Shown here: positions 1 to 64,000 of the stretch, piece after piece
Position numbering within the stretch: the stretch's first letter is position 1
Layout of the letters: each line of letters starts with the position of its first letter
Origin: an uncultured Rhodospirillales bacterium
GTDB lineage: Bacteria > Pseudomonadota > Alphaproteobacteria > JAWKYA01
Reading direction: 5' to 3'
DNA length: 64,000 bases
Assembly: GCA_964397465.1 (NCBI GenBank)
Contig: CAYNIC010000002.1
Location: forward strand, 52,162-116,161
The notes under the pieces: generated by a model
The model's input: only the letters and a program-made list of their open reading frames with translations
What the model was told of the DNA's origin: nothing
Database searches by the model: none
Position numbers and translations under genes: made by a program

Positions 1-665
1 ACGTCGGTTTTCACCCTCTCAGCATCGGATGTTTTGAGGCCGCCAAGGAAGCTTTCGGCAAAAGTATCAAGCCATGCCGCCAAGTCACCCGGTAAGGGGG
101 TAGGCCGTTTGAATAAAGTCAGTTGATCAATGTGAAAGCCAGCCTGATGGAGCAAGCTTTCCATCGTTGCTTCGTCGGGGAAAAACCAAGGATTGAGAGT
201 TGCGGCATTTACGTGATGCTGAGCTAAGGCGACGCTCAAAGCTTTAACAATAGCGGCAACGTTTCCATGACCGCCCATTTCGGCAACCAGACGTCCGCCG
301 GGCTTAAGAGCGCGCGCAACTCCGGCAAGCACGGGGCCGCTCGGCCCCATCCAATGCATAGCGGCATTGGAGATAACGGCGTCAAATTCTTGAGTAAAGG
401 TGAGTCTGCGCCCATCCATGATTCGGGCATCCAAGCCGCGTTTCTGTGCGGCGGCGACTTGCTCGGGGCTGGCATCAACGCCGACTATTTTGCCGCCGTG
501 GGCGGCAATCGCTTCCGTTAGGGCGCCATCACCGCATCCAAGATCAAGGATGCGTTCGCCCGGTTGAGGTGCCAACAAATCAATCAGCGGGCTTCCCAGG
601 TCGGCGACAAATCGAGCATTGCGGGCGTAGCGATCCGGATCCCAATGCTGCGTTAAGGACGACAC
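1..665 (-). CDS. Class I SAM-dependent methyltransferase (trans-aconitate methyltransferase/Tam-like). The C-terminus runs off the window edge; the putative start is a GTG at 663-665.
   Basis: Reverse-strand translation gives ...HWDPDRYARNARFVADLGSPLIDLLAPQPGERILDLGCGDGALTEAIAAHGGKIVGVDASPEQV... with the GxGxG SAM-binding motif I. There is no stop codon before position 1. Confidence 0.65.
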   Translation of the reverse strand, partial: MSSLTQHWDPDRYARNARFVADLGSPLIDLLAPQPGERILDLGCGDGALTEAIAAHGGKIVGVDASPEQVAAAQKRGLDARIMDGRRLTFTQEFDAVISNAAMHWMGPSGPVLAGVARALKPGGRLVAEMGGHGNVAAIVKALSVALAQHHVNAATLNPWFFPDEATMESLLHQAGFHIDQLTLFKRPTPLPGDLAAWLDTFAESFLGGLKTSDAERVKTD

Positions 666-672
666 GGAGCTT

Positions 673-1182
673 TTATTTTTTCGAAGGCGTGGCGCTGGTT
701 CCCGGCGCATCCTTCGGCTTCGCCTCGGCAGGCGTCACCGCAAGATTGATGATTTCACGAATGAGGCCCTCAAGATCGATGACATCGCGAGTCTGAGTAA
801 AAAATTCATCCGGTTTCAGAATTTCCTTATCGTTGCCGGGCTCAATCTTCACGTATTTGCCACCGATGATGCCGTCAGCGTTGATGGTGGCCTTGCTGTT
901 GCGGGGAAGTTTGTAGCGGCTGTCGATGGCCAGGGCCAAAATGGCATCGAAGGTTTCGTGATCAAGGTCTTCCTTGGCGACCGTGCCGACGACGACGCCG
1001 CCAATCCGCACCTCATCGCCAATATTGACGCCCTGCACCTTTTTGAATTTGGCATAAAGCGTATAGCGATTGGTTTGATCCACAGAGCGGGTGGAATAGG
1101 CAAAGGTCAAAAAGAGGAAAGCAGCAAGCAGCAGCAGACCACCGACGAGAATCTCCAGGTTTTCTTGTTTAATGCGCCGCAT
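673..1182 (-). CDS. MlaD/MCE-domain protein (outer-membrane lipid asymmetry maintenance), paralogue 1 of 3
   Basis: 169 aa with an N-terminal TM helix and an MCE fold (YTLYAKFKKVQGVNIGDEVRIGGVVVGTV...IEPGNDKEILKPDEF). [12 protein letters not shown] precedes the ATG. Confidence 0.75.
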   Translation of the reverse strand: MRRIKQENLEILVGGLLLLAAFLFLTFAYSTRSVDQTNRYTLYAKFKKVQGVNIGDEVRIGGVVVGTVAKEDLDHETFDAILALAIDSRYKLPRNSKATINADGIIGGKYVKIEPGNDKEILKPDEFFTQTRDVIDLEGLIREIINLAVTPAEAKPKDAPGTSATPSKK

Positions 1183-1230
1183 AGGGCCTCTCTCTAAATA
1201 TCATTCGCAGGTGGTCGTCATCATTCCAAA

Positions 1231-1680
1231 TTATAGTCCGGGACCGAAGGCAACGGCGGCGATCTCGTCTTCAAGCGACTTAACATCCTTGGCGTTAGCA
1301 AAGGTGCCGTCGGGCGGAACGGTCTCTTTGGACGTGCCGGGCTTCAATTCAATGTAGCCGCCGCCAAACATGCCGGCGCTCGACACGGTCACCTCTGTGT
1401 CGACGGGAAGTTTGTAGCGTTCGTCCACGGCGAAATCGAGAACGGCATTGTAATTTTCATAGTCGATGTACTGACGCAGGATGGTGCCGACACGGATGCC
1501 GCCGATTTGCACCTCGTTGCCGGGCTGAATGCCGCCGACTTTGTTAAACCGTGCGTGAACAACATAGGTTCGCGCTGTGGCTTCGGGCTTGCGCGATCCC
1601 GCCGCCAGCAAAACGATTGGCGTAGCGGCGATTATCAGAACAAGAAGACCGATGATGATTTCGATGGTTTCGCGGCGCAT
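1231..1680 (-). CDS. MlaD/MCE-domain protein, paralogue 2 of 3
   Basis: 149 aa with an N-terminal TM helix and an MCE domain (YVVHARFNKVGGIQPGNEVQIGGIRVGTI...ELKPGTSKETVPPDG). The architecture matches the two flanking ORFs. Confidence 0.75.
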   Translation of the reverse strand: MRRETIEIIIGLLVLIIAATPIVLLAAGSRKPEATARTYVVHARFNKVGGIQPGNEVQIGGIRVGTILRQYIDYENYNAVLDFAVDERYKLPVDTEVTVSSAGMFGGGYIELKPGTSKETVPPDGTFANAKDVKSLEDEIAAVAFGPGL

Positions 1681-1689
1681 CGTTACTCT

Positions 1690-2220
1690 CTATTTTTGAG
1701 GTTGCTTTTTAGCCGGCGCGGATTTCGCCCCCGGCGTAGTCGGGGCCACAGCTTCGGCGGGCTTCGGTGCACGGGAAGACTTGGCAAAGCCGACGATTTT
1801 TTCCACCAGCTCATCCAGAATCACCGAATCCTGCACGAAGGCGATTGCGTCACCGGGTTTTAAAACCTCGTCTTCGCCGCCGCCCGGATCAAGCGCGATA
1901 AATTTTCCGCTGAACAATCCGGCTGTGTTGATGGCGGCAAAGGCATCGCTGTGCAGTTTAATGCCCTGATTGATGTTCATAGTCATTTGAACCAGGTAAT
2001 CGGTCGGATCAAGCTCCAGGCTGGCAACCGATCCGACGCGCACCCCGAACATCCGGATTTCATCGCCGATCTTCACCCCGTCAACGCGGCTGAATTTTGC
2101 CTTGATGGTGTAGCCGCCGACGGCGCTCTCGTTGGTTTCGGTGTAGCCGAAAATCAAAAAAAACACGGCAACGGCAAGAACCGCGGCACCCAAAACTGTT
2201 TCGATAAGACTACGATGCAT
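1690..2220 (-). CDS. MlaD/MCE-domain protein, paralogue 3 of 3
   Basis: 176 aa with an N-terminal TM helix and an MCE domain (YTIKAKFSRVDGVKIGDEIRMFGVRVGSV...ALDPGGGEDEVLKPGD). An AAGGAG RBS precedes the ATG. There is an Ala/Pro/Lys-rich C-terminal tail. Confidence 0.75.
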   Translation of the reverse strand: MHRSLIETVLGAAVLAVAVFFLIFGYTETNESAVGGYTIKAKFSRVDGVKIGDEIRMFGVRVGSVASLELDPTDYLVQMTMNINQGIKLHSDAFAAINTAGLFSGKFIALDPGGGEDEVLKPGDAIAFVQDSVILDELVEKIVGFAKSSRAPKPAEAVAPTTPGAKSAPAKKQPQK

Positions 2221-2274
2221 GGGTTTAAAACGCTCCTTGGCCGATGTAAATTGGGCCGACTGGTTAAGTTCGCT

Positions 2275-2670
2275 TTAACCTGGGGGTGTCCAGGCTTCGT
2301 AATCACCGGTGGCCTTATCCCGGCGGCCCCCAGCCAGGCTATGTCCGGGGGGTAGGTAAGCGCCCGGAGTTCCGGTCGCATTTGGCCGGTGTTCCTTCTG
2401 CCAGAAACGGCGCCGCTTAGCCACAACTTCGGGGTCCGGCGGTAATTTTACTGTATAATGAAGCCAGGCATGCCATTCGGAAGGTACGCGGCTGGCTTCG
2501 GCCTCGCCATTATAGACGACCCAACGCCGGCGCCGACGTTGTTTGGAGGTGCCAAGATCAGGGTGACTTTCAACCCCGATGCCCCGTTGCTCGTAATAGC
2601 GGTTTCCGGTGCTATCGGTTCCGACGAGGCGGCCGTGGAGAAGTGTAAAAAGGCGGGTATAAAGGCTCAT
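2275..2670 (-). CDS. NADH:ubiquinone oxidoreductase subunit NDUFA12-like protein
   Basis: The internal ATG at 2668-2670 gives MSLYTRLFTLLHGRLVGTDSTGNRYYEQ...WHAWLHYT, the typical bacterial NDUFA12-family signature. It lies next to MlaD, as is common in alphaproteobacteria. Confidence 0.7.
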   Translation of the reverse strand: MSLYTRLFTLLHGRLVGTDSTGNRYYEQRGIGVESHPDLGTSKQRRRRRWVVYNGEAEASRVPSEWHAWLHYTVKLPPDPEVVAKRRRFWQKEHRPNATGTPGAYLPPGHSLAGGRRDKATGDYEAWTPPG

Positions 2671-3024
2671 AAAATTATCACGCAATAGGTCCTGGATTGC
2701 GATCGTCCGCCAGGGCGGCGCGCCCGCGGCGGAAGCGGGCCGCACTATGGCACTATGCGCCGGGTTGCGTCCAGTGCACTGGCTCATAAATAAGCTAGAG
2801 TTTGCAAGAAAAGGCGCCTTTCTCGGTTCTATTTTTAGGAACCCATTTTTAGCTTAAATCCTTGTAAAGCCCCTAAATATAGCAGATTTCGCAAAAACCT
2901 TCCTGCTTCTAGTGACATCCCCTACATTCTGTGGCAAGAATACCTAGAGCCTACCGGATATTGCTTTTTTCGAGCGAATCTCGGCGGTTTTGCTGCGACT
3001 CGGGTACAAGGGGACTCTCCCGCC

Positions 3025-6000
3025 ATGCGTATGGCGCGCCAATTCACGAAAAAAGATCAATCGCCTTACGCAGGAATGTCTTTCCGCGAGGCACTGAGCG
3101 AGATTCGCACCCCCGACGGAGCCATCGTTTTCCGTCAGGACAAGGTGACTGTGCCCGAGACCTGGAGCCAGGTTGCGATCGATATCTTGGTGCAAAAATA
3201 CCTTAGAAAAGCAGGCGTTCCAAAGGCCCTGTGCCGGGTACCTGAAGACGGCATACCTGAATGGCTGCAACGCGCAACGGCAGATGAAGCGGCGCTGGCG
3301 GATGTGCCCGAGGCCGATCGTCTTGGCGGTGAAACCGATGCGCGCCAGGTCTTCGATCGCCTGGCCGGTACCTGGACCTATTGGGGCTGGAAGGGCGGTT
3401 ACTTCGATAGCGCTGAGGATGCCCGGGCCTATTACGATGAAATGCGGTTCATGCTGGTTCACCAGATGGCGGCGCCCAATTCACCACAATGGTTCAACAC
3501 CGGCCTTCATTGGGCCTATGGAATAGACGGTCCCTCCCAGGGCCATTGGTATACGGATTTCACCTCGGGCGCGGTGGTTGAATCCACCTCGGCCTACGTC
3601 CACCCCCAGCCTCATGCCTGCTTTATCCTGTCGGTTGCCGACGACTTGGTCGGCCAGGGCGGCATTATGGACCTGTGGCAACGCGAGGCGCGCCTGTTCA
3701 AATACGGCAGCGGCACCGGCTCCAATTTTTCTCCTTTAAGAGCGGAGGGCGAATCTCTCTCGGGCGGCGGCGTAACCTCCGGCGTCATGAGCTTTCTGAA
3801 AATCGGCGATCAAGCTGCCGGTGCGATCAAATCCGGCGGCGTGACCCGCCGTGCCGCCAAGATGGCGATTCTCGACATTGATCATCCGGACATCGAGTCT
3901 TTTATCGAGTGGAAAACCGTTGAAGAGCAAAAAGTGGCGGCCCTCGTTGCGGGATCGCGCCTTACAGAACGTCATGTAAATGCCATTTTGCAGGCCTGCC
4001 GCAGCGACGCGCCGGAAGCCCTGGCCGATGATGCCGTCCGTCTTGATCCTGAGCAGAATAAGTTTTTAGCCAAGGCGGTCCGCGCCGCACGCCGCGCTTT
4101 TTTGCCGGAGACCTTAATTCAGCGGGCCTTGCGCTTGGCCGCCGAAGGACAAACCTCGGCGCGGCTGCCTCTTTATGACACCGATTGGGATGGCGAAGCC
4201 TATCGTAGCGTCAGTGGACAAAATGCCAATAACTCCATTCGCGTTACCGAAGAGTTTTTGGTCGCCGTCGAGCGTGGTGGTGATTGGGCCTTAATCCGGC
4301 GGACCGATGGCGCCACCGCAAAAACGGTTAAGGCGCGCGCCTTATGGGATCGCATAGCCACCGCGGCCTGGACGTCGGCGGATCCTGGTGTGCAATTCGA
4401 TACCACGATTAATTCGTGGCACACCTGCCCGGAAAGCGGCCGCATCAAGGCGTCCAATCCGTGCTCTGAATATATGTTTTTGGATGATACGGCTTGTAAT
4501 TTAGCCTCGCTTAACCTGATGGCGTTTCGTCGTGACGACGGCAATTTAGATGTCGATGCCTTGCGGCATGCGATAAGACTTTGGACGGTGACGCTCGAGA
4601 TTTCGGTGCTAATGGCGCAATATCCGTCGGCGCTGATCGCGCGGCGTTCTTATGAATTTCGCACCCTCGGTCTTGGCTTCGCCAACCTGGGGGCGTTGAT
4701 CATGTCCCTGGGTCATTCTTATGACAGTGATGCCGGCCGGTCGCTTGCCGGTGCGATAACCGCATTTATGACCGGAACCGCTTATACGGTTTCTGCGGAG
4801 ATGGCGGAAGAATTAGGCGCCTTTCCGGGCTTCGCCGCCAATCGTGACGCAATGCTGCGGGTGATGCGTAATCACCAACGCGCGGCGCGAGGTGAGACGA
4901 CGGGTTATGAAGGATTGTCGGTGCCGCCCGTGCCGTTAATTCAGCATGCGCAGGTGGACCAGCGTCTGCATCAGGCAGCGGTTGCGGCATGGAACGAAGC
5001 CGTAGAGCAGGGCGCAAGCCACGGCTATCGCAATGCTCAGGTTACGGCGATCGCACCTACCGGGACTATCGGCCTGGTGATGGATTGCGACACCACCGGG
5101 ATTGAGCCCGACTTTGCCTTGGTCAAGTTTAAGAAATTAGCCGGCGGGGGATATTTCCGGATTATTAACCGTACGGTTCCCTTGGCTCTGGAGGCTTTGG
5201 GTTACGATCCGGAAACGGCCAACCACATTGTCGGTTACGCCATCGGCTACGGCACCTTGAAAGATGCACCGGGCGTGAATCACGAAAAGCTGCGGTTGCG
5301 GGGATTTGACGATGCGGCGCTCACCAAGGTGGAACGCGCCTTAGAAACAGCTTTTGATATTCGGTTTGCCTTCAACAAATGGACTCTCGGCGCCGACTTC
5401 TGCACCCGCGTGCTCAAGTTGGATGGAGATGATCTTGACGATCTCTCCTTCGACATGTTGGACGCCTTGGGATTTACCCGGGACGAGATCGACGCGGCGA
5501 ATATCCACTGCTGCGGCGCGATGACCTTGGAAGGGGCGCCGGATCTGCAGCCGAAACACTTGGCGACGTTCGACTGTGCAACCCCTTGTGGGCGAAAGGG
5601 AACACGATCTCTCTCGTGGGAAAGTCATTTGCGGATGATGGCGGCGGTTCAGCCGTTTGTTTCCGGCGCCATCTCCAAAACTGTTAACATGCCGAACACG
5701 GCATCCATCGCCGACTGCCAGAATGTTTACACCCTTGCCTGGCGATTGGGGCTGAAGTCGGTGGCTCTTTATCGCGATGGATGCAAACTATCGCAACCCT
5801 TGGCATCGGTCTTTACCGATCATGCCGACGACGCTTTCGACGAGGAAGACGCGGATATTCGGCCCAGTCTTCTCGAGCAGGTTATGGCGGCGCCGGTGCC
5901 CGAGCGGGCGGCTGTCGTTACCGAGCGGATTATCGAACGGATCGTCGAACGTGCAACGGATCGCCGGCGACTTCCCCATCGCCGCAAAGGCTATACGCAA

Positions 6001-6771
6001 AAGGCGACGGTTGGCGGTCATAAGGTTTATTTGCGAACCGGCGAATACGAAGACGGCCGGATCGGCGAAATCTTTATCGACATGCATAAAGAGGGCGCCG
6101 CCTTCCGCTCGCTGATGAATAATTTTGCCATCGCCATCTCGATTGGACTGCAATACGGCGTTCCGCTGGAAGAGTTCGTCGAGGCCTTTACCTTTACCCG
6201 GTTTGAGCCGGCGGGCCCGGTCCAGGGCAACGATGTTATCAAGATGGCCACCAGTGTTCTCGATTATATTTTCCGGGAACTGGCGATCAGTTACTTGGGG
6301 CGGACCGACTTAGCCCACGCCGAACCGGCCGATCTCCTGCCCGATGCCTTGGGTAAGAAGAACGCGCCGGCCGAGGGTCTGGATCGCCCTGCTGAGGCGG
6401 CCGAGCAACAGCTTGATACCCGAGAATTGGTTCGTCGGGTGGCCTCGACCGGCTATGTCCGGGCCAATCTTCTGGTTTTACAAGGCGGGCTTGCCGCGAC
6501 GGGGACGGAAAACCATCGGTCGATGAGTGAAGCGCAGACGGTTGCCGACGCCTTCACCCCCGACCCGGCGGCTGAAGCGGTGTTCTCGCCGTCCCCTGCC
6601 ATTGCCGAAACCGCTGTGCGGGAAGTTAACCGCCAGCTCGACCGTATCCGGGAAGCCCGGCTTAAGGGATTCGAGGGCGATCCGTGCCCGGAATGCGCCA
6701 ATTTTACCCTCCTGCGTAGCGGTACCTGTCTTAAGTGCGATAGCTGCGGAGGAACAAGCGGCTGTTCTTAA
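3025..6771 (+). CDS. nrdJ: Class II (adenosylcobalamin-dependent) ribonucleoside-diphosphate reductase NrdJ
   Basis: 1248 aa with conserved RNR class II blocks ([28 protein letters not shown]) and a C-terminal [22 protein letters not shown] zinc-ribbon tail. Confidence 0.9.
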
Positions 6772-6907
6772 GCAGCCTAACAAGTTTGCATCGGGCGTGA
6801 CCGATGCGTCTCTATGCGGCGGAACTGCCTGTTCCGCCCATACGCCGGCGGAGCGTGATGCCTGCCGCTGGTGTCTCGCCTGGCATCAGTGCTCCCTGTA
6901 TAAACTT

Positions 6908-6940
6908 GGGGGAGACCGCAAGGTCTCCCCCACTTTTTTA
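6908..6940 (+). terminator. Rho-independent terminator after nrdJ
   Basis: Perfect 10-bp stem GGGGGAGACC / GGTCTCCCCC with a GCAA loop, followed by ACTTTTTTA. Confidence 0.7.
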
Positions 6941-7018
6941 TCCAATAAAAAGGCAAAGTTTGCGGAAGAGGCAGGCTTTTTGCAGGGTTTTCTGTTAAAA
7001 TTCTCGCGAAACCTTTGC

Positions 7019-7047
7019 TTGCAGGAACAAGAGGTGATTCCTATACT
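7019..7047 (+). promoter_or_regulatory. Sigma70-like promoter candidate for dksA
   Basis: TTGCAG, a 17-nt spacer, then TATACT, about 48 nt upstream of the dksA ATG. Confidence 0.3.
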
Positions 7048-7094
7048 CCTGCGCGCAAGAGTTCAGAGTTTGCGCTCACAACCCGGCGATCACC

Positions 7095-8057
7095 ATGGCA
7101 CAGAAAAAACAGCCTTCTCCCAAGAAAAAGAAACAACCGGTGGCGAAGAAAAAACGCCCAGCCCCGATGAAGACGCCGGTAAAGAATCGCGCAAAACCGG
7201 CGGCGAAATCTCGGGGTGCTGTGAAAAAACCGGCTAAGGCGAAAACTGTTGCTAAAAAATCGGGGGCGCCCAAGTCGCGGCCGGTGACAAAATCAACGAA
7301 GTCGGCAAAGCCGGCGCCTCGCCCGGCAAAAACCGGTTCGGCCAAAAAAACACCGACGGCGAAAAAACCGCCGGCGAAGGCGGCACCCGCGAAACAAGCT
7401 GCAAAGGTTGCGCCACCCAAGACAATGCCCAAATCGTCGGCGAAGGTGTCGGGAGGGAAAACAACTCCGACAAAAGCTCCGGCTGTGAAGGCAACACCCG
7501 TTAAGGGGCCGTCCAAAGTGCCGGCTAAACCCTCTGCGGCTTCGAATAAAGGTCCGTCCCCTTTTCGTCCGACTGGCGCGGCAAAACCGGTTATCGTCAA
7601 GAAGCCGATCATTCCCCGCAAGATTCTAGGCAAGCCGGGGCCCGCGATCGTGTTGCCGCCCGATTACGAGCCTGATGAAAAAGAAGAATTCATGAATCCA
7701 CGTCAGCAGGAATTCTTTCGGCAGAAATTGTTAAAGTGGCGCGAAGATGTTTTGAAAGAGTCCGATGAGACGCTGATGGTTTTGCGCGAGGAAAGCTTGC
7801 AGGAATCGGATATGAACGACCGGGCGTCGTTGGAAACCGATCGCTCGATCGAGCTGCGGACGCGCGACCGTCAACGCAAACTCTTGTCAAAGATTGATGA
7901 CGCGTTACGCCGCATTGATGAGGGCGTTTATGGGTATTGTGAAGAAACCGGCGAGCCGATCGGATTGAAGCGGTTGACGGCACGCCCGATTGCGACCCTA
8001 AGCCTTGAAGCGCAAGAGCGCCACGAGCGGATGGAACGGACGCATCGCGAAGATTAA
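7095..8057 (+). CDS. dksA: DksA-family RNA polymerase-binding factor with a long N-terminal Lys/Ala/Pro-rich (histone H1-like) extension
   Basis: The C-terminal ~130 aa align to E. coli DksA (EFMNPRQQEFFRQKLLKWR...SIELRTRDRQRKLLSKIDDALRRIDEGVYGYCEETGEPIGLKRLTARPIATLS). Only one of the four Zn-finger Cys residues is retained. The first ~190 aa are KKPAK/AKP repeats. Confidence 0.75.
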   Translation: MAQKKQPSPKKKKQPVAKKKRPAPMKTPVKNRAKPAAKSRGAVKKPAKAKTVAKKSGAPKSRPVTKSTKSAKPAPRPAKTGSAKKTPTAKKPPAKAAPAKQAAKVAPPKTMPKSSAKVSGGKTTPTKAPAVKATPVKGPSKVPAKPSAASNKGPSPFRPTGAAKPVIVKKPIIPRKILGKPGPAIVLPPDYEPDEKEEFMNPRQQEFFRQKLLKWREDVLKESDETLMVLREESLQESDMNDRASLETDRSIELRTRDRQRKLLSKIDDALRRIDEGVYGYCEETGEPIGLKRLTARPIATLSLEAQERHERMERTHRED

Positions 8058-8061
8058 TTAA

Positions 8062-8085
8062 GAGATCGTCATGGGCGATCTTTTT
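8062..8085 (+). terminator. Hairpin plus T-run after dksA
   Basis: AGATCGTC-ATGG-GCGATCT with one mismatch, followed by TTTTT. Confidence 0.45.
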
Positions 8086-8135
8086 ACGCGATATAGTTTG
8101 CGCGGCAGTCTTGGGCTAACTTATAGGTAGACCGC

Positions 8136-9731
8136 ATGGCGGAGAGAAAAGAGGGCCGTAATCTCGAGGATCGGTCTGATGCGCCACTCGTTCGCCGTTC
8201 TGAGCGGCGTTTCCGCGCTCTATACGACTTGGCGCCGATCGGCATCGTCTTGCTTGATGGTGAGACGAAGATTCTGCGTGGTAATAATGCGTTTCTTTCT
8301 CTTGTCGGTGATCCTAAGATTCGTCTAACCGGCCAGTCGTTGGATAGTCTGGTTTTTGAATCTGACCGAGTAGCGGTGCGGAAAATTCTTGATAACCTCT
8401 ACGATCATTCCGGCTTCGAGCGGATAGATGTTCGATTTGGCCAAGCAGGCGATAAGACGGCGACGCTTTTCATCGGAGCTGACTCAGAAGAGGATCCGTC
8501 TTCTAAGAGCGCTACGGTTTATGTGATCGATACCACCGAGCAAAAAAGCCTCGAGCAGCGTTTGGCCCAAGCTCAAAAGATGCAGGCCATCGGTCAGTTG
8601 GCGGGAGGGATTGCCCACGACTTTAATAATTTGCTGACGGCGATGATCGGTTACTGCGACCTTACCTTGTTGCGGCAAGATCAAGGGAGCGATGATTTCT
8701 CCGATATCACGCAGATCAAGCAAAACGCCGAACGTGCAGCTACTTTGGTGCGGCAATTGCTGGCTTTTTCACGACGGCAAATCCTTCAGCCGCATGTGCT
8801 GAATGTCAGGGATACTATTTCCGGCGTGACGGATTTGCTGCGTCGTCTCAGCGGTGAAGAAATCAAGATCGAGATCCAGAATACGTCCGAGCAGGGTCTG
8901 ATTTTTGCCGATGAAAGCCAACTGGAACAGATTTTGGTGAACCTGGTCGTCAACGCCCGGGATGCAATGCCGCGCGGAGGAAAGCTGTCCATTCGCACCG
9001 CCAATATGGTGTTAACTCAGCCGCTGGTTCGCGGCGGTGAGGTTGTGCCTCCCGGTAATTGGATCTCGATCGAGGTTGAGGATACGGGCGTCGGCATTCC
9101 ACCGGAAATTCTAAGCCGGATCTTTGAGCCGTTCTTTTCGACGAAGGCGATCGGGCAAGGGACCGGCCTTGGCCTGGCGACAGTCTACGGCATTGTAAAG
9201 CAAACCGGCGGGTATGTGTTTGTGGATACGGCTGTTGGCAGCGGATCGATTTTTCGGCTCCTTTTCCCTCGTCACATCGACACTCATGTGGCCAAGTCCT
9301 CGGACGGGATGAAGGCAAAGCCAACGGCAAAGCCTTCGGCCGGCGAGGTGAAAGAGGGCGAGAACCGTACGGTCCTTATTGTTGAAGACGAAGATCCGGT
9401 GCGGCTGTTTGCGGTGCGCGCCTTGCAGGCAAAAGGATACAAGGTATTTCATGCCGGCACTGGGATGGAGGCTTTGGAGATTCTCCGCCAAGAACGCGAT
9501 GCCATCGATTTGCTTATTACCGATGTGGTGATGCCCCAGATGGATGGGCCGTCGGTTATCGCCGCCGCCAGAGCCATCGTGCCGCGGATCAAAGTGCTCT
9601 GCATGTCCGGTTATGCCGAAGAGGCGCTGAAAGATCGGATTCGGGCGACTCAGGACGTCCGATTTCTCGCCAAGCCGTTTAGCCTGGCGCAATTTGCCGG
9701 TGCGGTTAAAGAGGTCTTGGCGCCGAAGTAA
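8136..9731 (+). CDS. Soluble PAS-domain hybrid sensor histidine kinase/response regulator (CckA-like HisKA and receiver)
   Basis: PAS region, then an H-box ([18 protein letters not shown]), HATPase_c (G-boxes DTGVGIP, GTGLGLA), and a C-terminal receiver domain ([11 protein letters not shown]...[14 protein letters not shown]). No TM segments. Confidence 0.8.
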
Positions 9732-9803
9732 AATTACTAACCGGGACTGGTGTTGATAAGTAAGCGGTGTTCTTGCGGCAAACCCCAGATAATCCGCCAT
9801 TTT

Positions 9804-9840
9804 GTTCATATATAGTTTTCCTATTGTTCTTTTATTGTTC
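9804..9840. promoter_or_regulatory. Two alphaproteobacterial-type LexA (SOS) boxes upstream of recA
   Basis: GTTCatatataGTTT at 9804-9818 and a perfect GTTCttttattGTTC at 9826-9840. This matches the GTTC-N7-GTTC direct-repeat consensus known for alphaproteobacterial LexA. Confidence 0.55.
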
Positions 9841-9977
9841 CTGTAGTAAAGTGTTTGGACGGTTGGAGACGGAAACCAATCGGGGAGCAAAATCTAACCT
9901 GCATCCAAGAACATAAGGTGACCATTTACCCGTATTGCGGGAGCACCAGGCTTTTTGTAAGAGGAGGATATTCGGCT

Positions 9978-11060
9978 ATGACGAATACGGCATTGCGCCT
10001 AGTGGAGAAAAACCAAATGGATAAACAAAAAGCCTTGGATGCGGCTCTCGGTCAGATCGAGCGATCCTTCGGTAAAGGCTCGATCATGAAGCTCGGCCAG
10101 CAAGAGGCGACCGAGCATGAGGCCATTTCCACAGGATCGCTGAGCCTGGACATCGCCCTAGGAATCGGCGGGTTGCCGAAAGGCCGGGTGATTGAAATTT
10201 ACGGCCCTGAATCCTCGGGTAAAACCACCTTGGCTTTGCATGTTGTTGCCGAAGCGCAGAAAAGCGGCGGGACCTGCGCCTTTATCGATGCCGAGCATGC
10301 GCTGGATCCCATTTATGCCGGCAAGCTGGGGGTTGATGTTGGGAACCTTTTGATTTCGCAGCCTGATGCAGGCGAGCAGGCGTTGGAAATCGCCGATACC
10401 TTGGTGCGGTCCGGTGCCGTCGACGTTCTGATCGTTGACTCGGTTGCGGCGCTGGTGCCGCGCGCGGAACTTGAAGGCGAAATGGGCGATAGTCATGTCG
10501 GTCTTCATGCGCGGCTGATGAGTCAGGCGCTTCGGAAGCTGACCTCGTCGATTTCCCGGTCGAACACCCTGGTTATTTTCATCAATCAAATTCGCATGAA
10601 AATCGGCGTGATGTTCGGCAGCCCCGAAACTACGACCGGCGGCAATGCGCTGAAGTTTTATGCCTCGGTTCGTTTGGATATTCGCCGGATCGGTCAAATC
10701 AAAGACCGGGAAAATGTGGTGGGCAATCAGACCAAGGTGAAGGTTGTCAAAAACAAAATGGCGCCGCCGTTTAAGGTGGTTGAATTCGACATCATGTATG
10801 GCGAAGGCGTTTCCAAAACAGGCGAGCTTGTCGACTTGGGCGTTGCAGCCGGGGTCGTCGAAAAATCCGGCGCCTGGTTTTCCTTCGATGGCCAACGGAT
10901 TGGCCAGGGGCGGGAGAACGCCAAGACTTTCTTGAAAGCCAACCCGGAAATGGCGGCGACCATCGAACAAAAAATCCGCGCCAATGCCGGACTGGTCGCC
11001 GGCCGCATGATGATGTCTTCCGGTGACGGTGAAGGATCATCCAGCTCTGACGATGACTAA
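9978..11060 (+). CDS. recA: Recombinase RecA
   Basis: 360 aa with a GAGGAGGA RBS. Walker [10 protein letters not shown] and near-identical blocks throughout. Confidence 0.95.
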
Positions 11061-11067
11061 GATTAAG

Positions 11068-11104
11068 CAGCTTTGCGAAGGCAGCAAGCCTTTCGCAAAG
11101 CTGC
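11068..11104 (+). terminator. Hairpin after recA
   Basis: GCAGCTTTGCGAAGG-cagcaag-CCTTTCGCAAAGCTGC, a 15-bp inverted repeat. There is no strong U-tract. Confidence 0.45.
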
Positions 11105-11384
11105 CGAAAATCTCTGAACGGTACCGGCTGTAACCCCTGCCTGGTAGCCCTCCTCAGAGAAAGGTCCGCCCTTGTTGCCCTTCCCCGTCCTCCGGGATCA
11201 AGCCGCAGCAGGGGCGGATTTCCTTGTAATTCCCGCTTTTTACCACATATATAAGCCTATGCCCGGGATGCGTAATTTGCGGCGCCTGCTTTTGGGCCGC
11301 TGGCGTCTGCGCGATAGACAGTCCGCAGGAGGGGCGGTACAACAAATTTCTTATGTTTTTGATTTGAGGTAACGGCAGGCGGTT

Positions 11385-14042
11385 ATGGCGAGCGGCAACG
11401 AGATCCGGTCAACCTTTATTGAATTTTTCCGCAAGAACGGTCACGAGGCCGTGGCCTCGAGCCCTCTTGTGCCGCGGAATGATCCGTCGCTGCTCTTCAC
11501 CAATTCCGGCATGGTGCAGTTCAAGAATGTCTTCACCGGCACCGAACAGCGTCCCTATCGGCGCGCGACCACGGCGCAGAAATGTGTCCGCGCCGGTGGA
11601 AAGCACAATGACTTGGAGAACGTGGGTTACACCGCCCGCCATCATACATTCTTTGAAATGCTGGGGAATTTCTCGTTCGGCGATTATTTCAAACCGGATG
11701 CGATCGAGTTTGCGTGGAGTCTCGTCACTCAGGACTACGGCCTTCCAAAATCGAAACTATGGGTGACGGTTTATAGTGAAGACGAAGAAGCCGCCGGGTT
11801 GTGGAAAAAGATCGCCGGCCTTGGGGACGATCGCATCATCCGGATTTCCACCTCCGACAATTTCTGGCAGATGGGGGATACGGGTCCCTGCGGTCCCTGT
11901 TCGGAAATTTTCTACGACCATGGTGACAAGATTCCCGGGGGTCCTCCGGGGAGTGCGGATGCCGACGGCGACCGCTTCATCGAGATCTGGAATTTGGTGT
12001 TCATGCAATATGAGCAACAGCCGGGCGGCAAACGGATTAGTTTGCCACGGCCGTCGATTGACACCGGCATGGGGCTCGAGCGGATCGCCGCCATCCTGCA
12101 GGGCAAGCACGATAATTATGATACCGATTTACTGCGCTCATTGATTGAGTCATCGGCCGAGCTGACCCGGCAGCATGCCGATGGATCTCATGCGGTCTCG
12201 CACCGGGTGATTGCCGATCATCTTCGCTCCAGTGCGTTTTTGATTGCCGATGGGGTATTGCCGTCGAACGAGGGGCGGGGATATGTCTTGCGCCGCATTA
12301 TGCGTCGCGGGATGCGCCATGCCCATAAGCTTGGAAGCTCTGAGCCGTTAATGTGGCGTTTGGTGCCGAGTCTGGTTCGCATGATGGGTGCCGCCTATCC
12401 GGAGCTGATCCGTGCCGAGGCTTTAATAACCGAGACATTGAAATTGGAGGAAACTCGGTTCCGGCAAACCTTGGAACGTGGGTTAAAATTGCTGGATGAG
12501 GAACTGACCCGTCTGCCTAAGGACAAGGCCTTGGCCGGTGATGTGGCGTTCCGGCTTTATGATACCTACGGTTTTCCCTTGGATTTAACCCAAGACATTC
12601 TCCGCGGACAAAGTCGTGCGGTTGATGTCGCCGGATTTGATGCGGCAATGGCCAAACAGCGTGCCGAGGCGCGGAAGGCCTGGGCCGGTTCGGGCGAGAC
12701 GGCGACGGAAAGTCTGTGGTTCAATCTACGCGAAAAACATGGAGCGACCGAGTTTCTGGGTTATGGAGAGATCGCTGCCGAGGGGAATGTCCTTGCTGTT
12801 ATCAAAGACGGCAAGGAAGTCGCTTCAGCCGGTGCGGGCGATCAGGTGGCGATTATCGTCAACCAGACACCCTTCTACGGCGAGTCCGGTGGACAACAAG
12901 GCGATCAAGGCAGCTTCTTTGCGCCCGGCGGTCTGGAGGTCGCCATCGAAGATACCCAGAAAAAACTGGGTGATCTTTTCATTCACATGGGCAAGGTGGT
13001 TCATGGAACGCTGAAGGCCGGCATGGCGGTAAACATGCGAATCGATGCCGAGCGCAGGGCCGGCTTGCGCGCCCATCATTCGGTTACCCATCTTCTGCAT
13101 GAAGCTTTGCGCCGCCGTCTGGGCGATCACGTGACGCAAAAAGGTTCGCTGGTCGCCGCCGATAGATTGCGGTTCGATTTTTCTCAAGTACGTCCGCTAA
13201 CGGCAGAAGATATTGCTGCCGTTGAGGCGGATGTGAATGCGCGCATTCTTCTAAATGCCGACGTCACCACCCGGCTGATGACACCGGAGGCGGCGGTTGC
13301 CGCCGGCGCTTTGGCGTTGTTCGGCGAGAAGTATGGCGACGAGGTGCGGGTTGTTTCCATGGGCGGCGCTCATGAAAAAAAGAACAATGCTTTTTATTCG
13401 ACCGAACTATGCGGGGGAACTCATGTGACCCGCACCGGCGACATCGGTCTATTCCGCATCATATCGGAAGAAGGCCTTGCTGCCGGGGTGCGCCGAATCG
13501 AAGCGGTGGCAGGGAAGGCAGCGATCGAGTGGACCAAGACGCAGTCCGCCTTGCTGGCCGAGGTGGCGGCAATCATTAAGGCCTCGCCTCAAGACGTGCC
13601 TAGCCGCATCACCGCCTTGCTCGACGAGCGAAAAAAACTGGAGCGGGATCTGGCCGACCTTCGGCGCAAGCTGGCAACCGGCGGCGGTGGAAATGGTGCT
13701 GCCCCGGAAATCCGCACCATCGGCAAGATCAAATATATCGGCCGCGCCTTATCGGAAGTCCCGCCGCGCGAACTAAAGGCGATGGCGGATGACCTCAAGC
13801 GTAAGCTGGGCAGCGGCGGGGTTGTCGCTCTGGCCACCACCACCGAAGGCAAGGCGTCGCTGGTTGTCGGGGTTACCGACGATCTCACGCCCGGCGTCAG
13901 TGCGGTCGAACTCGTCCGGGTCGGCGCCGAGACCTTGGGCGGCAAGGGCGGCGGCGGACGCCCCGATATGGCGCAAGCCGGCGGTCCCAATGTCGCTAAG
14001 ATTGATGCGGCCCTTGAAGCAATCGCCGGCGCTTTGAATTAG
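11385..14042 (+). CDS. alaS: Alanine--tRNA ligase
   Basis: 885 aa. N-terminal class II aaRS motifs ([21 protein letters not shown]), editing domain, and a C-terminal DHHA1-like region. Confidence 0.95.
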
Positions 14043-14051
14043 CAAGGACGG

Positions 14052-15344
14052 TTAATCCGCAAACGGATCGTGCACCAAAATGGTATCGGCCCGTTCGGGA
14101 CTGGTGGAGAGCAGCGCGACGGGCGCACCAATCAATTCTTCAACCCGGCGCACGTATTTAATTGCCGTCGCTGGAAGATCCGCCCAGGATCGCGCACCTT
14201 GGGTGGTTTCTTGCCAGCCCTCGATGGTTTCATAAATGGGTTTCAACTGCGCTTGCTCGTCGATCCCCGCCGGCAGGCGATCCAGTTTCTTTCCGTCGAG
14301 ATCGTAGCCGACGCAGATCTTGATTTCATCCAGACCGTCCAGCACATCAAGTTTGGTTAAGGCGATGCCGTTGATTCCCCCGACCGTAATGGCTTGGCGC
14401 ACCAGAACCGCATCGAACCAGCCGCAGCGGCGTTTGCGTCCGGTCACGACGCCGAACTCGCGACCGCGGGCGCCCAAGCGTTCGCCGATATCATCGGTTA
14501 GCTCGGTCGGAAAGGGGCCCGAACCAACCCGTGTCGTGTAAGCCTTCGTAATACCCAGCACATAACCGATACGCCCCGGTCCAATGCCCGAGCCGGCCGC
14601 GGCTTGGCCGGCAACGGTGTTGGACGAGGTTACGAAAGGGTAGGTGCCGTGGTCAACGTCCAGCAAGGTTCCTTGCGCGCCTTCGAATAGTATGCGTTTC
14701 CCTTGGTGGCGCGCTTCATCCAAGCGTTTCCATACGCAGTCCATAAACGGAAGAAGGCGCGGCGCAATTTCTTGCAACGGCGCAAGAATGGACTCAAGGG
14801 TAAGTTCCTTTTCACCCAGGCCGCGACGCAACGCATTATGATGCGCCAATAAACCTTCGACCCGTTGGCGGAGAACCTTGGGTTGGGCCAGATCGATAAG
14901 ACGCACGGCGCGCCGCGCCACCTTATCTTCATAGGCAGGCCCGATGCCGCGACCGGTCGTGCCGATTTTTCCGGCACCTTGCGCCTGTTCTCGTGCGCGA
15001 TCTAACTCCGGGTGAAGCGGTAAGATAAGGGCTACATTCTCGGCAACGCGCAATTGATCTGGGGTAATCTTGATGCCTTGTTTGGCGATCCCATCAATTT
15101 CCGCCAGCAACGCCCACGGGTCAACCACGACGCCGTTACCGATCAGGGACAGCTTGCCGCCGCGCACCACACCGGAGGGCAACAAACTTAGTTTATAGGT
15201 GACACCATCAATGACCAGAGTGTGGCCGGCATTATGACCGCCTTGGAACCGAACCACCACATCGGCGCGTTCCGATAGCCAGTCGACAAACTTTCCCTTG
15301 CCCTCGTCGCCCCACTGCGAGCCGATCACCGCCACATTGGCCAT
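14052..15344 (-). CDS. purA: Adenylosuccinate synthase
   Basis: 430 aa with [12 protein letters not shown]-loop at the N-terminus and a GNGVVVDP motif. Confidence 0.95.
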
Positions 15345-15362
15345 AAAATCTTTCCTTCTGGA

Positions 15363-16529
15363 TTAAAGAGGCGTTGGTTTATCGCCCGACAGAATATGGG
15401 TGCAGCCAAGGCGTCGCGCTTCTGCTGTGCTATCCTTGGTTTTCGTCAATCCCATCACCGTTATCCAGCCTTCTTTATGCAAGGCCGCTCTGCGGGCGGG
15501 ATCAGTATCAAGAGGAAGAAAAAGACGTTGTGTCGGCACCGGTGCGGGAAGGGCTCGTAAGATTGAATCCATATATAAGGTGACTCCGCAAGCAGGCTCT
15601 CCTGCGGATTCTTCGGCAATGGAAATAAGATAATCGCCGCCCCGTCCCAGCTCGCCCCGTACGCCGCGCGCGAACAGGGTAAAGGCGATGCCTTGTTCAT
15701 AAGAGAAGCCCCGGCGCTCGACATAATCGACTGTCAAAGTGAGATTGGGCAAAGCGGCCGAAACTTGACGGATGACGTCCTTCAGACGTTGCGCGATAGC
15801 CCGGGCCTGGGCGGGTAACGAAATTTTGTCTAAGGCGGCCAAGGCAGAGGTTACAGGGCCGCAAGCACCGATCAATGCCGCAAGGGTTTTACCATCAGCG
15901 CCGCCAAGCTTGGTGACGGCGTCGATGTCGCGACGATCAAGCGCTTGATACAGGTCGTAGGAAATCTCAGGCCCTTTATTGAGAATAAGTGGCACAAGTC
16001 CGGGCAAGGCGATATCGACGGAAAGACCGGCGACCTTGAGATGCTGCAGAGCCTCGGCTGCCAAGATAATGACCTCGGCATCGGCGGTCGCCGCGTCGAT
16101 GCCGATCAGCTCGGCGCCGACTTGAGCGAACTGCCGTTCCGGCCGAAGCTGCGTGCCCTTAACCCGTAACACTTGGCCGGCGTAGGACAGGCGAAGCGGC
16201 CGGGAGATTTTAGCAAGACGCGTTGCGGCGATTCGGGCCACCTGAACCGTGATGTCGGCGCGAACCCCCATCATACGCTGAGAGACCGGGTCCATTAATC
16301 GAAAGGTTTGCGCCGCCATGGCGGCGCCGGTTCCGGCGAGAAGACCCGTTTCAAACTCAATCAAAGGCGGTTTTACCCGTTCATATCCATAGCTGCGAAA
16401 ACTCGCGACCAAGGTTTCAATCGCGGCGGCTTCCTGTTCCGCCATGGGTGGCAAAACATCGCCCAATCCCGCCGGAAGAAGAGCGGCGGCAGTCGTCGCA
16501 GAATCTGAGTCTTTGGATCTCTGCACCAT
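15363..16529 (-). CDS. hisZ: ATP phosphoribosyltransferase regulatory subunit HisZ (HisRS paralogue)
   Basis: 388 aa. N-terminal LLPAGLGDVLPP, a HisS-like class II core without an anticodon-binding domain, and a typical HisZ length. Confidence 0.75.
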   Translation of the reverse strand: MVQRSKDSDSATTAAALLPAGLGDVLPPMAEQEAAAIETLVASFRSYGYERVKPPLIEFETGLLAGTGAAMAAQTFRLMDPVSQRMMGVRADITVQVARIAATRLAKISRPLRLSYAGQVLRVKGTQLRPERQFAQVGAELIGIDAATADAEVIILAAEALQHLKVAGLSVDIALPGLVPLILNKGPEISYDLYQALDRRDIDAVTKLGGADGKTLAALIGACGPVTSALAALDKISLPAQARAIAQRLKDVIRQVSAALPNLTLTVDYVERRGFSYEQGIAFTLFARGVRGELGRGGDYLISIAEESAGEPACGVTLYMDSILRALPAPVPTQRLFLPLDTDPARRAALHKEGWITVMGLTKTKDSTAEARRLGCTHILSGDKPTPL

Positions 16530-18163
16530 TATTTAGGGTCGCTCGATTTGATCCCTGTGCGAGAGCGCGAGGGTTCGGGTTCAATTTTTACGGGCGGTTT
16601 ATAAGGTTGCGGCGCTGCAGTCGGCTTGTTCGAAGGTAAAGGGGTCCCGGGCCGATCGCTTGTCACGTCGCCCAAGGGTTTCGTCACTTTGGGAGCGGCA
16701 GGCGCAACATAGGCTTCGGGCGAGCGAATGATCGGGGTTCCCGGGGCCGGCGGCGGTGGCGTTTTAGGCAATCCATCTCCCACGGCGACGGTCAGCATCC
16801 CATTTGCCATGAAGGTGACGGCACCATGGCCCTCTTTGTCGTAAAGCGGGTACATTGGCCCGGTAAAAGGCGCAGGGAGAAGCTGCTTGCCAAGATCAAG
16901 AAAATCATCGCCCCACAAGGTGACAATGCGCAGGTTCCGACGATCAAAATCCGGGACCACAATGTCGGGCCGGCCGTCGCCGTTCATATCGACAACGGTG
17001 CCCAAGTCCGGCTCCTGGGTGCCGAAGACATGGTTGCTAAATCCATTGGCCGTGGCTATAGGCACCAAAGCCTCGTCCTGATATCTGAACAAAGTCAGAA
17101 TGCCCACCTCATGAGGCATCATGACCGCGACGACTTCCAATTTTTTGTCGCCGTCGAAATCGGCAAACCCAACCGGATTCATCCAGCGCATCGGCACGCC
17201 CACGGCGGCGCTTTGTGCCAATAACTCCAGCTTGCCGTCGCGCAACCCCAAAATGGCCAAGGCGGAGCCGTAGTCTATAAAAGAACGGACCACGATCACC
17301 TCGTCCCGCCCGTCGCCATCGATGTCGATCAGGCGCGGCATGACATCTTCTATGACCGCTTCGCGATGTTCAAGATAGGTAAAGATCTTGCCGTTACGAT
17401 CCCGTATCTCGACTCCATCCGCTTCAATCCGATCACCCAAGGCGCCGTGACGGTACTGTGCGGTGGGCTGAACCAGGTAGGCGGAGGCAATGTCTTTTTG
17501 TCCATAGGTCACGCGTGATCCTGAAAGAATGGTATATTCGGAAGTTACCGGCTTGGGCGACGGCGGCGACCGTTCTTCTTGAATAAGCTGGGGCGTTCCG
17601 TTGACAAGCTCTAATCGGAAGCTGCGACCTGTTCGGTCTTTGACCAAGGCGGTGCCATCACCTTTAGGCGATAATATATCTACCTGCCCCGGAGCGTTGA
17701 CGGTAATACCCGGAACGTTGACGGTAATGAAGCGGAGCTTACCCTGAGGGACGGTCGGCTTGGCGATCGGCGCCACCTCGCCGGCCACTGGTGCCGTACT
17801 TGCCGGTGCGGCAATGGCGGGTGAAGTTGGCGCTCCTGTCGGCCGCAACGGTGTTGCCGGTGATGCAGGGGTTGTGGTCGGCGTTGCCGGTGCTTCCGGC
17901 TTCGGCGGCGTGAGAACAACACCAGGTGCTGCGCCAGGTGTTGCTGGCCGCGAAGGTGTCGTTGCGGTTGGCGCTTCAGGTTTTGGCGGAGTTAAAACGG
18001 GCGCGGGAGAAGACGGAGAGGTTGCCGGCGGTGGAAAGGGTTTCGGCTCTGCTGAGGGCGCAGAGGATGAAGGTGGTGTCTGAGCAAAACTCATAGAGGT
18101 CAAGCTGACCGCGACGGCGATGGTGATTGCGGTTAAAAAGTATAAGGGGGATAAACGAACCAT
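16529..18163 (-). CDS. Secreted FG-GAP/beta-propeller repeat protein with Pro/Thr/Ala-rich tandem repeats
   Basis: A signal peptide, then a ~120 aa P/T/A-rich linker with VLTPPKPEAP repeats. Four DxDGDGxDE-type Ca-binding FG-GAP-like repeats follow (DIDGDGRDEVIV, FDGDKKLEV, MNGDGRPDIVV). The C-terminus is Pro-rich. Confidence 0.6.
   Translation of the reverse strand: MVRLSPLYFLTAITIAVAVSLTSMSFAQTPPSSSAPSAEPKPFPPPATSPSSPAPVLTPPKPEAPTATTPSRPATPGAAPGVVLTPPKPEAPATPTTTPASPATPLRPTGAPTSPAIAAPASTAPVAGEVAPIAKPTVPQGKLRFITVNVPGITVNAPGQVDILSPKGDGTALVKDRTGRSFRLELVNGTPQLIQEERSPPSPKPVTSEYTILSGSRVTYGQKDIASAYLVQPTAQYRHGALGDRIEADGVEIRDRNGKIFTYLEHREAVIEDVMPRLIDIDGDGRDEVIVVRSFIDYGSALAILGLRDGKLELLAQSAAVGVPMRWMNPVGFADFDGDKKLEVVAVMMPHEVGILTLFRYQDEALVPIATANGFSNHVFGTQEPDLGTVVDMNGDGRPDIVVPDFDRRNLRIVTLWGDDFLDLGKQLLPAPFTGPMYPLYDKEGHGAVTFMANGMLTVAVGDGLPKTPPPPAPGTPIIRSPEAYVAPAAPKVTKPLGDVTSDRPGTPLPSNKPTAAPQPYKPPVKIEPEPSRSRTGIKSSDPK
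17880..18000. repeat. In-frame tandem repeat of about 81 nt inside the FG-GAP gene
   Basis: GGTGCTTCCGGCTTCGGCGGCGTG and GGCGCTTCAGGTTTTGGCGGAGTT are repeated. They encode two copies of VLTPPKPEAP...TP on the minus strand. Confidence 0.5.
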
Positions 18164-19740
18164 CAGAATCGCAATGCCCGCGCTTGGCGAACACCGTTCA
18201 GCGCCTCGATCTGTGAGAGAAGATTTGCTGGGACCGCGTTATCCACGGCTAAAAGGGCGATCGCCGTCCCGCCCTCACGATCACGGCCAAGATGAAAAGT
18301 GGCGATATTCACCCCCGCATTACCTAGCAATGTACCTAAGGCGCCGATCATGCCCGGCTTGTCCGAATTGGTGATATACAGCATATGCGGCGACCATTCT
18401 GCTTCAACGGGAATTCCTTTAATTTCAACCATGCGCGGCTTGTCGCCGCCAAACAATGTTCCCGAGACCGATCTTTCGCCGCGATCTGTCGTGACAACGA
18501 GTTTGATCAGCGTCTGATAGTCGCCCGGCCGGTCGTGCGTCGTCTCGGTAATATCGATATTTCGTTCCCGGGCAATCACCGGGGCGTTAACCATGTTCAC
18601 GGATTCCAAGAGTGGCCCCAAGAGACCCTTCAAGGCAAGGCAAGTTAAAGGTCGTCGATTTAGTTTGCCGACATGTCCTTCATATTCAATGCGCACGGCC
18701 TTCAAGCCGTCGCCGGTCAGTTGCCCCGCAAAACTGCCTAAAAGCTCGGCCAATTTCATATAGGGCCGCAGCTTGGGAGCCTCCTCGGCGGTAACGGACG
18801 GCATATTCACCGCATTGGTGATGGCGCCATGCAGCAGAAAGTCGCTCATCTGCTCGGCAATTTGCAGCGCGACTTTTTCCTGGGCTTCAGTAGTAGATGC
18901 GCCCAAATGCGGTGTGGCGACGATCTTGTCCGATCCGAACAAAGGGTTGTCCTTGGCCGGCTCGACTTCAAACACATCCAGGGCGGCGCCCGCAACCTTG
19001 CCGCCGTCGATGGCCGCTTTAAGATCTTTTTCGACGACAAGTCCGCCCCGTGCGCAGTTGATGATGCGAACGCCGGTTTTCATCTTGGCAATGGCCTTGG
19101 CGTCGATCATGTTCCGGGTGGCGTCAGTCAAAGGCACATGCAGCGTGATAATGTCGGCGCGGTTATAGAGGGTATCAAGATCAACTTTTTCGATTCCCAG
19201 ATCGCGGGCGCGTTCTTCCGACAAAAATGGATCGTACGAAATGACCCGCATCCGGAGACCGATCGCCCGATCGGCGACAATGGCGCCGATATTGCCGCAG
19301 CCGATCAGGCCCAGGGTTTTTCCGGTCAATTCAACCCCCATGAACCGTGTCTTTTCCCATTTGCTGGCCTGGGTCGATGCATTGGCCGCAGGGATTTCCC
19401 GGGCCAGGGCAAACATCAAGGCCAAGGCGTGTTCGGCGGTCGTCACGGAATTTCCCGCCGGCGTATTCATAACAACCACGCCGCGGGCGGTCGCCGCTGG
19501 GACATCCACATTATCGACGCCGATGCCGGCACGGCCGACAACCTGAAGCTGAGGGGCGGCCTCGAAGATATCCTTGGTGACCTTGGTGGCCGAGCGAATC
19601 ACAAGGCCATCGACATGAGCCATTTTTTCCTTCAACGCGTCAGGCTTAAGACCTGTCGCGGTTTCCACGTCAATTCCCCTTGTGCGGAAAATAGCTTCGG
19701 CTTGTGGGCTAAGGCTGTCGGCGATAAGAACCTTCGGCAT
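18163..19740 (-). CDS. serA: D-3-phosphoglycerate dehydrogenase (with C-terminal ACT domain)
   Basis: 525 aa. NAD-binding GLIGCGNIG, a catalytic domain, and ASB/ACT regulatory C-terminal domains. Confidence 0.9.
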   Translation of the reverse strand: MPKVLIADSLSPQAEAIFRTRGIDVETATGLKPDALKEKMAHVDGLVIRSATKVTKDIFEAAPQLQVVGRAGIGVDNVDVPAATARGVVVMNTPAGNSVTTAEHALALMFALAREIPAANASTQASKWEKTRFMGVELTGKTLGLIGCGNIGAIVADRAIGLRMRVISYDPFLSEERARDLGIEKVDLDTLYNRADIITLHVPLTDATRNMIDAKAIAKMKTGVRIINCARGGLVVEKDLKAAIDGGKVAGAALDVFEVEPAKDNPLFGSDKIVATPHLGASTTEAQEKVALQIAEQMSDFLLHGAITNAVNMPSVTAEEAPKLRPYMKLAELLGSFAGQLTGDGLKAVRIEYEGHVGKLNRRPLTCLALKGLLGPLLESVNMVNAPVIARERNIDITETTHDRPGDYQTLIKLVVTTDRGERSVSGTLFGGDKPRMVEIKGIPVEAEWSPHMLYITNSDKPGMIGALGTLLGNAGVNIATFHLGRDREGGTAIALLAVDNAVPANLLSQIEALNGVRQARALRF

Positions 19741-19760
19741 GACCTATCTTTCAACGTCGG

Positions 19761-20921
19761 CTAAGCGGCGGCTTTATTACGAACGACTTCACCATAGGCC
19801 CACTCCAGCCATGGCATAAGGGCGGCAAGATCCGCCGCATCAACCGTCGCCCCGCACCAAATGCGCAAGCCTGCGGGGGCGTCACGGTAACTGGCAATAT
19901 CAAAGGCAATCTTTTCAGACTCAAGTTTCCCTACCAGATCTTTAACCGCCGCTTGTTGTCCTGCATCATCCAGAGACGTGAACCAAGGTGCGGTAATCTT
20001 GAGGCACACAGAAGTAGGAGAGCGCGTTTTTTCGTCGACGCTTAAAAAATCGATCCAGTCGGTTTTTTTGACCCAGGCATCGATCGTGTTAAAATTGGCG
20101 CTCGTGCGGGCGATCAATCCTTTGAGGCCGCCGATGGACTCAGCCCAGGCCAATCCATCCAAAGCATCGGCGACGCACAGCATCGAGGGCGTATTAATCG
20201 TCTCGCCGCTAAAAATTCCCTCGATTAATTTTCCGCCTTTTGTCAGCCGAAAGATCTTCGGGAGCGGCCACGCCGGTGAATAGGATTGCAGACGCTCGAC
20301 CGCTCGCGGTGAAAGGGCGATCATGCCGTGACCCGCTTCTCCTCCCAAAACTTTTTGCCAGGACCAAGTCACCACGTCGAGTTTATCCCACGGCAAATCC
20401 ATGGCGAAAGCGGCCGAGGTCGCGTCGCAAATCGTTAATCCCTGACGATTTTTTTTGATCCAATTGCCATCAGGAATCCGCACACCGGAGGTCGTTCCAT
20501 TCCAGGTAAAAACAACGTCACGATCGGTGTCGACCTTGGTAAGGTCAGGCAAGTATCCGTAATCGGCTTGATGATTTCTGACATCGGCGAGTTTGAGTTG
20601 CTTCACCACATCGGTGACCCACTCGCCGCCAAAGCTGTCGAAGGCGACCATATCGATGCCGCGGCCGCCAAGAAGAGACCATAAGGCCATTTCGACCGCA
20701 CCGGTATCCGACGCCGGAACGATACCCAAACGGTAATCGGCGGGCATGTTCAGGATCATCTTTGATCGGATGATCACATCATTCAAGGCGGCTTTGCCGG
20801 ACTTAGCGCGGTGGGATCGTCCAAGTACGGCGCTCTTCAGAGAATCCAACGACCATCCCGGCCGCTTGGCGCAGGGACCGGAAGAGAAAAATGGACGGGC
20901 CGGACGAAGCTTCGGCAGCAT
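19761..20921 (-). CDS. serC: Phosphoserine aminotransferase
   Basis: 386 aa. N-terminal RPxxFSSGPC and a class V aminotransferase fold. It sits directly upstream of serA on the same strand. Confidence 0.85.
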
Positions 20922-21065
20922 GGCAGGGCCTTTCGGGGCGCGGCGGGAAACACAGGACGCGGCGATCCTACGAGGCCTATTGCGCCTACGTCAACGAAAG
21001 CGGCGGTGGACAAATCGCCCTAGGTTTCCGGGAAAAAGCTCAAGCGAAACGCCTTTCCCCAAAGG

Positions 21066-21540
21066 TTAACACGTCAGGGTGGCAGTCCCCGCAGAAAGGC
21101 TTGCCCGTGTGCGCATAATAATAGTGCAGCGGTAGTCCATAACCGTTTCGTTCTTGTGATTAAGGGTTTTGCAGATCAGGGTCACGTAACCGCGGTCGGC
21201 CCGGCTGGAAGGGCGGATTTCCAAAATCTCCGCCTCGGCCCGGATCGTATCCCCCCGGACGAACCGGCTTTAACCAACGAAGCTGCTCGAAACCCGGGGA
21301 TCCCATACTGCTGGCGGTAAACTGACGTTCTTGCCACAGCAGGCGAAAGGTTATGGCGAGGGTCTGAAATCCGCTGGCGATTAGCCCGGTATACGGACCT
21401 TTCTCGGCTGCACCTATATCGATATGGAAAGGCTGAGGGTCATAGATAAGGGCAAAATCAATAATGGCCGATTCGGTGAAGGTGTAGCCTCGGCTTTGCC
21501 AAATCTCGCCGACTTTGTAGTCTTCAAAGTATCTATCCAT
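21066..21540 (-). pseudogene. MaoC-like (R)-hydratase/hotdog-fold gene interrupted by a +1 frameshift in a C6 homopolymer
   Basis: The ORF 21160-21540 encodes a MaoC N-terminal half up to ...LRWLKPVRPG. The -1 frame then continues as DTIRAEAEILEIRPSSRADRGYVTLICKTLNHKNETVMDYRCTIIMRT* to 21066. The switch point is the CCCCCC run at 21250-21255. Confidence 0.6.
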
Positions 21541-21619
21541 GACCCTTGGATCCTTGTCCTAGGGATTCAGCTCACCGCAAAGCAGGACAAGGGTCAAGAC
21601 CAGATAAAGCGTAAACCCC

Positions 21620-22525
21620 TTACGCCGCGTGATCTTCGCGCATGGCCTGTTCCCATCCGATCAGCGCCAATTTACGGCCGGATCCCCAGAGATAGCCGCC
21701 GACGTGACCTGTGGCACGAATAACCCGGTGGCAGGGAATGAGGACAGAAACGGGATTGCGGCCATTGGCCGTTCCAACTGCGCGGGCGGCCTGGCCGCCG
21801 GTATACCCGAGACGTTTGGCCAACATGGAGTAGGTCGCAAGGCCGCCCGGCGGAATGGTCAGCAAAGCCTCCCACACCTTGACTTGAAAAGGCGTGCCTT
21901 GAAGATACAGCTTGAGCGGAGCGGTTCCCGGCTTCGGAAGACGGTCGCGAAAAATAAGCGGGATATAGGCCGCCGTATCGACGGGGCTTTCGACGAGACG
22001 CGCCGCCTGCCAGTTGCGGGTCAATAGAGCGAGGGACGGTTTGGGATCAGGTGTATCGACGAAGCCGAGTCCGACGATACCGCGCGGGCTGGCCACAATT
22101 AAGCAATCGCCAAAGGGCGAGGGATGAACGCCCCACTGCAAAGTCATTCCGTCGCCCTGACGTTTAAATTCTCCCGGCGTTGCCGCTTCGTAAGTGATCA
22201 TTAAATCATGCAGACGGCTAGGGCCCGATAATCCTGCATCTAACGCTGCATCCAAAACCGAGGCTGAGGCGGCAAGGCTTTGCTTAGCCGCTTCTAATGA
22301 CAAGTATTGTTGAAACCGTTTCGGGCTGATGCCGACCCAGCGGGTGAATTCGCGTTGGAAATGAAACGGACTTAAGCCGACGGATTCGGCGGCGCGCTCC
22401 AGATCAACCGCGCCGGCTTCTGGATTAGCCGCAAGAAAACCCAAGGCTTTTTCAATACGGCGATAGGCTTCGGATCTTTCCATCGTGGTTTCGACAGGGT
22501 TAATCTCTTGCGTTTGCAGAAGCAT
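21620..22525 (-). CDS. AraC-type HTH fused to methylated-DNA--protein-cysteine methyltransferase (Ada-like, lacking the N-Ada Zn domain)
   Basis: N-terminal AraC second HTH (LSPFHFQREFTRWVGISPKRFQQYL). C-terminal MGMT with the active-site PCHRV motif (VLIPCHRVIRATGHVGGY). Confidence 0.8.
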   Translation of the reverse strand: MLLQTQEINPVETTMERSEAYRRIEKALGFLAANPEAGAVDLERAAESVGLSPFHFQREFTRWVGISPKRFQQYLSLEAAKQSLAASASVLDAALDAGLSGPSRLHDLMITYEAATPGEFKRQGDGMTLQWGVHPSPFGDCLIVASPRGIVGLGFVDTPDPKPSLALLTRNWQAARLVESPVDTAAYIPLIFRDRLPKPGTAPLKLYLQGTPFQVKVWEALLTIPPGGLATYSMLAKRLGYTGGQAARAVGTANGRNPVSVLIPCHRVIRATGHVGGYLWGSGRKLALIGWEQAMREDHAA

Positions 22526-22527
22526 GA

Positions 22528-22737
22528 TCAAGCTCTCCAAAACGGTTTGGCCGTTTCTTCAAAAACATCCCGGCTTTCTAATCCGATATCGCGCAGCATT
22601 GTATCACTCATCGTCGCAAGCAAGTGCCGCTGATAGCTTCGCTCGTACCACGATAAAACAGTATCGATTACGTTTGTAAGCTGAAACGTTAAGTTTAAGT
22701 GGATCAGTCCGGGTAAGCGTAGCGATGTTTGTTTCAT
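22528..22737 (-). CDS. DUF1127 small protein
   Basis: 69 aa. The C-terminus LLATMSDTMLRDIGLESRDVFEETAKPFWRA matches the DUF1127 signature (LxxLSDxMLKDIGISRxD). Confidence 0.65.
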   Translation of the reverse strand: MKQTSLRLPGLIHLNLTFQLTNVIDTVLSWYERSYQRHLLATMSDTMLRDIGLESRDVFEETAKPFWRA

Positions 22738-22831
22738 AGCGATACCTCCTGCATATAGTCAGAAGGTAGCGATGGGAAGCACTTAAACCCACCCGGTTCT
22801 TGCTATGAAGACTACCTGATTTTCCAAAGAA

Positions 22832-23632
22832 TTAGCCAGGAATCTCTATGGTTCCTTCCAGATAAAATCGGGTTTTTCCGCGCATAAGAACGCGGTCATT
22901 TTTTAAGGTGCAGCCAAAATCGGCTCCGCGCGTCGAAGCTTGGCGGGCGCGTAAGGTTGTTTTCCCCAGGCGTTTGGCCCAATAGGGAACAAGAATGCAA
23001 TGGGCGCTGCCGGTCGCGGGGTCTTCGTCGATCCCGGCATGGGGGGCAAAATAGCGCGAGACGAAATCATGGTCTGGCGTATCACCCGGTGCGGTAACGA
23101 TCAGACCATCACGATCGAGCTGCTTAACAAAGTGCAAATCCGGTTTCATCTGACGCACAGTAGTCGCATCGCTAAACACCGCTAAGTTTTTAGAGGCAGC
23201 CAGCATCTGCGTTGGTGCTGCACCTAAGGCCTTTGCCAGACCGTGCGGAAGGGAAATGTGCTGTGGAGGTTGCGCGGGAAAATCCAATTCGTACTGATCG
23301 CCGCTGCGGCGAACGATTAAAGGTCCGGCGGTTTGGGTTGTGAATTGCGTCGTTTTCAGGGTTGGCTTTAATTTTTCCATGATGGTTGCCGCGGTCGCCA
23401 ATGTTGCATGACCGCACAGATCGACCTCCAAAACCGGCGTGAACCAGCGCAGGTGAAAACTATCACCTGTAGGAACAAAGAAAGCCGTTTCCGCTAGATT
23501 GTTTTCCGCGGCAATTGCCTGAAGCAGACCGTCCGGAAGCCAGGACGTCAGAGGGACGACGGCGGCCGGATTTCCCGAAAACGGCCTTCCCTCGATGACA
23601 AAGGCGTCCACCTGATAAAGAGGAAGCTGCAT
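22832..23632 (-). CDS. PhzF-family isomerase
   Basis: MQLPLYQVDAFVIEGRPFSGNPAAVVP...ETAFFV, the classic PhzF/YddE N-terminal block. About 266 aa. Confidence 0.8.
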   Translation of the reverse strand: MQLPLYQVDAFVIEGRPFSGNPAAVVPLTSWLPDGLLQAIAAENNLAETAFFVPTGDSFHLRWFTPVLEVDLCGHATLATAATIMEKLKPTLKTTQFTTQTAGPLIVRRSGDQYELDFPAQPPQHISLPHGLAKALGAAPTQMLAASKNLAVFSDATTVRQMKPDLHFVKQLDRDGLIVTAPGDTPDHDFVSRYFAPHAGIDEDPATGSAHCILVPYWAKRLGKTTLRARQASTRGADFGCTLKNDRVLMRGKTRFYLEGTIEIPG

Positions 23633-23636
23633 CGTC

Positions 23637-23852
23637 CTATGCTTTCCAAAAGGGTTTGTTGATTTCGGCGGCGGCATCGCTGCGGGAAATGCCGATGTCC
23701 TTCAACATGGCATCGCTGAGCCGGGCCAGGTGCCGCCGCTGCTTCAGGCGGGCGAGCCATGTTTGATAGAGGGGAGTCGCCCGTGAGGTGTCCTGGCTTT
23801 GGTTCAAGGATCTTGGGCTGGTTAAGTCTGTTTGCTTCAGAATTGTAACCAT
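23637..23852 (-). CDS. DUF1127 small protein (second paralogue)
   Basis: 71 aa ending ...LARLSDAMLKDIGISRSDAAAEINKPFWKA. There is a 4-nt gap to the phzF start. Confidence 0.65.
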   Translation of the reverse strand: MVTILKQTDLTSPRSLNQSQDTSRATPLYQTWLARLKQRRHLARLSDAMLKDIGISRSDAAAEINKPFWKA

Positions 23853-23934
23853 GACAATCTCTCCATGACTTAATAATTGTTATAGTTACATAGTGACAAT
23901 TTAACCTCTACAGTTATATTGTCCCGGTGACATT
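23852..23934. promoter_or_regulatory. Divergent promoter region with four TGACA(A/T)T-like direct repeats (candidate MocR operator)
   Basis: TGACAAT at 23852 and 23894, TGACTTA at 23866, and TGACATT at 23928. Confidence 0.3.
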
Positions 23935-23943
23935 GGAGGGTAA

Positions 23944-25323
23944 ATGACCTGGACTCCTGTAATTGCCGATCGCACCGGCCCGATCTATCGCTCGATTGCC
24001 GATGCCTTGGCTGAGGATGTAGCGCAAGGCCGCTTAAAGCCGGGCACGCGGCTGCCGACCCATCGCGATTTGGCTTATCGGTTAGGCGTTACCATTGGCA
24101 CGATCACCCGCGCCTATGCCGAAGGGGAAAAACGCGGCCTCCTGGCCGGGGAGGTGGGTCGCGGCACCTTTGTCCGTCCGTCGACGAACAATATTATGAT
24201 CGAAGATCAATCCTCGGAGCCGATCAATTTGACAACAGTGGTGCCGGGGACCGTCGCGACCGTCGCCCCCATAGTTGCGGCGAAAATGAAAGCCGTCGCT
24301 GAAGATCAAAATTTTTTTAGTCTTTTGACCTACCATCCCTATGGCGGCAGTGAACGGCATCGCGCGGCCGGGGCGGTGTGGATGCAGTCCTTGGGAATCG
24401 AGGCTGATCCTGCCCGCGTTTTAATCTCCGCCGGGGCGCAGCATGGGATTTTAATCGCCTTTGCCGCCTTGGCCCGCGCCGGCGATACCGTGGTTTCCGA
24501 ATGTTTATCCTATGGCAGCGTGCGGTCGACCGCCGAGCTTCTAGGTTTGAAATTACGCGGCTTGGCGATGGACGAGCACGGGCTGCTTCCCGATGCCTTC
24601 GATGCGGCATGCCGAAGCGGCAAGGTGCGGATCGTTTATTGCCTGCCGACCCTGCATAATCCCACGACCTTGATCATGCCCCCGGATCGTCGGGCGGCGA
24701 TCGCCGACATCGCCCGGCGGCATGACGTCATGATTGTTGAGGACGATATCTACCGGCCCTTGGCCAAGAATCCGCCGCCGCCGATTTCGTTCTATGCGCC
24801 CGAGCGTACGGTGACGATCGCCGGGTTATCCAAGGCCTTGATGCCGGGGTTGCGGGTGGCTTATCTCCATGGCCAGGCGGCCGTATCCGGCGCCTTGGCC
24901 GGCGCGGTGCGGGCGAGTGTCATGATGACGAACCCGATCATCAATGAAGTCGCCGCGCAGTTGATTGAAAGCGGTGATGCGGCGCGAATCATGCAGGCTA
25001 ATCGTGTCGATGCGGCGCAGCGGCAGCAGATTGCCCGCCGGATTATGCCGAGGGTTTTTGACCGGTGCGAAGCCGAAGCCGCTCATCTCTGGCTGCCTCT
25101 GCCGGCACCGTGGACGTCGGCCAATTTTATTGCCATTGCCCGCGAACGCGGCGTCAGCATCTGGCCGGCGGAAAGTTTTTATCATGGTCTTGGATCGCCG
25201 CCGGCTGCCGTTCGCTTGGGTCTGGGTGCTACGGGATCGCACGAGCGGCTGCAGCGGGCGCTAATCATTCTGCGTGAATTGCTGCAAAGCGATCCGATGG
25301 CGGAAACTGCGCCGGTCGTGTAG
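23944..25323 (+). CDS. MocR/GabR-family transcriptional regulator (GntR HTH plus PLP-dependent aminotransferase-like domain)
   Basis: N-terminal wHTH (IYRSIADALAEDVAQGRLKPGTRLPTHRDLAYRLGVTIGTITRAY), then a ~350 aa type-I aminotransferase fold. Confidence 0.85.
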   Translation: MTWTPVIADRTGPIYRSIADALAEDVAQGRLKPGTRLPTHRDLAYRLGVTIGTITRAYAEGEKRGLLAGEVGRGTFVRPSTNNIMIEDQSSEPINLTTVVPGTVATVAPIVAAKMKAVAEDQNFFSLLTYHPYGGSERHRAAGAVWMQSLGIEADPARVLISAGAQHGILIAFAALARAGDTVVSECLSYGSVRSTAELLGLKLRGLAMDEHGLLPDAFDAACRSGKVRIVYCLPTLHNPTTLIMPPDRRAAIADIARRHDVMIVEDDIYRPLAKNPPPPISFYAPERTVTIAGLSKALMPGLRVAYLHGQAAVSGALAGAVRASVMMTNPIINEVAAQLIESGDAARIMQANRVDAAQRQQIARRIMPRVFDRCEAEAAHLWLPLPAPWTSANFIAIARERGVSIWPAESFYHGLGSPPAAVRLGLGATGSHERLQRALIILRELLQSDPMAETAPVV

Positions 25324-25329
25324 GACGCT

Positions 25330-26154
25330 TTAACGCTTTGCGGGAAAAGCATTCACGGTATGAAGATGATTGAGCGGCCCATGACCATGGCCAAGCCCGG
25401 GTGCGGTGCGGATGGCCTCCATCACGTAAGCGCGCGCGCGCCGAACGGCCGCGTCAATATTTAAACCTTGGGCGAGACCGGTGGCAATCGCCGAGGCCAA
25501 GGTGCATCCAGTGCCATGGGTATGCGCTGTCTCGATGCGTCGGTCTTCAAATCGCAGACACCCTGTTGCCGTCACCAAAACATCGATGATGCGATCGCCG
25601 GTTAAGTGACCGCCCTTCACCAACACGGCCTGCGGACCAAAGGCCAATAAGGCTTCACCGGCCCGCTGCATCTCTGTTTCATTCTGAACGGAAAATCCAA
25701 CCAGAGTTTCGGCTTCAGGCAGGTTAGGGGTCAAAACCGTCGCGAGCTTCAGTAGCTTATGTTTCAAGGCGGCACCGGCGTCGGGCTGCAACAAGGCCTG
25801 CCCGCCCTTGGCTATCATAACCGGATCGACGACGACGGCCGCGCGAGAGCAATACTGCCGCAGGGCGCCAACTACCGTCTCGATGACGGCTGTGTTATGC
25901 AGCATGCCGGTTTTGACGACATCGACGCCGATATCCTCCGCCACCAAAGAGATTTGCTGCCGGATAAAATCCGTCGGCACATCGTGAATGCCGAACACAC
26001 CTTGCGTATTTTGCGCGGTTAGAGCGGTGATGGCGGTCATCGCGTAGCCGCCCAAGGCTGTGACGGTTTTGATGTCGGCTTGGATTCCTGCGCCGCCACC
26101 GGAATCCGATCCCGCAACGATCAAGACCCGAGCCGGTTTCGAAGAAATGCTCAC
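25330..26154 (-). CDS. thiD: Hydroxymethylpyrimidine/phosphomethylpyrimidine kinase
   Basis: 274 aa with [20 protein letters not shown] at the N-terminus. GTG start overlapping the glmM stop. Confidence 0.85.
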
Positions 26155-27503
26155 TTTATGGCGGCTCGCTCGACCGCGGCCACGACGTCGCCCACGATAG
26201 CCTCGACCAGATGCGCGTCATCGCCTTCGGCCATCACCCGAATAAGCGGCTCGGTACCCGAAGGACGAATAAGTAGACGGCCTTTATCGCCCAATTTTGT
26301 CTCGCCGTTTTTGATCGTTGTTTGCACGACCCGATCTTCCAACGGTTTCCCACCCTTGATGCGAACATTGCGAAGAACTTGGGGAACGGGCTCGAACACA
26401 TGAGCCGCCTCACTCACAGGTCGCTGCAACTCCAAGATCGCCGCGAGGACTTGCAAGGCCGCAACCAACCCATCACCGGTGGTCGCCATGTCGCCCAGGA
26501 TGATATGGCCGGATTGTTCGCCACCGACATTGTAGCCGCCTTCGCGCATGCGCTCGACCACGTAGCGATCTCCCACGGCGGTGCGGATCAGCGTCAGCCC
26601 AAGTTTTTTAAGGTGGCGTTCAAGTCCAAGATTGGACATCACCGTGGCGACGACACCGCCGCCTTTGAGCCGGCCCTGACGCTGCCAGGATTGAGCAATT
26701 AGTCCCATCAGTTGATCACCATCAAGAACCGTGCCGTGTTCGTCAGCCATGACGACCCGGTCGGCGTCGCCGTCAAGGGCAATCCCCAGATCGGCACCGT
26801 GGGAAACAACTTGCTGGCGCATCGCTTCCGGCAAGGTAGCGCCACAGGCGGCATTGATGTTGCGGCCGTTAGGTTCCACCGCCAAGGGCACAACCTCAGC
26901 ACCCAGTTCGCGAAATACGATCGGGGCCACCCGATAAGCGGCACCATGAGCGCAGTCGACAACAATCTTAAGGCCATCAAGGCGCAAATGCCGGGGAAAG
27001 GTTTGTTTGACGAATTCGATATACCGTCCCGGCGCATCGTCTAGGCGCTGCGCCTTACCAAGAGCCCTTCCTTGCGGCAGATCGCTGGTTAGGCTTTCGG
27101 CATGCATCAAGGCTTCGATTTTACCTTCGATCTGATCGGATAGCTTATAGCCATCGGGACCGAACAGCTTGATGCCATTATCTTCAAATGGATTGTGGGA
27201 GGCGGAAATCATCACGCCCAAATCGGCCCGCAGGGATCGCGTTAGCATGGCAATGGCCGGTGTGGGCAATGGGCCCAACAGAGCGACGTCCATGCCCATG
27301 GAAATAAAACCCGCGGTCAAGGCCGGCTCCAGCATGTAGCCGGAAAGACGAGTGTCCTTGCCAATGACGACCCGGTGACGGTGATCGCCACGGGTAAATT
27401 GCCGGGCGGCGGCCATGGCGACACGCAAGGCGGTGGTCGCCGTCATCGGCTCGGAATTTGCGGCGCCGCGAATCCCGTCTGTTCCGAATAACTTACGGGT
27501 CAT
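26151..27503 (-). CDS. glmM: Phosphoglucosamine mutase
   Basis: 450 aa with the FGTDGIRG start and the active-site serine loop ISASHNP. Confidence 0.9.
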
Positions 27504-27567
27504 GGTGTGACGATAAACATTAAAAAACCCCTGGGGAAACCTGGAGGATTATATCACGAACTCAGCA

Positions 27568-27603
27568 AAAAGGCCGCAGTTTTTGCGCAAAACCGCGGCC
27601 TTC
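27568..27603 (-). terminator. Rho-independent terminator after ftsH
   Basis: On the minus strand, AAGGCCGCGGTTTTGCGCAAAAACTGCGGCCTT forms a long nested hairpin, followed by TTTTGCT. Confidence 0.55.
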
Positions 27604-27631
27604 GCAGGATTACGATAATTAGTCGTTGGGA

Positions 27632-29542
27632 TTAATCGCCGGGTTGGGGCTCAGGTGCGCCGCCCGGACGGGTCGTGGGGACGGATCCGCGGCGACGCGG
27701 CGGCTTTTTGGAGCCGTCATCGGATGACGCGCGCACGATGGATTTCCCGCTCAACACGGCGGCAACTTCATCCCCGCTCAGGGTTTCATGCTCGACCAAG
27801 GCCTTGGCCAGGCGATGCAGATCTTGCAGATGCTCGGTCAGGATTTCACGGGCTCTTTTGTAGCCGATCTCGACGATCCGGCGGATTTCTTCGTCGATCA
27901 ATTGCGCCGTCGCATCGGAAATGTTTTTGCGCTGGGTGACCGAATGACCCAGGAAAACCTCTTCCTCGTTTTCACTGTAACGAAGCGGGCCCAATTTTTC
28001 GCTCATGCCCCATTCGGTGACCATCATCCGGGCAAGGCGTGTGGCTTGACGGATATCGTCGGCAGCCCCGGTATTCAAATGGGATTCTCCATAGATAAGC
28101 TGTTCGGCAACCCGTCCGCCGAAGCAAACCGCAAGGCGGCTGTCGAAGAAGTTTTTCGATTGCGAATACTTATCCCGCTCCGGCAAGGCAAAGGTGACGC
28201 CCAGGGCGCGGCCGCGTGGAATGATCGTCACTTTATGCAACGGATCATATTCGGGCACGTTCATAATCACCAAGGCGTGTCCCGCTTCATGATAAGCAGT
28301 CGCTAATTTCTCTTCCTCGGTCATGACCATGGAGCGGCGTTCCGTCCCCATCATCACCTTATCCTTGGCTTCTTCGAAATCCTCCATGGTGACAACACGG
28401 CGGGATTTGCGCGCGGCAAGAAGAGCGGCTTCATTCACGAGATTGGCAAGGTCCGCGCCGGAGAATCCCGGCGTGCCCCGAGCGATCACCCGGGCATCCA
28501 CATCAGGAGATAGCGGAACTTTACGCATATGGACTTTAAGAATGTGCTCACGGCCCAAGATATCGGGATTCGGCACAACGATCTGCCGATCGAACCGACC
28601 GGGACGCAGCAGGGCGGGATCCAAGACATCGGGACGGTTGGTGGCGGCGATCAGGATCACTCCGTCGTTCATCTCGAAGCCGTCCATTTCGACCAGCAAT
28701 TGGTTCAAGGTCTGTTCGCGCTCGTCGTTGCCGCCGCCTAGCCCGGCGCCGCGATGACGGCCGACCGCATCGATTTCGTCGATGAAAATAATGCACGGCG
28801 CATTCTTCTTGGCTTGCTCGAACATGTCGCGAACCCGGCTGGCGCCGACACCGACAAACATTTCGACGAAATCCGATCCCGAGATGGTAAAGAACGGGAC
28901 GTTGGCTTCGCCGGCGATGGCGCGGGCCAATAGTGTTTTACCGGTCCCCGGCGGTCCGATCAGCAAGCAACCTTTGGGGATTTTACCGCCCAGACGCTGA
29001 AACTTTTGCGGGTCGCGCAGAAAGTCGACGATCTCATAAAGCTCGCCCTTGGCCTCTTCGATGCCGGCGACATCGTCAAAGGTGATCCGTCCCTGGCGCT
29101 CGGTTAAAAGCCGGGCGCGGCTTTTGCCGAAGCCCATGGCCTTGCCGCCGCCTCCCTGCATTTGACGCATAAAGAATACCCAAACGCCGATCAGCAGCAA
29201 CATCGGCGCCCAGTTCAAGAGAATAGCGAGCAGCGAGGGCGTAGCCTCATCCACCGGCGCGGCCTTAATGGTGACCCCGCCGTTACGAAGTTGCTGCACT
29301 AAACCGGGATCGGGCGGGGCATAGGTTGAATAAGCCCGACCATCGGTGAAATGTCCGCTGATGGTGTTGCCTTGAATCAGGGCGTCACGGATCTGTTTGC
29401 CGTCAACAGCGCTGACAAAATCGGAATAAGCCAAAATTGATTTTGACTCATTCTCGCCCGGGTTCCGGAAGAGGTTAAACAGCGCTAATACCAGAAGGCC
29501 AATGATGACCCAGAGAGCAATGTTACGGCCAAAGATATTCAC
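27632..29542 (-). CDS. ftsH: ATP-dependent zinc metalloprotease FtsH
   Basis: 636 aa. Two TM helices, an AAA+ module ([23 protein letters not shown]), and a Zn-protease HEAGH motif. GTG start. Confidence 0.95.
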
Positions 29543-29653
29543 GTGAAGGGGTCGCTTTCGATTGCGATAGAAGCGCGGGGCAACGGCGCGCGGGAAAAGC
29601 CCTTAAGCATTATTTAGTGCGTTATCCGACTTTCGCAACATCCCTTGAAATAC

Positions 29654-31105
29654 TTAATTTGGCCTTAAAAAACAAAAAGATGCCGGCGCCAAGGGATGTT
29701 GAGGTCGAAACTGCACAGTTTCCTTAATAATTCTAACAGGATCAGACCCGAGACGTCCATAAATAGCTGTCGCGGGACGTAAATAACCCAGATGAGGAAT
29801 CGCCAGGATTCCTGAGGAATCTTTGAGGACGGGCAGGGTGTCACGCACCAAGGCGGGAAGATCGGCACCGGCACCTTCCGGTAAATTTTTCGGGAGGAGG
29901 GCCGGTTGCCGGCCAAGAGCATCAATGATCAGCGACTCCTTCGTGCCAGAACAGAACAAGGACATCTCTACCAAGAACCGCTCATCCCACAAAATGGCGC
30001 GCGAGGTCGCCTCTTGGTCCGCAAAGGCCAAAGAAATCAGCGGATGTTCCACCCGCAAGGCTGGCGCGCAAGCACCAGGTTCCCGGCACACGAAGAGCTG
30101 AAGAATTTTTTGGTGAGGGCGCAAGCTCCAGCAACATCCGCCAAGGGTGCATTGCCGACTAACAGAAGGATTTTGCAGCCCGTGCCGTAACCAGGCCACC
30201 AAACTCTGCAGCCGTTCGGTCCGAGGGGGATAGCCTTGGGTTCCGACGCACAAAGCCAGCCGGCGTAAAATTTGCATAAGACGGGTGTCATCAAGGTCTA
30301 GTTCCGTAACATCCAAAGTCGCAAAACCATGACGATCCACAGTTGCGCGCGCGGCTAACAGCGATGCGGTTTGACTTTCGGTCAGGGCGCGGCGGGCCCC
30401 GGCTTCACCTGCTGAATTGATCGCCTCGAGCCGGGCGGTTTCAGTCAGAGTTTTTCGCAATCGCGCACGTGTAAAACGAGGATTGATGTTGCTGGGATCG
30501 GTAAGAAAATCTTGTCTGCGATATTGTAGATCGCGAAGAAGGGCGTCGTGACGCAGGCCAAGCAGCGGCCGGAGCAATCGAAGCTGGGGCAATTCGACAA
30601 TCGCCGCCATCCCCGCCAACCCATCAGGACCGCTGTGGCGATTGGTGCGAAAAACAACGGTCTCCGCTTGATCGTCGGCATGGTGACCCAGCAACAAATG
30701 CAGGATGCCCTCTCTGCGGCACCAGGTGGTCAGAAGGTGGTAGCGAGCCTGGCGTGCCGCATCCTGGATCCCCGTTTCGGGTTTGGGTCCCTCCCATTCC
30801 AAGATATGATGCGCGATCCCATAATCGGCCATCCACGTAGCGACTTGTGCTGCTTCCGGCGTACTTTCGGGGCGGAGCTTATGATCGACGGTAAGAGCCA
30901 TAACCTGGCCATTACGCGCCCCGCACCATTCGGCGGTAAGAAAAACCAGCGCCAGGCTGTCGGGTCCTCCTGATACGGCAACCGCCACACGAGGCGCCGT
31001 TTCAAAGGGACCTAATTTTGCTAAGGCGGCGTCAAAGGCCGCAAAAACATCTGGATCGCCCGGAGCTAAACGATGAGGGAGAGTCACCGTTCCGGCAACG
31101 ATCAT
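29654..31105 (-). CDS. tilS: tRNA(Ile)-lysidine synthetase
   Basis: 483 aa with a PP-loop SGGPDS near the N-terminus. Confidence 0.8.
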   Translation of the reverse strand: MIVAGTVTLPHRLAPGDPDVFAAFDAALAKLGPFETAPRVAVAVSGGPDSLALVFLTAEWCGARNGQVMALTVDHKLRPESTPEAAQVATWMADYGIAHHILEWEGPKPETGIQDAARQARYHLLTTWCRREGILHLLLGHHADDQAETVVFRTNRHSGPDGLAGMAAIVELPQLRLLRPLLGLRHDALLRDLQYRRQDFLTDPSNINPRFTRARLRKTLTETARLEAINSAGEAGARRALTESQTASLLAARATVDRHGFATLDVTELDLDDTRLMQILRRLALCVGTQGYPPRTERLQSLVAWLRHGLQNPSVSRQCTLGGCCWSLRPHQKILQLFVCREPGACAPALRVEHPLISLAFADQEATSRAILWDERFLVEMSLFCSGTKESLIIDALGRQPALLPKNLPEGAGADLPALVRDTLPVLKDSSGILAIPHLGYLRPATAIYGRLGSDPVRIIKETVQFRPQHPLAPASFCFLRPN

Positions 31106-31109
31106 CTAC

Positions 31110-32120
31110 CTACTTACAGCCCAGGGACGTTGATTCCCGCTGCGCCCGTTGTTTTACCGTGGCAGGGGCATCCGGATAATCGGTGCCAAGACGACCCAGC
31201 GACCGGCAGGCTTGCTGCGTCTGACCAAGTTTACCTAAAGACATTCCCAACTTCAGGAGATTGTCCGGGCCCTTGGTGTTTTTCTTGTACTTTTGATAGC
31301 CGGTTAGGAAGGCGGAGGCGGCCTCTTCGTATTGGCCTCGCACGTAATGGGTCTCGCCCAACCAATATTGAGCGTTGCCGGCAAGTTCAGTATCGGGATG
31401 CTTCGTTACGAATTCAGCCAAGGCAACCTGGGCGTCGTCGTATTCCCGCGCCTGTAAAAGCGAATAGGCAAAATCGTACTGATCTTTGGGCGATCCCGCA
31501 GGCAAGACATTGCCGGGTTTGGCGGCGGCGGTCGGTTTGATGGGGCCGGGTGTGGACGCGGGCGGTGCGGCAGGGGGATTAGCCGTCGCTGCATTCAGCT
31601 CGCGTTGTGGCAAGGTGCCGAGCACGCCACGGGTACGGTTTTGTTCGGGCGCGGCGCTGGCCGTTGCCTCGGCAGCGGTGCGGGCGACCGGCGCTGCGGC
31701 GGCTGGCGGAGTTGCTGGCGTTGCGTTAAGGGGCGGCGGCGCGATCGCTGCTGTTTGACCGGTAGGTGATGGGGCGGATGATGATGGTGCCGGTGCCGCC
31801 GCCATGGGCGTTCCCCCGCCGCCATGCTCGATCTTTTGCAGGCGGAATTCCAAATCTTCGGTCATTTTATCGAGGCGCTGTTCCATCCGTTTAAGCCGGA
31901 AGTTCATTTCTTCCATGCTGCCGGTGAGACGCGAAACTTCATTTTCAAGAGCGGAGATGCGCACCTGTTGGCGGGCCATGGCGGGGCCATCAGCTTCGAC
32001 CCCTTGCGCCCAACTGGGAGAAGGTACGGCGCCGAAGAGGATTGCCATCACACCGGCGAGAAGCAAACCTTTACCATAAAGTCGTCCAGGGTGCGTCAGG
32101 ACAAGGATGTTTTTACGCAT
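31110..32120 (-). CDS. cpoB: Tol-Pal system protein CpoB/YbgF
   Basis: A signal peptide, a coiled-coil, an Ala/Pro-rich linker, and C-terminal TPR repeats (AQYWLGETHYVRGQYEEAASAF). Confidence 0.75.
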   Translation of the reverse strand: MRKNILVLTHPGRLYGKGLLLAGVMAILFGAVPSPSWAQGVEADGPAMARQQVRISALENEVSRLTGSMEEMNFRLKRMEQRLDKMTEDLEFRLQKIEHGGGGTPMAAAPAPSSSAPSPTGQTAAIAPPPLNATPATPPAAAAPVARTAAEATASAAPEQNRTRGVLGTLPQRELNAATANPPAAPPASTPGPIKPTAAAKPGNVLPAGSPKDQYDFAYSLLQAREYDDAQVALAEFVTKHPDTELAGNAQYWLGETHYVRGQYEEAASAFLTGYQKYKKNTKGPDNLLKLGMSLGKLGQTQQACRSLGRLGTDYPDAPATVKQRAQRESTSLGCK

Positions 32121-32297
32121 AATGATCTCACGCTATCTTTTGAGTCGCTCATCAAGGGCAAGCGCAGAGAGCCGCCAAGAGTATGTATAGGTTGAGGGAA
32201 CGGCAAAAATAAGGCGCCCGCCCTGTGGTTGGCTCTGAATTCAGAGCTCCAGGGCGGGCGCCTCCTTGTCTAAATGCAACGTGTTAATTACGACTCG

Positions 32298-32825
32298 TTA
32301 GCCGCCGCTGACCAAGGTAACGGCCCGGCGGTTTTGCGACCAAGCCGCTTCATTGGATCCGACCACCTCGGGCTGTTCCTTACCGAAGGAAATGATCGAT
32401 ACCCGATTGGGTTCGACCCCCAGCGAGATGAGGTAGTCTTTAACCGACTGAGCGCGCCGCTCGCCGAGAGCCAGGTTATATTCTCGGGTGCCGCGTTCGT
32501 CGGCGTGACCCTGAATGGTAACTGATACGCCGGCCCGGGTTTTCAACCAAGCCGCTTGAGCGCTGACAGTTTTGCGGGCTTCCGGAGAAAGGTCATATTG
32601 GTCCAGGCCGAAAAATACACGGTCACCAACATCCCGTTGCAGCTCCATCTGCAATCCGCCGCTGGAGACGCCGCCAGGACCGGTGCCTGTGCCGGTGCCG
32701 CTGCCAGGAAGGCCGGGAGGGCCTCCCGTTCCGCCGCCACCAAGGTCTGTCACGTCTTCTGGTGCGGATCCGCAAGCAGCAAGCATAAGGGCCGCCGCGC
32801 AAGCGCAAACAATTTTAAGCCGCAT
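32298..32825 (-). CDS. pal: Peptidoglycan-associated lipoprotein Pal (OmpA family)
   Basis: MRLKIVCACAAALMLAAC lipobox and an OmpA C-terminal domain (TIQGHADERGTREYNLALGERRAQSV). Confidence 0.85.
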   Translation of the reverse strand: MRLKIVCACAAALMLAACGSAPEDVTDLGGGGTGGPPGLPGSGTGTGTGPGGVSSGGLQMELQRDVGDRVFFGLDQYDLSPEARKTVSAQAAWLKTRAGVSVTIQGHADERGTREYNLALGERRAQSVKDYLISLGVEPNRVSIISFGKEQPEVVGSNEAAWSQNRRAVTLVSGG

Positions 32826-32991
32826 CACTGATATCTCCGAGCGTCTGGGTAGGTGAATGGAATTGAGGAGCCGATCCCAATATCCGATTTCGATCCTATT
32901 TTTATACATGTTACGTGACTCCGTGACAATGGGGTTCTGAGGTTATGATCAATTTTTTCAGTAAGATGACCCCAGATGTTTATGTTTGAGT

Positions 32992-34353
32992 TTAAGGAAT
33001 GAGGGGCGACCAAGCCGGATCAGAGGCTTCGAGCGGCGTTACGATTTCCCGCAAGTTCTGCCCGGAAAGGTCGATGCTGTAGAGTTTAGTGGTGCCTGAA
33101 ACGCTTTGTCCGCCTTGGGTTTGCCGGAAAAACATCAAGACGCGGCCGTTGGGCGACCAGGTCGGGCCTTCATCTAAAAAGCTTTCGGTCAGGAGGCGCT
33201 CCTTGCTGCCGTCGGGTTTCATGACGCCAATATAAAATTTACCACCTTGCATCTTGGTAAAGGCGATCAAGTCGCCGCGAGGCGACCAAACCGGGGTCGC
33301 ATAGCGGCCTTGGCCAAAACTGATTCGCTGAACATTCGAGCCGTCGGCGTTCATGACATAAAGCTGCTGAGCCCCGCCGCGATCAGAGTTAAACACGATC
33401 TGGGCATTGGTATCCGAATAGGACGGCGAGGTATCGATCGCGGGATGGTTGGTCAATTGCTGAACCCGCCGTGTCTGCAGATCCATGGCGTAGATTTCAG
33501 AATTGCCGTCATTGGACATGCTGAGGACGATTTTCTTGCCGTCATTTGAGAACCGGGGGGCAAAGGTCATGCCGGGGAATTCACCAACGACTTCGCGCTG
33601 ACCGCTATCGATGTTGAACAGATAGACCCGCGGCTTATCCGCAAAGTAAGACAAATAGGTGATTTCCTGGGTCGACGGCGAGAACCGGGGGGTCAATACC
33701 AGGGAAGACCCGTCGGTTAAGAACTTATGATTGGCGCCATCTTGATCCATGATGGCCAAGCGCTTGATGCGGCGGTTACCGGGGCCGCTTTCCGCCACGT
33801 AAACGATACGCGTATCGAAGTAGCCCTTTTCGCCCGTGACCCGCTCGTAGATCGCATCGGAGATGATATGGGCGATGCGCCGCCAGTTCTGCGGCACCGT
33901 ATAGTACTTACGGCCAGCCATGGGCTGGCCTTGGAAAATATCCCACAGACGGAATTCAACCCGTAATCGGCCGTCGGGCTCCATCGCGGCGACCCCTGAA
34001 ACCAGGGCTTGGGCGTTGATGGTTTTCCAATCCTGAAAGCGCGGTTGGGCTTGGGCCAAATCAGCCGGCGATTGCAGAAAAGCCCGTGGATCGACGGCGC
34101 GGAACAGGCCTGATCTTTCTAAGTCGGCGCTGACGACGGCGGCAATTTGCTTGCCGTAATTCGAGGCATCAGCGGCGCCGCCGAAAAAGTCGGTGATGGC
34201 GATCTGAATGGGATTGGGAACGGGACTTTCGATATCTACGCGGACTTCAGCCCGGGCAGAAGTGAAGATGACGGCGCTGGAAAACAATCCAATAACGGCG
34301 GCAAGAGCAAGCTTGCTGCCAACGAGAGGTAGCCGATATCGCGTGAACATCAT
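32992..34353 (-). CDS. tolB: Tol-Pal system beta-propeller protein TolB
   Basis: 453 aa. A signal peptide, a TolB N-terminal domain, and WD-like propeller repeats. Confidence 0.9.
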
Positions 34354-35270
34354 TACATACAGTCCGCTTCTTTAGGGGTGAAGGCGACGATAAACCGGTC
34401 AAATTGAGCGTATTTATCTTTGGGGATAGGCAAGGGGCTGGCTTGATTAACGGCACGAATCGCACTGTCAACAAAGGCTGTCAGGGCGACATTATCGCCC
34501 GATCCAACCGCACGCTCGACCTTCACCGAGGTGACAGTTCCATCGGGCAAAACTTGAACCGCCAACTCTGCCGCCATTTGGGAAAAACCCTTAAGGCCGC
34601 AGTTGGCATTCCATTTTTCTTTGATGACTTGGCGCAAGGCGTCCAACTCGCTGCCCGACAGGGTTGGGCCAAGCGGCGCGATGGCGGCGGTGCGGGTCGC
34701 CGGCTCCGGCTGCGGTTTCGCCGCAGGATCGATCGGGGTATTCATCGCCGTTTGTTTGGACTTTGGATCAACTTGGGGGGTTGGTTGTTGCGGCTTGGTC
34801 TTCAAACGGTTTTGCAGAAAGTTTTCGATATCGGCAAAGTCGTCCTTCTTCTGATCCTTTTTAGGCTCGGGCTTTTTCGCATCTTGCTTGGGTTGATCCT
34901 TGGGCTTGGGCGGTTGCGCCGGCAAAGCCATTTTCTCAGGCACGGGATCTGGTTTTGGCGGTAAAGGTTCAGGCTTAGGCGGGGCGACAGCGACCTTCGG
35001 CTCCGGCGGTGGCGGCGGTGCCGCCTCGGCAGGGGCTGGTGCGGGAGCCGGCGGGGGTGGCGGGACGGGCTGAGCCTCCGCCTTAGGCGGTTCCGGTTTC
35101 GGCGGCGGCGGCGCGACCTCGGGGGTCTGCGAGACGGGACCGATTTCAACCAAGCTGACAGCGATAGTCGGTTGCGGCTCGATCTCGGGACGCAGATGTG
35201 GCAACCCGACCACCGCAAGGACAAGAAGCGTGGCGTGTAGGGCGCTGGAGGCAACCAGAGCTTTACGCAT
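34353..35270 (-). CDS. tolA: Cell envelope integrity protein TolA
   Basis: An N-terminal TM helix, a long Pro/Ala/Lys/Glu-rich domain II, and a C-terminal TolA III-like domain. It sits in the position between tolR and tolB. Confidence 0.7.
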
Positions 35271-35275
35271 GACGG

Positions 35276-35872
35276 TTAACGTGTTGAATTTTGCCCCGGG
35301 ATAGCCGGAGGCAAAGGAATACCGGTAGGAGCGCTACTTGCCGGAGGGACGCCGGCAACACCAGGTGAGGCGGGCGTTGGCGCGGGCCGTGCGGTGGCCG
35401 GCGCCGCGGTACGAGCGCGCGGTGCCGCAGTGGATTTGACTCCGCTCTCGCCCGGGGCGGAAATCAACGCGATCTTGCGGAAACCGGCACGGGTGACCAG
35501 ACCCATCACCTCAAGAACGCGGCCGTAATCAATTCCTTTATCGCCCCGAACATAAATCTGCGTGTCGGGATTTTGATTGGTGATGGCATCAAGCCGCGGC
35601 ACCAAGGCGTCAATGGCCGTCTCGCTTTCCTGCAGGAAAATGCGGCCGTCGCGCGAGATGCTGATTTCGAGCGGCTCAACCTGTTGATTAATGGGAGGTG
35701 CTGAGGTTTCGGGAAGTTCGATTTCGACCCCGACAGTCAGTAAAGGCGCGGCGACCATGAAGACGATCAGAAGGACCAACATCACGTCGACAAAGGGCGT
35801 AACGTTGATATCGCTCATGCGATTATAACGAAAATTCTTACCTTTTGACCGGCTGAGAAGCGCGCCTGCCAT
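35276..35872 (-). CDS. tolR: Tol-Pal system protein TolR (ExbD family) with an extended Ala/Pro-rich C-terminal tail
   Basis: INVTPFVDVMLVLLIVFMVAAPLL TM/ExbD core, then a ~55 aa low-complexity tail. Confidence 0.8.
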   Translation of the reverse strand: MAGALLSRSKGKNFRYNRMSDINVTPFVDVMLVLLIVFMVAAPLLTVGVEIELPETSAPPINQQVEPLEISISRDGRIFLQESETAIDALVPRLDAITNQNPDTQIYVRGDKGIDYGRVLEVMGLVTRAGFRKIALISAPGESGVKSTAAPRARTAAPATARPAPTPASPGVAGVPPASSAPTGIPLPPAIPGQNSTR

Positions 35873-35877
35873 AGGAT

Positions 35878-36606
35878 CTACGCTCCTTCCAATTGACGGG
35901 AAAGAATAGCGCTGAATTCCCCGGCGAAGCCTTCCATGCGATTGGCGTAACGGCCCAAATCGGTTGAGAGTTTATTATAGGCAATAACCGCTGGAATCGC
36001 TGCGACCAGGCCAAGGGCTGTCGCAAACAAGGCCTCGGCAATGCCCGGTGCCACCACGGCAAGAGAGGTGTTTTTGGACGCTGCGATGGCTTGGAAACTG
36101 TTCATAATTCCCCAAACGGTGCCGAAGAGCCCAATGAATGGAGCCGTCGAGCCGACCGAGGCGAGAAAGCTCATATAGCGCTCGAGACGCTCCATTTCGC
36201 GGCCAAGAGTAACGCTCATGACCCGCTCGATTCGTTGCTGAAGATTAGCCCGCATATTGCTTTCGGCCGATAGGCCGCGCTCGGTTGAGCGCCGCCACTC
36301 CCGCATAGCGGCGGCAAATATAGCGGTCATGGGGTCGAGGGGGCGGCGCCCCACCCGGTCATAAAGGTCTTCAAGGGAACTGCCGGACCAAAAAGCCTCT
36401 TCGAATTTGTTGGCGCGGGCATTCAGCCGGCGCATCCGGACGGTTTTCTCGAAAATGATGGCCCAGCACCATACCGAGGCCATCATCAGCATGGTCATGA
36501 CAATTTTAACGATAATATCGGCCTGCATAAACAGACCGATGATGGAAAGATCGTGAGGCGCGGCCGTTGCGGCAAGCGTCGCCGTTTGGACAAGGGTTTG
36601 ATTCAT
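35878..36606 (-). CDS. tolQ: Tol-Pal system protein TolQ (MotA/ExbB family)
   Basis: 242 aa, 3 TM, and a typical ExbB C-terminal block. Confidence 0.85.
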   Translation of the reverse strand: MNQTLVQTATLAATAAPHDLSIIGLFMQADIIVKIVMTMLMMASVWCWAIIFEKTVRMRRLNARANKFEEAFWSGSSLEDLYDRVGRRPLDPMTAIFAAAMREWRRSTERGLSAESNMRANLQQRIERVMSVTLGREMERLERYMSFLASVGSTAPFIGLFGTVWGIMNSFQAIAASKNTSLAVVAPGIAEALFATALGLVAAIPAVIAYNKLSTDLGRYANRMEGFAGEFSAILSRQLEGA

Positions 36607-36684
36607 GGTCTCTGCATTATCCTTAGCAATTTGTCAGAATCGTGGTCATGAAAGGAGTTTCCGTCTTGATCTTGATGTAATGTC

Positions 36685-37155
36685 TTATGCAGCGTCACCT
36701 GCCATGATGCGCAAGGCATTCTGCAGGGAAGACGGCAATCGAACGGGACGACCTTGGGCGTCTATGCAAACAAGGCGGACGGTCAAATGGGCTATCGGGG
36801 CATCGCCGCGACGGATGGATTGATCCAGTTCGAAGCTTGCGCCACCCATAGTCGTAACCCGGGTATAGACCATTAAAGCATCATCGAGGCGGGCGGGGCG
36901 CTGGTAATCGATGACACAACGATGGACCGCAAAATGCAGACCTTGTTCCTTGGCAAGGCGGCCATGATCAAGCCCGCATAACCTTAAGGCTTCGGTACGG
37001 GCCCGTTCGGCGTAATGAAGATAGACGGCATGGTACACAATACCCGCAGCGTCGGTGTCTTCGTAATATACGCGAAGGGATAAACTATGCTGATTGCCCG
37101 TCAAACGGCCGGAAGCAGGGCTTAAAGAGGCATCAGTCATTCGAGCCGTAAGCAA
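36685..37155 (-). CDS. ybgC: Tol-Pal-associated acyl-CoA thioesterase YbgC (4HBT hotdog)
   Basis: YYEDTDAAGIVYHAVYLHYAERAR hotdog-fold N-terminus. Positioned upstream of tolQ. Confidence 0.75.
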   Translation of the reverse strand: MLTARMTDASLSPASGRLTGNQHSLSLRVYYEDTDAAGIVYHAVYLHYAERARTEALRLCGLDHGRLAKEQGLHFAVHRCVIDYQRPARLDDALMVYTRVTTMGGASFELDQSIRRGDAPIAHLTVRLVCIDAQGRPVRLPSSLQNALRIMAGDAA

Positions 37156-37253
37156 AAATTTGCACTAAAAACAGTGTAACTCAAAACGGCGATCTTACCT
37201 ACGGTTCTTCATTTGAGGATGAAGCGGAACGAAAACGCCATCATGCGCCCGGA

Positions 37254-38321
37254 TTAGGTGGTACCATCAGGATCGAAAGATTGGCCCATAAGCTGCAGTT
37301 GCTCCGGTCCGCGCGGCGGCGGCGTCAAGCCCAGATGCCGGTAGCCCTTTTCGCCCAGCATGCGGCCCCGGGGTGTTCGTTGGACGAGTCCGATCTGAAT
37401 CAAATAGGGCTCGATAACGTCTTCCAGCATATCGCGAGGTTCTGCCAGGGCGGCGGCAAGGGTTTCGACGCCGACCGGACCCCCATTGTAATGATCGGCC
37501 ATGCAGGAAAGATACCGCCGATCCACACCATCCAAGCCCAGAGTATCCACTTCAAGACGGGTCAAGGCGTGATCGGCAACTTTGCGATCCACCGTTTTGG
37601 TGCCGGCCACGGCGGCAAAGTCGCGGACTCGGCGTAAAAGACGCCCGGCGATCCGCGGGGTCCCGCGGGCTCTCTGGGCGATTTCCTTGGCGCCGTCATG
37701 TGTAATGACCAATCCTAAGACCTTGGCGGCACGAAGAACAACGGCTTCAAGTTCTTCGGGCGTATAAAAATTTAAACGTAAAGGAATGCCGAAACGATCG
37801 CGTAAGGGAGTCGTCAATAATCCCATACGGGTTGTGGCGCCGACCAGAGTAAAGTTTGGCAGATCAATCTTCACCGACCGGGCGGCCGGCCCCTCACCGA
37901 TAATAAGGTCCAGTTGAAAATCTTCCATCGCCGGATAAAGAATTTCCTCGACCTGAGGCGGCAGACGGTGAATTTCGTCGATGAACAAAACATCGCGCGG
38001 TTCAAGATTAGTCAGAAGGGCGGCCAGATCACCGGGCTTGCTGATGACTGGTCCGGAGGTGGCGCGAAACCCAACGCTCAATTCCCGGGCGACGATCTGC
38101 GCCAAGGTTGTTTTTCCGAGGCCTGGCGGGCCGAATAACAAAACATGATCCATCGCTTCGCTGCGGCCGCGCGCCGCTTCAACGAAGATGCGCAAATTTT
38201 CACGCACCGACCGTTGGCCGATAAAATCATCAAGAGTTTGTGGCCGCAAATGCGCTTCAACGCTGTCTTCTTCGACCACGCTTTGTTGGATTAGGCGATC
38301 TTCGGGAAGGGTGGCCGTCAT
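37254..38321 (-). CDS. ruvB: Holliday junction branch migration helicase RuvB
   Basis: 355 aa with Walker [12 protein letters not shown] and high conservation throughout. Confidence 0.95.
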
Positions 38322-38944
38322 GCTGCCAACTCACGCAAAGCCGCCTTGATAAGGGCGTCGACTTGCGCCTTGTCGCCAAGCTTGCTGGCGGCACGGGTAG
38401 CCGCACCAAAAGCTTCGCTTCGCCCATATCCCAGATTAACTAAGGCGGAGACGGCATCTTGCAGCGGTAAAGTTTCAGGAGAGTCTGTGCTGCCTGCTTT
38501 GCGATCTTGTGATAGCGCAACAGTTGTGCCGCCCAAGGCAAGGGCGCCGGTCTTGTCTTTGAGTTCCGTGACAAGTCGCGCCGCCAGTTTGGGGCCGACG
38601 CCATCGGCGCGAGTTAATAAAGCTTTGTCCTGTGCGGCTATGGCCTGCATAAGATCATTGGGAGAAAGCGTAGATAAGATTGCCAGGGCAACCTTGGCGC
38701 CGACGCCTTGAACCGTGGTCAAAAGACGAAACCAGTCTTTTTCGGCGGTCTCGGTAAATCCATAAAGATGGATATGATCTTCACGGACATGGGTCTCAAT
38801 ATGCAGTTGCGTGCCTTCGCCGCGGCTGGGCATGCGCGCCAAGGTTCTGGCCGAACAGAAGACCAAATATCCGACCCCGCCACAATCAATGATGACGTGG
38901 CCGGTGCCGCTTTCCGCAAAGATACCTTTCAGCCGCGCGATCAT
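38318..38944 (-). CDS. ruvA: Holliday junction DNA helicase RuvA
   Basis: MIARLKGIF...GVGYLV N-terminus. ATGA overlap with the ruvC stop. Confidence 0.9.
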
Positions 38945-39447
38945 CGCTGCACCATGCTGAGGCTTGTTTTGCGATTGGCGGCGCTTGAATGGTGGGCATG
39001 ACAAATGGCGATGGCCAAGGCATCCGCCGCATCGGGGCTTTCGACCAACGAGCCGGGCAGCAATCGGGCGACCATCGACTGAACCTGAACCTTATCCGCG
39101 TGGCCGGTTCCCACGACAGTCTTCTTGATCGTGGTCGCTGCGTACTCCGATACGGTCAACCCGGCCTGCGCCGGCGCCAGCAAAACAACACCGCGCGCTT
39201 GGCCAAGTTTCAGCGTGCTGCCGGGATTGCGGTTAAGAAAAGTCTCTTCCACAGCCGCTTCATCAGGTTTGTAGGTATCGATAATCGTCAACAACCCGGT
39301 GTAGATCGCCGACAGCCGTGCCGCCAGGGAGTGATTGGCGGTCGAGCGAACCGTGCCTGAAGCGACAAAGATCAGCCGATTACCCTGGGTTTCGACGATG
39401 CCCCAGCCTGTCGCCTTAAGTCCGGGATCAAGGCCCAGCAATCGCAT
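38941..39447 (-). CDS. ruvC: Crossover junction endodeoxyribonuclease RuvC
   Basis: [20 protein letters not shown]-terminus with the catalytic Asp. Confidence 0.9.
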
Positions 39448-39472
39448 CAAGGTGCCTTCCCGCGGTCTTAGC

Positions 39473-40219
39473 TTAGTTAGCAAGACGCGCCATTACATCA
39501 TCTGAGATATCGAAATTAGCCGCGATGTTTTGCACATCGTCGCTGTCATCCAAGGCATCGATCAGTTTCAATAAGGATTCAGCTGGCTCAGGCGCTACGG
39601 GAACTAAGGTCTGCGGACGCCAGACGAGCTTGGCCGATTGAGGTTCGCCGAATTTCTTTTCCAACACAGCCAATACGGCGTGCAGCTGATCCGGTTTGCA
39701 AAGAACAATGTGACTGTCGTCGTCGGTTGTCACATCATCGGCGCCGGCTTCGATTGCCGCCTCGAAAACAGCGTCGGCGGCAGTCTTCAAGGGATAGCGA
39801 ATTTCGCCGACGCGGTCGAACATAAAACTGACGGAATTGGTTTCGCCCAATGTGCCGCCGTGTTTGGTAAAAGCGGTGCGGATTTCTGAAGCGGTGCGGT
39901 TACGATTATCGGTCAGTGCTTCAACAATGATCGCCACGCCTCCGGGACCATATCCTTCATAGCGGATTTCGTCGAATACCGTATCGGCATCGCCGCCCTG
40001 GCCTTTTTTGATCGCCCGGTCAATGTTATCCTTCGGCATATTGGCGACGCGGGCCGCAGCCATGGCGCTGCGTAACCGCGGATTGGATGCCGGGTCGGGT
40101 AAGCCTTCTTTGGCGGCGACCATAATTTCCCGAGTCAAACGTGCAAACATTTTGGCGCGCCGTTTATCTTGGGCGCCTTTGCGGTGCATGATATTCTTAA
40201 ACTGTGAATGGCCGGCCAT
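39473..40219 (-). CDS. yebC: YebC/PmpR-family transcriptional regulator
   Basis: [25 protein letters not shown]...; 248 aa. Confidence 0.85.
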
Positions 40220-40317
40220 GACATGCTCAATAAATTAAAAGGCGCTTCAAATTCCAAATATAGCGCCAGGTCTCAAGATTTATACCAGATCGGGTTATTA
40301 ATTCCAGTAAACTGTCG

Positions 40318-41154
40318 TCAGTCAGCGGCAAAAGCTTGCGCATAAGGCGGGTGTTGCTGGCTTAAGCATCCGCCCAATCGGATGGGATTTATTCTGACGG
40401 CAAGACCGGTTTTCGAGTCCGTCTCGATGAACACGCCGCATAAAGTGGCGTCACCCTCTGCCGGCGCAGGGCGATCGGTTGGCATTTTAGACCGAAAACG
40501 AGCAACAGGGACGCTTTTTTTCATCCCGATGACGCTGTCATAGTCGCCACACATGCCGGCATCACTTTGAAAGGCGGTGCCGTGCGGAAGAAGCCGGCCG
40601 TCGGCGGAAGGAACATGGGTGTGGGTACCGATCACCAGCGAAACCCGGCCATCCAAATGATGAGCAAGGGCCTGCTTCTCGCTGGTCGCTTCGGCATGGA
40701 TGTCGACTACGATCGCCGCCATGTCCTTACCTAACGGATGATCATGGAGGATCTGATCCACAGCGGCGAAGGGGTCTTCCAAAGGCTCCATGAAAAGACG
40801 TCCCATGACGTTAATAACAAGAACCTGCTGACCTTGAGGCGTGGTGCGAATAACCCACCCGCTCCCCGGCGTGCCGTTGGGAAAGTTCGCCGGCCGCAAT
40901 AAACGTGCGTCATCGGCGATATAAGCGATTGTTTCGCGCTGGTCCCAAACGTGATTACCCGTGGTTACGACATCGACCCCGGCCGCATAAAATTCGGCGC
41001 AGATGGCGCTGGTGATGCCAAAGCCATGAGCGGCGTTTTCGCCGTTAACAATCACAAGATCGAGATTGAGATTTTTGCGAAGCCGCGGAATTTCATTGGT
41101 GACGACAGTGCGACCTGACCGGCCCATGACGTCGCCGCAGAATAAAAGTCTCAT
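40318..41154 (-). CDS. TIGR00282/YmdB-like metallophosphoesterase
   Basis: MRLLFCGDVMGRSGR...GNHVWDQ calcineurin-like phosphoesterase motifs. Confidence 0.75.
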   Translation of the reverse strand: MRLLFCGDVMGRSGRTVVTNEIPRLRKNLNLDLVIVNGENAAHGFGITSAICAEFYAAGVDVVTTGNHVWDQRETIAYIADDARLLRPANFPNGTPGSGWVIRTTPQGQQVLVINVMGRLFMEPLEDPFAAVDQILHDHPLGKDMAAIVVDIHAEATSEKQALAHHLDGRVSLVIGTHTHVPSADGRLLPHGTAFQSDAGMCGDYDSVIGMKKSVPVARFRSKMPTDRPAPAEGDATLCGVFIETDSKTGLAVRINPIRLGGCLSQQHPPYAQAFAAD

Positions 41155-41738
41155 GCGCTGTCGTCCGGATGAATAATTCCATTTTCTGTGGCTATGTAAT
41201 CAAGGCGCACATCCGTGGATTCGAGAGGAATAGCGGAAATCTCTTGCGCGGCGAAGGCGATTCCGATGGCTAAGAAACCAGGATTTTGCTGCCGTAAAAC
41301 AGGAATGGAGCGATCGTAAAACCCACCGCCATAGCCTAGACGGTATCCGCGCCGGTCGAAGGCCAGTTGCGGAACAAGAAGAATGGAAGGAATTTGCGGT
41401 TCCGCGTCGGGACAAGGCTCAAAGGTGCCAAATGCGCCGGCGCGCATTGTTTCGCCGGGCTGCCACGCGCGAAAGACGAGCGGCGCTTCGGCGCGTTCCA
41501 CGGCGGGCATCGCCAACCGTTGACCCCGAAGATGAAGCGCCTGAAGGAGTGGCCGGATGTCGATTTCAGAACTGATCGGCCAGTAGCCGGCGATGCAAAC
41601 GTCGGGCTGGAGAAGATTGCTTTTCAATAAATGATCGCGCAGCGCCAAGGCTTTGGTTTCGCGGCCGACTACGGCCGCGCGTTGTCTTGTGGTTTCACCG
41701 CGGAGGCGGCGTTTGAAATCGGTGATGTTTTCTGTCAT
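41151..41738 (-). CDS. ygfA: 5-formyltetrahydrofolate cyclo-ligase (ygfA)
   Basis: 195 aa with an ...IAGYWPISSEIDIRPLL motif. Confidence 0.8.
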   Translation of the reverse strand: MTENITDFKRRLRGETTRQRAAVVGRETKALALRDHLLKSNLLQPDVCIAGYWPISSEIDIRPLLQALHLRGQRLAMPAVERAEAPLVFRAWQPGETMRAGAFGTFEPCPDAEPQIPSILLVPQLAFDRRGYRLGYGGGFYDRSIPVLRQQNPGFLAIGIAFAAQEISAIPLESTDVRLDYIATENGIIHPDDSA

Positions 41739-41747
41739 GCAATCCTA

Positions 41748-41908
41748 AAAGAGTGCCGCGCCAGCCGTTGACCGTTTCTATCCACTTGGGCCTGCCATAG
41801 CAGGTGGGCGCCATGTACCAAAGCCAAGGCTCTGGCAGGGACAGCTCCCATAGTGTGGAAATTGGCCCCAGGGAATGAGTGGTCTGACGTACTGGGCAGC
41901 ACCAAGAC
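41748..41908 (-). ncRNA. ssrS: Candidate 6S RNA (SsrS)
   Basis: A 174-nt non-coding gap in the conserved zapA-ssrS-ygfA position. In the minus-strand transcript the 5' GUGCUGCC can pair with the 3' GGCGCGGCAC to form a closing stem, as expected for 6S. No ORF. Confidence 0.45.
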
Positions 41909-41912
41909 TAAT

Positions 41913-42269
41913 CTAGGTGGTCGACAAGCGATCGGCAATCGCTTCGATGCGCCCCGCTAACTTTTCTATGCCATCGCACAGCTTGTCGGTATCCGGCAAA
42001 GAGGGTGCCGGCGGCGCAGGTGTGTTCGCCGCATGCCGCAGCTTTTCTTTAAGGGTCGCTATTTCGGTTTTTGTATCACCAAGTTCATCAGCGATGACGA
42101 GACTTGCCATAACAAGAAGCCGCGTATGATCGATCTGGCCGATGCTCGAAACCAGCTGCGTTACTCGCTTATCCACCAGTTCCGCAAGGGTAAGGAGATG
42201 AGGTTCTTCCCCATCATCGCAGGCAATTCGGTAACTTTTGCCGTTTATGACGACGGATACCTGGGCCAT
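41913..42269 (-). CDS. zapA: Cell division protein ZapA
   Basis: MAQVSVVINGKSYRIACDDGEEPHLLTLAELVDKRV... N-terminal ZapA domain plus a coiled-coil. 118 aa. Confidence 0.75.
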   Translation of the reverse strand: MAQVSVVINGKSYRIACDDGEEPHLLTLAELVDKRVTQLVSSIGQIDHTRLLVMASLVIADELGDTKTEIATLKEKLRHAANTPAPPAPSLPDTDKLCDGIEKLAGRIEAIADRLSTT

Positions 42270-42304
42270 GTTATGTTCCGCTTCTCAAGAGGGCAGATAC
42301 TCTT

Positions 42305-42556
42305 TCAGGTGGCATTGGTTTCATCTGCCAGGTCGCGCAATTGATCGATCGTCGTATCTAAACGGTGGGTGGCGGTCTCGGAGGCCGTCTTTAACGCCGC
42401 ATGCTCCGCCTTCAGGGTTTCGAGCTCGGCATGGAGCCGTGCTTCGGTCATCCCGACCTGTTGTCGACGCTGAAGCGCACCCTGAAGAGCCGTCTCAAGA
42501 CGTTCGATTGCTTGCTCTAACCGGCGCTGCGCCGATTCCATCCGACCCGTTTGCAT
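42305..42556 (-). CDS. DUF4164-like coiled-coil protein (often upstream of zapA in alphaproteobacteria)
   Basis: About 83 aa, all coiled-coil (LEQAIERLETALQ...LETLKAEHAALKT). Confidence 0.5.
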   Translation of the reverse strand: MQTGRMESAQRRLEQAIERLETALQGALQRRQQVGMTEARLHAELETLKAEHAALKTASETATHRLDTTIDQLRDLADETNAT

Positions 42557-42802
42557 GGAAATCCTTTTAATCTCACGGCAGTATAAGATGATCTTCGCCG
42601 CGAATGCGAGCATAGGGGATAGGCACCGGCCGCGTCAACGTGGGGGAAGGAGAAAAAGGCAAGTAATGCTTTAATAAGGCGTGAATGCCTCGGCTTGACG
42701 GGCCGGGGGTGGCAAGGCATGTTCCGCCGTCGCGCGCCGCTCGATCCGTCGTCATCGATGTGCTGACGGTATGGCTAAGATCTTGAAGAGATACTTCCGA
42801 CC

Positions 42803-44800
42803 ATGAGCCTCTCATCCGGCAAACCAGCCTCTGTCGACCACTCTCTTATGGCAAACGCCATCCGGGCCCTGGCTATGGACGGGGTTCAGCAAGCCAATTC
42901 TGGCCATCCCGGGATGCCCATGGGGATGGCCGATGTAGCAACGGTGCTTTTTACCCAGTTCTTAAAATTCGATCCCAGCGATCCGTCCTGGCCCGATCGC
43001 GATCGGTTCATTTTATCGGCCGGTCACGGCTCGATGCTGCTTTATGCTTTGCTTCATTTGACGGGCTATGATTTGCCGTTGGATGAGTTAAAGCGCTTTC
43101 GCCAATTGGGGAGTAAGACCCCTGGTCATCCGGAATATGGCCATACTGTTGGTGTCGAAACCACGACCGGGCCCTTGGGCCAAGGATTGGCCACCGCCGT
43201 TGGCATGGCCCTTGCCGAGCGGATGCTGGCCGCAAGGTTCGGTAACGATTTGGTCGATCACTGGACTTATGTCATCGCCGGTGACGGTTGTTTGATGGAA
43301 GGAATTTCCCAAGAGGCAATCTCTCTTGCTGGACATTTAAAATTAGGTCGCATGGTCGTGCTGTGGGACGATAATCGCATTTCGATCGATGGCCCGACCG
43401 ATCTGTCCACCTCTGAAGATCAACAGGCCCGTTTTACGGCGGCAGGATGGCATGTCGCCGCCGTCGACGGACATAATCCCGACGCCATAGCCGCGGCGAT
43501 CGAGGCGGCGCGTAAAGATCCGCGTCCCTCCCTTATCGCCTGCCGGACCATCATCGGTTATGGGGCGCCGACCAAGGCCGGTACCGAAGCCACTCACGGC
43601 GCGCCTCTGGGCGAAAAAGAAATCGCCGGCACCCGCGAGGCCCTTAAATGGCCGCACCTGCCCTTTATCATTCCGTCGGAAATTCTGGCTGCGTGGCGCG
43701 ACAAGGGTGCGCGCGGGAAAAACGCCAACCGAGAGTGGTCGGCGCGCTTGGCCAGCCATCCGAAGATGCCGGAATTTCAGCGCTGCCTTGCCGGAGATCT
43801 ACCGCAAGGATTTGCCGCCGCGGTTGAGAGTTTGCGCAAACGTCTTGTCAGCGAAGCGCCCAACTGGGCAACGCGCCGCTCATCGGAAGAGGTCTTGAAC
43901 GCCTTGGCGGAAGTGGTGCCGGAAATGGTCGGCGGCTCCGCCGATCTGACCGGCTCCAACAATACCAAAGCCAAAGTCATGAAGCCGATCACGCCGACGG
44001 ATTTTAGCGGTCGCTACATTTATTACGGTGTACGCGAGCATGGAATGGCCGCCGCCATGAACGGGATCGCCTTGCATGGCGGCTTGATCCCTTATGGCGG
44101 CACCTTTCTGGTATTCACCGATTACGCCCGCCCGGCCATCCGTCTGTCGGCGCTTATGGGGCTGCGCGTTGTTTATGTCATGACCCACGATTCGATTGGT
44201 CTTGGCGAAGACGGCCCGACCCATCAGCCGGTGGAGCATCTGGCGGCGCTGCGGGTCATTCCCAACCTTCACGTTTTTAGGCCCGCCGATGCCGTGGAAA
44301 CAGCGGAATGTTGGGCTTTGGCTTTAAGTTCAGAGACAACACCTTCGGTTCTTGCCCTCACACGTCAGGGTTTGCCTACGCTGCGCACCACCCATCTTTC
44401 GGACAATCCATGCGCACGCGGCGCCTATGTTTTAGCCGAAGCCGAAAACGGTGCGCGCAAAGTCACCTTATTGGCGACGGGATCGGAAGTTTCGCTCGCC
44501 ATGACGGCGCGGAAATCTTTGCAAGAAAAAGGCGTGCCAACCGCGGTTGTTTCCATGCCGTGCTGGGAATTATTTGCACAACAATCCGACGATTATCGTC
44601 GACAAGTTCTGGGTATTGGAACGATCCGTGTCGGTATTGAGGCCGCCAGCCGCTTCGGCTGGGATCAGTGGTTGGGCGACCAGGGCAGCTTTGTCGGCAT
44701 GAGCGGATTTGGCGCTTCCGCTCCAGCCGATCAGCTGTATAAGCACTTCGGCATCACGGCCGACGATGTTGTGAAAGTAGTGCAGAAAAAACTTAAATGA
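42803..44800 (+). CDS. tkt: Transketolase
   Basis: 665 aa with a TPP-binding GHPG...[10 protein letters not shown] motif. Confidence 0.95.
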
Positions 44801-44813
44801 CTTTAAAGCGAGA

Positions 44814-45824
44814 TTGAGCGAGATGGACATTCAAGCACTCAACAAAACGGCTAAAACATTAATGGCCCCGGGTAAGGGTATTCTGGCGGCGGATGAAAGC
44901 ACCGGCACGATTAAAAAGAGGTTTGACACGATTAAGTTAACGTCAACCGAAGAGGCGCGGCGCGACTATCGTCACATGCTGTTCACAACCCCCAAGGTGA
45001 ATCAATTTATCAGCGGGGTCATTCTTTATGATGAAACTCTTCGCCAAAAGGCCGCCGATGGTCGTAGCCTTGTTTCGATCCTCAAAGACGCCGGAATCAT
45101 TCCGGGCATTAAAGTTGATATCGGCGCCAAGCCCCTGGCCTTGCATCCGGGCGAAACCGTCACCGAAGGGCTGGACGGTCTTGCCGATCGTTTGGCGGAA
45201 TACCGTAAACTCGGCGCAAAGTTTGCCAAGTGGCGCGCTGTTTATGCTATAGGTGGGGGTATTCCTAGCCGGGCAGGTTATGCCGCTAATGCGCACGCCT
45301 TGGCTCGGTATGCGGGGTTGTGCCAGGAAGCCGGGATCGTTCCGATTGTTGAGCCCGAAGTGTTGATGGATGGCGCTCACGATATCGAAACGTGCCGCAG
45401 CGTTACCCATGAGGCTTTGCGCACGGTTTTTGCCGCCCTGCTCGAGCAGGGCGTAAAGCTGGAAGGTATTTTGCTCAAGCCAAATATGATTATTTCTGGC
45501 ACCAAGGCTAAGAAGCAAGCACCGATCGACGAGGTAGCCCGCCAGACGGTGGAGTGCTTTTTGCGCATGGTTCCGGCCGCTGTCCCGGGTATTGTCTTTT
45601 TGTCAGGCGGCCAGTCTGATGAGCTGGCGACCCGGCATCTCAACGCTATGAACAAGCTTTACAAAAACCTGCCGTGGGGTCTTAGCTTCTCTTATGGCCG
45701 CGCTTTACAAGCCGCGCCCCTTAAGGCGTGGGGTGGAAAAGCCGCCAATGTGAAAAAGGGACAAGCGGTATTCTTTGATGTCGCCAAGGCCAACGGTGCC
45801 GCCGCCCGCGGCGCCTACCGGTAA
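44814..45824 (+). CDS. fba: Class I fructose-bisphosphate aldolase
   Basis: GKGILAADESTGTIKKRF and the Schiff-base Lys region. 336 aa. Confidence 0.9.
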   Translation: MSEMDIQALNKTAKTLMAPGKGILAADESTGTIKKRFDTIKLTSTEEARRDYRHMLFTTPKVNQFISGVILYDETLRQKAADGRSLVSILKDAGIIPGIKVDIGAKPLALHPGETVTEGLDGLADRLAEYRKLGAKFAKWRAVYAIGGGIPSRAGYAANAHALARYAGLCQEAGIVPIVEPEVLMDGAHDIETCRSVTHEALRTVFAALLEQGVKLEGILLKPNMIISGTKAKKQAPIDEVARQTVECFLRMVPAAVPGIVFLSGGQSDELATRHLNAMNKLYKNLPWGLSFSYGRALQAAPLKAWGGKAANVKKGQAVFFDVAKANGAAARGAYR

Positions 45825-45839
45825 TTGAGGAGAAACACG

Positions 45840-46847
45840 ATGGCAGTTCGGATCGCGATTAATGGGTTTGGCCGTATCGGTCGATTGGTCTTGCGGGCTG
45901 CCCTCGAGGCGGGTCGCAAGGATATAGAGATCGTCGCCATCAACGATCTGGGATCGGTTGATATGAACGCGCATTTGTTGCGTCATGATTCCACCCATGG
46001 CCATCTGCCGTTTCCGGTTAAGTCCGGCAAAGACTTCATCGAGGTGGCGGGTAAGAAAATCAAAGTCACCGCCGAGCGGGATCCGGCCAATTTGCCGTGG
46101 AAGGCGCTGAAGGTTGATATCGTGGCCGAGTGCACCGGCATTTTCACGAAAAAAGAGGATGCCGCGAAGCATCTAACCGCGGGCGCATCCCGCGTGCTGA
46201 TTTCGGCGCCGGCCACGGGCGAAGACTTGACCGTGGTTTATGGCGTCAATCATGACAAACTGAAAAAATCTCACCGCATCGTCTCGAACGCATCCTGCAC
46301 CACGAACTGCTTGGCCCCTGTTGCTCAAGTCTTAAACGAGGCGATCGGTATTCAACGCGGATTTATGACCACTATCCACGCCTTCACTGGTGATCAAGTT
46401 ACATTGGATACGCTGCACCGTGATCCACGGCGGGCCCGAACCGCCTCAGTCTCGATGATCCCGACCTCGACCGGTGCCGCTAAGGCCTTGGGCCTTGTCC
46501 TGCCCGAGCTTCAAGGCAAGATGGATGGAACTTCCATTCGGGTGCCGACGCCTAATGTCTCGCTCATCGATCTGACCTTCGATGCGGCGCGCAATACGAC
46601 CGCTGAAGAAATCAATGCAGCGATCATCAAGGCGTCAAAAGGTAAACTGAAAGGCATTTTGGGCGTAAATGACGAACCCTTGGTGTCGATCGACTTCAAC
46701 CATAATCCCTACAGCTCGACCTTTGACGTGACCCAAACCCAGGTTATCGACAAGAAACTTTGCCGGGTCTTGTCGTGGTACGACAATGAGTGGGGCTTCT
46801 CCAATCGCATGCTCGATACAGCGGTGGCCATGGGTCGTCTCGGTTAA
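45840..46847 (+). CDS. gap: Glyceraldehyde-3-phosphate dehydrogenase (type I)
   Basis: [15 protein letters not shown], the active site [12 protein letters not shown], and a GAGGAG RBS. Confidence 0.95.
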
Positions 46848-47278
46848 TGGGCGAAGAGCCTGCGATTATCATTCATAATTTTGCGCAAGGGCAGGCCGTC
46901 CTTGCGGCGGCTCATGAAGTGAATAAACCTGTGATTTTATGGAGCGCGCCCGGCGCCGGATGCTATGCCGGTGCGGCGTGGTGGCGCGGATTGCTTGATC
47001 TCTTGAAGCAGGTTCAGCCGGAGCAAAGCCGCTACACCAGCGTCCTAGATTGCAGTGATGCGCCCGGTTTTGCCATGGCCGCGATCCGGACCCGGATTCC
47101 CAGTATTTATTTCTGTGGATCCCCGGACATAACCCAAAAGCTATCGGCGATGGCGACCGCCCAAGGTCTTGAGCTTGTCACGCTTCGCCCCGCGGCTCTC
47201 GATTTAGCTACGGCTAAAGATCCCCAAGGCGCCTGTCAGCATTATCTAAAGGGCGGTCAGCAGCATGGCGTCACTTAA
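46847..47278 (+). CDS. Hypothetical protein, translationally coupled between gap and thiE
   Basis: 143 aa. The start ATG overlaps the gap TAA (TAATG) and the end overlaps thiE by 14 nt. I recognise no family. Confidence 0.5.
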
Positions 47279-47927
47279 GAATAATGCGTGCCGGCTCTAT
47301 CTAATTACACCGCCTAAAATTGAGGTGTCGATTTTTGCCCAGGCGCTCACTCAAGCCCTGGATGGGGGGGACGTTGCCGCCGTGCAACTTCGGCTGAAAG
47401 ATTGTTCTGATGACGTCATTCGCGCGGCCATTAAAAGTCTGCAACCGCTTGTTCAAGAACGCGACGTGGCCTTCATCTTGAACGATCGCCCTGATCTTGC
47501 GGCAGAGATGGGATGCGATGGCGTCCATATAGGACAATCCGACGGATCCTATAGTGATGCCCGTCGCCTTATGGGCGAAGACAGAAGTATGGGGGTTACT
47601 TGCCATGCCTCACGGCATCTGGCGATCGAAGCCGCCGAAGCCGGAGCGGACTATGTCGCCTTTGGTGCATTTTTTCCCTCGTCGACCAAACCTGAGGCTG
47701 ACGAACGGGCGCCGGTCGAGCTTTTATCCTGGTGGTCTGAATTGACCGAAGTCCCCGTGGTTGCGATCGGCGGCATAACCCCACTAAACTGTAGGTCGCT
47801 CGTTGCGGCAGGTGCTGACTTTCTTGCCGTTGCAAACGCGGTTTGGAATCATGTCCGTGGTCCGGGTGCGGCCATTCAGGATTTCCTGAAGGCCATAGAA
47901 ACGGCAAAATCTATTGATCAAACGTGA
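47265..47927 (+). CDS. thiE: Thiamine-phosphate synthase
   Basis: RLYLITPP start, then HIGQSD and AVGGI motifs. 220 aa. Confidence 0.85.
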
Positions 47928-47957
47928 ATAAAGCGAATTTAATAGGAGAAGAATAAG

Positions 47958-48698
47958 GTGACGATGATGTCGTTCGATTGGGTATTTAACATAGAGATCT
48001 GGGCGTCCTTGCTGACGTTGTCGGTACTGGAAATCGTGCTGGGCATCGACAACATCATTTTCATTTCCATTATGGCCGGCAAATTGCCGCCGCATCAACG
48101 GGCCAAGGCACGGCAAGTTGGTTTGGCACTGGCGCTGATTACGCGAATTTTATTGCTGTCGACCATTGCCTGGATTGCTGGCCTTAAAGAGCCTTTCATG
48201 ACCATCTACGATTTTGGCTTGTCATGGCGCGATGTCATCCTGTTCGGCGGGGGTTTGTTCCTTGTCTATAAAGGCACGAATGAGATTTACACTATGATCG
48301 AGGTTGATGAAGAGGGGCATCGCCATGTTAAAACGTCTGGCTTCACCTCGATCGTGATACAGATCATGTTTATTGATATTGTATTCTCTCTTGATTCAGT
48401 GATTACCGCGGTAGGCATGTCGAATCATTTGCCGGTAATGATCGCCGCCGTCATCATTGCCGTTGTCGCAATGTTGTTTGCATCGGGACCTCTGTCCACA
48501 TTTGTTGATAGGCATCCTTCCGTAAAGATGTTGGCGTTGGCGTTCTTGCTGCTGGTGGGTGTGTTGCTTATTGCGGATGGTCTGCATTTCCACTTCCCGC
48601 GGGAATACCTTTATTTTGCCATGGCCTTTTCGGTTATGGTGGAAGGGCTTAATCTCTTTCACAATAAGCGTAAGAGGCGGCGCAAGAAGGTCGATTGA
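47958..48698 (+). CDS. TerC-family integral membrane protein
   Basis: 246 aa with multiple TM helices, typical TerC pairs, and a Lys/Arg-rich C-terminal tail. GTG start after an AGGAG RBS. Confidence 0.8.
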   Translation: MTMMSFDWVFNIEIWASLLTLSVLEIVLGIDNIIFISIMAGKLPPHQRAKARQVGLALALITRILLLSTIAWIAGLKEPFMTIYDFGLSWRDVILFGGGLFLVYKGTNEIYTMIEVDEEGHRHVKTSGFTSIVIQIMFIDIVFSLDSVITAVGMSNHLPVMIAAVIIAVVAMLFASGPLSTFVDRHPSVKMLALAFLLLVGVLLIADGLHFHFPREYLYFAMAFSVMVEGLNLFHNKRKRRRKKVD

Positions 48699-48800
48699 TC
48701 CGAAGCGGCGACTGCAGCAAGCGACAGTTGCATGGGGCGGGCCTCCTTGTTAGGGTCCGTCCCTGCAATTCTTAATGTTACTTCTCTAAAGTGGATTTTT

Positions 48801-49598
48801 ATGCCCTCAGCTTCCCCCCTTATTTCTGTTATGGCTGCAACGGCGATAAAAGCGGGTCGTGCTTTACGTCGTGACTTTGGTGAAGTGGAAGCGCTTCAAG
48901 TATCCCGCAAAGGGCCGGCGGATTTCGTGTCAAATGCCGACATAAAGTCCGAGCGGCTTATTCGTAAAGAGCTCGAAAAAGCGCGGCCCGGCTGGAGCTT
49001 TCTCATGGAGGAAGGCGGGGTCATTGAGGGCGAAGTAGGACGTCCACGGTGGATCGTCGATCCTTTGGACGGAACGACTAATTTTCTCCACGGCCTTCCT
49101 CATTTCGCCGTATCCATTGGAGTTGAACAGGGCGGCGAACTTACCGCAGGGGTCATCTACGATCCAATCAAGGATGAAACCTTTTGGGCGGAGAAAGGCG
49201 TAGGCGCCTATCTCAACCAGCGGCGTATACGCGTTTCGGCGCGGGATAAACTTCCCGATGCCTTGCTCGCGACAGGTATTCCCTTTCTCGGCAGTAAGGC
49301 CAAGCAGCATGACCGCTATCTTGCCGAAATGCGCGCGGCGATGGAGTCAACATCTGGGGTGCGGCGTTGGGGAGCTGCGGCTCTTGACCTTGCCTATGTT
49401 GCCGCCGGACGGGTTGATGCCTACTGGGAAGCAGGCCTATCACCCTGGGATATCGCCGCCGGAATTGTACTCGTCAGGGAAGCGGGGGGCTATGTCAGCG
49501 CGATAGATGGAACGCCGCTTCGCCTCGATAGCGACACAATCCTTGCCGCGAATGATCGGCTGTTTAAACCCGTGGGTGACATGCTTCGAGGGGCATAA
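48801..49598 (+). CDS. Inositol monophosphatase family protein (SuhB/HisN-like)
   Basis: WIVDPLDGTTNFLHG and WDIAAG motifs. Confidence 0.85.
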   Translation: MPSASPLISVMAATAIKAGRALRRDFGEVEALQVSRKGPADFVSNADIKSERLIRKELEKARPGWSFLMEEGGVIEGEVGRPRWIVDPLDGTTNFLHGLPHFAVSIGVEQGGELTAGVIYDPIKDETFWAEKGVGAYLNQRRIRVSARDKLPDALLATGIPFLGSKAKQHDRYLAEMRAAMESTSGVRRWGAAALDLAYVAAGRVDAYWEAGLSPWDIAAGIVLVREAGGYVSAIDGTPLRLDSDTILAANDRLFKPVGDMLRGA

Positions 49599-49704
49599 AA
49601 TCAAGCTTTTAGAGGGGGTTCCGGGAAAGAAATTGTCCCCGGCAGTCACCTCCGCTATGGTGCAGCGGATTTCACGCCTAACGGCTAGGGTTCGCGGGGC
49701 TAAC

Positions 49705-50787
49705 ATGCTGAAACTGGGTGTAAAAATGAGACGATCCAACACAGGTCATTGCCTTGTGATCGGGGCATTCTTGGGTCTCACCTCTTTTATATTTGGATCG
49801 ATGGCCCAGGCGCAAAGCTCGGGCGTTTACGTTGATACGGGCGTTCTTGACTCTTTGGGACGCGCCGGTCAGCCGACCTATGGTTATTCGCCCACCTATC
49901 CGGCAGCTGCGCCTGCTTATCCTTATCCCTATGCAGGTAATAGCCAAGTCTATGGCAGCGGTGCTGTGACCGTGAATCCTGTCGACGTGGCCTTAGGCTA
50001 CAACGGTATGCCCGGTCAGTATGGATATGGTGGCAATGAGGTTGGATCTAGATTGCCCCCTCCGGGAATGCCGGCGCTGAAACGCATGGTGCGAGACGTC
50101 AACCAACGGGGATTGTCGCGCTTGCCCGGTGGGCAAACGGCTGCGGTGCGGACACCGTCGACGCCGAAGACTCCGGCAGCATCAACCCAAACCACTACAC
50201 CTGCGCCGTCATCAGAAGCCCCACCACCAGCTGCGACGGCTTCGGCGCCCATTCCAGCACCTATGGATCCGCCCCGCGATGTAGCGCCGCCGCCAGGAGG
50301 CGTAGCAAGCGCTCCGCCATCAACCGCCGTTACGCCGCCGCCGTCTCCGGCCACACCCAATACACCGGCATCGCCACCAGCTGCTGCTAAACCCACAGAT
50401 AAGCCGCCTGTGGCGACGGTTTCGCCGCAAGGAGAGATCCAAACCGCGGCGGTACCCGTAGCGACCGCGCAGAATAGCGTTCGTATCGTTTTCGAGAATG
50501 CGTCGACGAACCTGCCGGCTCAGGCCAAGGCAATGTTGGATGAGGTCGCCAAGAAAATGGGTGCGACGCCGAATATGCGGCTTCAGCTGCTGGCCTATTC
50601 GGCCAGCGACGGCGACAATGCAAGTCAGGCGCGCCGTACCTCCCTATTTAGGGCAATTACGGTCCGGTCTTATTTGATCGAGAAGGAAGTGCTCAGCCGC
50701 CGCATCGAAGTTCGCGCTTTGGGAAATAAATTTGATCAAGCGCCGGGTGATCGGGTTGACGTCATCATGGTGACAGGCACCGAGTAA
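49705..50787 (+). CDS. OmpA-like domain protein with a long Pro/Ala/Thr-rich linker
   Basis: A signal peptide, a ~180 aa P/A/T-rich region, and a C-terminal OmpA/MotB-like fold (VRIVFENASTNLP...LLAYSASDGDNASQARRTSLFRAITVRSYL). The start could be ATG 49705 or 49726. Confidence 0.6.
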   Translation: MLKLGVKMRRSNTGHCLVIGAFLGLTSFIFGSMAQAQSSGVYVDTGVLDSLGRAGQPTYGYSPTYPAAAPAYPYPYAGNSQVYGSGAVTVNPVDVALGYNGMPGQYGYGGNEVGSRLPPPGMPALKRMVRDVNQRGLSRLPGGQTAAVRTPSTPKTPAASTQTTTPAPSSEAPPPAATASAPIPAPMDPPRDVAPPPGGVASAPPSTAVTPPPSPATPNTPASPPAAAKPTDKPPVATVSPQGEIQTAAVPVATAQNSVRIVFENASTNLPAQAKAMLDEVAKKMGATPNMRLQLLAYSASDGDNASQARRTSLFRAITVRSYLIEKEVLSRRIEVRALGNKFDQAPGDRVDVIMVTGTE

Positions 50788-50808
50788 CCAATGCCCGACG
50801 ATCGGCGG

Positions 50809-51147
50809 CTATCGCTGCTCGTCTCCCTTGATGCCCAAAGACAACATTAGTCCCACTGCGGCGCCTTTAACCGAAGGCAGCAGAAGAATGGTCATGATCG
50901 TGGTCGTGGCCGGCCATACCGCCATGTGCACCCAGTAAGACCAATGCCATGTCTGCTCGGTCCAAAGCAGAAGCGGAACAATAACATGTCCAACAATCAT
51001 AATCGTTAGGTAGGCTGGCAAATCGTCGGCGCGAATATGGCCAAGCCGCATGTGGCAATGGGTGCATGCATCGACCAGCTTTAAATAACGACGATATAGC
51101 CCGCCGCGCGCGCAGTGGGGGCAGCGATGACGAAATCCCGCGCTCAT
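50809..51147 (-). CDS. DUF983-family membrane protein (zinc-ribbon plus 2 TM)
   Basis: CPHCARGGLYRRYLKLVDACTHCH zinc ribbon, then two TM helices. Confidence 0.6.
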   Translation of the reverse strand: MSAGFRHRCPHCARGGLYRRYLKLVDACTHCHMRLGHIRADDLPAYLTIMIVGHVIVPLLLWTEQTWHWSYWVHMAVWPATTTIMTILLLPSVKGAAVGLMLSLGIKGDEQR

Positions 51148-51288
51148 GGCGGCAAAGCGGGTAGGCGTATCCAGCGTCAAAGGTGGGGGAGGAAGGTTTT
51201 GCATGAGGTTAATTTAGCCTTCCTCGTCCTCCTCTTCATCAAGGCGGATCGCCGCAGGGCTCAAGAAAATAAAGACATGGATTTCGGC

Positions 51289-51453
51289 TTAATCCTGAAG
51301 CCGGATGATTTCATCCTTTAGCTTCAGCTTTTCTTTTTTAAGACCGTGAAGGGTCGTTGGATCGGGAATTGGGCGCTGAGTTTCTTGGGCAATTTGTCGG
51401 TCAAGGTCGGCGTGTTTAGCTTTTAAGGCCTCGATATGCTGGATCACAGCCAT
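51289..51453 (-). CDS. DUF465 (YdcH-like) small protein
   Basis: 54 aa MAVIQHIEALKAKHADLDRQIAQE...LKKEKLKLKDEIIRL. Confidence 0.6.
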   Translation of the reverse strand: MAVIQHIEALKAKHADLDRQIAQETQRPIPDPTTLHGLKKEKLKLKDEIIRLQD

Positions 51454-51615
51454 TGCACATTCTCCCAGTTGTCGCATCAACTACTAGATTCATGCTAAAC
51501 CCGGGATTGCGGCATCGCCAAGGGCGGAATAGGGAATATTAAAAATAAATATTCCTTAAGGGTTTTGTTAACTTAGCAACCGACGGTCGAGAAAAATCGC
51601 ATCAAAATAAGACAC

Positions 51616-52134
51616 TTAAGGTTTCTGTCGCTGCCAAAATAGCTCGGCGGCGTTGCGAATTTTCCCCAGACGAAGATCGTTAATTTTTAGCTTGGGCGTT
51701 GCTTCAATAAGGGGACGCATCTGAGCCTCGGAGACGCTTCCTGCGGGACCTTTGCTTAAAGCTGCCAGGCTGCCTAACAAAAGAAACTCTGCTTCAAGCT
51801 CGGCTTTTTTTACCTTGGTGCGCAGGGCTTCGCGACCTTCGGCTTCCATTGCAGGAAAGTCGCGCTTTAATTCCTGGCGAACTTGGCGCAAAGGTTGAAT
51901 GACCGCGTCCTTCCATAAGGCGGCAAGAGTGCGTGCGGATTTTACCGCGGAAGACTCCAACGGCGCCGACCACAGATAAAAGAGGAGTAAGGGAATATTG
52001 GTCTCAAACTCTTCTTGCAAAGAGAGGCAAGTTTTCTCGATCCCCGGCGAGGTAAAAACCTCAAGGGCAAAGGCATGAAGTTCGTCGGCAAAGTTTGCGA
52101 TGTCTTCAGAGGAAAGTTTATGAATTGCCGACAT
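51616..52134 (-). CDS. Hypothetical protein (lower GC than neighbours)
   Basis: 172 aa MSAIHKLSSEDIANFADELHAFALEVF.... I recognise no catalytic motif. The region is visibly AT-richer than the flanks. Confidence 0.45.
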   Translation of the reverse strand: MSAIHKLSSEDIANFADELHAFALEVFTSPGIEKTCLSLQEEFETNIPLLLFYLWSAPLESSAVKSARTLAALWKDAVIQPLRQVRQELKRDFPAMEAEGREALRTKVKKAELEAEFLLLGSLAALSKGPAGSVSEAQMRPLIEATPKLKINDLRLGKIRNAAELFWQRQKP

Positions 52135-53188
52135 ATATTCCCAAACCACGTGCTGTATGTAAAAGAGGATCATCGGATCTTACCGCAGCATAAGCAGCGA
52201 TGGCTTCGGCAAGAGATACGTCGATAACACGGCGATCGCGCCACGCCACCATGCGGTCAAATTTCTTCGCGGCAACAAGATCGACCGCATGGACGCCAAA
52301 GGCAGAAGCAATCAGCCGGTCTTGGTAGGTGGGGCTGGCGCCACGTTGAAGGTGACCCAAAACAGTGACGCGGGTTTCGGCGCCTGTGGCTTCGCTGATC
52401 CGGTCGCCGACATAATGACCAATGCCGCCATAACGGCCTTCGTTGCCGCGGATGGCGTTGCCGGTCTCGGTCTTGACGGCTTCGGCCACGACCACCAAGG
52501 CAAAGTTGCGTCCGGCTGACTTGACGGCTTCGATCTTGGTTTTTAGCCCGTCCAGCTGCCACGGAATTTCCGGCAGCAAAATGGCATCGGCGCCGCCCGC
52601 GACGCCCGCAGCAAGCGCGATATGTCCTGCGTCCCGGCCCATCACCTCAAGGACCATGACCCGGCTATGGCTGGCGGCCGTGGGCTGCAACTGATCAAGG
52701 GCTTGGGTGGCGACGGCCACGGCACTGGAAAACCCGACCGACAGTTCGGTCAGACCGATGTCATTATCGATGGTTTTTGGGATGCCGACGAAGGGAATCG
52801 CGCCTTTTTGGGCCAAGCGGCGCAGGATATCGAGACTGCCGTCACCGCCGATCCCAATTAAGGCATCTAGATTTAACAAACGGAATCCCTCGATAACCTC
52901 GGAGGAGCGATCAAATTTGCTGCCGTCGGGGCGGGGAAAGGCAAAGGGATTGCCGGTATTTGTCGTCCCTAAGATTGTTCCGCCAAGGCGAAGCATCCCC
53001 GCATCGATGCGGCCGGACTCCAGGATTTCTGCGCTTGGCGGGCGTTGCAAAAGCCCGTGGGTTCCTTGGTGGAGCCCCATAACCTGCCAGCCGTAACCCT
53101 CGGTGGCTCTATAGGTAACGGCGCGTATGACGGCATTTAGCCCGGCACAATCGCCCCCACTGGTTAACAGTCCAATTCGCTTCGTCAT
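52118..53188 (-). CDS. pfk: 6-phosphofructokinase (PfkA family, possibly PPi-dependent)
   Basis: MTKRIGLLTSGGDCAGLNAVIRAV, then GGDGS and MGR motifs. Confidence 0.85.
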   Translation of the reverse strand: MTKRIGLLTSGGDCAGLNAVIRAVTYRATEGYGWQVMGLHQGTHGLLQRPPSAEILESGRIDAGMLRLGGTILGTTNTGNPFAFPRPDGSKFDRSSEVIEGFRLLNLDALIGIGGDGSLDILRRLAQKGAIPFVGIPKTIDNDIGLTELSVGFSSAVAVATQALDQLQPTAASHSRVMVLEVMGRDAGHIALAAGVAGGADAILLPEIPWQLDGLKTKIEAVKSAGRNFALVVVAEAVKTETGNAIRGNEGRYGGIGHYVGDRISEATGAETRVTVLGHLQRGASPTYQDRLIASAFGVHAVDLVAAKKFDRMVAWRDRRVIDVSLAEAIAAYAAVRSDDPLLHTARGLGIYVGNS

Positions 53189-53205
53189 GGCGGGCAATTT
53201 GCCAT

Positions 53206-53249
53206 GGCCGATAAGGATAAAGCAACGGCCGATATGCCGACGGCCGATA
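53206..53249. promoter_or_regulatory. Three direct GGCCGATA repeats in the divergent pfk/DUF465 promoter
   Basis: GGCCGATA at 53206, 53227 and 53242. Confidence 0.3.
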
Positions 53250-53286
53250 TAGCAACCTGGCCAAGGTTAGTGTAAAAGCCCAGGCC

Positions 53287-53493
53287 ATGGACGATAGCGA
53301 ACGCGAACGCCTGCAGGCTATGCTTATTCATCTGGAGACCGAACATCGGGATCTAGACGATATTATTCGTCGGCTCATTGAAAGTCCGATTGTCGACCGA
53401 CTGCAAATCCAGCGGCTTAAGAAGCGCAAACTTGTGCTGAAGGATCAAATCAGTCAGCTGCACAATCTTTTGCTACCCGACATAATTGCCTAA
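53287..53493 (+). CDS. DUF465 (YdcH-like) small protein (second copy)
   Basis: 68 aa ...LETEHRDLDDIIRRL...LKKRKLVLKDQISQL, the same family as 51289-51453. Confidence 0.6.
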   Translation: MDDSERERLQAMLIHLETEHRDLDDIIRRLIESPIVDRLQIQRLKKRKLVLKDQISQLHNLLLPDIIA

Positions 53494-53497
53494 GCAG

Positions 53498-54757
53498 TTA
53501 GCCGGTCGCTTGGGTCTTACCGCCTTCGGTGATGCGGAGGGTTGCCCACACTTCTTGAAGTGCCGTCACCAGCTGATCGATCATTGCGTTGCTATGAAGA
53601 GGAGATAAGGTGATCCGCAACCGCTCATTCCCGCGGGGGACGGTCGGATAATTGATCGGTTGGATATAGATCTTGTGTTCATGGAGCAATCGATCCGCCG
53701 CGGCCTTGCATAAAACAGCATCGCCAATGGGAACTGGCACGATATGGGTTGTGCTGGGCAGGCAGGGCAGTCCGGCCGCAGTTAGCCGTGTCTTCAGATA
53801 GCGGGTTTGCTCGTGCAAGGCTTGGCGTTCGCTATCGCATGATCGCAAATGCCGGATGCTGGCTAACGCGCCGGCGGCAAGCGCAGGCGGCATGGCAGTG
53901 GTAAAGATAAATCCGGGCGCGTAAGAACGTACCGCATCGCATAAGACCGAGGATGCCGCAATATAACCGCCTTGCAACCCGAAAGCCTTGCCGAGAGTTC
54001 CTTCGATGACGTCGATCCGATCCATAACCCCGTCGCGGGCGGCGATCCCGGCGCCGCCGGGGCCGTACATGCCGACGGCATGAACTTCATCAAGATAGGT
54101 CAGCGCTTCATAGCGTTCAGCCAGATCGCAGATTTCTTTGATCGGCGCGATATCGCCATCCATGGAGTAGACCGACTCAAAGGCGATCAGCTTGGGCCGC
54201 GAAGGATCTACGCTGCGCAGAAGCGCTTCCAAATGCTCAAGGTCGTTATGGCGGAAAATAAGTTTTTCGCAGCCGCTGCGGCGAATGCCTTCGATCATAG
54301 AGGCGTGATTCAAAGCATCAGAAAAAATCACGCAGCCGGGTAGTAGCCGCGCCAAGACATCCAAAGCCGCTTCGTTCGCCACATAGCCCGACGAGAAAAT
54401 CAGCGCCGCCGCCTTTTGATGGAGCGAGGCGATTTCGGCTTCTACCTCGACAAGGGCATGACTGGTCCCGGAGATATTGCGGGTGCCCCCGGCGCCGGCA
54501 CCATACCTGTCCAGTGCCGCATGCATGGCGGAGAGGACTTTAGGATGTTGCCCCATTCCGAGATAATCATTGGAGCACCAGATAGTGACCTCGTGGCTAC
54601 CGGAAGGGTCGCGGTAAATGGCTTGGGGAAAATCGCCGGCCCGCCGTTCAAGATCGGCAAAAACCCGATACCGGCCCTCAGCCTTCAGCTGGGTAATCCG
54701 GTTGGCAAAAAGGGTCTCGTAGGAAAGGCGCCGCTGACCGGCCATAGTCATGTCCAC
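53498..54757 (-). CDS. hemA: 5-aminolevulinate synthase
   Basis: About 410 aa. [17 protein letters not shown]-terminus and a PLP-lysine region in the alpha-oxoamine synthase fold. The start is ambiguous among GTG 54757, ATG 54751 and ATG 54745. Confidence 0.9.
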
Positions 54758-54895
54758 CCACCGTTGGTTGGTGCCCTATCATGCGACGGCCCGGCCCAGG
54801 GAGCAACCGCCGCAAGACCAAAGATTACCGCGACCAAGCGGCGCAGGACCAGCCTGCGTTGCATAGGGGCGGCTTATCGCGTAGAACCTTGAGAA

Positions 54896-57861
54896 TGACG
54901 CATCGACCTGCAAAGGCCACAAATCATGTCTCTTTGTCACCCCATGTGGCAGATGAGGTTAAGGCGACGACCTGTTATATGTGCGCTTGCCGGTGCGGCA
55001 TTCAAGTTTATGTGAAGAACGACAAAATCCGTTATATCGAGGGCAATCCCAATCACCCGGTGAACCGAGGCGTCTTATGCGCCAAGGGATCGGCCGGAAT
55101 TATGCAGCACTATTCGCCGGCGCGGCTGCGGAAGCCCTTGCTGCGCGTGGGTGAGCGGGGCGAGGGAAAATTTCGCGAAATTAGTTGGGATGAGGCGCTG
55201 GATCTCGCGACGACGTGGCTGGCTGATATTCGCCGGACCGACCCCAAAAAATTGGCTTTCTTCACCGGGCGGGATCAATCCCAATCCTTGACCGGCTGGT
55301 GGGCCAGCCGTTTCGGCACCCCGAACTTTGCCGCCCACGGCGGATTTTGCTCGGTCAATATCGCCGCCGCCGGCATGTATTCTATTGGCGGGTCCTTCTG
55401 GGAATTCGGCGAGGTCGATTGGGAGCACACCCGCTATTTAATGATGTTTGGCGTCGCGGAGGACCATGACTCCAATCCGATAAAGATCGGTCTTGGGTCT
55501 TTACGCAGCAAAGCCCAAGCAAAGATTGTCTCGATCAATCCGGTGCAGACGGGTTATGCCGCCTTGGCCGACGAATGGATCGGCATCCGCCCCGGCAGCG
55601 ACGGGTTGCTGGTCTTTGCCTTGATCCATGAACTGTTAAAGGCCGATAAGGTCGATGGTGAGTTTTTGGCGCGTTATACCAATGCGCCGTGGTTGGTCAT
55701 CGATGCGCCGGGCACCGGGCAACACGGACTCTTCGCCCGCAATGAGGAAGGTCACCCGCTGTGTTTCGATGGTCGTCAGAACAAAATTGTCGATGCTTTG
55801 ACGGCGGAAACACATCCGATTCTGGCGGGTACGCATCAGCTGGCCGACGGAACCAAGGTTGTTCCAGTATTCGAATTGATGGCCCAACGCTATCTTGATC
55901 CGACCTATGCGCCCGAACAAGTTGCGGCGCAAACCGGTATTCCAGCAGAGACGATCCGCCGCTTGGCGGGAGAGCTGGCTCACGCTGCCTTCGCCCAGCA
56001 GGTGGTTCTGGATGTGCCGTGGACCGATTGGGCGGGACGGCGCCATGAGCAAATGATCGGTCGCCCCGTTTCCATTCATGCCATGCGAGGAATCTCCGCC
56101 CACAGTAATGGCTTTGATACCTGCCGTGCCATTCACGTGCTGCAGATGTTGCTGGGCGCCATCGATACGCCGGGTTCGTTCCGGTTCAAGCCGCCCTATC
56201 CGAAATCAGCGCCACCGGGTCCCAAACCCGCCGGTAAAACCACGTCGCCGAATACGGCTTTTGACGGATCACCCTTGGGCTATGTGACGGATCCCGCCGA
56301 TCTATTGCTGGATGACAAAGGCGCCGCGCAAAGAATCGACAAGGCTTATTCCTGGGAGTTTCCCTTCGCCGCTCACGGTTTGCTGCATCTTATGTTGCAC
56401 AATGCCTGGGCGGGCGATCCTTATCGCATCGAGTGTTTGTTTCTGTACATGGCGAACATGGGCTGGAACAGCGCGATGAATATCGAAGGAAGCATTAAAT
56501 ATCTCACCGATAAAAACGCCGACGGCAGTTACCGCATTCCAAAAATTATTTATGTCGACGCTTACAACAGCGAGACCGTCGCCTATGCCGATCTCGTTCT
56601 GCCGGACACGACCTATTTGGAGCGGTGGGATTGCATCTCACTCTTGGACCGGCCGATCTCGCGGCCGGACGGTCCGGCCGATGCAATTCGCCAGCCGGTA
56701 GTAAAGCCCGATCGAGATGTGCGCCCGTTCCAGGATGTGCTGCTGGATCTCGGCGCACGGCTCCATTTGCCGGGTATGGCCGATAGCGGTGGGAAGCCGG
56801 TCTATCCGGGCGGCTATGCGGATTACATGGTCAATCATCAACGCAGTCCCGGGCTCGGCCCGCTTGCCGGGTGGCGGGGCGAGACGCAAGATCAATCGGG
56901 CAAAGGCGCCCCGAATTCGCGGCAGCTCGAGCGTTATATCGACAATGATTGTCATTGGTATGAACCGTTCACGCCATCCCAGCGCTATTTCAAAATGGGC
57001 AACAAGGATTATCTGAATTACGCCCACAAAGTGGGGTGGGTGGCGTCGCCGGATCCGATCATCCTGCAGCTTTATGTTGAGCCGCTGCAAAAGTTCCGTC
57101 TGACGGCCCAAGGTCACGGACCTCATCAGCCGCCGGAGAGCCTGCGGACACGCGTCGCAACCTATTTTGATCCCTTGCCGCGATGGCATCCGCCAGTCGA
57201 TGAAAGCAATTCGGATCATGAAAACTATCCTTTGCACGCGATCACCCAGAGGCCAATGCATATGTATCATTCGTGGGGGTCGCAGAATGCTTGGCTGCGC
57301 CAGATAACCGATCGGAATTATTTGTTCGTTCATAAGGACCGCGCCTGTGATCTTGACTTGAAGGATGGTGATTGGGTTTGGGTAATCAGTCCGCATGGCC
57401 GCCTAAAGGCGCCGATTAAAACCATGACCGGCGTCAATCGCGATACGGTGTGGACGTGGAATGCGATTGGCAAGCGGGCGGGTGCTTGGGGGCTTGATGC
57501 CAATGCACCTGAGGCAACCAAGGGATTTTTGCTTAATCATCTTATTGCCGACCTCTTCCCACCTCGCAAAGGGCGGTCCAGCCTTGCCAATGCCGATCCG
57601 GTGACGGGTCAAGCGGCGTGGTATGATCTGAAGGTTCGCATTAAAAAATGCCTGCCCGAAGAAGCCGAAGAAACAGCGCCACGATTCCCGTCACTGATAA
57701 ACCAAGGATCGCCGGTTCAACCGGCGGTCCTGCGCCAAGGGTTGAATGTGAAGGATACAAAAACATCGGTAACGCCGGTTCCTTTTAGGGAATGGATCGG
57801 CAATGCTGACAGCTATGCCTTGCAGAAGGATAGGCATGCAGAAGACAAGGCGAAACCATGA
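54896..57861 (+). CDS. Molybdopterin (Mo-bisPGD) oxidoreductase catalytic subunit without a Tat signal, SoeA-like
   Basis: 988 aa. An N-terminal CYMCACRCG...LCAKG FS0 cluster motif, then molybdopterin domains. No twin-arginine leader in any frame upstream. Confidence 0.75.
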
Positions 57862-58595
57862 CCAGCCTTCCGCAAAACCCGCCGCCCGTCAAACTGGGAT
57901 TGGTTATCGATTTGGATATCTGCGTAGGCTGTCACGCCTGCGCGGTTTCGTGCAAAGAATGGAACAGCGGCGGCCATTCCGCACCGCTGACCGACTTTGA
58001 TCCCTATGGCGCCCATCCCTCGGGCGTGTGGTTCAATCGGGTGCACAGCTTTGAAGTGGTGGATGATGCCGGAGATGCCAGAACAGTGCATTTTCCAAAA
58101 TCATGTTTGCATTGCGATGATGCGCCGTGCGTCACGGTTTGCCCGACGGGCGCTTCCTACAAACGGGAAGAAGACGGGATTGTCCTTGTCAATGCAGATA
58201 CCTGCATCGGCTGCAAGCTGTGTTCGTGGGCTTGTCCCTATGGGACGCGGGAATATGATGAAGACGCCGGAGTGATGAAAAAATGCACGCTCTGCGTCGA
58301 CAAGATTTACAACGCTAATCTCGAGCCCGCTGCGCGCGTGCCGGCATGCGTATCGGCTTGTCCCACAGGAGCGCGAAGCTTTGGTGATTTGGGTAATCCC
58401 GACAGTGGGGTCTCGCAGTTGGTGGCCTCCCGCGCTGGTTTTGATTTGATGCCCGAACAGGGCTGCCGTCCGGTCAATAAATATCTCCCGCCGCGCCAGC
58501 GCCAGACAACAGGCGATGGAAGACCGTTGACTCCCGTCGTGGCCGATCAAGCGGGTCTGTTGGCGCGCTGGGTTGACCGGATCTTTTCACATTAA
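57858..58595 (+). CDS. 4Fe-4S ferredoxin-type iron-sulfur subunit (DmsB/SoeB-like)
   Basis: Four Cys clusters (CVGCHACAVSC, CLHCDDAPC, CIGCKLCSWACP, CTLCVDK...C). ATGA overlap with the upstream gene. Confidence 0.8.
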   Translation: MTSLPQNPPPVKLGLVIDLDICVGCHACAVSCKEWNSGGHSAPLTDFDPYGAHPSGVWFNRVHSFEVVDDAGDARTVHFPKSCLHCDDAPCVTVCPTGASYKREEDGIVLVNADTCIGCKLCSWACPYGTREYDEDAGVMKKCTLCVDKIYNANLEPAARVPACVSACPTGARSFGDLGNPDSGVSQLVASRAGFDLMPEQGCRPVNKYLPPRQRQTTGDGRPLTPVVADQAGLLARWVDRIFSH

Positions 58596-58606
58596 CCGGC
58601 TACGCC

Positions 58607-59551
58607 ATGCATCCAGCAAAGTCCGTCATTCTTTTTACGACAACTTCCGGCGCCGGGGCGGGACTGTTGATCTGGCTCGGCGTGTTTGGTTTGGCCGGCC
58701 GGCTTCCTGCGGAATTATTTTTTCATTTGACGGTTTTTGGCGCGGCCTTTGTGCTGGTGACCATAGGCCTTCTGTCGTCGGTTTTTCATCTTGGCCACCC
58801 GGAGCGGGCCTGGCGCGCTCTTAGTCAATGGCGATCATCATGGCTGTCGCGCGAAGGGGTCGCGGCGCTTGTCACCTATCCGCTAGCCGGAGGTTACGCG
58901 GCAACGCTTTATGGTTTTGGCTTAACCAATGGAGTCACCAAAGTATTGGGAATTGCCGCCGTCGTCATGGCGATGGTGTTTATTGTCTGCACCGGAATGA
59001 TCTATGCCTCGCTGCGGCCTATCAAGGCCTGGGCCAATCCGTATGTTCCAATCGGGTATTTGCTGTTCGCGCTGATGACCGGGGCTATTCTGCTTGCGGC
59101 CCTGCAAGCCGTATTTGGTGACAACTATGTTCCGACGACGGGCTTTGCTATTGGTCTTTTGGCTATAGGTCTTATGCATAAGTTGGGATACTGGCGGTTC
59201 ATCGATCAAGCCGCGTCTCGCTCAACGCCGGAAACCGCCACCGGCTTGGGTCATTTGGGGCAGGTGCGTCTTTTGGAAGGTCCACATAGCGAGGCGAATT
59301 ACCTGATGCAGGAGATGGGGTTTCGCATCGCTCGCAAACATACGCAGGCTTTGCGGCGTGTGGTTCTTATTGCGGGGTTTGTTTTGCCCAGTCTTTTTTT
59401 GGTCGCCGCACTTGTCTTATCGGCAGCAGGAATAGTTTTTATATCTCTTGCGGCGATATCCTGCGCCTTGGGAATCATTGTCGAGCGCTGGCTGTTTTTT
59501 GCCGAGGCGAAGCATACGGTTGCGATGTATTACGGCGCACCGTCGGCTTAA
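58607..59551 (+). CDS. DmsC/NrfD-type membrane anchor subunit (SoeC-like)
   Basis: 314 aa with about 8 TM helices and a DmsC-like N-terminus. Confidence 0.7.
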   Translation: MHPAKSVILFTTTSGAGAGLLIWLGVFGLAGRLPAELFFHLTVFGAAFVLVTIGLLSSVFHLGHPERAWRALSQWRSSWLSREGVAALVTYPLAGGYAATLYGFGLTNGVTKVLGIAAVVMAMVFIVCTGMIYASLRPIKAWANPYVPIGYLLFALMTGAILLAALQAVFGDNYVPTTGFAIGLLAIGLMHKLGYWRFIDQAASRSTPETATGLGHLGQVRLLEGPHSEANYLMQEMGFRIARKHTQALRRVVLIAGFVLPSLFLVAALVLSAAGIVFISLAAISCALGIIVERWLFFAEAKHTVAMYYGAPSA

Positions 59552-59554
59552 CAT

Positions 59555-61153
59555 CTACTGCATCTGCTCTTTGGTCGACAAAAACCGCACCGTTGGAAAA
59601 TCCTCTTGTGCCCGATTAAGGTGCCAGGCATTACGTGCGAGATAAACCGGTGCGCCGTCATGATCTTCGGCCATATTGGCGCTATTGGCATCGCTGAACG
59701 CTTTAAGCTTGAGGTTGTCGTCGGCTTCAACCCACCGTGCCGTGTAAAGGTTTGATGGTTCAAACCGCACCGGAACGTCATATTCGGTGCGGATACGATC
59801 CGCTAACACTTCAAACTGCAGAGGCCCCACAGCACCGACAATAAACCCCTGATCAAGACGCGCGCGGAATACACGGGCGGCGCCTTCCTCGGCCAATTGC
59901 TGCAAGGCCTTGCCCAGATGCTTGGCGCGCATCGGATCTTCGGGACGCACACGTTGCAAAATTTCCGGCGCAAAGCTGGGGATGCCGACAAAGCGCAAAA
60001 GCTCGCCCTCGGTTAGGGCATCACCAATGCGCAGATTGCCATGATTAGGCAAGCCGACAATATCGCCGGGAAAGGCGCTTTCCGCCACTTCCCGGTCTTG
60101 GCCCAAAAACATCAGCGGATTATGCATCAAGGTCCACTTATTCGATCGTACATGAAGCAATTTCATGCCGCGTTTGAAGGCGCCGGAACAAATCCGCACA
60201 AAGGCCAACCGGTCCCGGTGGCGTGGGTCCATATTAGCCTGGATTTTGAACACAAAACCGGTCACTTTATTTTCGTCAGGTTTGACAATCCGGTTGTCGG
60301 CACATTTTTGCGGCCGCGGTGTCGGTGCGTAGCGCGCCAAGCCATCCAGCAACTCACGCACGCCGAAGTTATTGACCGCGCTGCCGAAAAACACCGGCGT
60401 CATATGGCCTTCAAGATAGGCTTCTTCGGAAAATTTCGGCATCAGCTGGCGGACCATCTCGGCCTGTTCACGCAACTCGGCCAGTGCATCTGCCGGCAAC
60501 AACTTATCCAACTTAGGATCGGTAAGTCCCTCGCAGGTTTCTCCCGCTTCGGGCAGGCTGCCTTTCTTCGCAGCGCGTTCCAGCAAGGCCAGACGGTCAT
60601 TCAACAAATCATAGCAGCCGAGGAAACTTCGGCCCATGCCGATCGGCCAGGTTGCGGGCGACAGATCCAGCGCCAGTTCGCGCTCGATCTCGCTGATCAG
60701 ATCAAAGGGGTCGCGGCCTTCACGGTCCAGCTTGTTGATGAAGGTGATGATCGGCACATCCCGCAGCCGGCAAATCTCAAATAGTTTCCGCGTGCGGTCT
60801 TCGATGCCCTTGGCGGCGTCGATCACCATCACCGCCGAATCAACCGCGGTCAGGGTGCGGTAGGTGTCTTCACTGAAATCTTCGTGGCCGGGCGTATCCA
60901 AAAGATTAAAAATTGCCGGACCATAGTCAAAGGTCATGACCGAGGTTGCGACCGAGATGCCGCGTTCTCGTTCGACTTTCATCCAGTCGGATCGCGCGCG
61001 TCGCGCATCCCCCCGCGCCTTGACGGCGCCGGCCAATTGAATCGCGCCGCCGAACAACAGCAGCTTTTCGGTTAGGGTAGTTTTGCCCGCGTCAGGATGG
61101 GAGATGATGGCGAAGGTTCTTCGCCGCGCAATCTCCGAGGTCAGGTTTGTCAT
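59555..61153 (-). CDS. prfC: Peptide chain release factor 3
   Basis: RRTFAIISHPDAGKTTLTEKLL GTPase. 532 aa. Confidence 0.95.
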   Translation of the reverse strand: MTNLTSEIARRRTFAIISHPDAGKTTLTEKLLLFGGAIQLAGAVKARGDARRARSDWMKVERERGISVATSVMTFDYGPAIFNLLDTPGHEDFSEDTYRTLTAVDSAVMVIDAAKGIEDRTRKLFEICRLRDVPIITFINKLDREGRDPFDLISEIERELALDLSPATWPIGMGRSFLGCYDLLNDRLALLERAAKKGSLPEAGETCEGLTDPKLDKLLPADALAELREQAEMVRQLMPKFSEEAYLEGHMTPVFFGSAVNNFGVRELLDGLARYAPTPRPQKCADNRIVKPDENKVTGFVFKIQANMDPRHRDRLAFVRICSGAFKRGMKLLHVRSNKWTLMHNPLMFLGQDREVAESAFPGDIVGLPNHGNLRIGDALTEGELLRFVGIPSFAPEILQRVRPEDPMRAKHLGKALQQLAEEGAARVFRARLDQGFIVGAVGPLQFEVLADRIRTEYDVPVRFEPSNLYTARWVEADDNLKLKAFSDANSANMAEDHDGAPVYLARNAWHLNRAQEDFPTVRFLSTKEQMQ

Positions 61154-61207
61154 GAGAGGCTCTATCCTCGGAAATACCGGTCGGCGTCAAGTATCTTAAC
61201 GTCGTCG

Positions 61208-61543
61208 TTATAGCTGCTGGCCGGGAAAGGGGTTGCGGCCGTCGCGGTCATCGATCTCGATGACCCATAAATCTCCATCCCGCGCCACCGCCTTGCTGAT
61301 ATAAGCATCGGCATCGGCTTCGGCAACCACCGCACCTTGAAGGGCTGCCAGCCATGCACGCTGGCCTTTACCGTCCCGAGCTTGATTCAACACCCGCCAC
61401 CCTTCGGGACGCTGGGCCAGCTTCAGCAGGATCGTGCCGCGATGGGGGTCGCCCTTGCGGGTAACCACTGCCGGAATGGACGCAAGGTCTGCTTGGCGTA
61501 GATGGAGTTGAACCCAAAGCGCGGTCGGCAGATCCTCATCCAT
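61208..61543 (-). CDS. DUF1491-like hypothetical protein
   Basis: 111 aa ...VVTRKGDPHRGTILLKL.... Confidence 0.45.
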   Translation of the reverse strand: MDEDLPTALWVQLHLRQADLASIPAVVTRKGDPHRGTILLKLAQRPEGWRVLNQARDGKGQRAWLAALQGAVVAEADADAYISKAVARDGDLWVIEIDDRDGRNPFPGQQL

Positions 61544-61564
61544 AGAAAGAAGACTTAAAGCCGC

Positions 61565-62524
61565 TTATTTTGGTTTTGGCGTCATGGGCGCGGGAGTCGC
61601 ACTAGGGGCATCCTTCACCGCAGGTGGCAGAGGCTTCCCATCCGGCCCCAAGATTTCGATCTTTGATTTCTTCCGCAGGTCGGCGAGGGTTTCCTCAACA
61701 ATTTGCTCCGCCAAGGCTTCGCGCAATGCCGGCTTGCTTTCCTCGAAGGTGGGCGGTTTGGCTTTGCGCTTTTCCTCGATCTTGATGACGTGCCAGCCGA
61801 ACTGGCTTTGCGTCGGCGTCTTGCTATAGGTCCCGGGTGCCATGACAAAGGCGGCGTCGGCAAAGGCCTTCACCATTTTTTCTCGTGTAAAGAAACCAAG
61901 GTCGCCGCCATTGCCCTTGGCGCTGGGATCGGTGCTTTTTTCCTTGGCGAGGGTGGCGAAATCCTTGCCTTTATCAAGATCGGCAATGATCGCCTTCGCC
62001 TCATCTTCGGTTTTAACCAAAATATGCCTGGCGTGAACTTCTTCTTCGCCGCCGGCTGTCGCCACCTGTTTATCGTACAGCGCCTTCATGCGGGCGTCGG
62101 TGGTCTTATCTTTGATCGCTTTCTCCAAGAACGCTTGATGCAAAACGCGATCTTCCAATCCGGCGAGGCGGCTTTTTACCTCGGGGGTTGATTGCAGGTT
62201 ATCTTTTCGCGCCTGGCGCACGGCAAGTTTCCGTTCGATCATGCGCTCCAAAAGCTGCGGATAAAAGGCATCCAGCGGAAGCTGGCGGTATTCGGCGGGA
62301 AGAGTTTCATAAAGAGCGGCGACTTCGGAACGCATAATGGTTTCGCCATCGATGCGGGCGGCAACGGTATCAGCGACGGGAGCCGAAGACGCCGCCGGTG
62401 GTTTGCCATTAGCCGGTGCGGGTGGGACCGGTGCGGGTGTAGTCTGGGCGCAGAGCGGTCCCGCGACAAGACAAGTGAAAACGGCGGGCACAACAAATAA
62501 ACGGCGCATACAATCCTCGCACAT
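61565..62524 (-). CDS. Periplasmic parvulin-type peptidyl-prolyl cis-trans isomerase (SurA/PpiC-like)
   Basis: A signal peptide, a chaperone-like N-terminal domain, and a parvulin domain (ARHILV...GGDLGFFTREKMVKAFADAAF...GWHVIKIE). Confidence 0.8.
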   Translation of the reverse strand: MCEDCMRRLFVVPAVFTCLVAGPLCAQTTPAPVPPAPANGKPPAASSAPVADTVAARIDGETIMRSEVAALYETLPAEYRQLPLDAFYPQLLERMIERKLAVRQARKDNLQSTPEVKSRLAGLEDRVLHQAFLEKAIKDKTTDARMKALYDKQVATAGGEEEVHARHILVKTEDEAKAIIADLDKGKDFATLAKEKSTDPSAKGNGGDLGFFTREKMVKAFADAAFVMAPGTYSKTPTQSQFGWHVIKIEEKRKAKPPTFEESKPALREALAEQIVEETLADLRKKSKIEILGPDGKPLPPAVKDAPSATPAPMTPKPK

Positions 62525-62579
62525 AGCAAAATCCCTCCCTGCGGGATCGCAGGTGGGTTATATATCTTTGGAAAAAAGG

Positions 62580-62789
62580 TTAGCCGATCAGCTTAAGCTC
62601 GATCGCAGCCATTTTGCCCTTTTTATCCTCGCCCATGACGTATTCGACCCGCTGGCCTTCGGCAAGGCCGGTAAGACCGGATTGCTGAACCGCGGAAATG
62701 TGAACGAAAACGTCTTTTGACTGGTCGTCGGGTTGAATAAACCCATAACCCTTAGTCGCGTTAAACCACTTTACGGTGCCATTCGGCAT
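62580..62789 (-). CDS. cspA: Cold-shock protein (CspA family)
   Basis: [15 protein letters not shown] and VFVHISA, the RNP1 and RNP2 motifs. Confidence 0.9.
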
Positions 62790-62978
62790 GTCGTTGCTCT
62801 CCTGTTTCGGTCGCGCTTAGTCCAGGAAACGGCGCGCCAAAGTAAGATTAACCGACTCGCGTGCCGGGGGCAAAAGGCAAGTTAAGAAGGAGCGGACAGA
62901 ATACCCTCGACGCCGCATTTTCTGCGGGTTTTAATGGGGATAAATCGGTCGAGCTTGGCCAAAATAAGGGGGAAAAGT

Positions 62979-63728
62979 ATGCGCCTACAGGGCAAAATTG
63001 CGATTGTTACGGGAGCGGCCTCCGGCTTTGGCAAGGCCATAGCCCGTAGCTTTGCCGGGGAAGGGGCCAAGGTTCTCATTGCGGATATTAATGAAGCCGG
63101 GGCCCATACCGCCGCCCGGGAAATCGGCAATGGCGCCTCGGCTCATCGGGTTGATGTTACGAAAGCCTTCGAGGTCGAGACGATGGTGAAAACCTGCCTC
63201 CAGGTCTTTGGCGGGTTGGACATCCTGGTGAATAACGCAGGCATCACGCACAAAAACAGGCCCATGCTGGAGGTTGACGAGGCGACCTTTGATCGGGTTT
63301 ACGCCGTGAATGTGAAATCTATTTTCCATAGTGCCCATGCGGCGGTTCCTTATTTTCGTCAGAAGGGTGGCGGGGTGATTATCAATGTGGCTTCAACCGC
63401 TGGACTAAGGCCTCGGCCCGGCCTTACGTGGTACAACGGCAGCAAGGGTGCCGCGGTTGTTTTGTCCAAGTCCATGGCGGTCGAATTGGCGCCTGACAAG
63501 ATCCGGGTGAATACGATCTGTCCGGTGATGGGGGAAACCGCGCTCTTGGAGGATTTTATGGGAATGCCGGATACGCCCCAAAACAGGGCCAAGTTTATTG
63601 CCGGCATTCCCTTAGGCCGAATGAGCAAGCCGGAGGATATTGCCGCCGCGGCTCTTTATCTTGCGAGCGATGAAGCGGCGTTTATTACCGGTGTTGCCTT
63701 AGAGGTTGATGGAGGCCGGTGCATCTAA
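62979..63728 (+). CDS. SDR-family oxidoreductase
   Basis: GKIAIVTGAASGFG Rossmann motif, then NNAG and a YNGSKGA catalytic triad. Confidence 0.85.
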   Translation: MRLQGKIAIVTGAASGFGKAIARSFAGEGAKVLIADINEAGAHTAAREIGNGASAHRVDVTKAFEVETMVKTCLQVFGGLDILVNNAGITHKNRPMLEVDEATFDRVYAVNVKSIFHSAHAAVPYFRQKGGGVIINVASTAGLRPRPGLTWYNGSKGAAVVLSKSMAVELAPDKIRVNTICPVMGETALLEDFMGMPDTPQNRAKFIAGIPLGRMSKPEDIAAAALYLASDEAAFITGVALEVDGGRCI

Positions 63729-63752
63729 GCGACGGTGCGGTTTAAATAAGAA

Positions 63753-63780
63753 AGAGGCGGCACCTCAGGCGCCGCCTCTT
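63753..63780 (-). terminator. Hairpin terminator between the convergent SDR and phasin-like genes
   Basis: GAGGCGGC-acctcaggc-GCCGCCTC. It is followed by a T-rich run on the minus strand (TTTCTTATTTAAA). Confidence 0.5.
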
Positions 63781-63800
63781 CGTCTCGCACGTCAGATAAA

Positions 63801-64000
63801 TTATTTTCTGTTGTTATCGTTGCGGGCCTGCGTCGGTTTGTTTTGTTGGGCATTGCTGGAAGCTGCCTTTGATCCAATGGCGCCGCGGAATTCGTCAAGG
63901 GCGCCGGTGATCCGCTCGTTGATCACATCCAAAGCTTCGTTCTGTGATTTCGCCATCATCTCGGCCAATTCCTTGGCGGCGGCAAGGGCGTTTTCAAATC
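63801..64000 (-). CDS. Phasin-like protein (tentative). The N-terminus runs off the window edge.
   Basis: The C-terminal 66 aa are ...FENALAAAKELAEMMAKSQNEALDVINERITGALDEFRGAIGSKAASSNAQQNKPTQARNDNNRK*. This is alpha-helical and phasin-like, a weak call. Confidence 0.3.
   Translation of the reverse strand, partial: FENALAAAKELAEMMAKSQNEALDVINERITGALDEFRGAIGSKAASSNAQQNKPTQARNDNNRK

What the first reader, a model, noticed from the sequence alone, without database searches (positions are those of the whole stretch)
54896..59551. Tat-less three-subunit molybdoenzyme (SoeABC-like cytoplasm-facing sulfite dehydrogenase?) divergent from hemA
The catalytic subunit has the FS0 Cys motif and molybdopterin fold but no twin-arginine leader. 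I checked all three frames upstream of the conserved core. The Fe-S subunit also lacks a leader. Together with the NrfD/DmsC-type membrane anchor, this matches the known SoeABC family of cytoplasm-oriented sulfite:quinone oxidoreductases rather than periplasmic DMSO, polysulfide or tetrathionate reductases. It shares a divergent promoter region with hemA (ALAS), which hints at co-regulation.
Basis: partly seen in the sequence, partly recalled or inferred. Interest (0 to 1): 0.5.

Follow-up and report, generated by a model that had tools for sequence, protein, structure and literature searches.

The report
Cytoplasm-facing SoeABC-type sulfite dehydrogenase operon
This is an ordinary three-gene operon for a membrane-bound molybdenum enzyme of the known SoeABC type, which most likely oxidises sulfite inside the cell and passes the electrons to quinone. 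The only unusual points are its place among housekeeping genes and a strongly conserved stretch of DNA just upstream.

Summary
They lie divergent from hemA.

Neither A nor B has a Tat leader. No hydrophobic segment precedes the first Fe-S cysteine, whereas the E. coli DmsA control has one. The same holds for 80 genomic and 118 database relatives.

The lysine/arginine distribution puts the anchor's termini and large loops in the cytoplasm: 17 vs 2 here, and the same bias in 63/63 homologues. E. coli DmsC shows the opposite bias. This is the inverted topology proposed for SoeC.

Homologues 63-69% identical are named SoeA and SoeC by JGI. Tat-bearing relatives appear only at 45% identity or below. 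No named reductase family reaches its NCBIfam cut-off.

I could not align the proteins with the characterised SoeABC enzymes, so that link is indirect. The activity is inferred.

hemA adjacency occurs only in close relatives (0 of 80 others), so the co-regulation idea is untested. A ~95-nt conserved non-coding block in the intergenic region remains unexplained.

Verdict: new member of a known kind; low interest.

The parts
54895..57861 (+). soeA: catalytic Mo-bisPGD subunit, 988 aa, 110 kDa, no signal peptide
   Evidence: Pfam Molybdop_Fe4S4, Molybdopterin and Molydop_binding. Best solved relative is T. thermophilus PsrA, 2vpw_A, 8e-50. Homologues 63-69% identical are named SoeA by JGI. Start at ATG 54895: homologues begin 5-15 residues before the conserved 'xDTSPxVSDEVK' block. 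After this ATG the indels are in frame (12 and 18 nt); just before it, L084 has a 2-nt indel.
54973..55080 (+). FS0 [4Fe-4S] motif of SoeA: C27-x2-C30-x3-C34-x27-C62
   Evidence: Codons checked. TTCYMCACRCG is identical in all 80 genomic relatives.
55348..55350 (+). Cys152 codon of SoeA, the predicted molybdenum ligand
   Evidence: Aligns with Cys173 of PsrA (2vpw_A) in the HMMER alignment. 100% conserved in 121 sequences. That Cys173 is the Mo ligand of PsrA is from my own knowledge. The bSreA/SoeA lineage is listed as Cys-ligated in PMC10100899.
57858..58595 (+). soeB: electron-transfer subunit with four [4Fe-4S] motifs, 245 aa, no signal peptide. Its start overlaps the soeA stop (ATGA).
   Evidence: Pfam Fer4_11 and Fer4_7. 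16 Cys in four groups: 22/25/28/32, 83/86/91/95, 116/119/122/126 and 143/146/164/168. N-terminus conserved from the Met in 70/70 homologues.
58607..59551 (+). soeC: cofactor-less 8-helix NrfD/PsrC/DmsC-type quinone-binding anchor, 314 aa, predicted N-in/C-in
   Evidence: Pfam DmsC 1.3e-20. AlphaFold2 model has pLDDT 85 and pTM 0.85 with 8 long helices. Best PDB fold match is PsrC, 2vpw_C, then ACIII ActC. K+R count is 17 on the N-terminal-side loops vs 2 on the other side; 63/63 homologues show the same bias; E. coli DmsC shows the opposite. Some homologues are named SoeC by JGI.
54776..54870 (.). Conserved non-coding block in the hemA/soeA intergenic region. The core, 54826-54868, contains the inverted repeat CGCAGG-N5-CCTGCG. 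Function unknown; possibly an operator or promoter region.
   Evidence: Nearly invariant in 4 relatives, including one whose SoeA is only 77% identical. No Rfam match. Absent from the 80 other soeABC loci. No consistent ORF on either strand and no consistent RNA fold.
53498..54757 (-). hemA (5-aminolevulinate synthase): the divergent neighbour, not part of the enzyme
   Evidence: TIGR01821, 653.5 bits vs cut-off 338.55. Adjacent to soeA only in close relatives.

Best explanation
The three genes form a soeABC operon for a membrane-bound sulfite:quinone oxidoreductase whose catalytic side faces the cytoplasm.

**Proposed mechanism.**
- SoeA binds Mo-bisPGD through Cys152, plus one [4Fe-4S] cluster (FS0). 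It oxidises cytoplasmic sulfite to sulfate.
- The electrons pass along the four [4Fe-4S] clusters of SoeB.
- SoeA and SoeB fold and receive their cofactors in the cytoplasm and are never exported, so they need no Tat leader.
- SoeC sits in the membrane upside-down relative to PsrC and DmsC, so that it can dock them.

**Shown here.** Subunit set and order, cofactor motifs, absence of leaders across the clade, inverted charge bias of SoeC, NrfD/PsrC fold, and membership of a tight Tat-less clade whose members are annotated SoeA and SoeC.

**Inferred.** The substrate (sulfite), the direction of the reaction, the quinone as acceptor, and the source of the sulfite in this organism.
For: - **Architecture and motifs:**. 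The calculated sizes of 110.0, 26.3 and 33.5 kDa fit what I recall for A. vinosum SoeABC (about 109, 27 and 36 kDa; from memory, not checked here).
- **Tat-less in this sequence:** KD12 of 0.17 before FS0, against 1.57 for the E. coli DmsA control.
- **Tat-less across the clade:** upstream in-frame stops lie as close as 21-30 codons to the first Cys, there is no conserved RR motif in 80 genomes, and 0 of 118 database homologues is Tat-like. The SoeB start is conserved from the Met in 70/70.
- **SoeC topology:** K+R of 17 vs 2. In 63/63 homologues the bias is the same (median 19 vs 2). The DmsC control is reversed, 4 vs 8. This matches the inverted orientation proposed for SoeC in PMC8076601.
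- **SoeC fold:** the best PDB match of the model is PsrC.
- **SoeC conserved residues:** S6, H61, S78, S81, E83, T129, R221, E236, R294 and H303 coincide, at a constant offset of 0, -4 or -3, with residues listed for A. aeolicus SoeC aq_1231: Ser6, His65, Ser82, Ser85, Glu87, Thr132, Arg224, Glu239, Arg297 and His306.
- **Names:** JGI calls homologues 63-69% identical SoeA, and homologues of C that are 53-56% identical SoeC.
- **Gene order:** soeA-B-C is kept in about 75 of 80 genomes from Alpha- and Gammaproteobacteria.
- **Mo ligand:** Cys152 aligns with PsrA Cys173 and is invariant. PMC10100899 lists bSreA/SoeA as cytoplasmic, Cys-ligated and a tight family that mostly collapses at 50% identity.
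- **Context in some relatives:** sulfite-linked neighbours occur, namely TauE/SafE exporter (6 loci), MocR-type regulator (12), alanine dehydrogenase (6), class-III aminotransferase (4) and sulfur dioxygenase (3).
Against: - I could not align the proteins directly with the characterised enzymes (A. vinosum Alvin_2491-89, R. pomeroyi SPO3559-57, A. aeolicus aq_1234/32/31). Their sequences could not be fetched, so orthology rests on annotation and indirect residue matching.
- NCBIfam has no SoeA model, so no curated cut-off was passed.
- Nothing in the 64-kb window makes or handles sulfite. It holds only housekeeping genes.
- The A. aeolicus homologue was first described as a sulfur reductase, and bSreA clusters with SoeA. 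Activity on other sulfur compounds, or in the reverse direction, is therefore not excluded.
- The topology is a positive-inside prediction, not a measurement.
Confidence: 0.85

Rival explanations
1. A periplasmic, Tat-exported reductase of the Psr/Phs/Dms/Ttr type whose leader is hidden by a mis-called start or a frameshift.
For: The nearest named families and the nearest solved structure are PhsA/PsrA. The anchor matches Pfam DmsC. The longest ORF adds 38 residues that contain RR dipeptides.
Against: - No hydrophobic h-region exists in any frame upstream of FS0.
- The 38-residue extension lies in a block that is out of frame in L084, through a 2-nt indel.
- Relatives have stops 21-30 codons before the first Cys, which leaves no room for a leader.
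- SoeB also lacks a leader.
- SoeC has the opposite charge bias to DmsC.
- Scores are far below the PhsA (238 vs 694), DmsA (150 vs 778) and TtrA (123 vs 1750) cut-offs.
- Tat-bearing relatives are at most 45% identical.
Confidence: 0.02
2. A true member of the cytoplasm-facing bSreA/SoeA clade that acts on another substrate or in the other direction. An example would be quinol- or NAD(P)H-linked reduction of sulfur, polysulfide or tetrathionate, as first reported for the Aquifex enzyme.
For: bSreA (Aquifex sulfur reductase) clusters with SoeA in one lineage. There is no sulfite-producing pathway in the window. No activity was measured here.
Against: - The Aquifex complex is now described as the sulfite:quinone oxidoreductase SoeABC (Boughanemi 2020, cited in PMC8076601).
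- Genetic evidence in A. vinosum assigns sulfite oxidation to SoeABC (Dahl 2013, cited).
- The family is tight, at 59-69% identity across classes, which argues for one conserved function.
- Some relatives sit next to TauE, a sulfur dioxygenase or taurine-type genes, all of which produce or handle sulfite.
Confidence: 0.1
3. A decaying or silent remnant that was inserted between hemA and prfC and is no longer functional.
For: It sits isolated among housekeeping genes. No sigma-70-like promoter or terminator was found by the simple scans.
Against: - All three ORFs are intact, and every cofactor ligand is kept.
- The arrangement and the ORFs are preserved in relatives down to 77% identity. Substitutions are typical of coding constraint and the indels are in frame.
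- A and B are translationally coupled through an ATGA overlap.
Confidence: 0.03

Closest known systems
SoeABC sulfite:quinone oxidoreductase (Allochromatium vinosum Alvin_2491-2489; Ruegeria pomeroyi SPO3559-3557; Aquifex aeolicus aq_1234/1232/1231)
   Same: - Three subunits in the order A-B-C.
- A Mo-bisPGD subunit with FS0 and a Cys ligand, a subunit with four [4Fe-4S] clusters, and a haem-less NrfD-type anchor.
- No Tat or Sec leaders.
- Anchor predicted N-in, that is, inverted.
- Similar subunit sizes.
- Homologues 53-69% identical are annotated SoeA and SoeC.
- Conserved SoeC residues coincide with those listed for aq_1231.
   Different: - Not next to dsr, sHdr or xsc-pta-tauR genes as in the model organisms. 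Here it lies between hemA and prfC, among housekeeping genes.
- It is preceded by a lineage-specific conserved ~95-nt block.
- Direct percent identity to the characterised proteins was not measured.
Polysulfide/thiosulfate reductase PsrABC/PhsABC (T. thermophilus 2VPW; Salmonella PhsABC)
   Same: Closest solved structures for A (8e-50) and C (fold match TMt 0.65). Same cofactor layout and Cys Mo ligand. Best-scoring NCBIfam family.
   Different: - PsrA is Tat-exported and periplasmic, with the PsrC termini on the P-side.
- Here there is no leader and the topology is opposite.
- SoeA is about 220 residues longer.
- The PhsA score is 238 bits against a cut-off of 694.
E. coli DMSO reductase DmsABC
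   Same: Three-subunit complex iron-sulfur molybdoenzyme. C matches Pfam DmsC, and B's best NCBIfam match is DmsB.
   Different: DmsA has the SRRGLV Tat leader with an h-region, and DmsC has the opposite K+R bias. The DmsA family score is 150 vs 778.
Unnamed Tat-bearing relatives of SoeA (P0254, P0317, P0385; 35-39% identical)
   Same: Nearest sequence relatives outside the SoeA clade. P0254 and P0317 share the long SoeA-like architecture, at 1183 and 1452 aa.
   Different: They carry clear twin-arginine leaders (RRRHFLQGAG.., TRRDFLKITG.., SRRDFAKLVAG..) and reach no named NCBIfam family.

Membership tests
SoeABC | Three-gene unit: MopB catalytic subunit, ferredoxin-type subunit with four [4Fe-4S] clusters, and a haem-less NrfD/PsrC-type membrane anchor | tested here: met
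   The order A-B-C is conserved in about 75 of 80 related genomes.
SoeABC | No Tat or Sec signal on SoeA and SoeB (cytoplasmic catalytic side) | tested here: met
   KD12 of 0.17 vs 1.57 for the DmsA control. All three frames read. Clade-wide.
SoeABC | SoeC inverted relative to PsrC and DmsC (termini and docking loops on the N-side) | tested here: met
   Positive-inside count of 17 vs 2; 63/63 homologues agree; the DmsC control is reversed. This is a prediction, not an experiment.
SoeABC | FS0 [4Fe-4S] motif and a Cys ligand to Mo in SoeA | tested here: met
   C27/C30/C34/C62. Cys152 aligns with PsrA Cys173 and is invariant.
SoeABC | Clusters with characterised SoeA (Alvin_2491, SPO3559, aq_1234) in a MopB phylogeny | not testable with these tools
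   The reference sequences could not be retrieved. The single genome scan returned the 80 closest genomes, which include Paracoccaceae, Roseicyclus and Rhodobacterales at 59-62%, but none of the model strains. Indirect support: JGI SoeA and SoeC names on close homologues, the match to aq_1231 residues, and the tight bSreA/SoeA family described in PMC10100899.
SoeABC | Sulfite-dependent quinone reduction | not testable with these tools
   Needs a biochemical assay.
SoeABC | Genomic link to a cytoplasmic sulfite source (dsr, sHdr, xsc/taurine, pdo). Supportive rather than defining. | tested here: inconclusive
   None in the 64-kb window. Present next to soeABC in a minority of relatives: TauE 6, MocR-type regulator 12, AlaDH 6, aminotransferase 4, sulfur dioxygenase 3.
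PsrABC/PhsABC | Tat leader on the catalytic subunit, and a score above the PhsA equivalog cut-off | tested here: not met
   No leader. NF012032 scores 237.6 bits vs cut-off 694.
DmsABC/YnfEFGH | Tat leader on DmsA, and a score above the TIGR02166 cut-off | tested here: not met
   149.5 bits vs 777.7. The leader is absent, whereas the E. coli DmsA control has one.
TtrABC | A score above the TtrA and TtrB equivalog cut-offs | tested here: not met
   TtrA 122.9 vs 1750; TtrB 122.3 vs 416.

The most novel reading that the evidence does not exclude
In this uncultured alphaproteobacterial lineage, soeABC has become a fixed housekeeping-locus gene set, kept between hemA and prfC. It would be controlled together with hemA through the lineage-specific, nearly invariant ~95-nt intergenic element. 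That would couple haem synthesis to sulfite oxidation or detoxification by a new regulator-binding site or RNA element. Alternatively, the enzyme may have a substrate other than sulfite.
Probability: 0.1. Interest if true: 0.45.

Novelty: new member of a known kind. Interest (0 to 1): 0.2.

Why it matters
It gives a function to genes that NCBI labels only 'molybdopterin oxidoreductase family protein' and 'DmsC/YnfH family anchor'. It implies that this uncultured alphaproteobacterium can dispose of, and gain electrons from, sulfite made inside the cell.

It also gives a cheap sequence-only check for the orientation of enzymes of this class: a leader test against a control, plus the charge bias of the anchor.

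The biology itself is already known. SoeABC is widespread in Proteobacteria.

Tried and rejected
- **Fetching reference sequences.** I tried to obtain A. vinosum, R. pomeroyi or A. aeolicus SoeA for a direct alignment. The one genome-contig scan returned only the 80 closest genomes. The primary paper (Dahl 2013) is not held. The representative search gives no names.\n- **RNA families.** An Rfam search of the intergenic block found only a chance DnaX match (E = 5.3).\n- **RNA structure of the block.** There was no covariation with 4 sequences, and the folding z-scores were inconsistent: -2.4 in the window and -0.1 in L084.\n- **Coding readings of the block.**\n - The + strand ORF is out of frame with SoeA in L084.\n - The - strand small ORF (MQRRLVLRRL...) does not keep its stop or its residues.\n - Both readings were rejected.\n- **Metagenome scan for the block core.** Only 2 hits, both from the same lineage. 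nhmmer found the block near no other soeABC locus.\n- **Promoter and terminator scans.** Nothing useful.\n- **Neighbour clustering in 80 loci.** No universally conserved neighbour.


Full report
**What is there.**

The region holds three co-directional ORFs on the + strand:
- A: longest ORF 54781-57861.
- B: 57858-58595.
- C: 58607-59551.

hemA lies divergently at 53498-54757. It is a 5-aminolevulinate synthase (TIGR01821, 653 bits against a cut-off of 339). prfC lies convergently, 3 nt after C.

- A carries the Pfam domains Molybdop_Fe4S4, Molybdopterin and Molydop_binding.
- B carries ferredoxin-type dicluster domains.
- C matches Pfam DmsC (1.3e-20) and, weakly, NrfD.
- A has the FS0 motif C27-x2-C30-x3-C34-x27-C62.
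- B has 16 cysteines in four groups, enough for four [4Fe-4S] clusters.
- The stop of A overlaps the start of B (ATGA), and C starts 11 nt after B.

The one slip is that the ATG is at 54895, not 54896.

**Which start codon.**

Public gene calls use the ATG at 54781, giving 1026 aa (P0001). I prefer 54895, for three reasons.
- In 80 related genomes the conserved protein begins about 15 residues before the first Cys ('xDTSPxVSDEVKxTTCYMCACRCG'). The start codons lie 5-15 residues before that block.
- Among close relatives, the indels after 54895 are 12 and 18 nt, so they stay in frame. L084 has a 2-nt indel just before this ATG, which puts the upstream stretch out of frame.
- P0003, the 77%-identical relative, starts at the equivalent ATG.

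The choice does not affect the Tat question.

**Tat test.**

All three frames upstream of FS0 were read.
- The in-frame extension has RR dipeptides but no hydrophobic segment. The best 12-residue Kyte-Doolittle mean before the first Cys is 0.17.
- The E. coli DmsA control, fetched for this purpose, has SRRGLV followed by an h-region scoring 1.57.
- The other two frames end in stop codons.
- In several relatives an in-frame stop lies only 21-30 codons before the first Cys, which leaves no room for a leader.
- None of 118 full-length database homologues has a Tat-like N-terminus. The median is 27 residues before the first Cys.
- SoeB begins 'MT(S/C)LP..KLGLVIDLD.CVGC' in 70/70 homologues, conserved from the Met itself.

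A search of 1.84 billion cluster representatives showed where leaders appear.
- Full-length relatives at 56% (P0241) and 44% (P0247) identity have no leader.
- P0254 (39%), P0317 (36%) and P0385 (35%) have clear twin-arginine leaders.
- P0246 (45%) begins with what looks like the hydrophobic part of a signal peptide.

The window protein therefore sits well inside a Tat-less clade.

**Orientation of the anchor.**

A hydropathy scan finds 8 transmembrane peaks in C.
- Lys+Arg on the loops that lie on the same side as the N-terminus number 17, against 2 on the other side.
- E. coli DmsC, whose termini are periplasmic by established knowledge, gives the opposite result with the same script: 4 vs 8.
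- All 63 homologues with 8 peaks share the bias, with a median of 19 vs 2.
- By the positive-inside rule, the termini and the two large conserved loops (residues 61-84 and 196-250) face the cytoplasm.

This is the inverted orientation that the NrfD-family review proposes for SoeC alone among NrfD-like subunits (PMC8076601).

An AlphaFold2 model built on 44 sequences (pLDDT 85, pTM 0.85) has eight long helices. Its best PDB fold match is PsrC (2vpw_C), followed by ActC of alternative complex III.

The positions that are at least 95% conserved in the SoeC alignment include S6, H61, S78, S81, E83, T129, E236, R294 and H303. R221 also fits the pattern but falls just below that level. The review lists, for A. 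aeolicus SoeC (aq_1231), Ser6, His65, Ser82, Ser85, Glu87, Thr132, Arg224, Glu239, Arg297 and His306. The two sets coincide at constant offsets of 0, -4 and -3. This is an indirect match by numbering, not an alignment.

**Family placement.**

- No NCBIfam model reaches its cut-off: PhsA 238 vs 694, DmsA 150 vs 778, TtrA 123 vs 1750, ArrA 110 vs 1600. That library seems to hold no SoeA model.
- The closest solved structure is PsrA (8e-50). Its Cys173 aligns with Cys152 in 'GGFCSVN', which is invariant in 121 sequences.
- More than 8000 database proteins match. The top hits are 63-69% identical, and several carry the JGI name 'sulfite dehydrogenase (quinone) subunit SoeA'.
- Likewise, hits to C at 53-56% identity are named SoeC.
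- The genome scan found homologues 59-66% identical in Kiloniella, Mesorhizobium, Azospirillum, Xanthobacter, Roseomonas, Paracoccaceae, Lysobacter and Tahibacter. The A-B-C order is kept in about 75 of 80.
- A published MopB phylogeny describes a bSreA/SoeA lineage that is cytoplasmic, Cys-ligated and so uniform that 50% clustering removes nearly all members (PMC10100899). That fits what I see.

The literature assigns cytoplasmic sulfite oxidation to SoeABC in A. vinosum, R. pomeroyi and A. aeolicus.

I could not obtain those reference sequences, so direct orthology was not tested.

**Context.**

The 64-kb window holds housekeeping genes only:
- class II ribonucleotide reductase, dksA, recA, alaS, purA and serA;
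- ftsH, tilS, the tol-pal genes and ruvAB;
- 6S RNA, glycolytic genes and pfk.

No sulfur or sulfonate genes are present.

In the 80 related loci no neighbour is universal. Minorities have:
- a divergent MocR-type GntR regulator (12 loci; by my knowledge the taurine regulator TauR is of this type);
- a TauE/SafE sulfite exporter (6);
- alanine dehydrogenase (6);
- a LysR regulator (5);
- a class-III aminotransferase (4);
- a sulfur dioxygenase (3).

In R. pomeroyi, soeCBA lies next to pta and tauR. These links to sulfite-producing routes are supportive but weak.

**hemA and the intergenic region.**

hemA is adjacent to soeA in 0 of 80 genomes. The whole hemA-soeABC-prfC arrangement is kept in the nearest relatives: L082/L083 (85%) and L084 (77%, from MAG GCA_041396725.1). 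The short contig L087 carries the same hemA-soeA junction.

In these relatives a ~95-nt block (54776-54870) is more conserved than the flanking coding DNA. Its core, TTACCGCGACCAAGCGGCGCAGGACCAGCCTGCGTTGCAT, differs at one base in four lineages and holds a 6-bp inverted repeat.
- It has no Rfam match.
- It has no consistent ORF on either strand.
- It shows no covariation and no consistent folding signal.
- It is absent from the other soeABC loci.
- It is rare in metagenomes.

My best guess is a DNA-level control region shared by the divergent genes. Co-regulation is possible but untested.

**Verdict.**

This is a SoeABC-type, cytoplasm-facing sulfite:quinone oxidoreductase operon (confidence 0.85). 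It is a new member of a known and widespread family. The interest is low.

Noticed in passing
window 54776-54870: A ~95-nt non-coding block between hemA and soeA is nearly invariant in four relatives, down to 77% SoeA identity. It contains the inverted repeat CGCAGG-N5-CCTGCG. It has no Rfam match and is not found at other soeABC loci. Its function is unknown.
   Followed up: partly
window 54781-54894: Public gene calls (P0001, 1026 aa; P0002, 1029 aa) start SoeA 38 codons too early, inside the conserved non-coding block. This is probably a mis-annotated start.
   Followed up: yes
window 41749-41905 (-): A 6S RNA gene (RF00013, 79.5 bits) lies directly beside a 5-formyltetrahydrofolate cyclo-ligase gene (41151-41738). 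This is the classical ssrS-ygfA pairing.
   Followed up: no
P0246, P0254, P0317 (database proteins, 36-45% identical to SoeA): These long (1074-1452 aa) SoeA-like proteins carry twin-arginine or signal-like leaders and match no named NCBIfam family. They may be a periplasmic sister group of SoeA with unknown function.
   Followed up: partly
window 23944-25323 (+) and 25330-26154 (-): A MocR-type (GntR + aminotransferase) regulator lies next to a phosphomethylpyrimidine/pyridoxal-type kinase, about 30 kb from soeABC. It is probably a PdxR-like vitamin B6 regulator and not linked to soeABC.
   Followed up: no
window 16529-18163 (-) and 19761-20921 (-): Two sizeable ORFs have little or no Pfam signal. 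The 544-aa ORF has only an FG-GAP repeat, and the 386-aa ORF has no family at E <= 1e-5. They sit among amino-acid and purine biosynthesis genes.
   Followed up: no
window 59551-59555: soeC and the convergent prfC end only 3 nt apart, and no terminator-like hairpin was detected between them.
   Followed up: no
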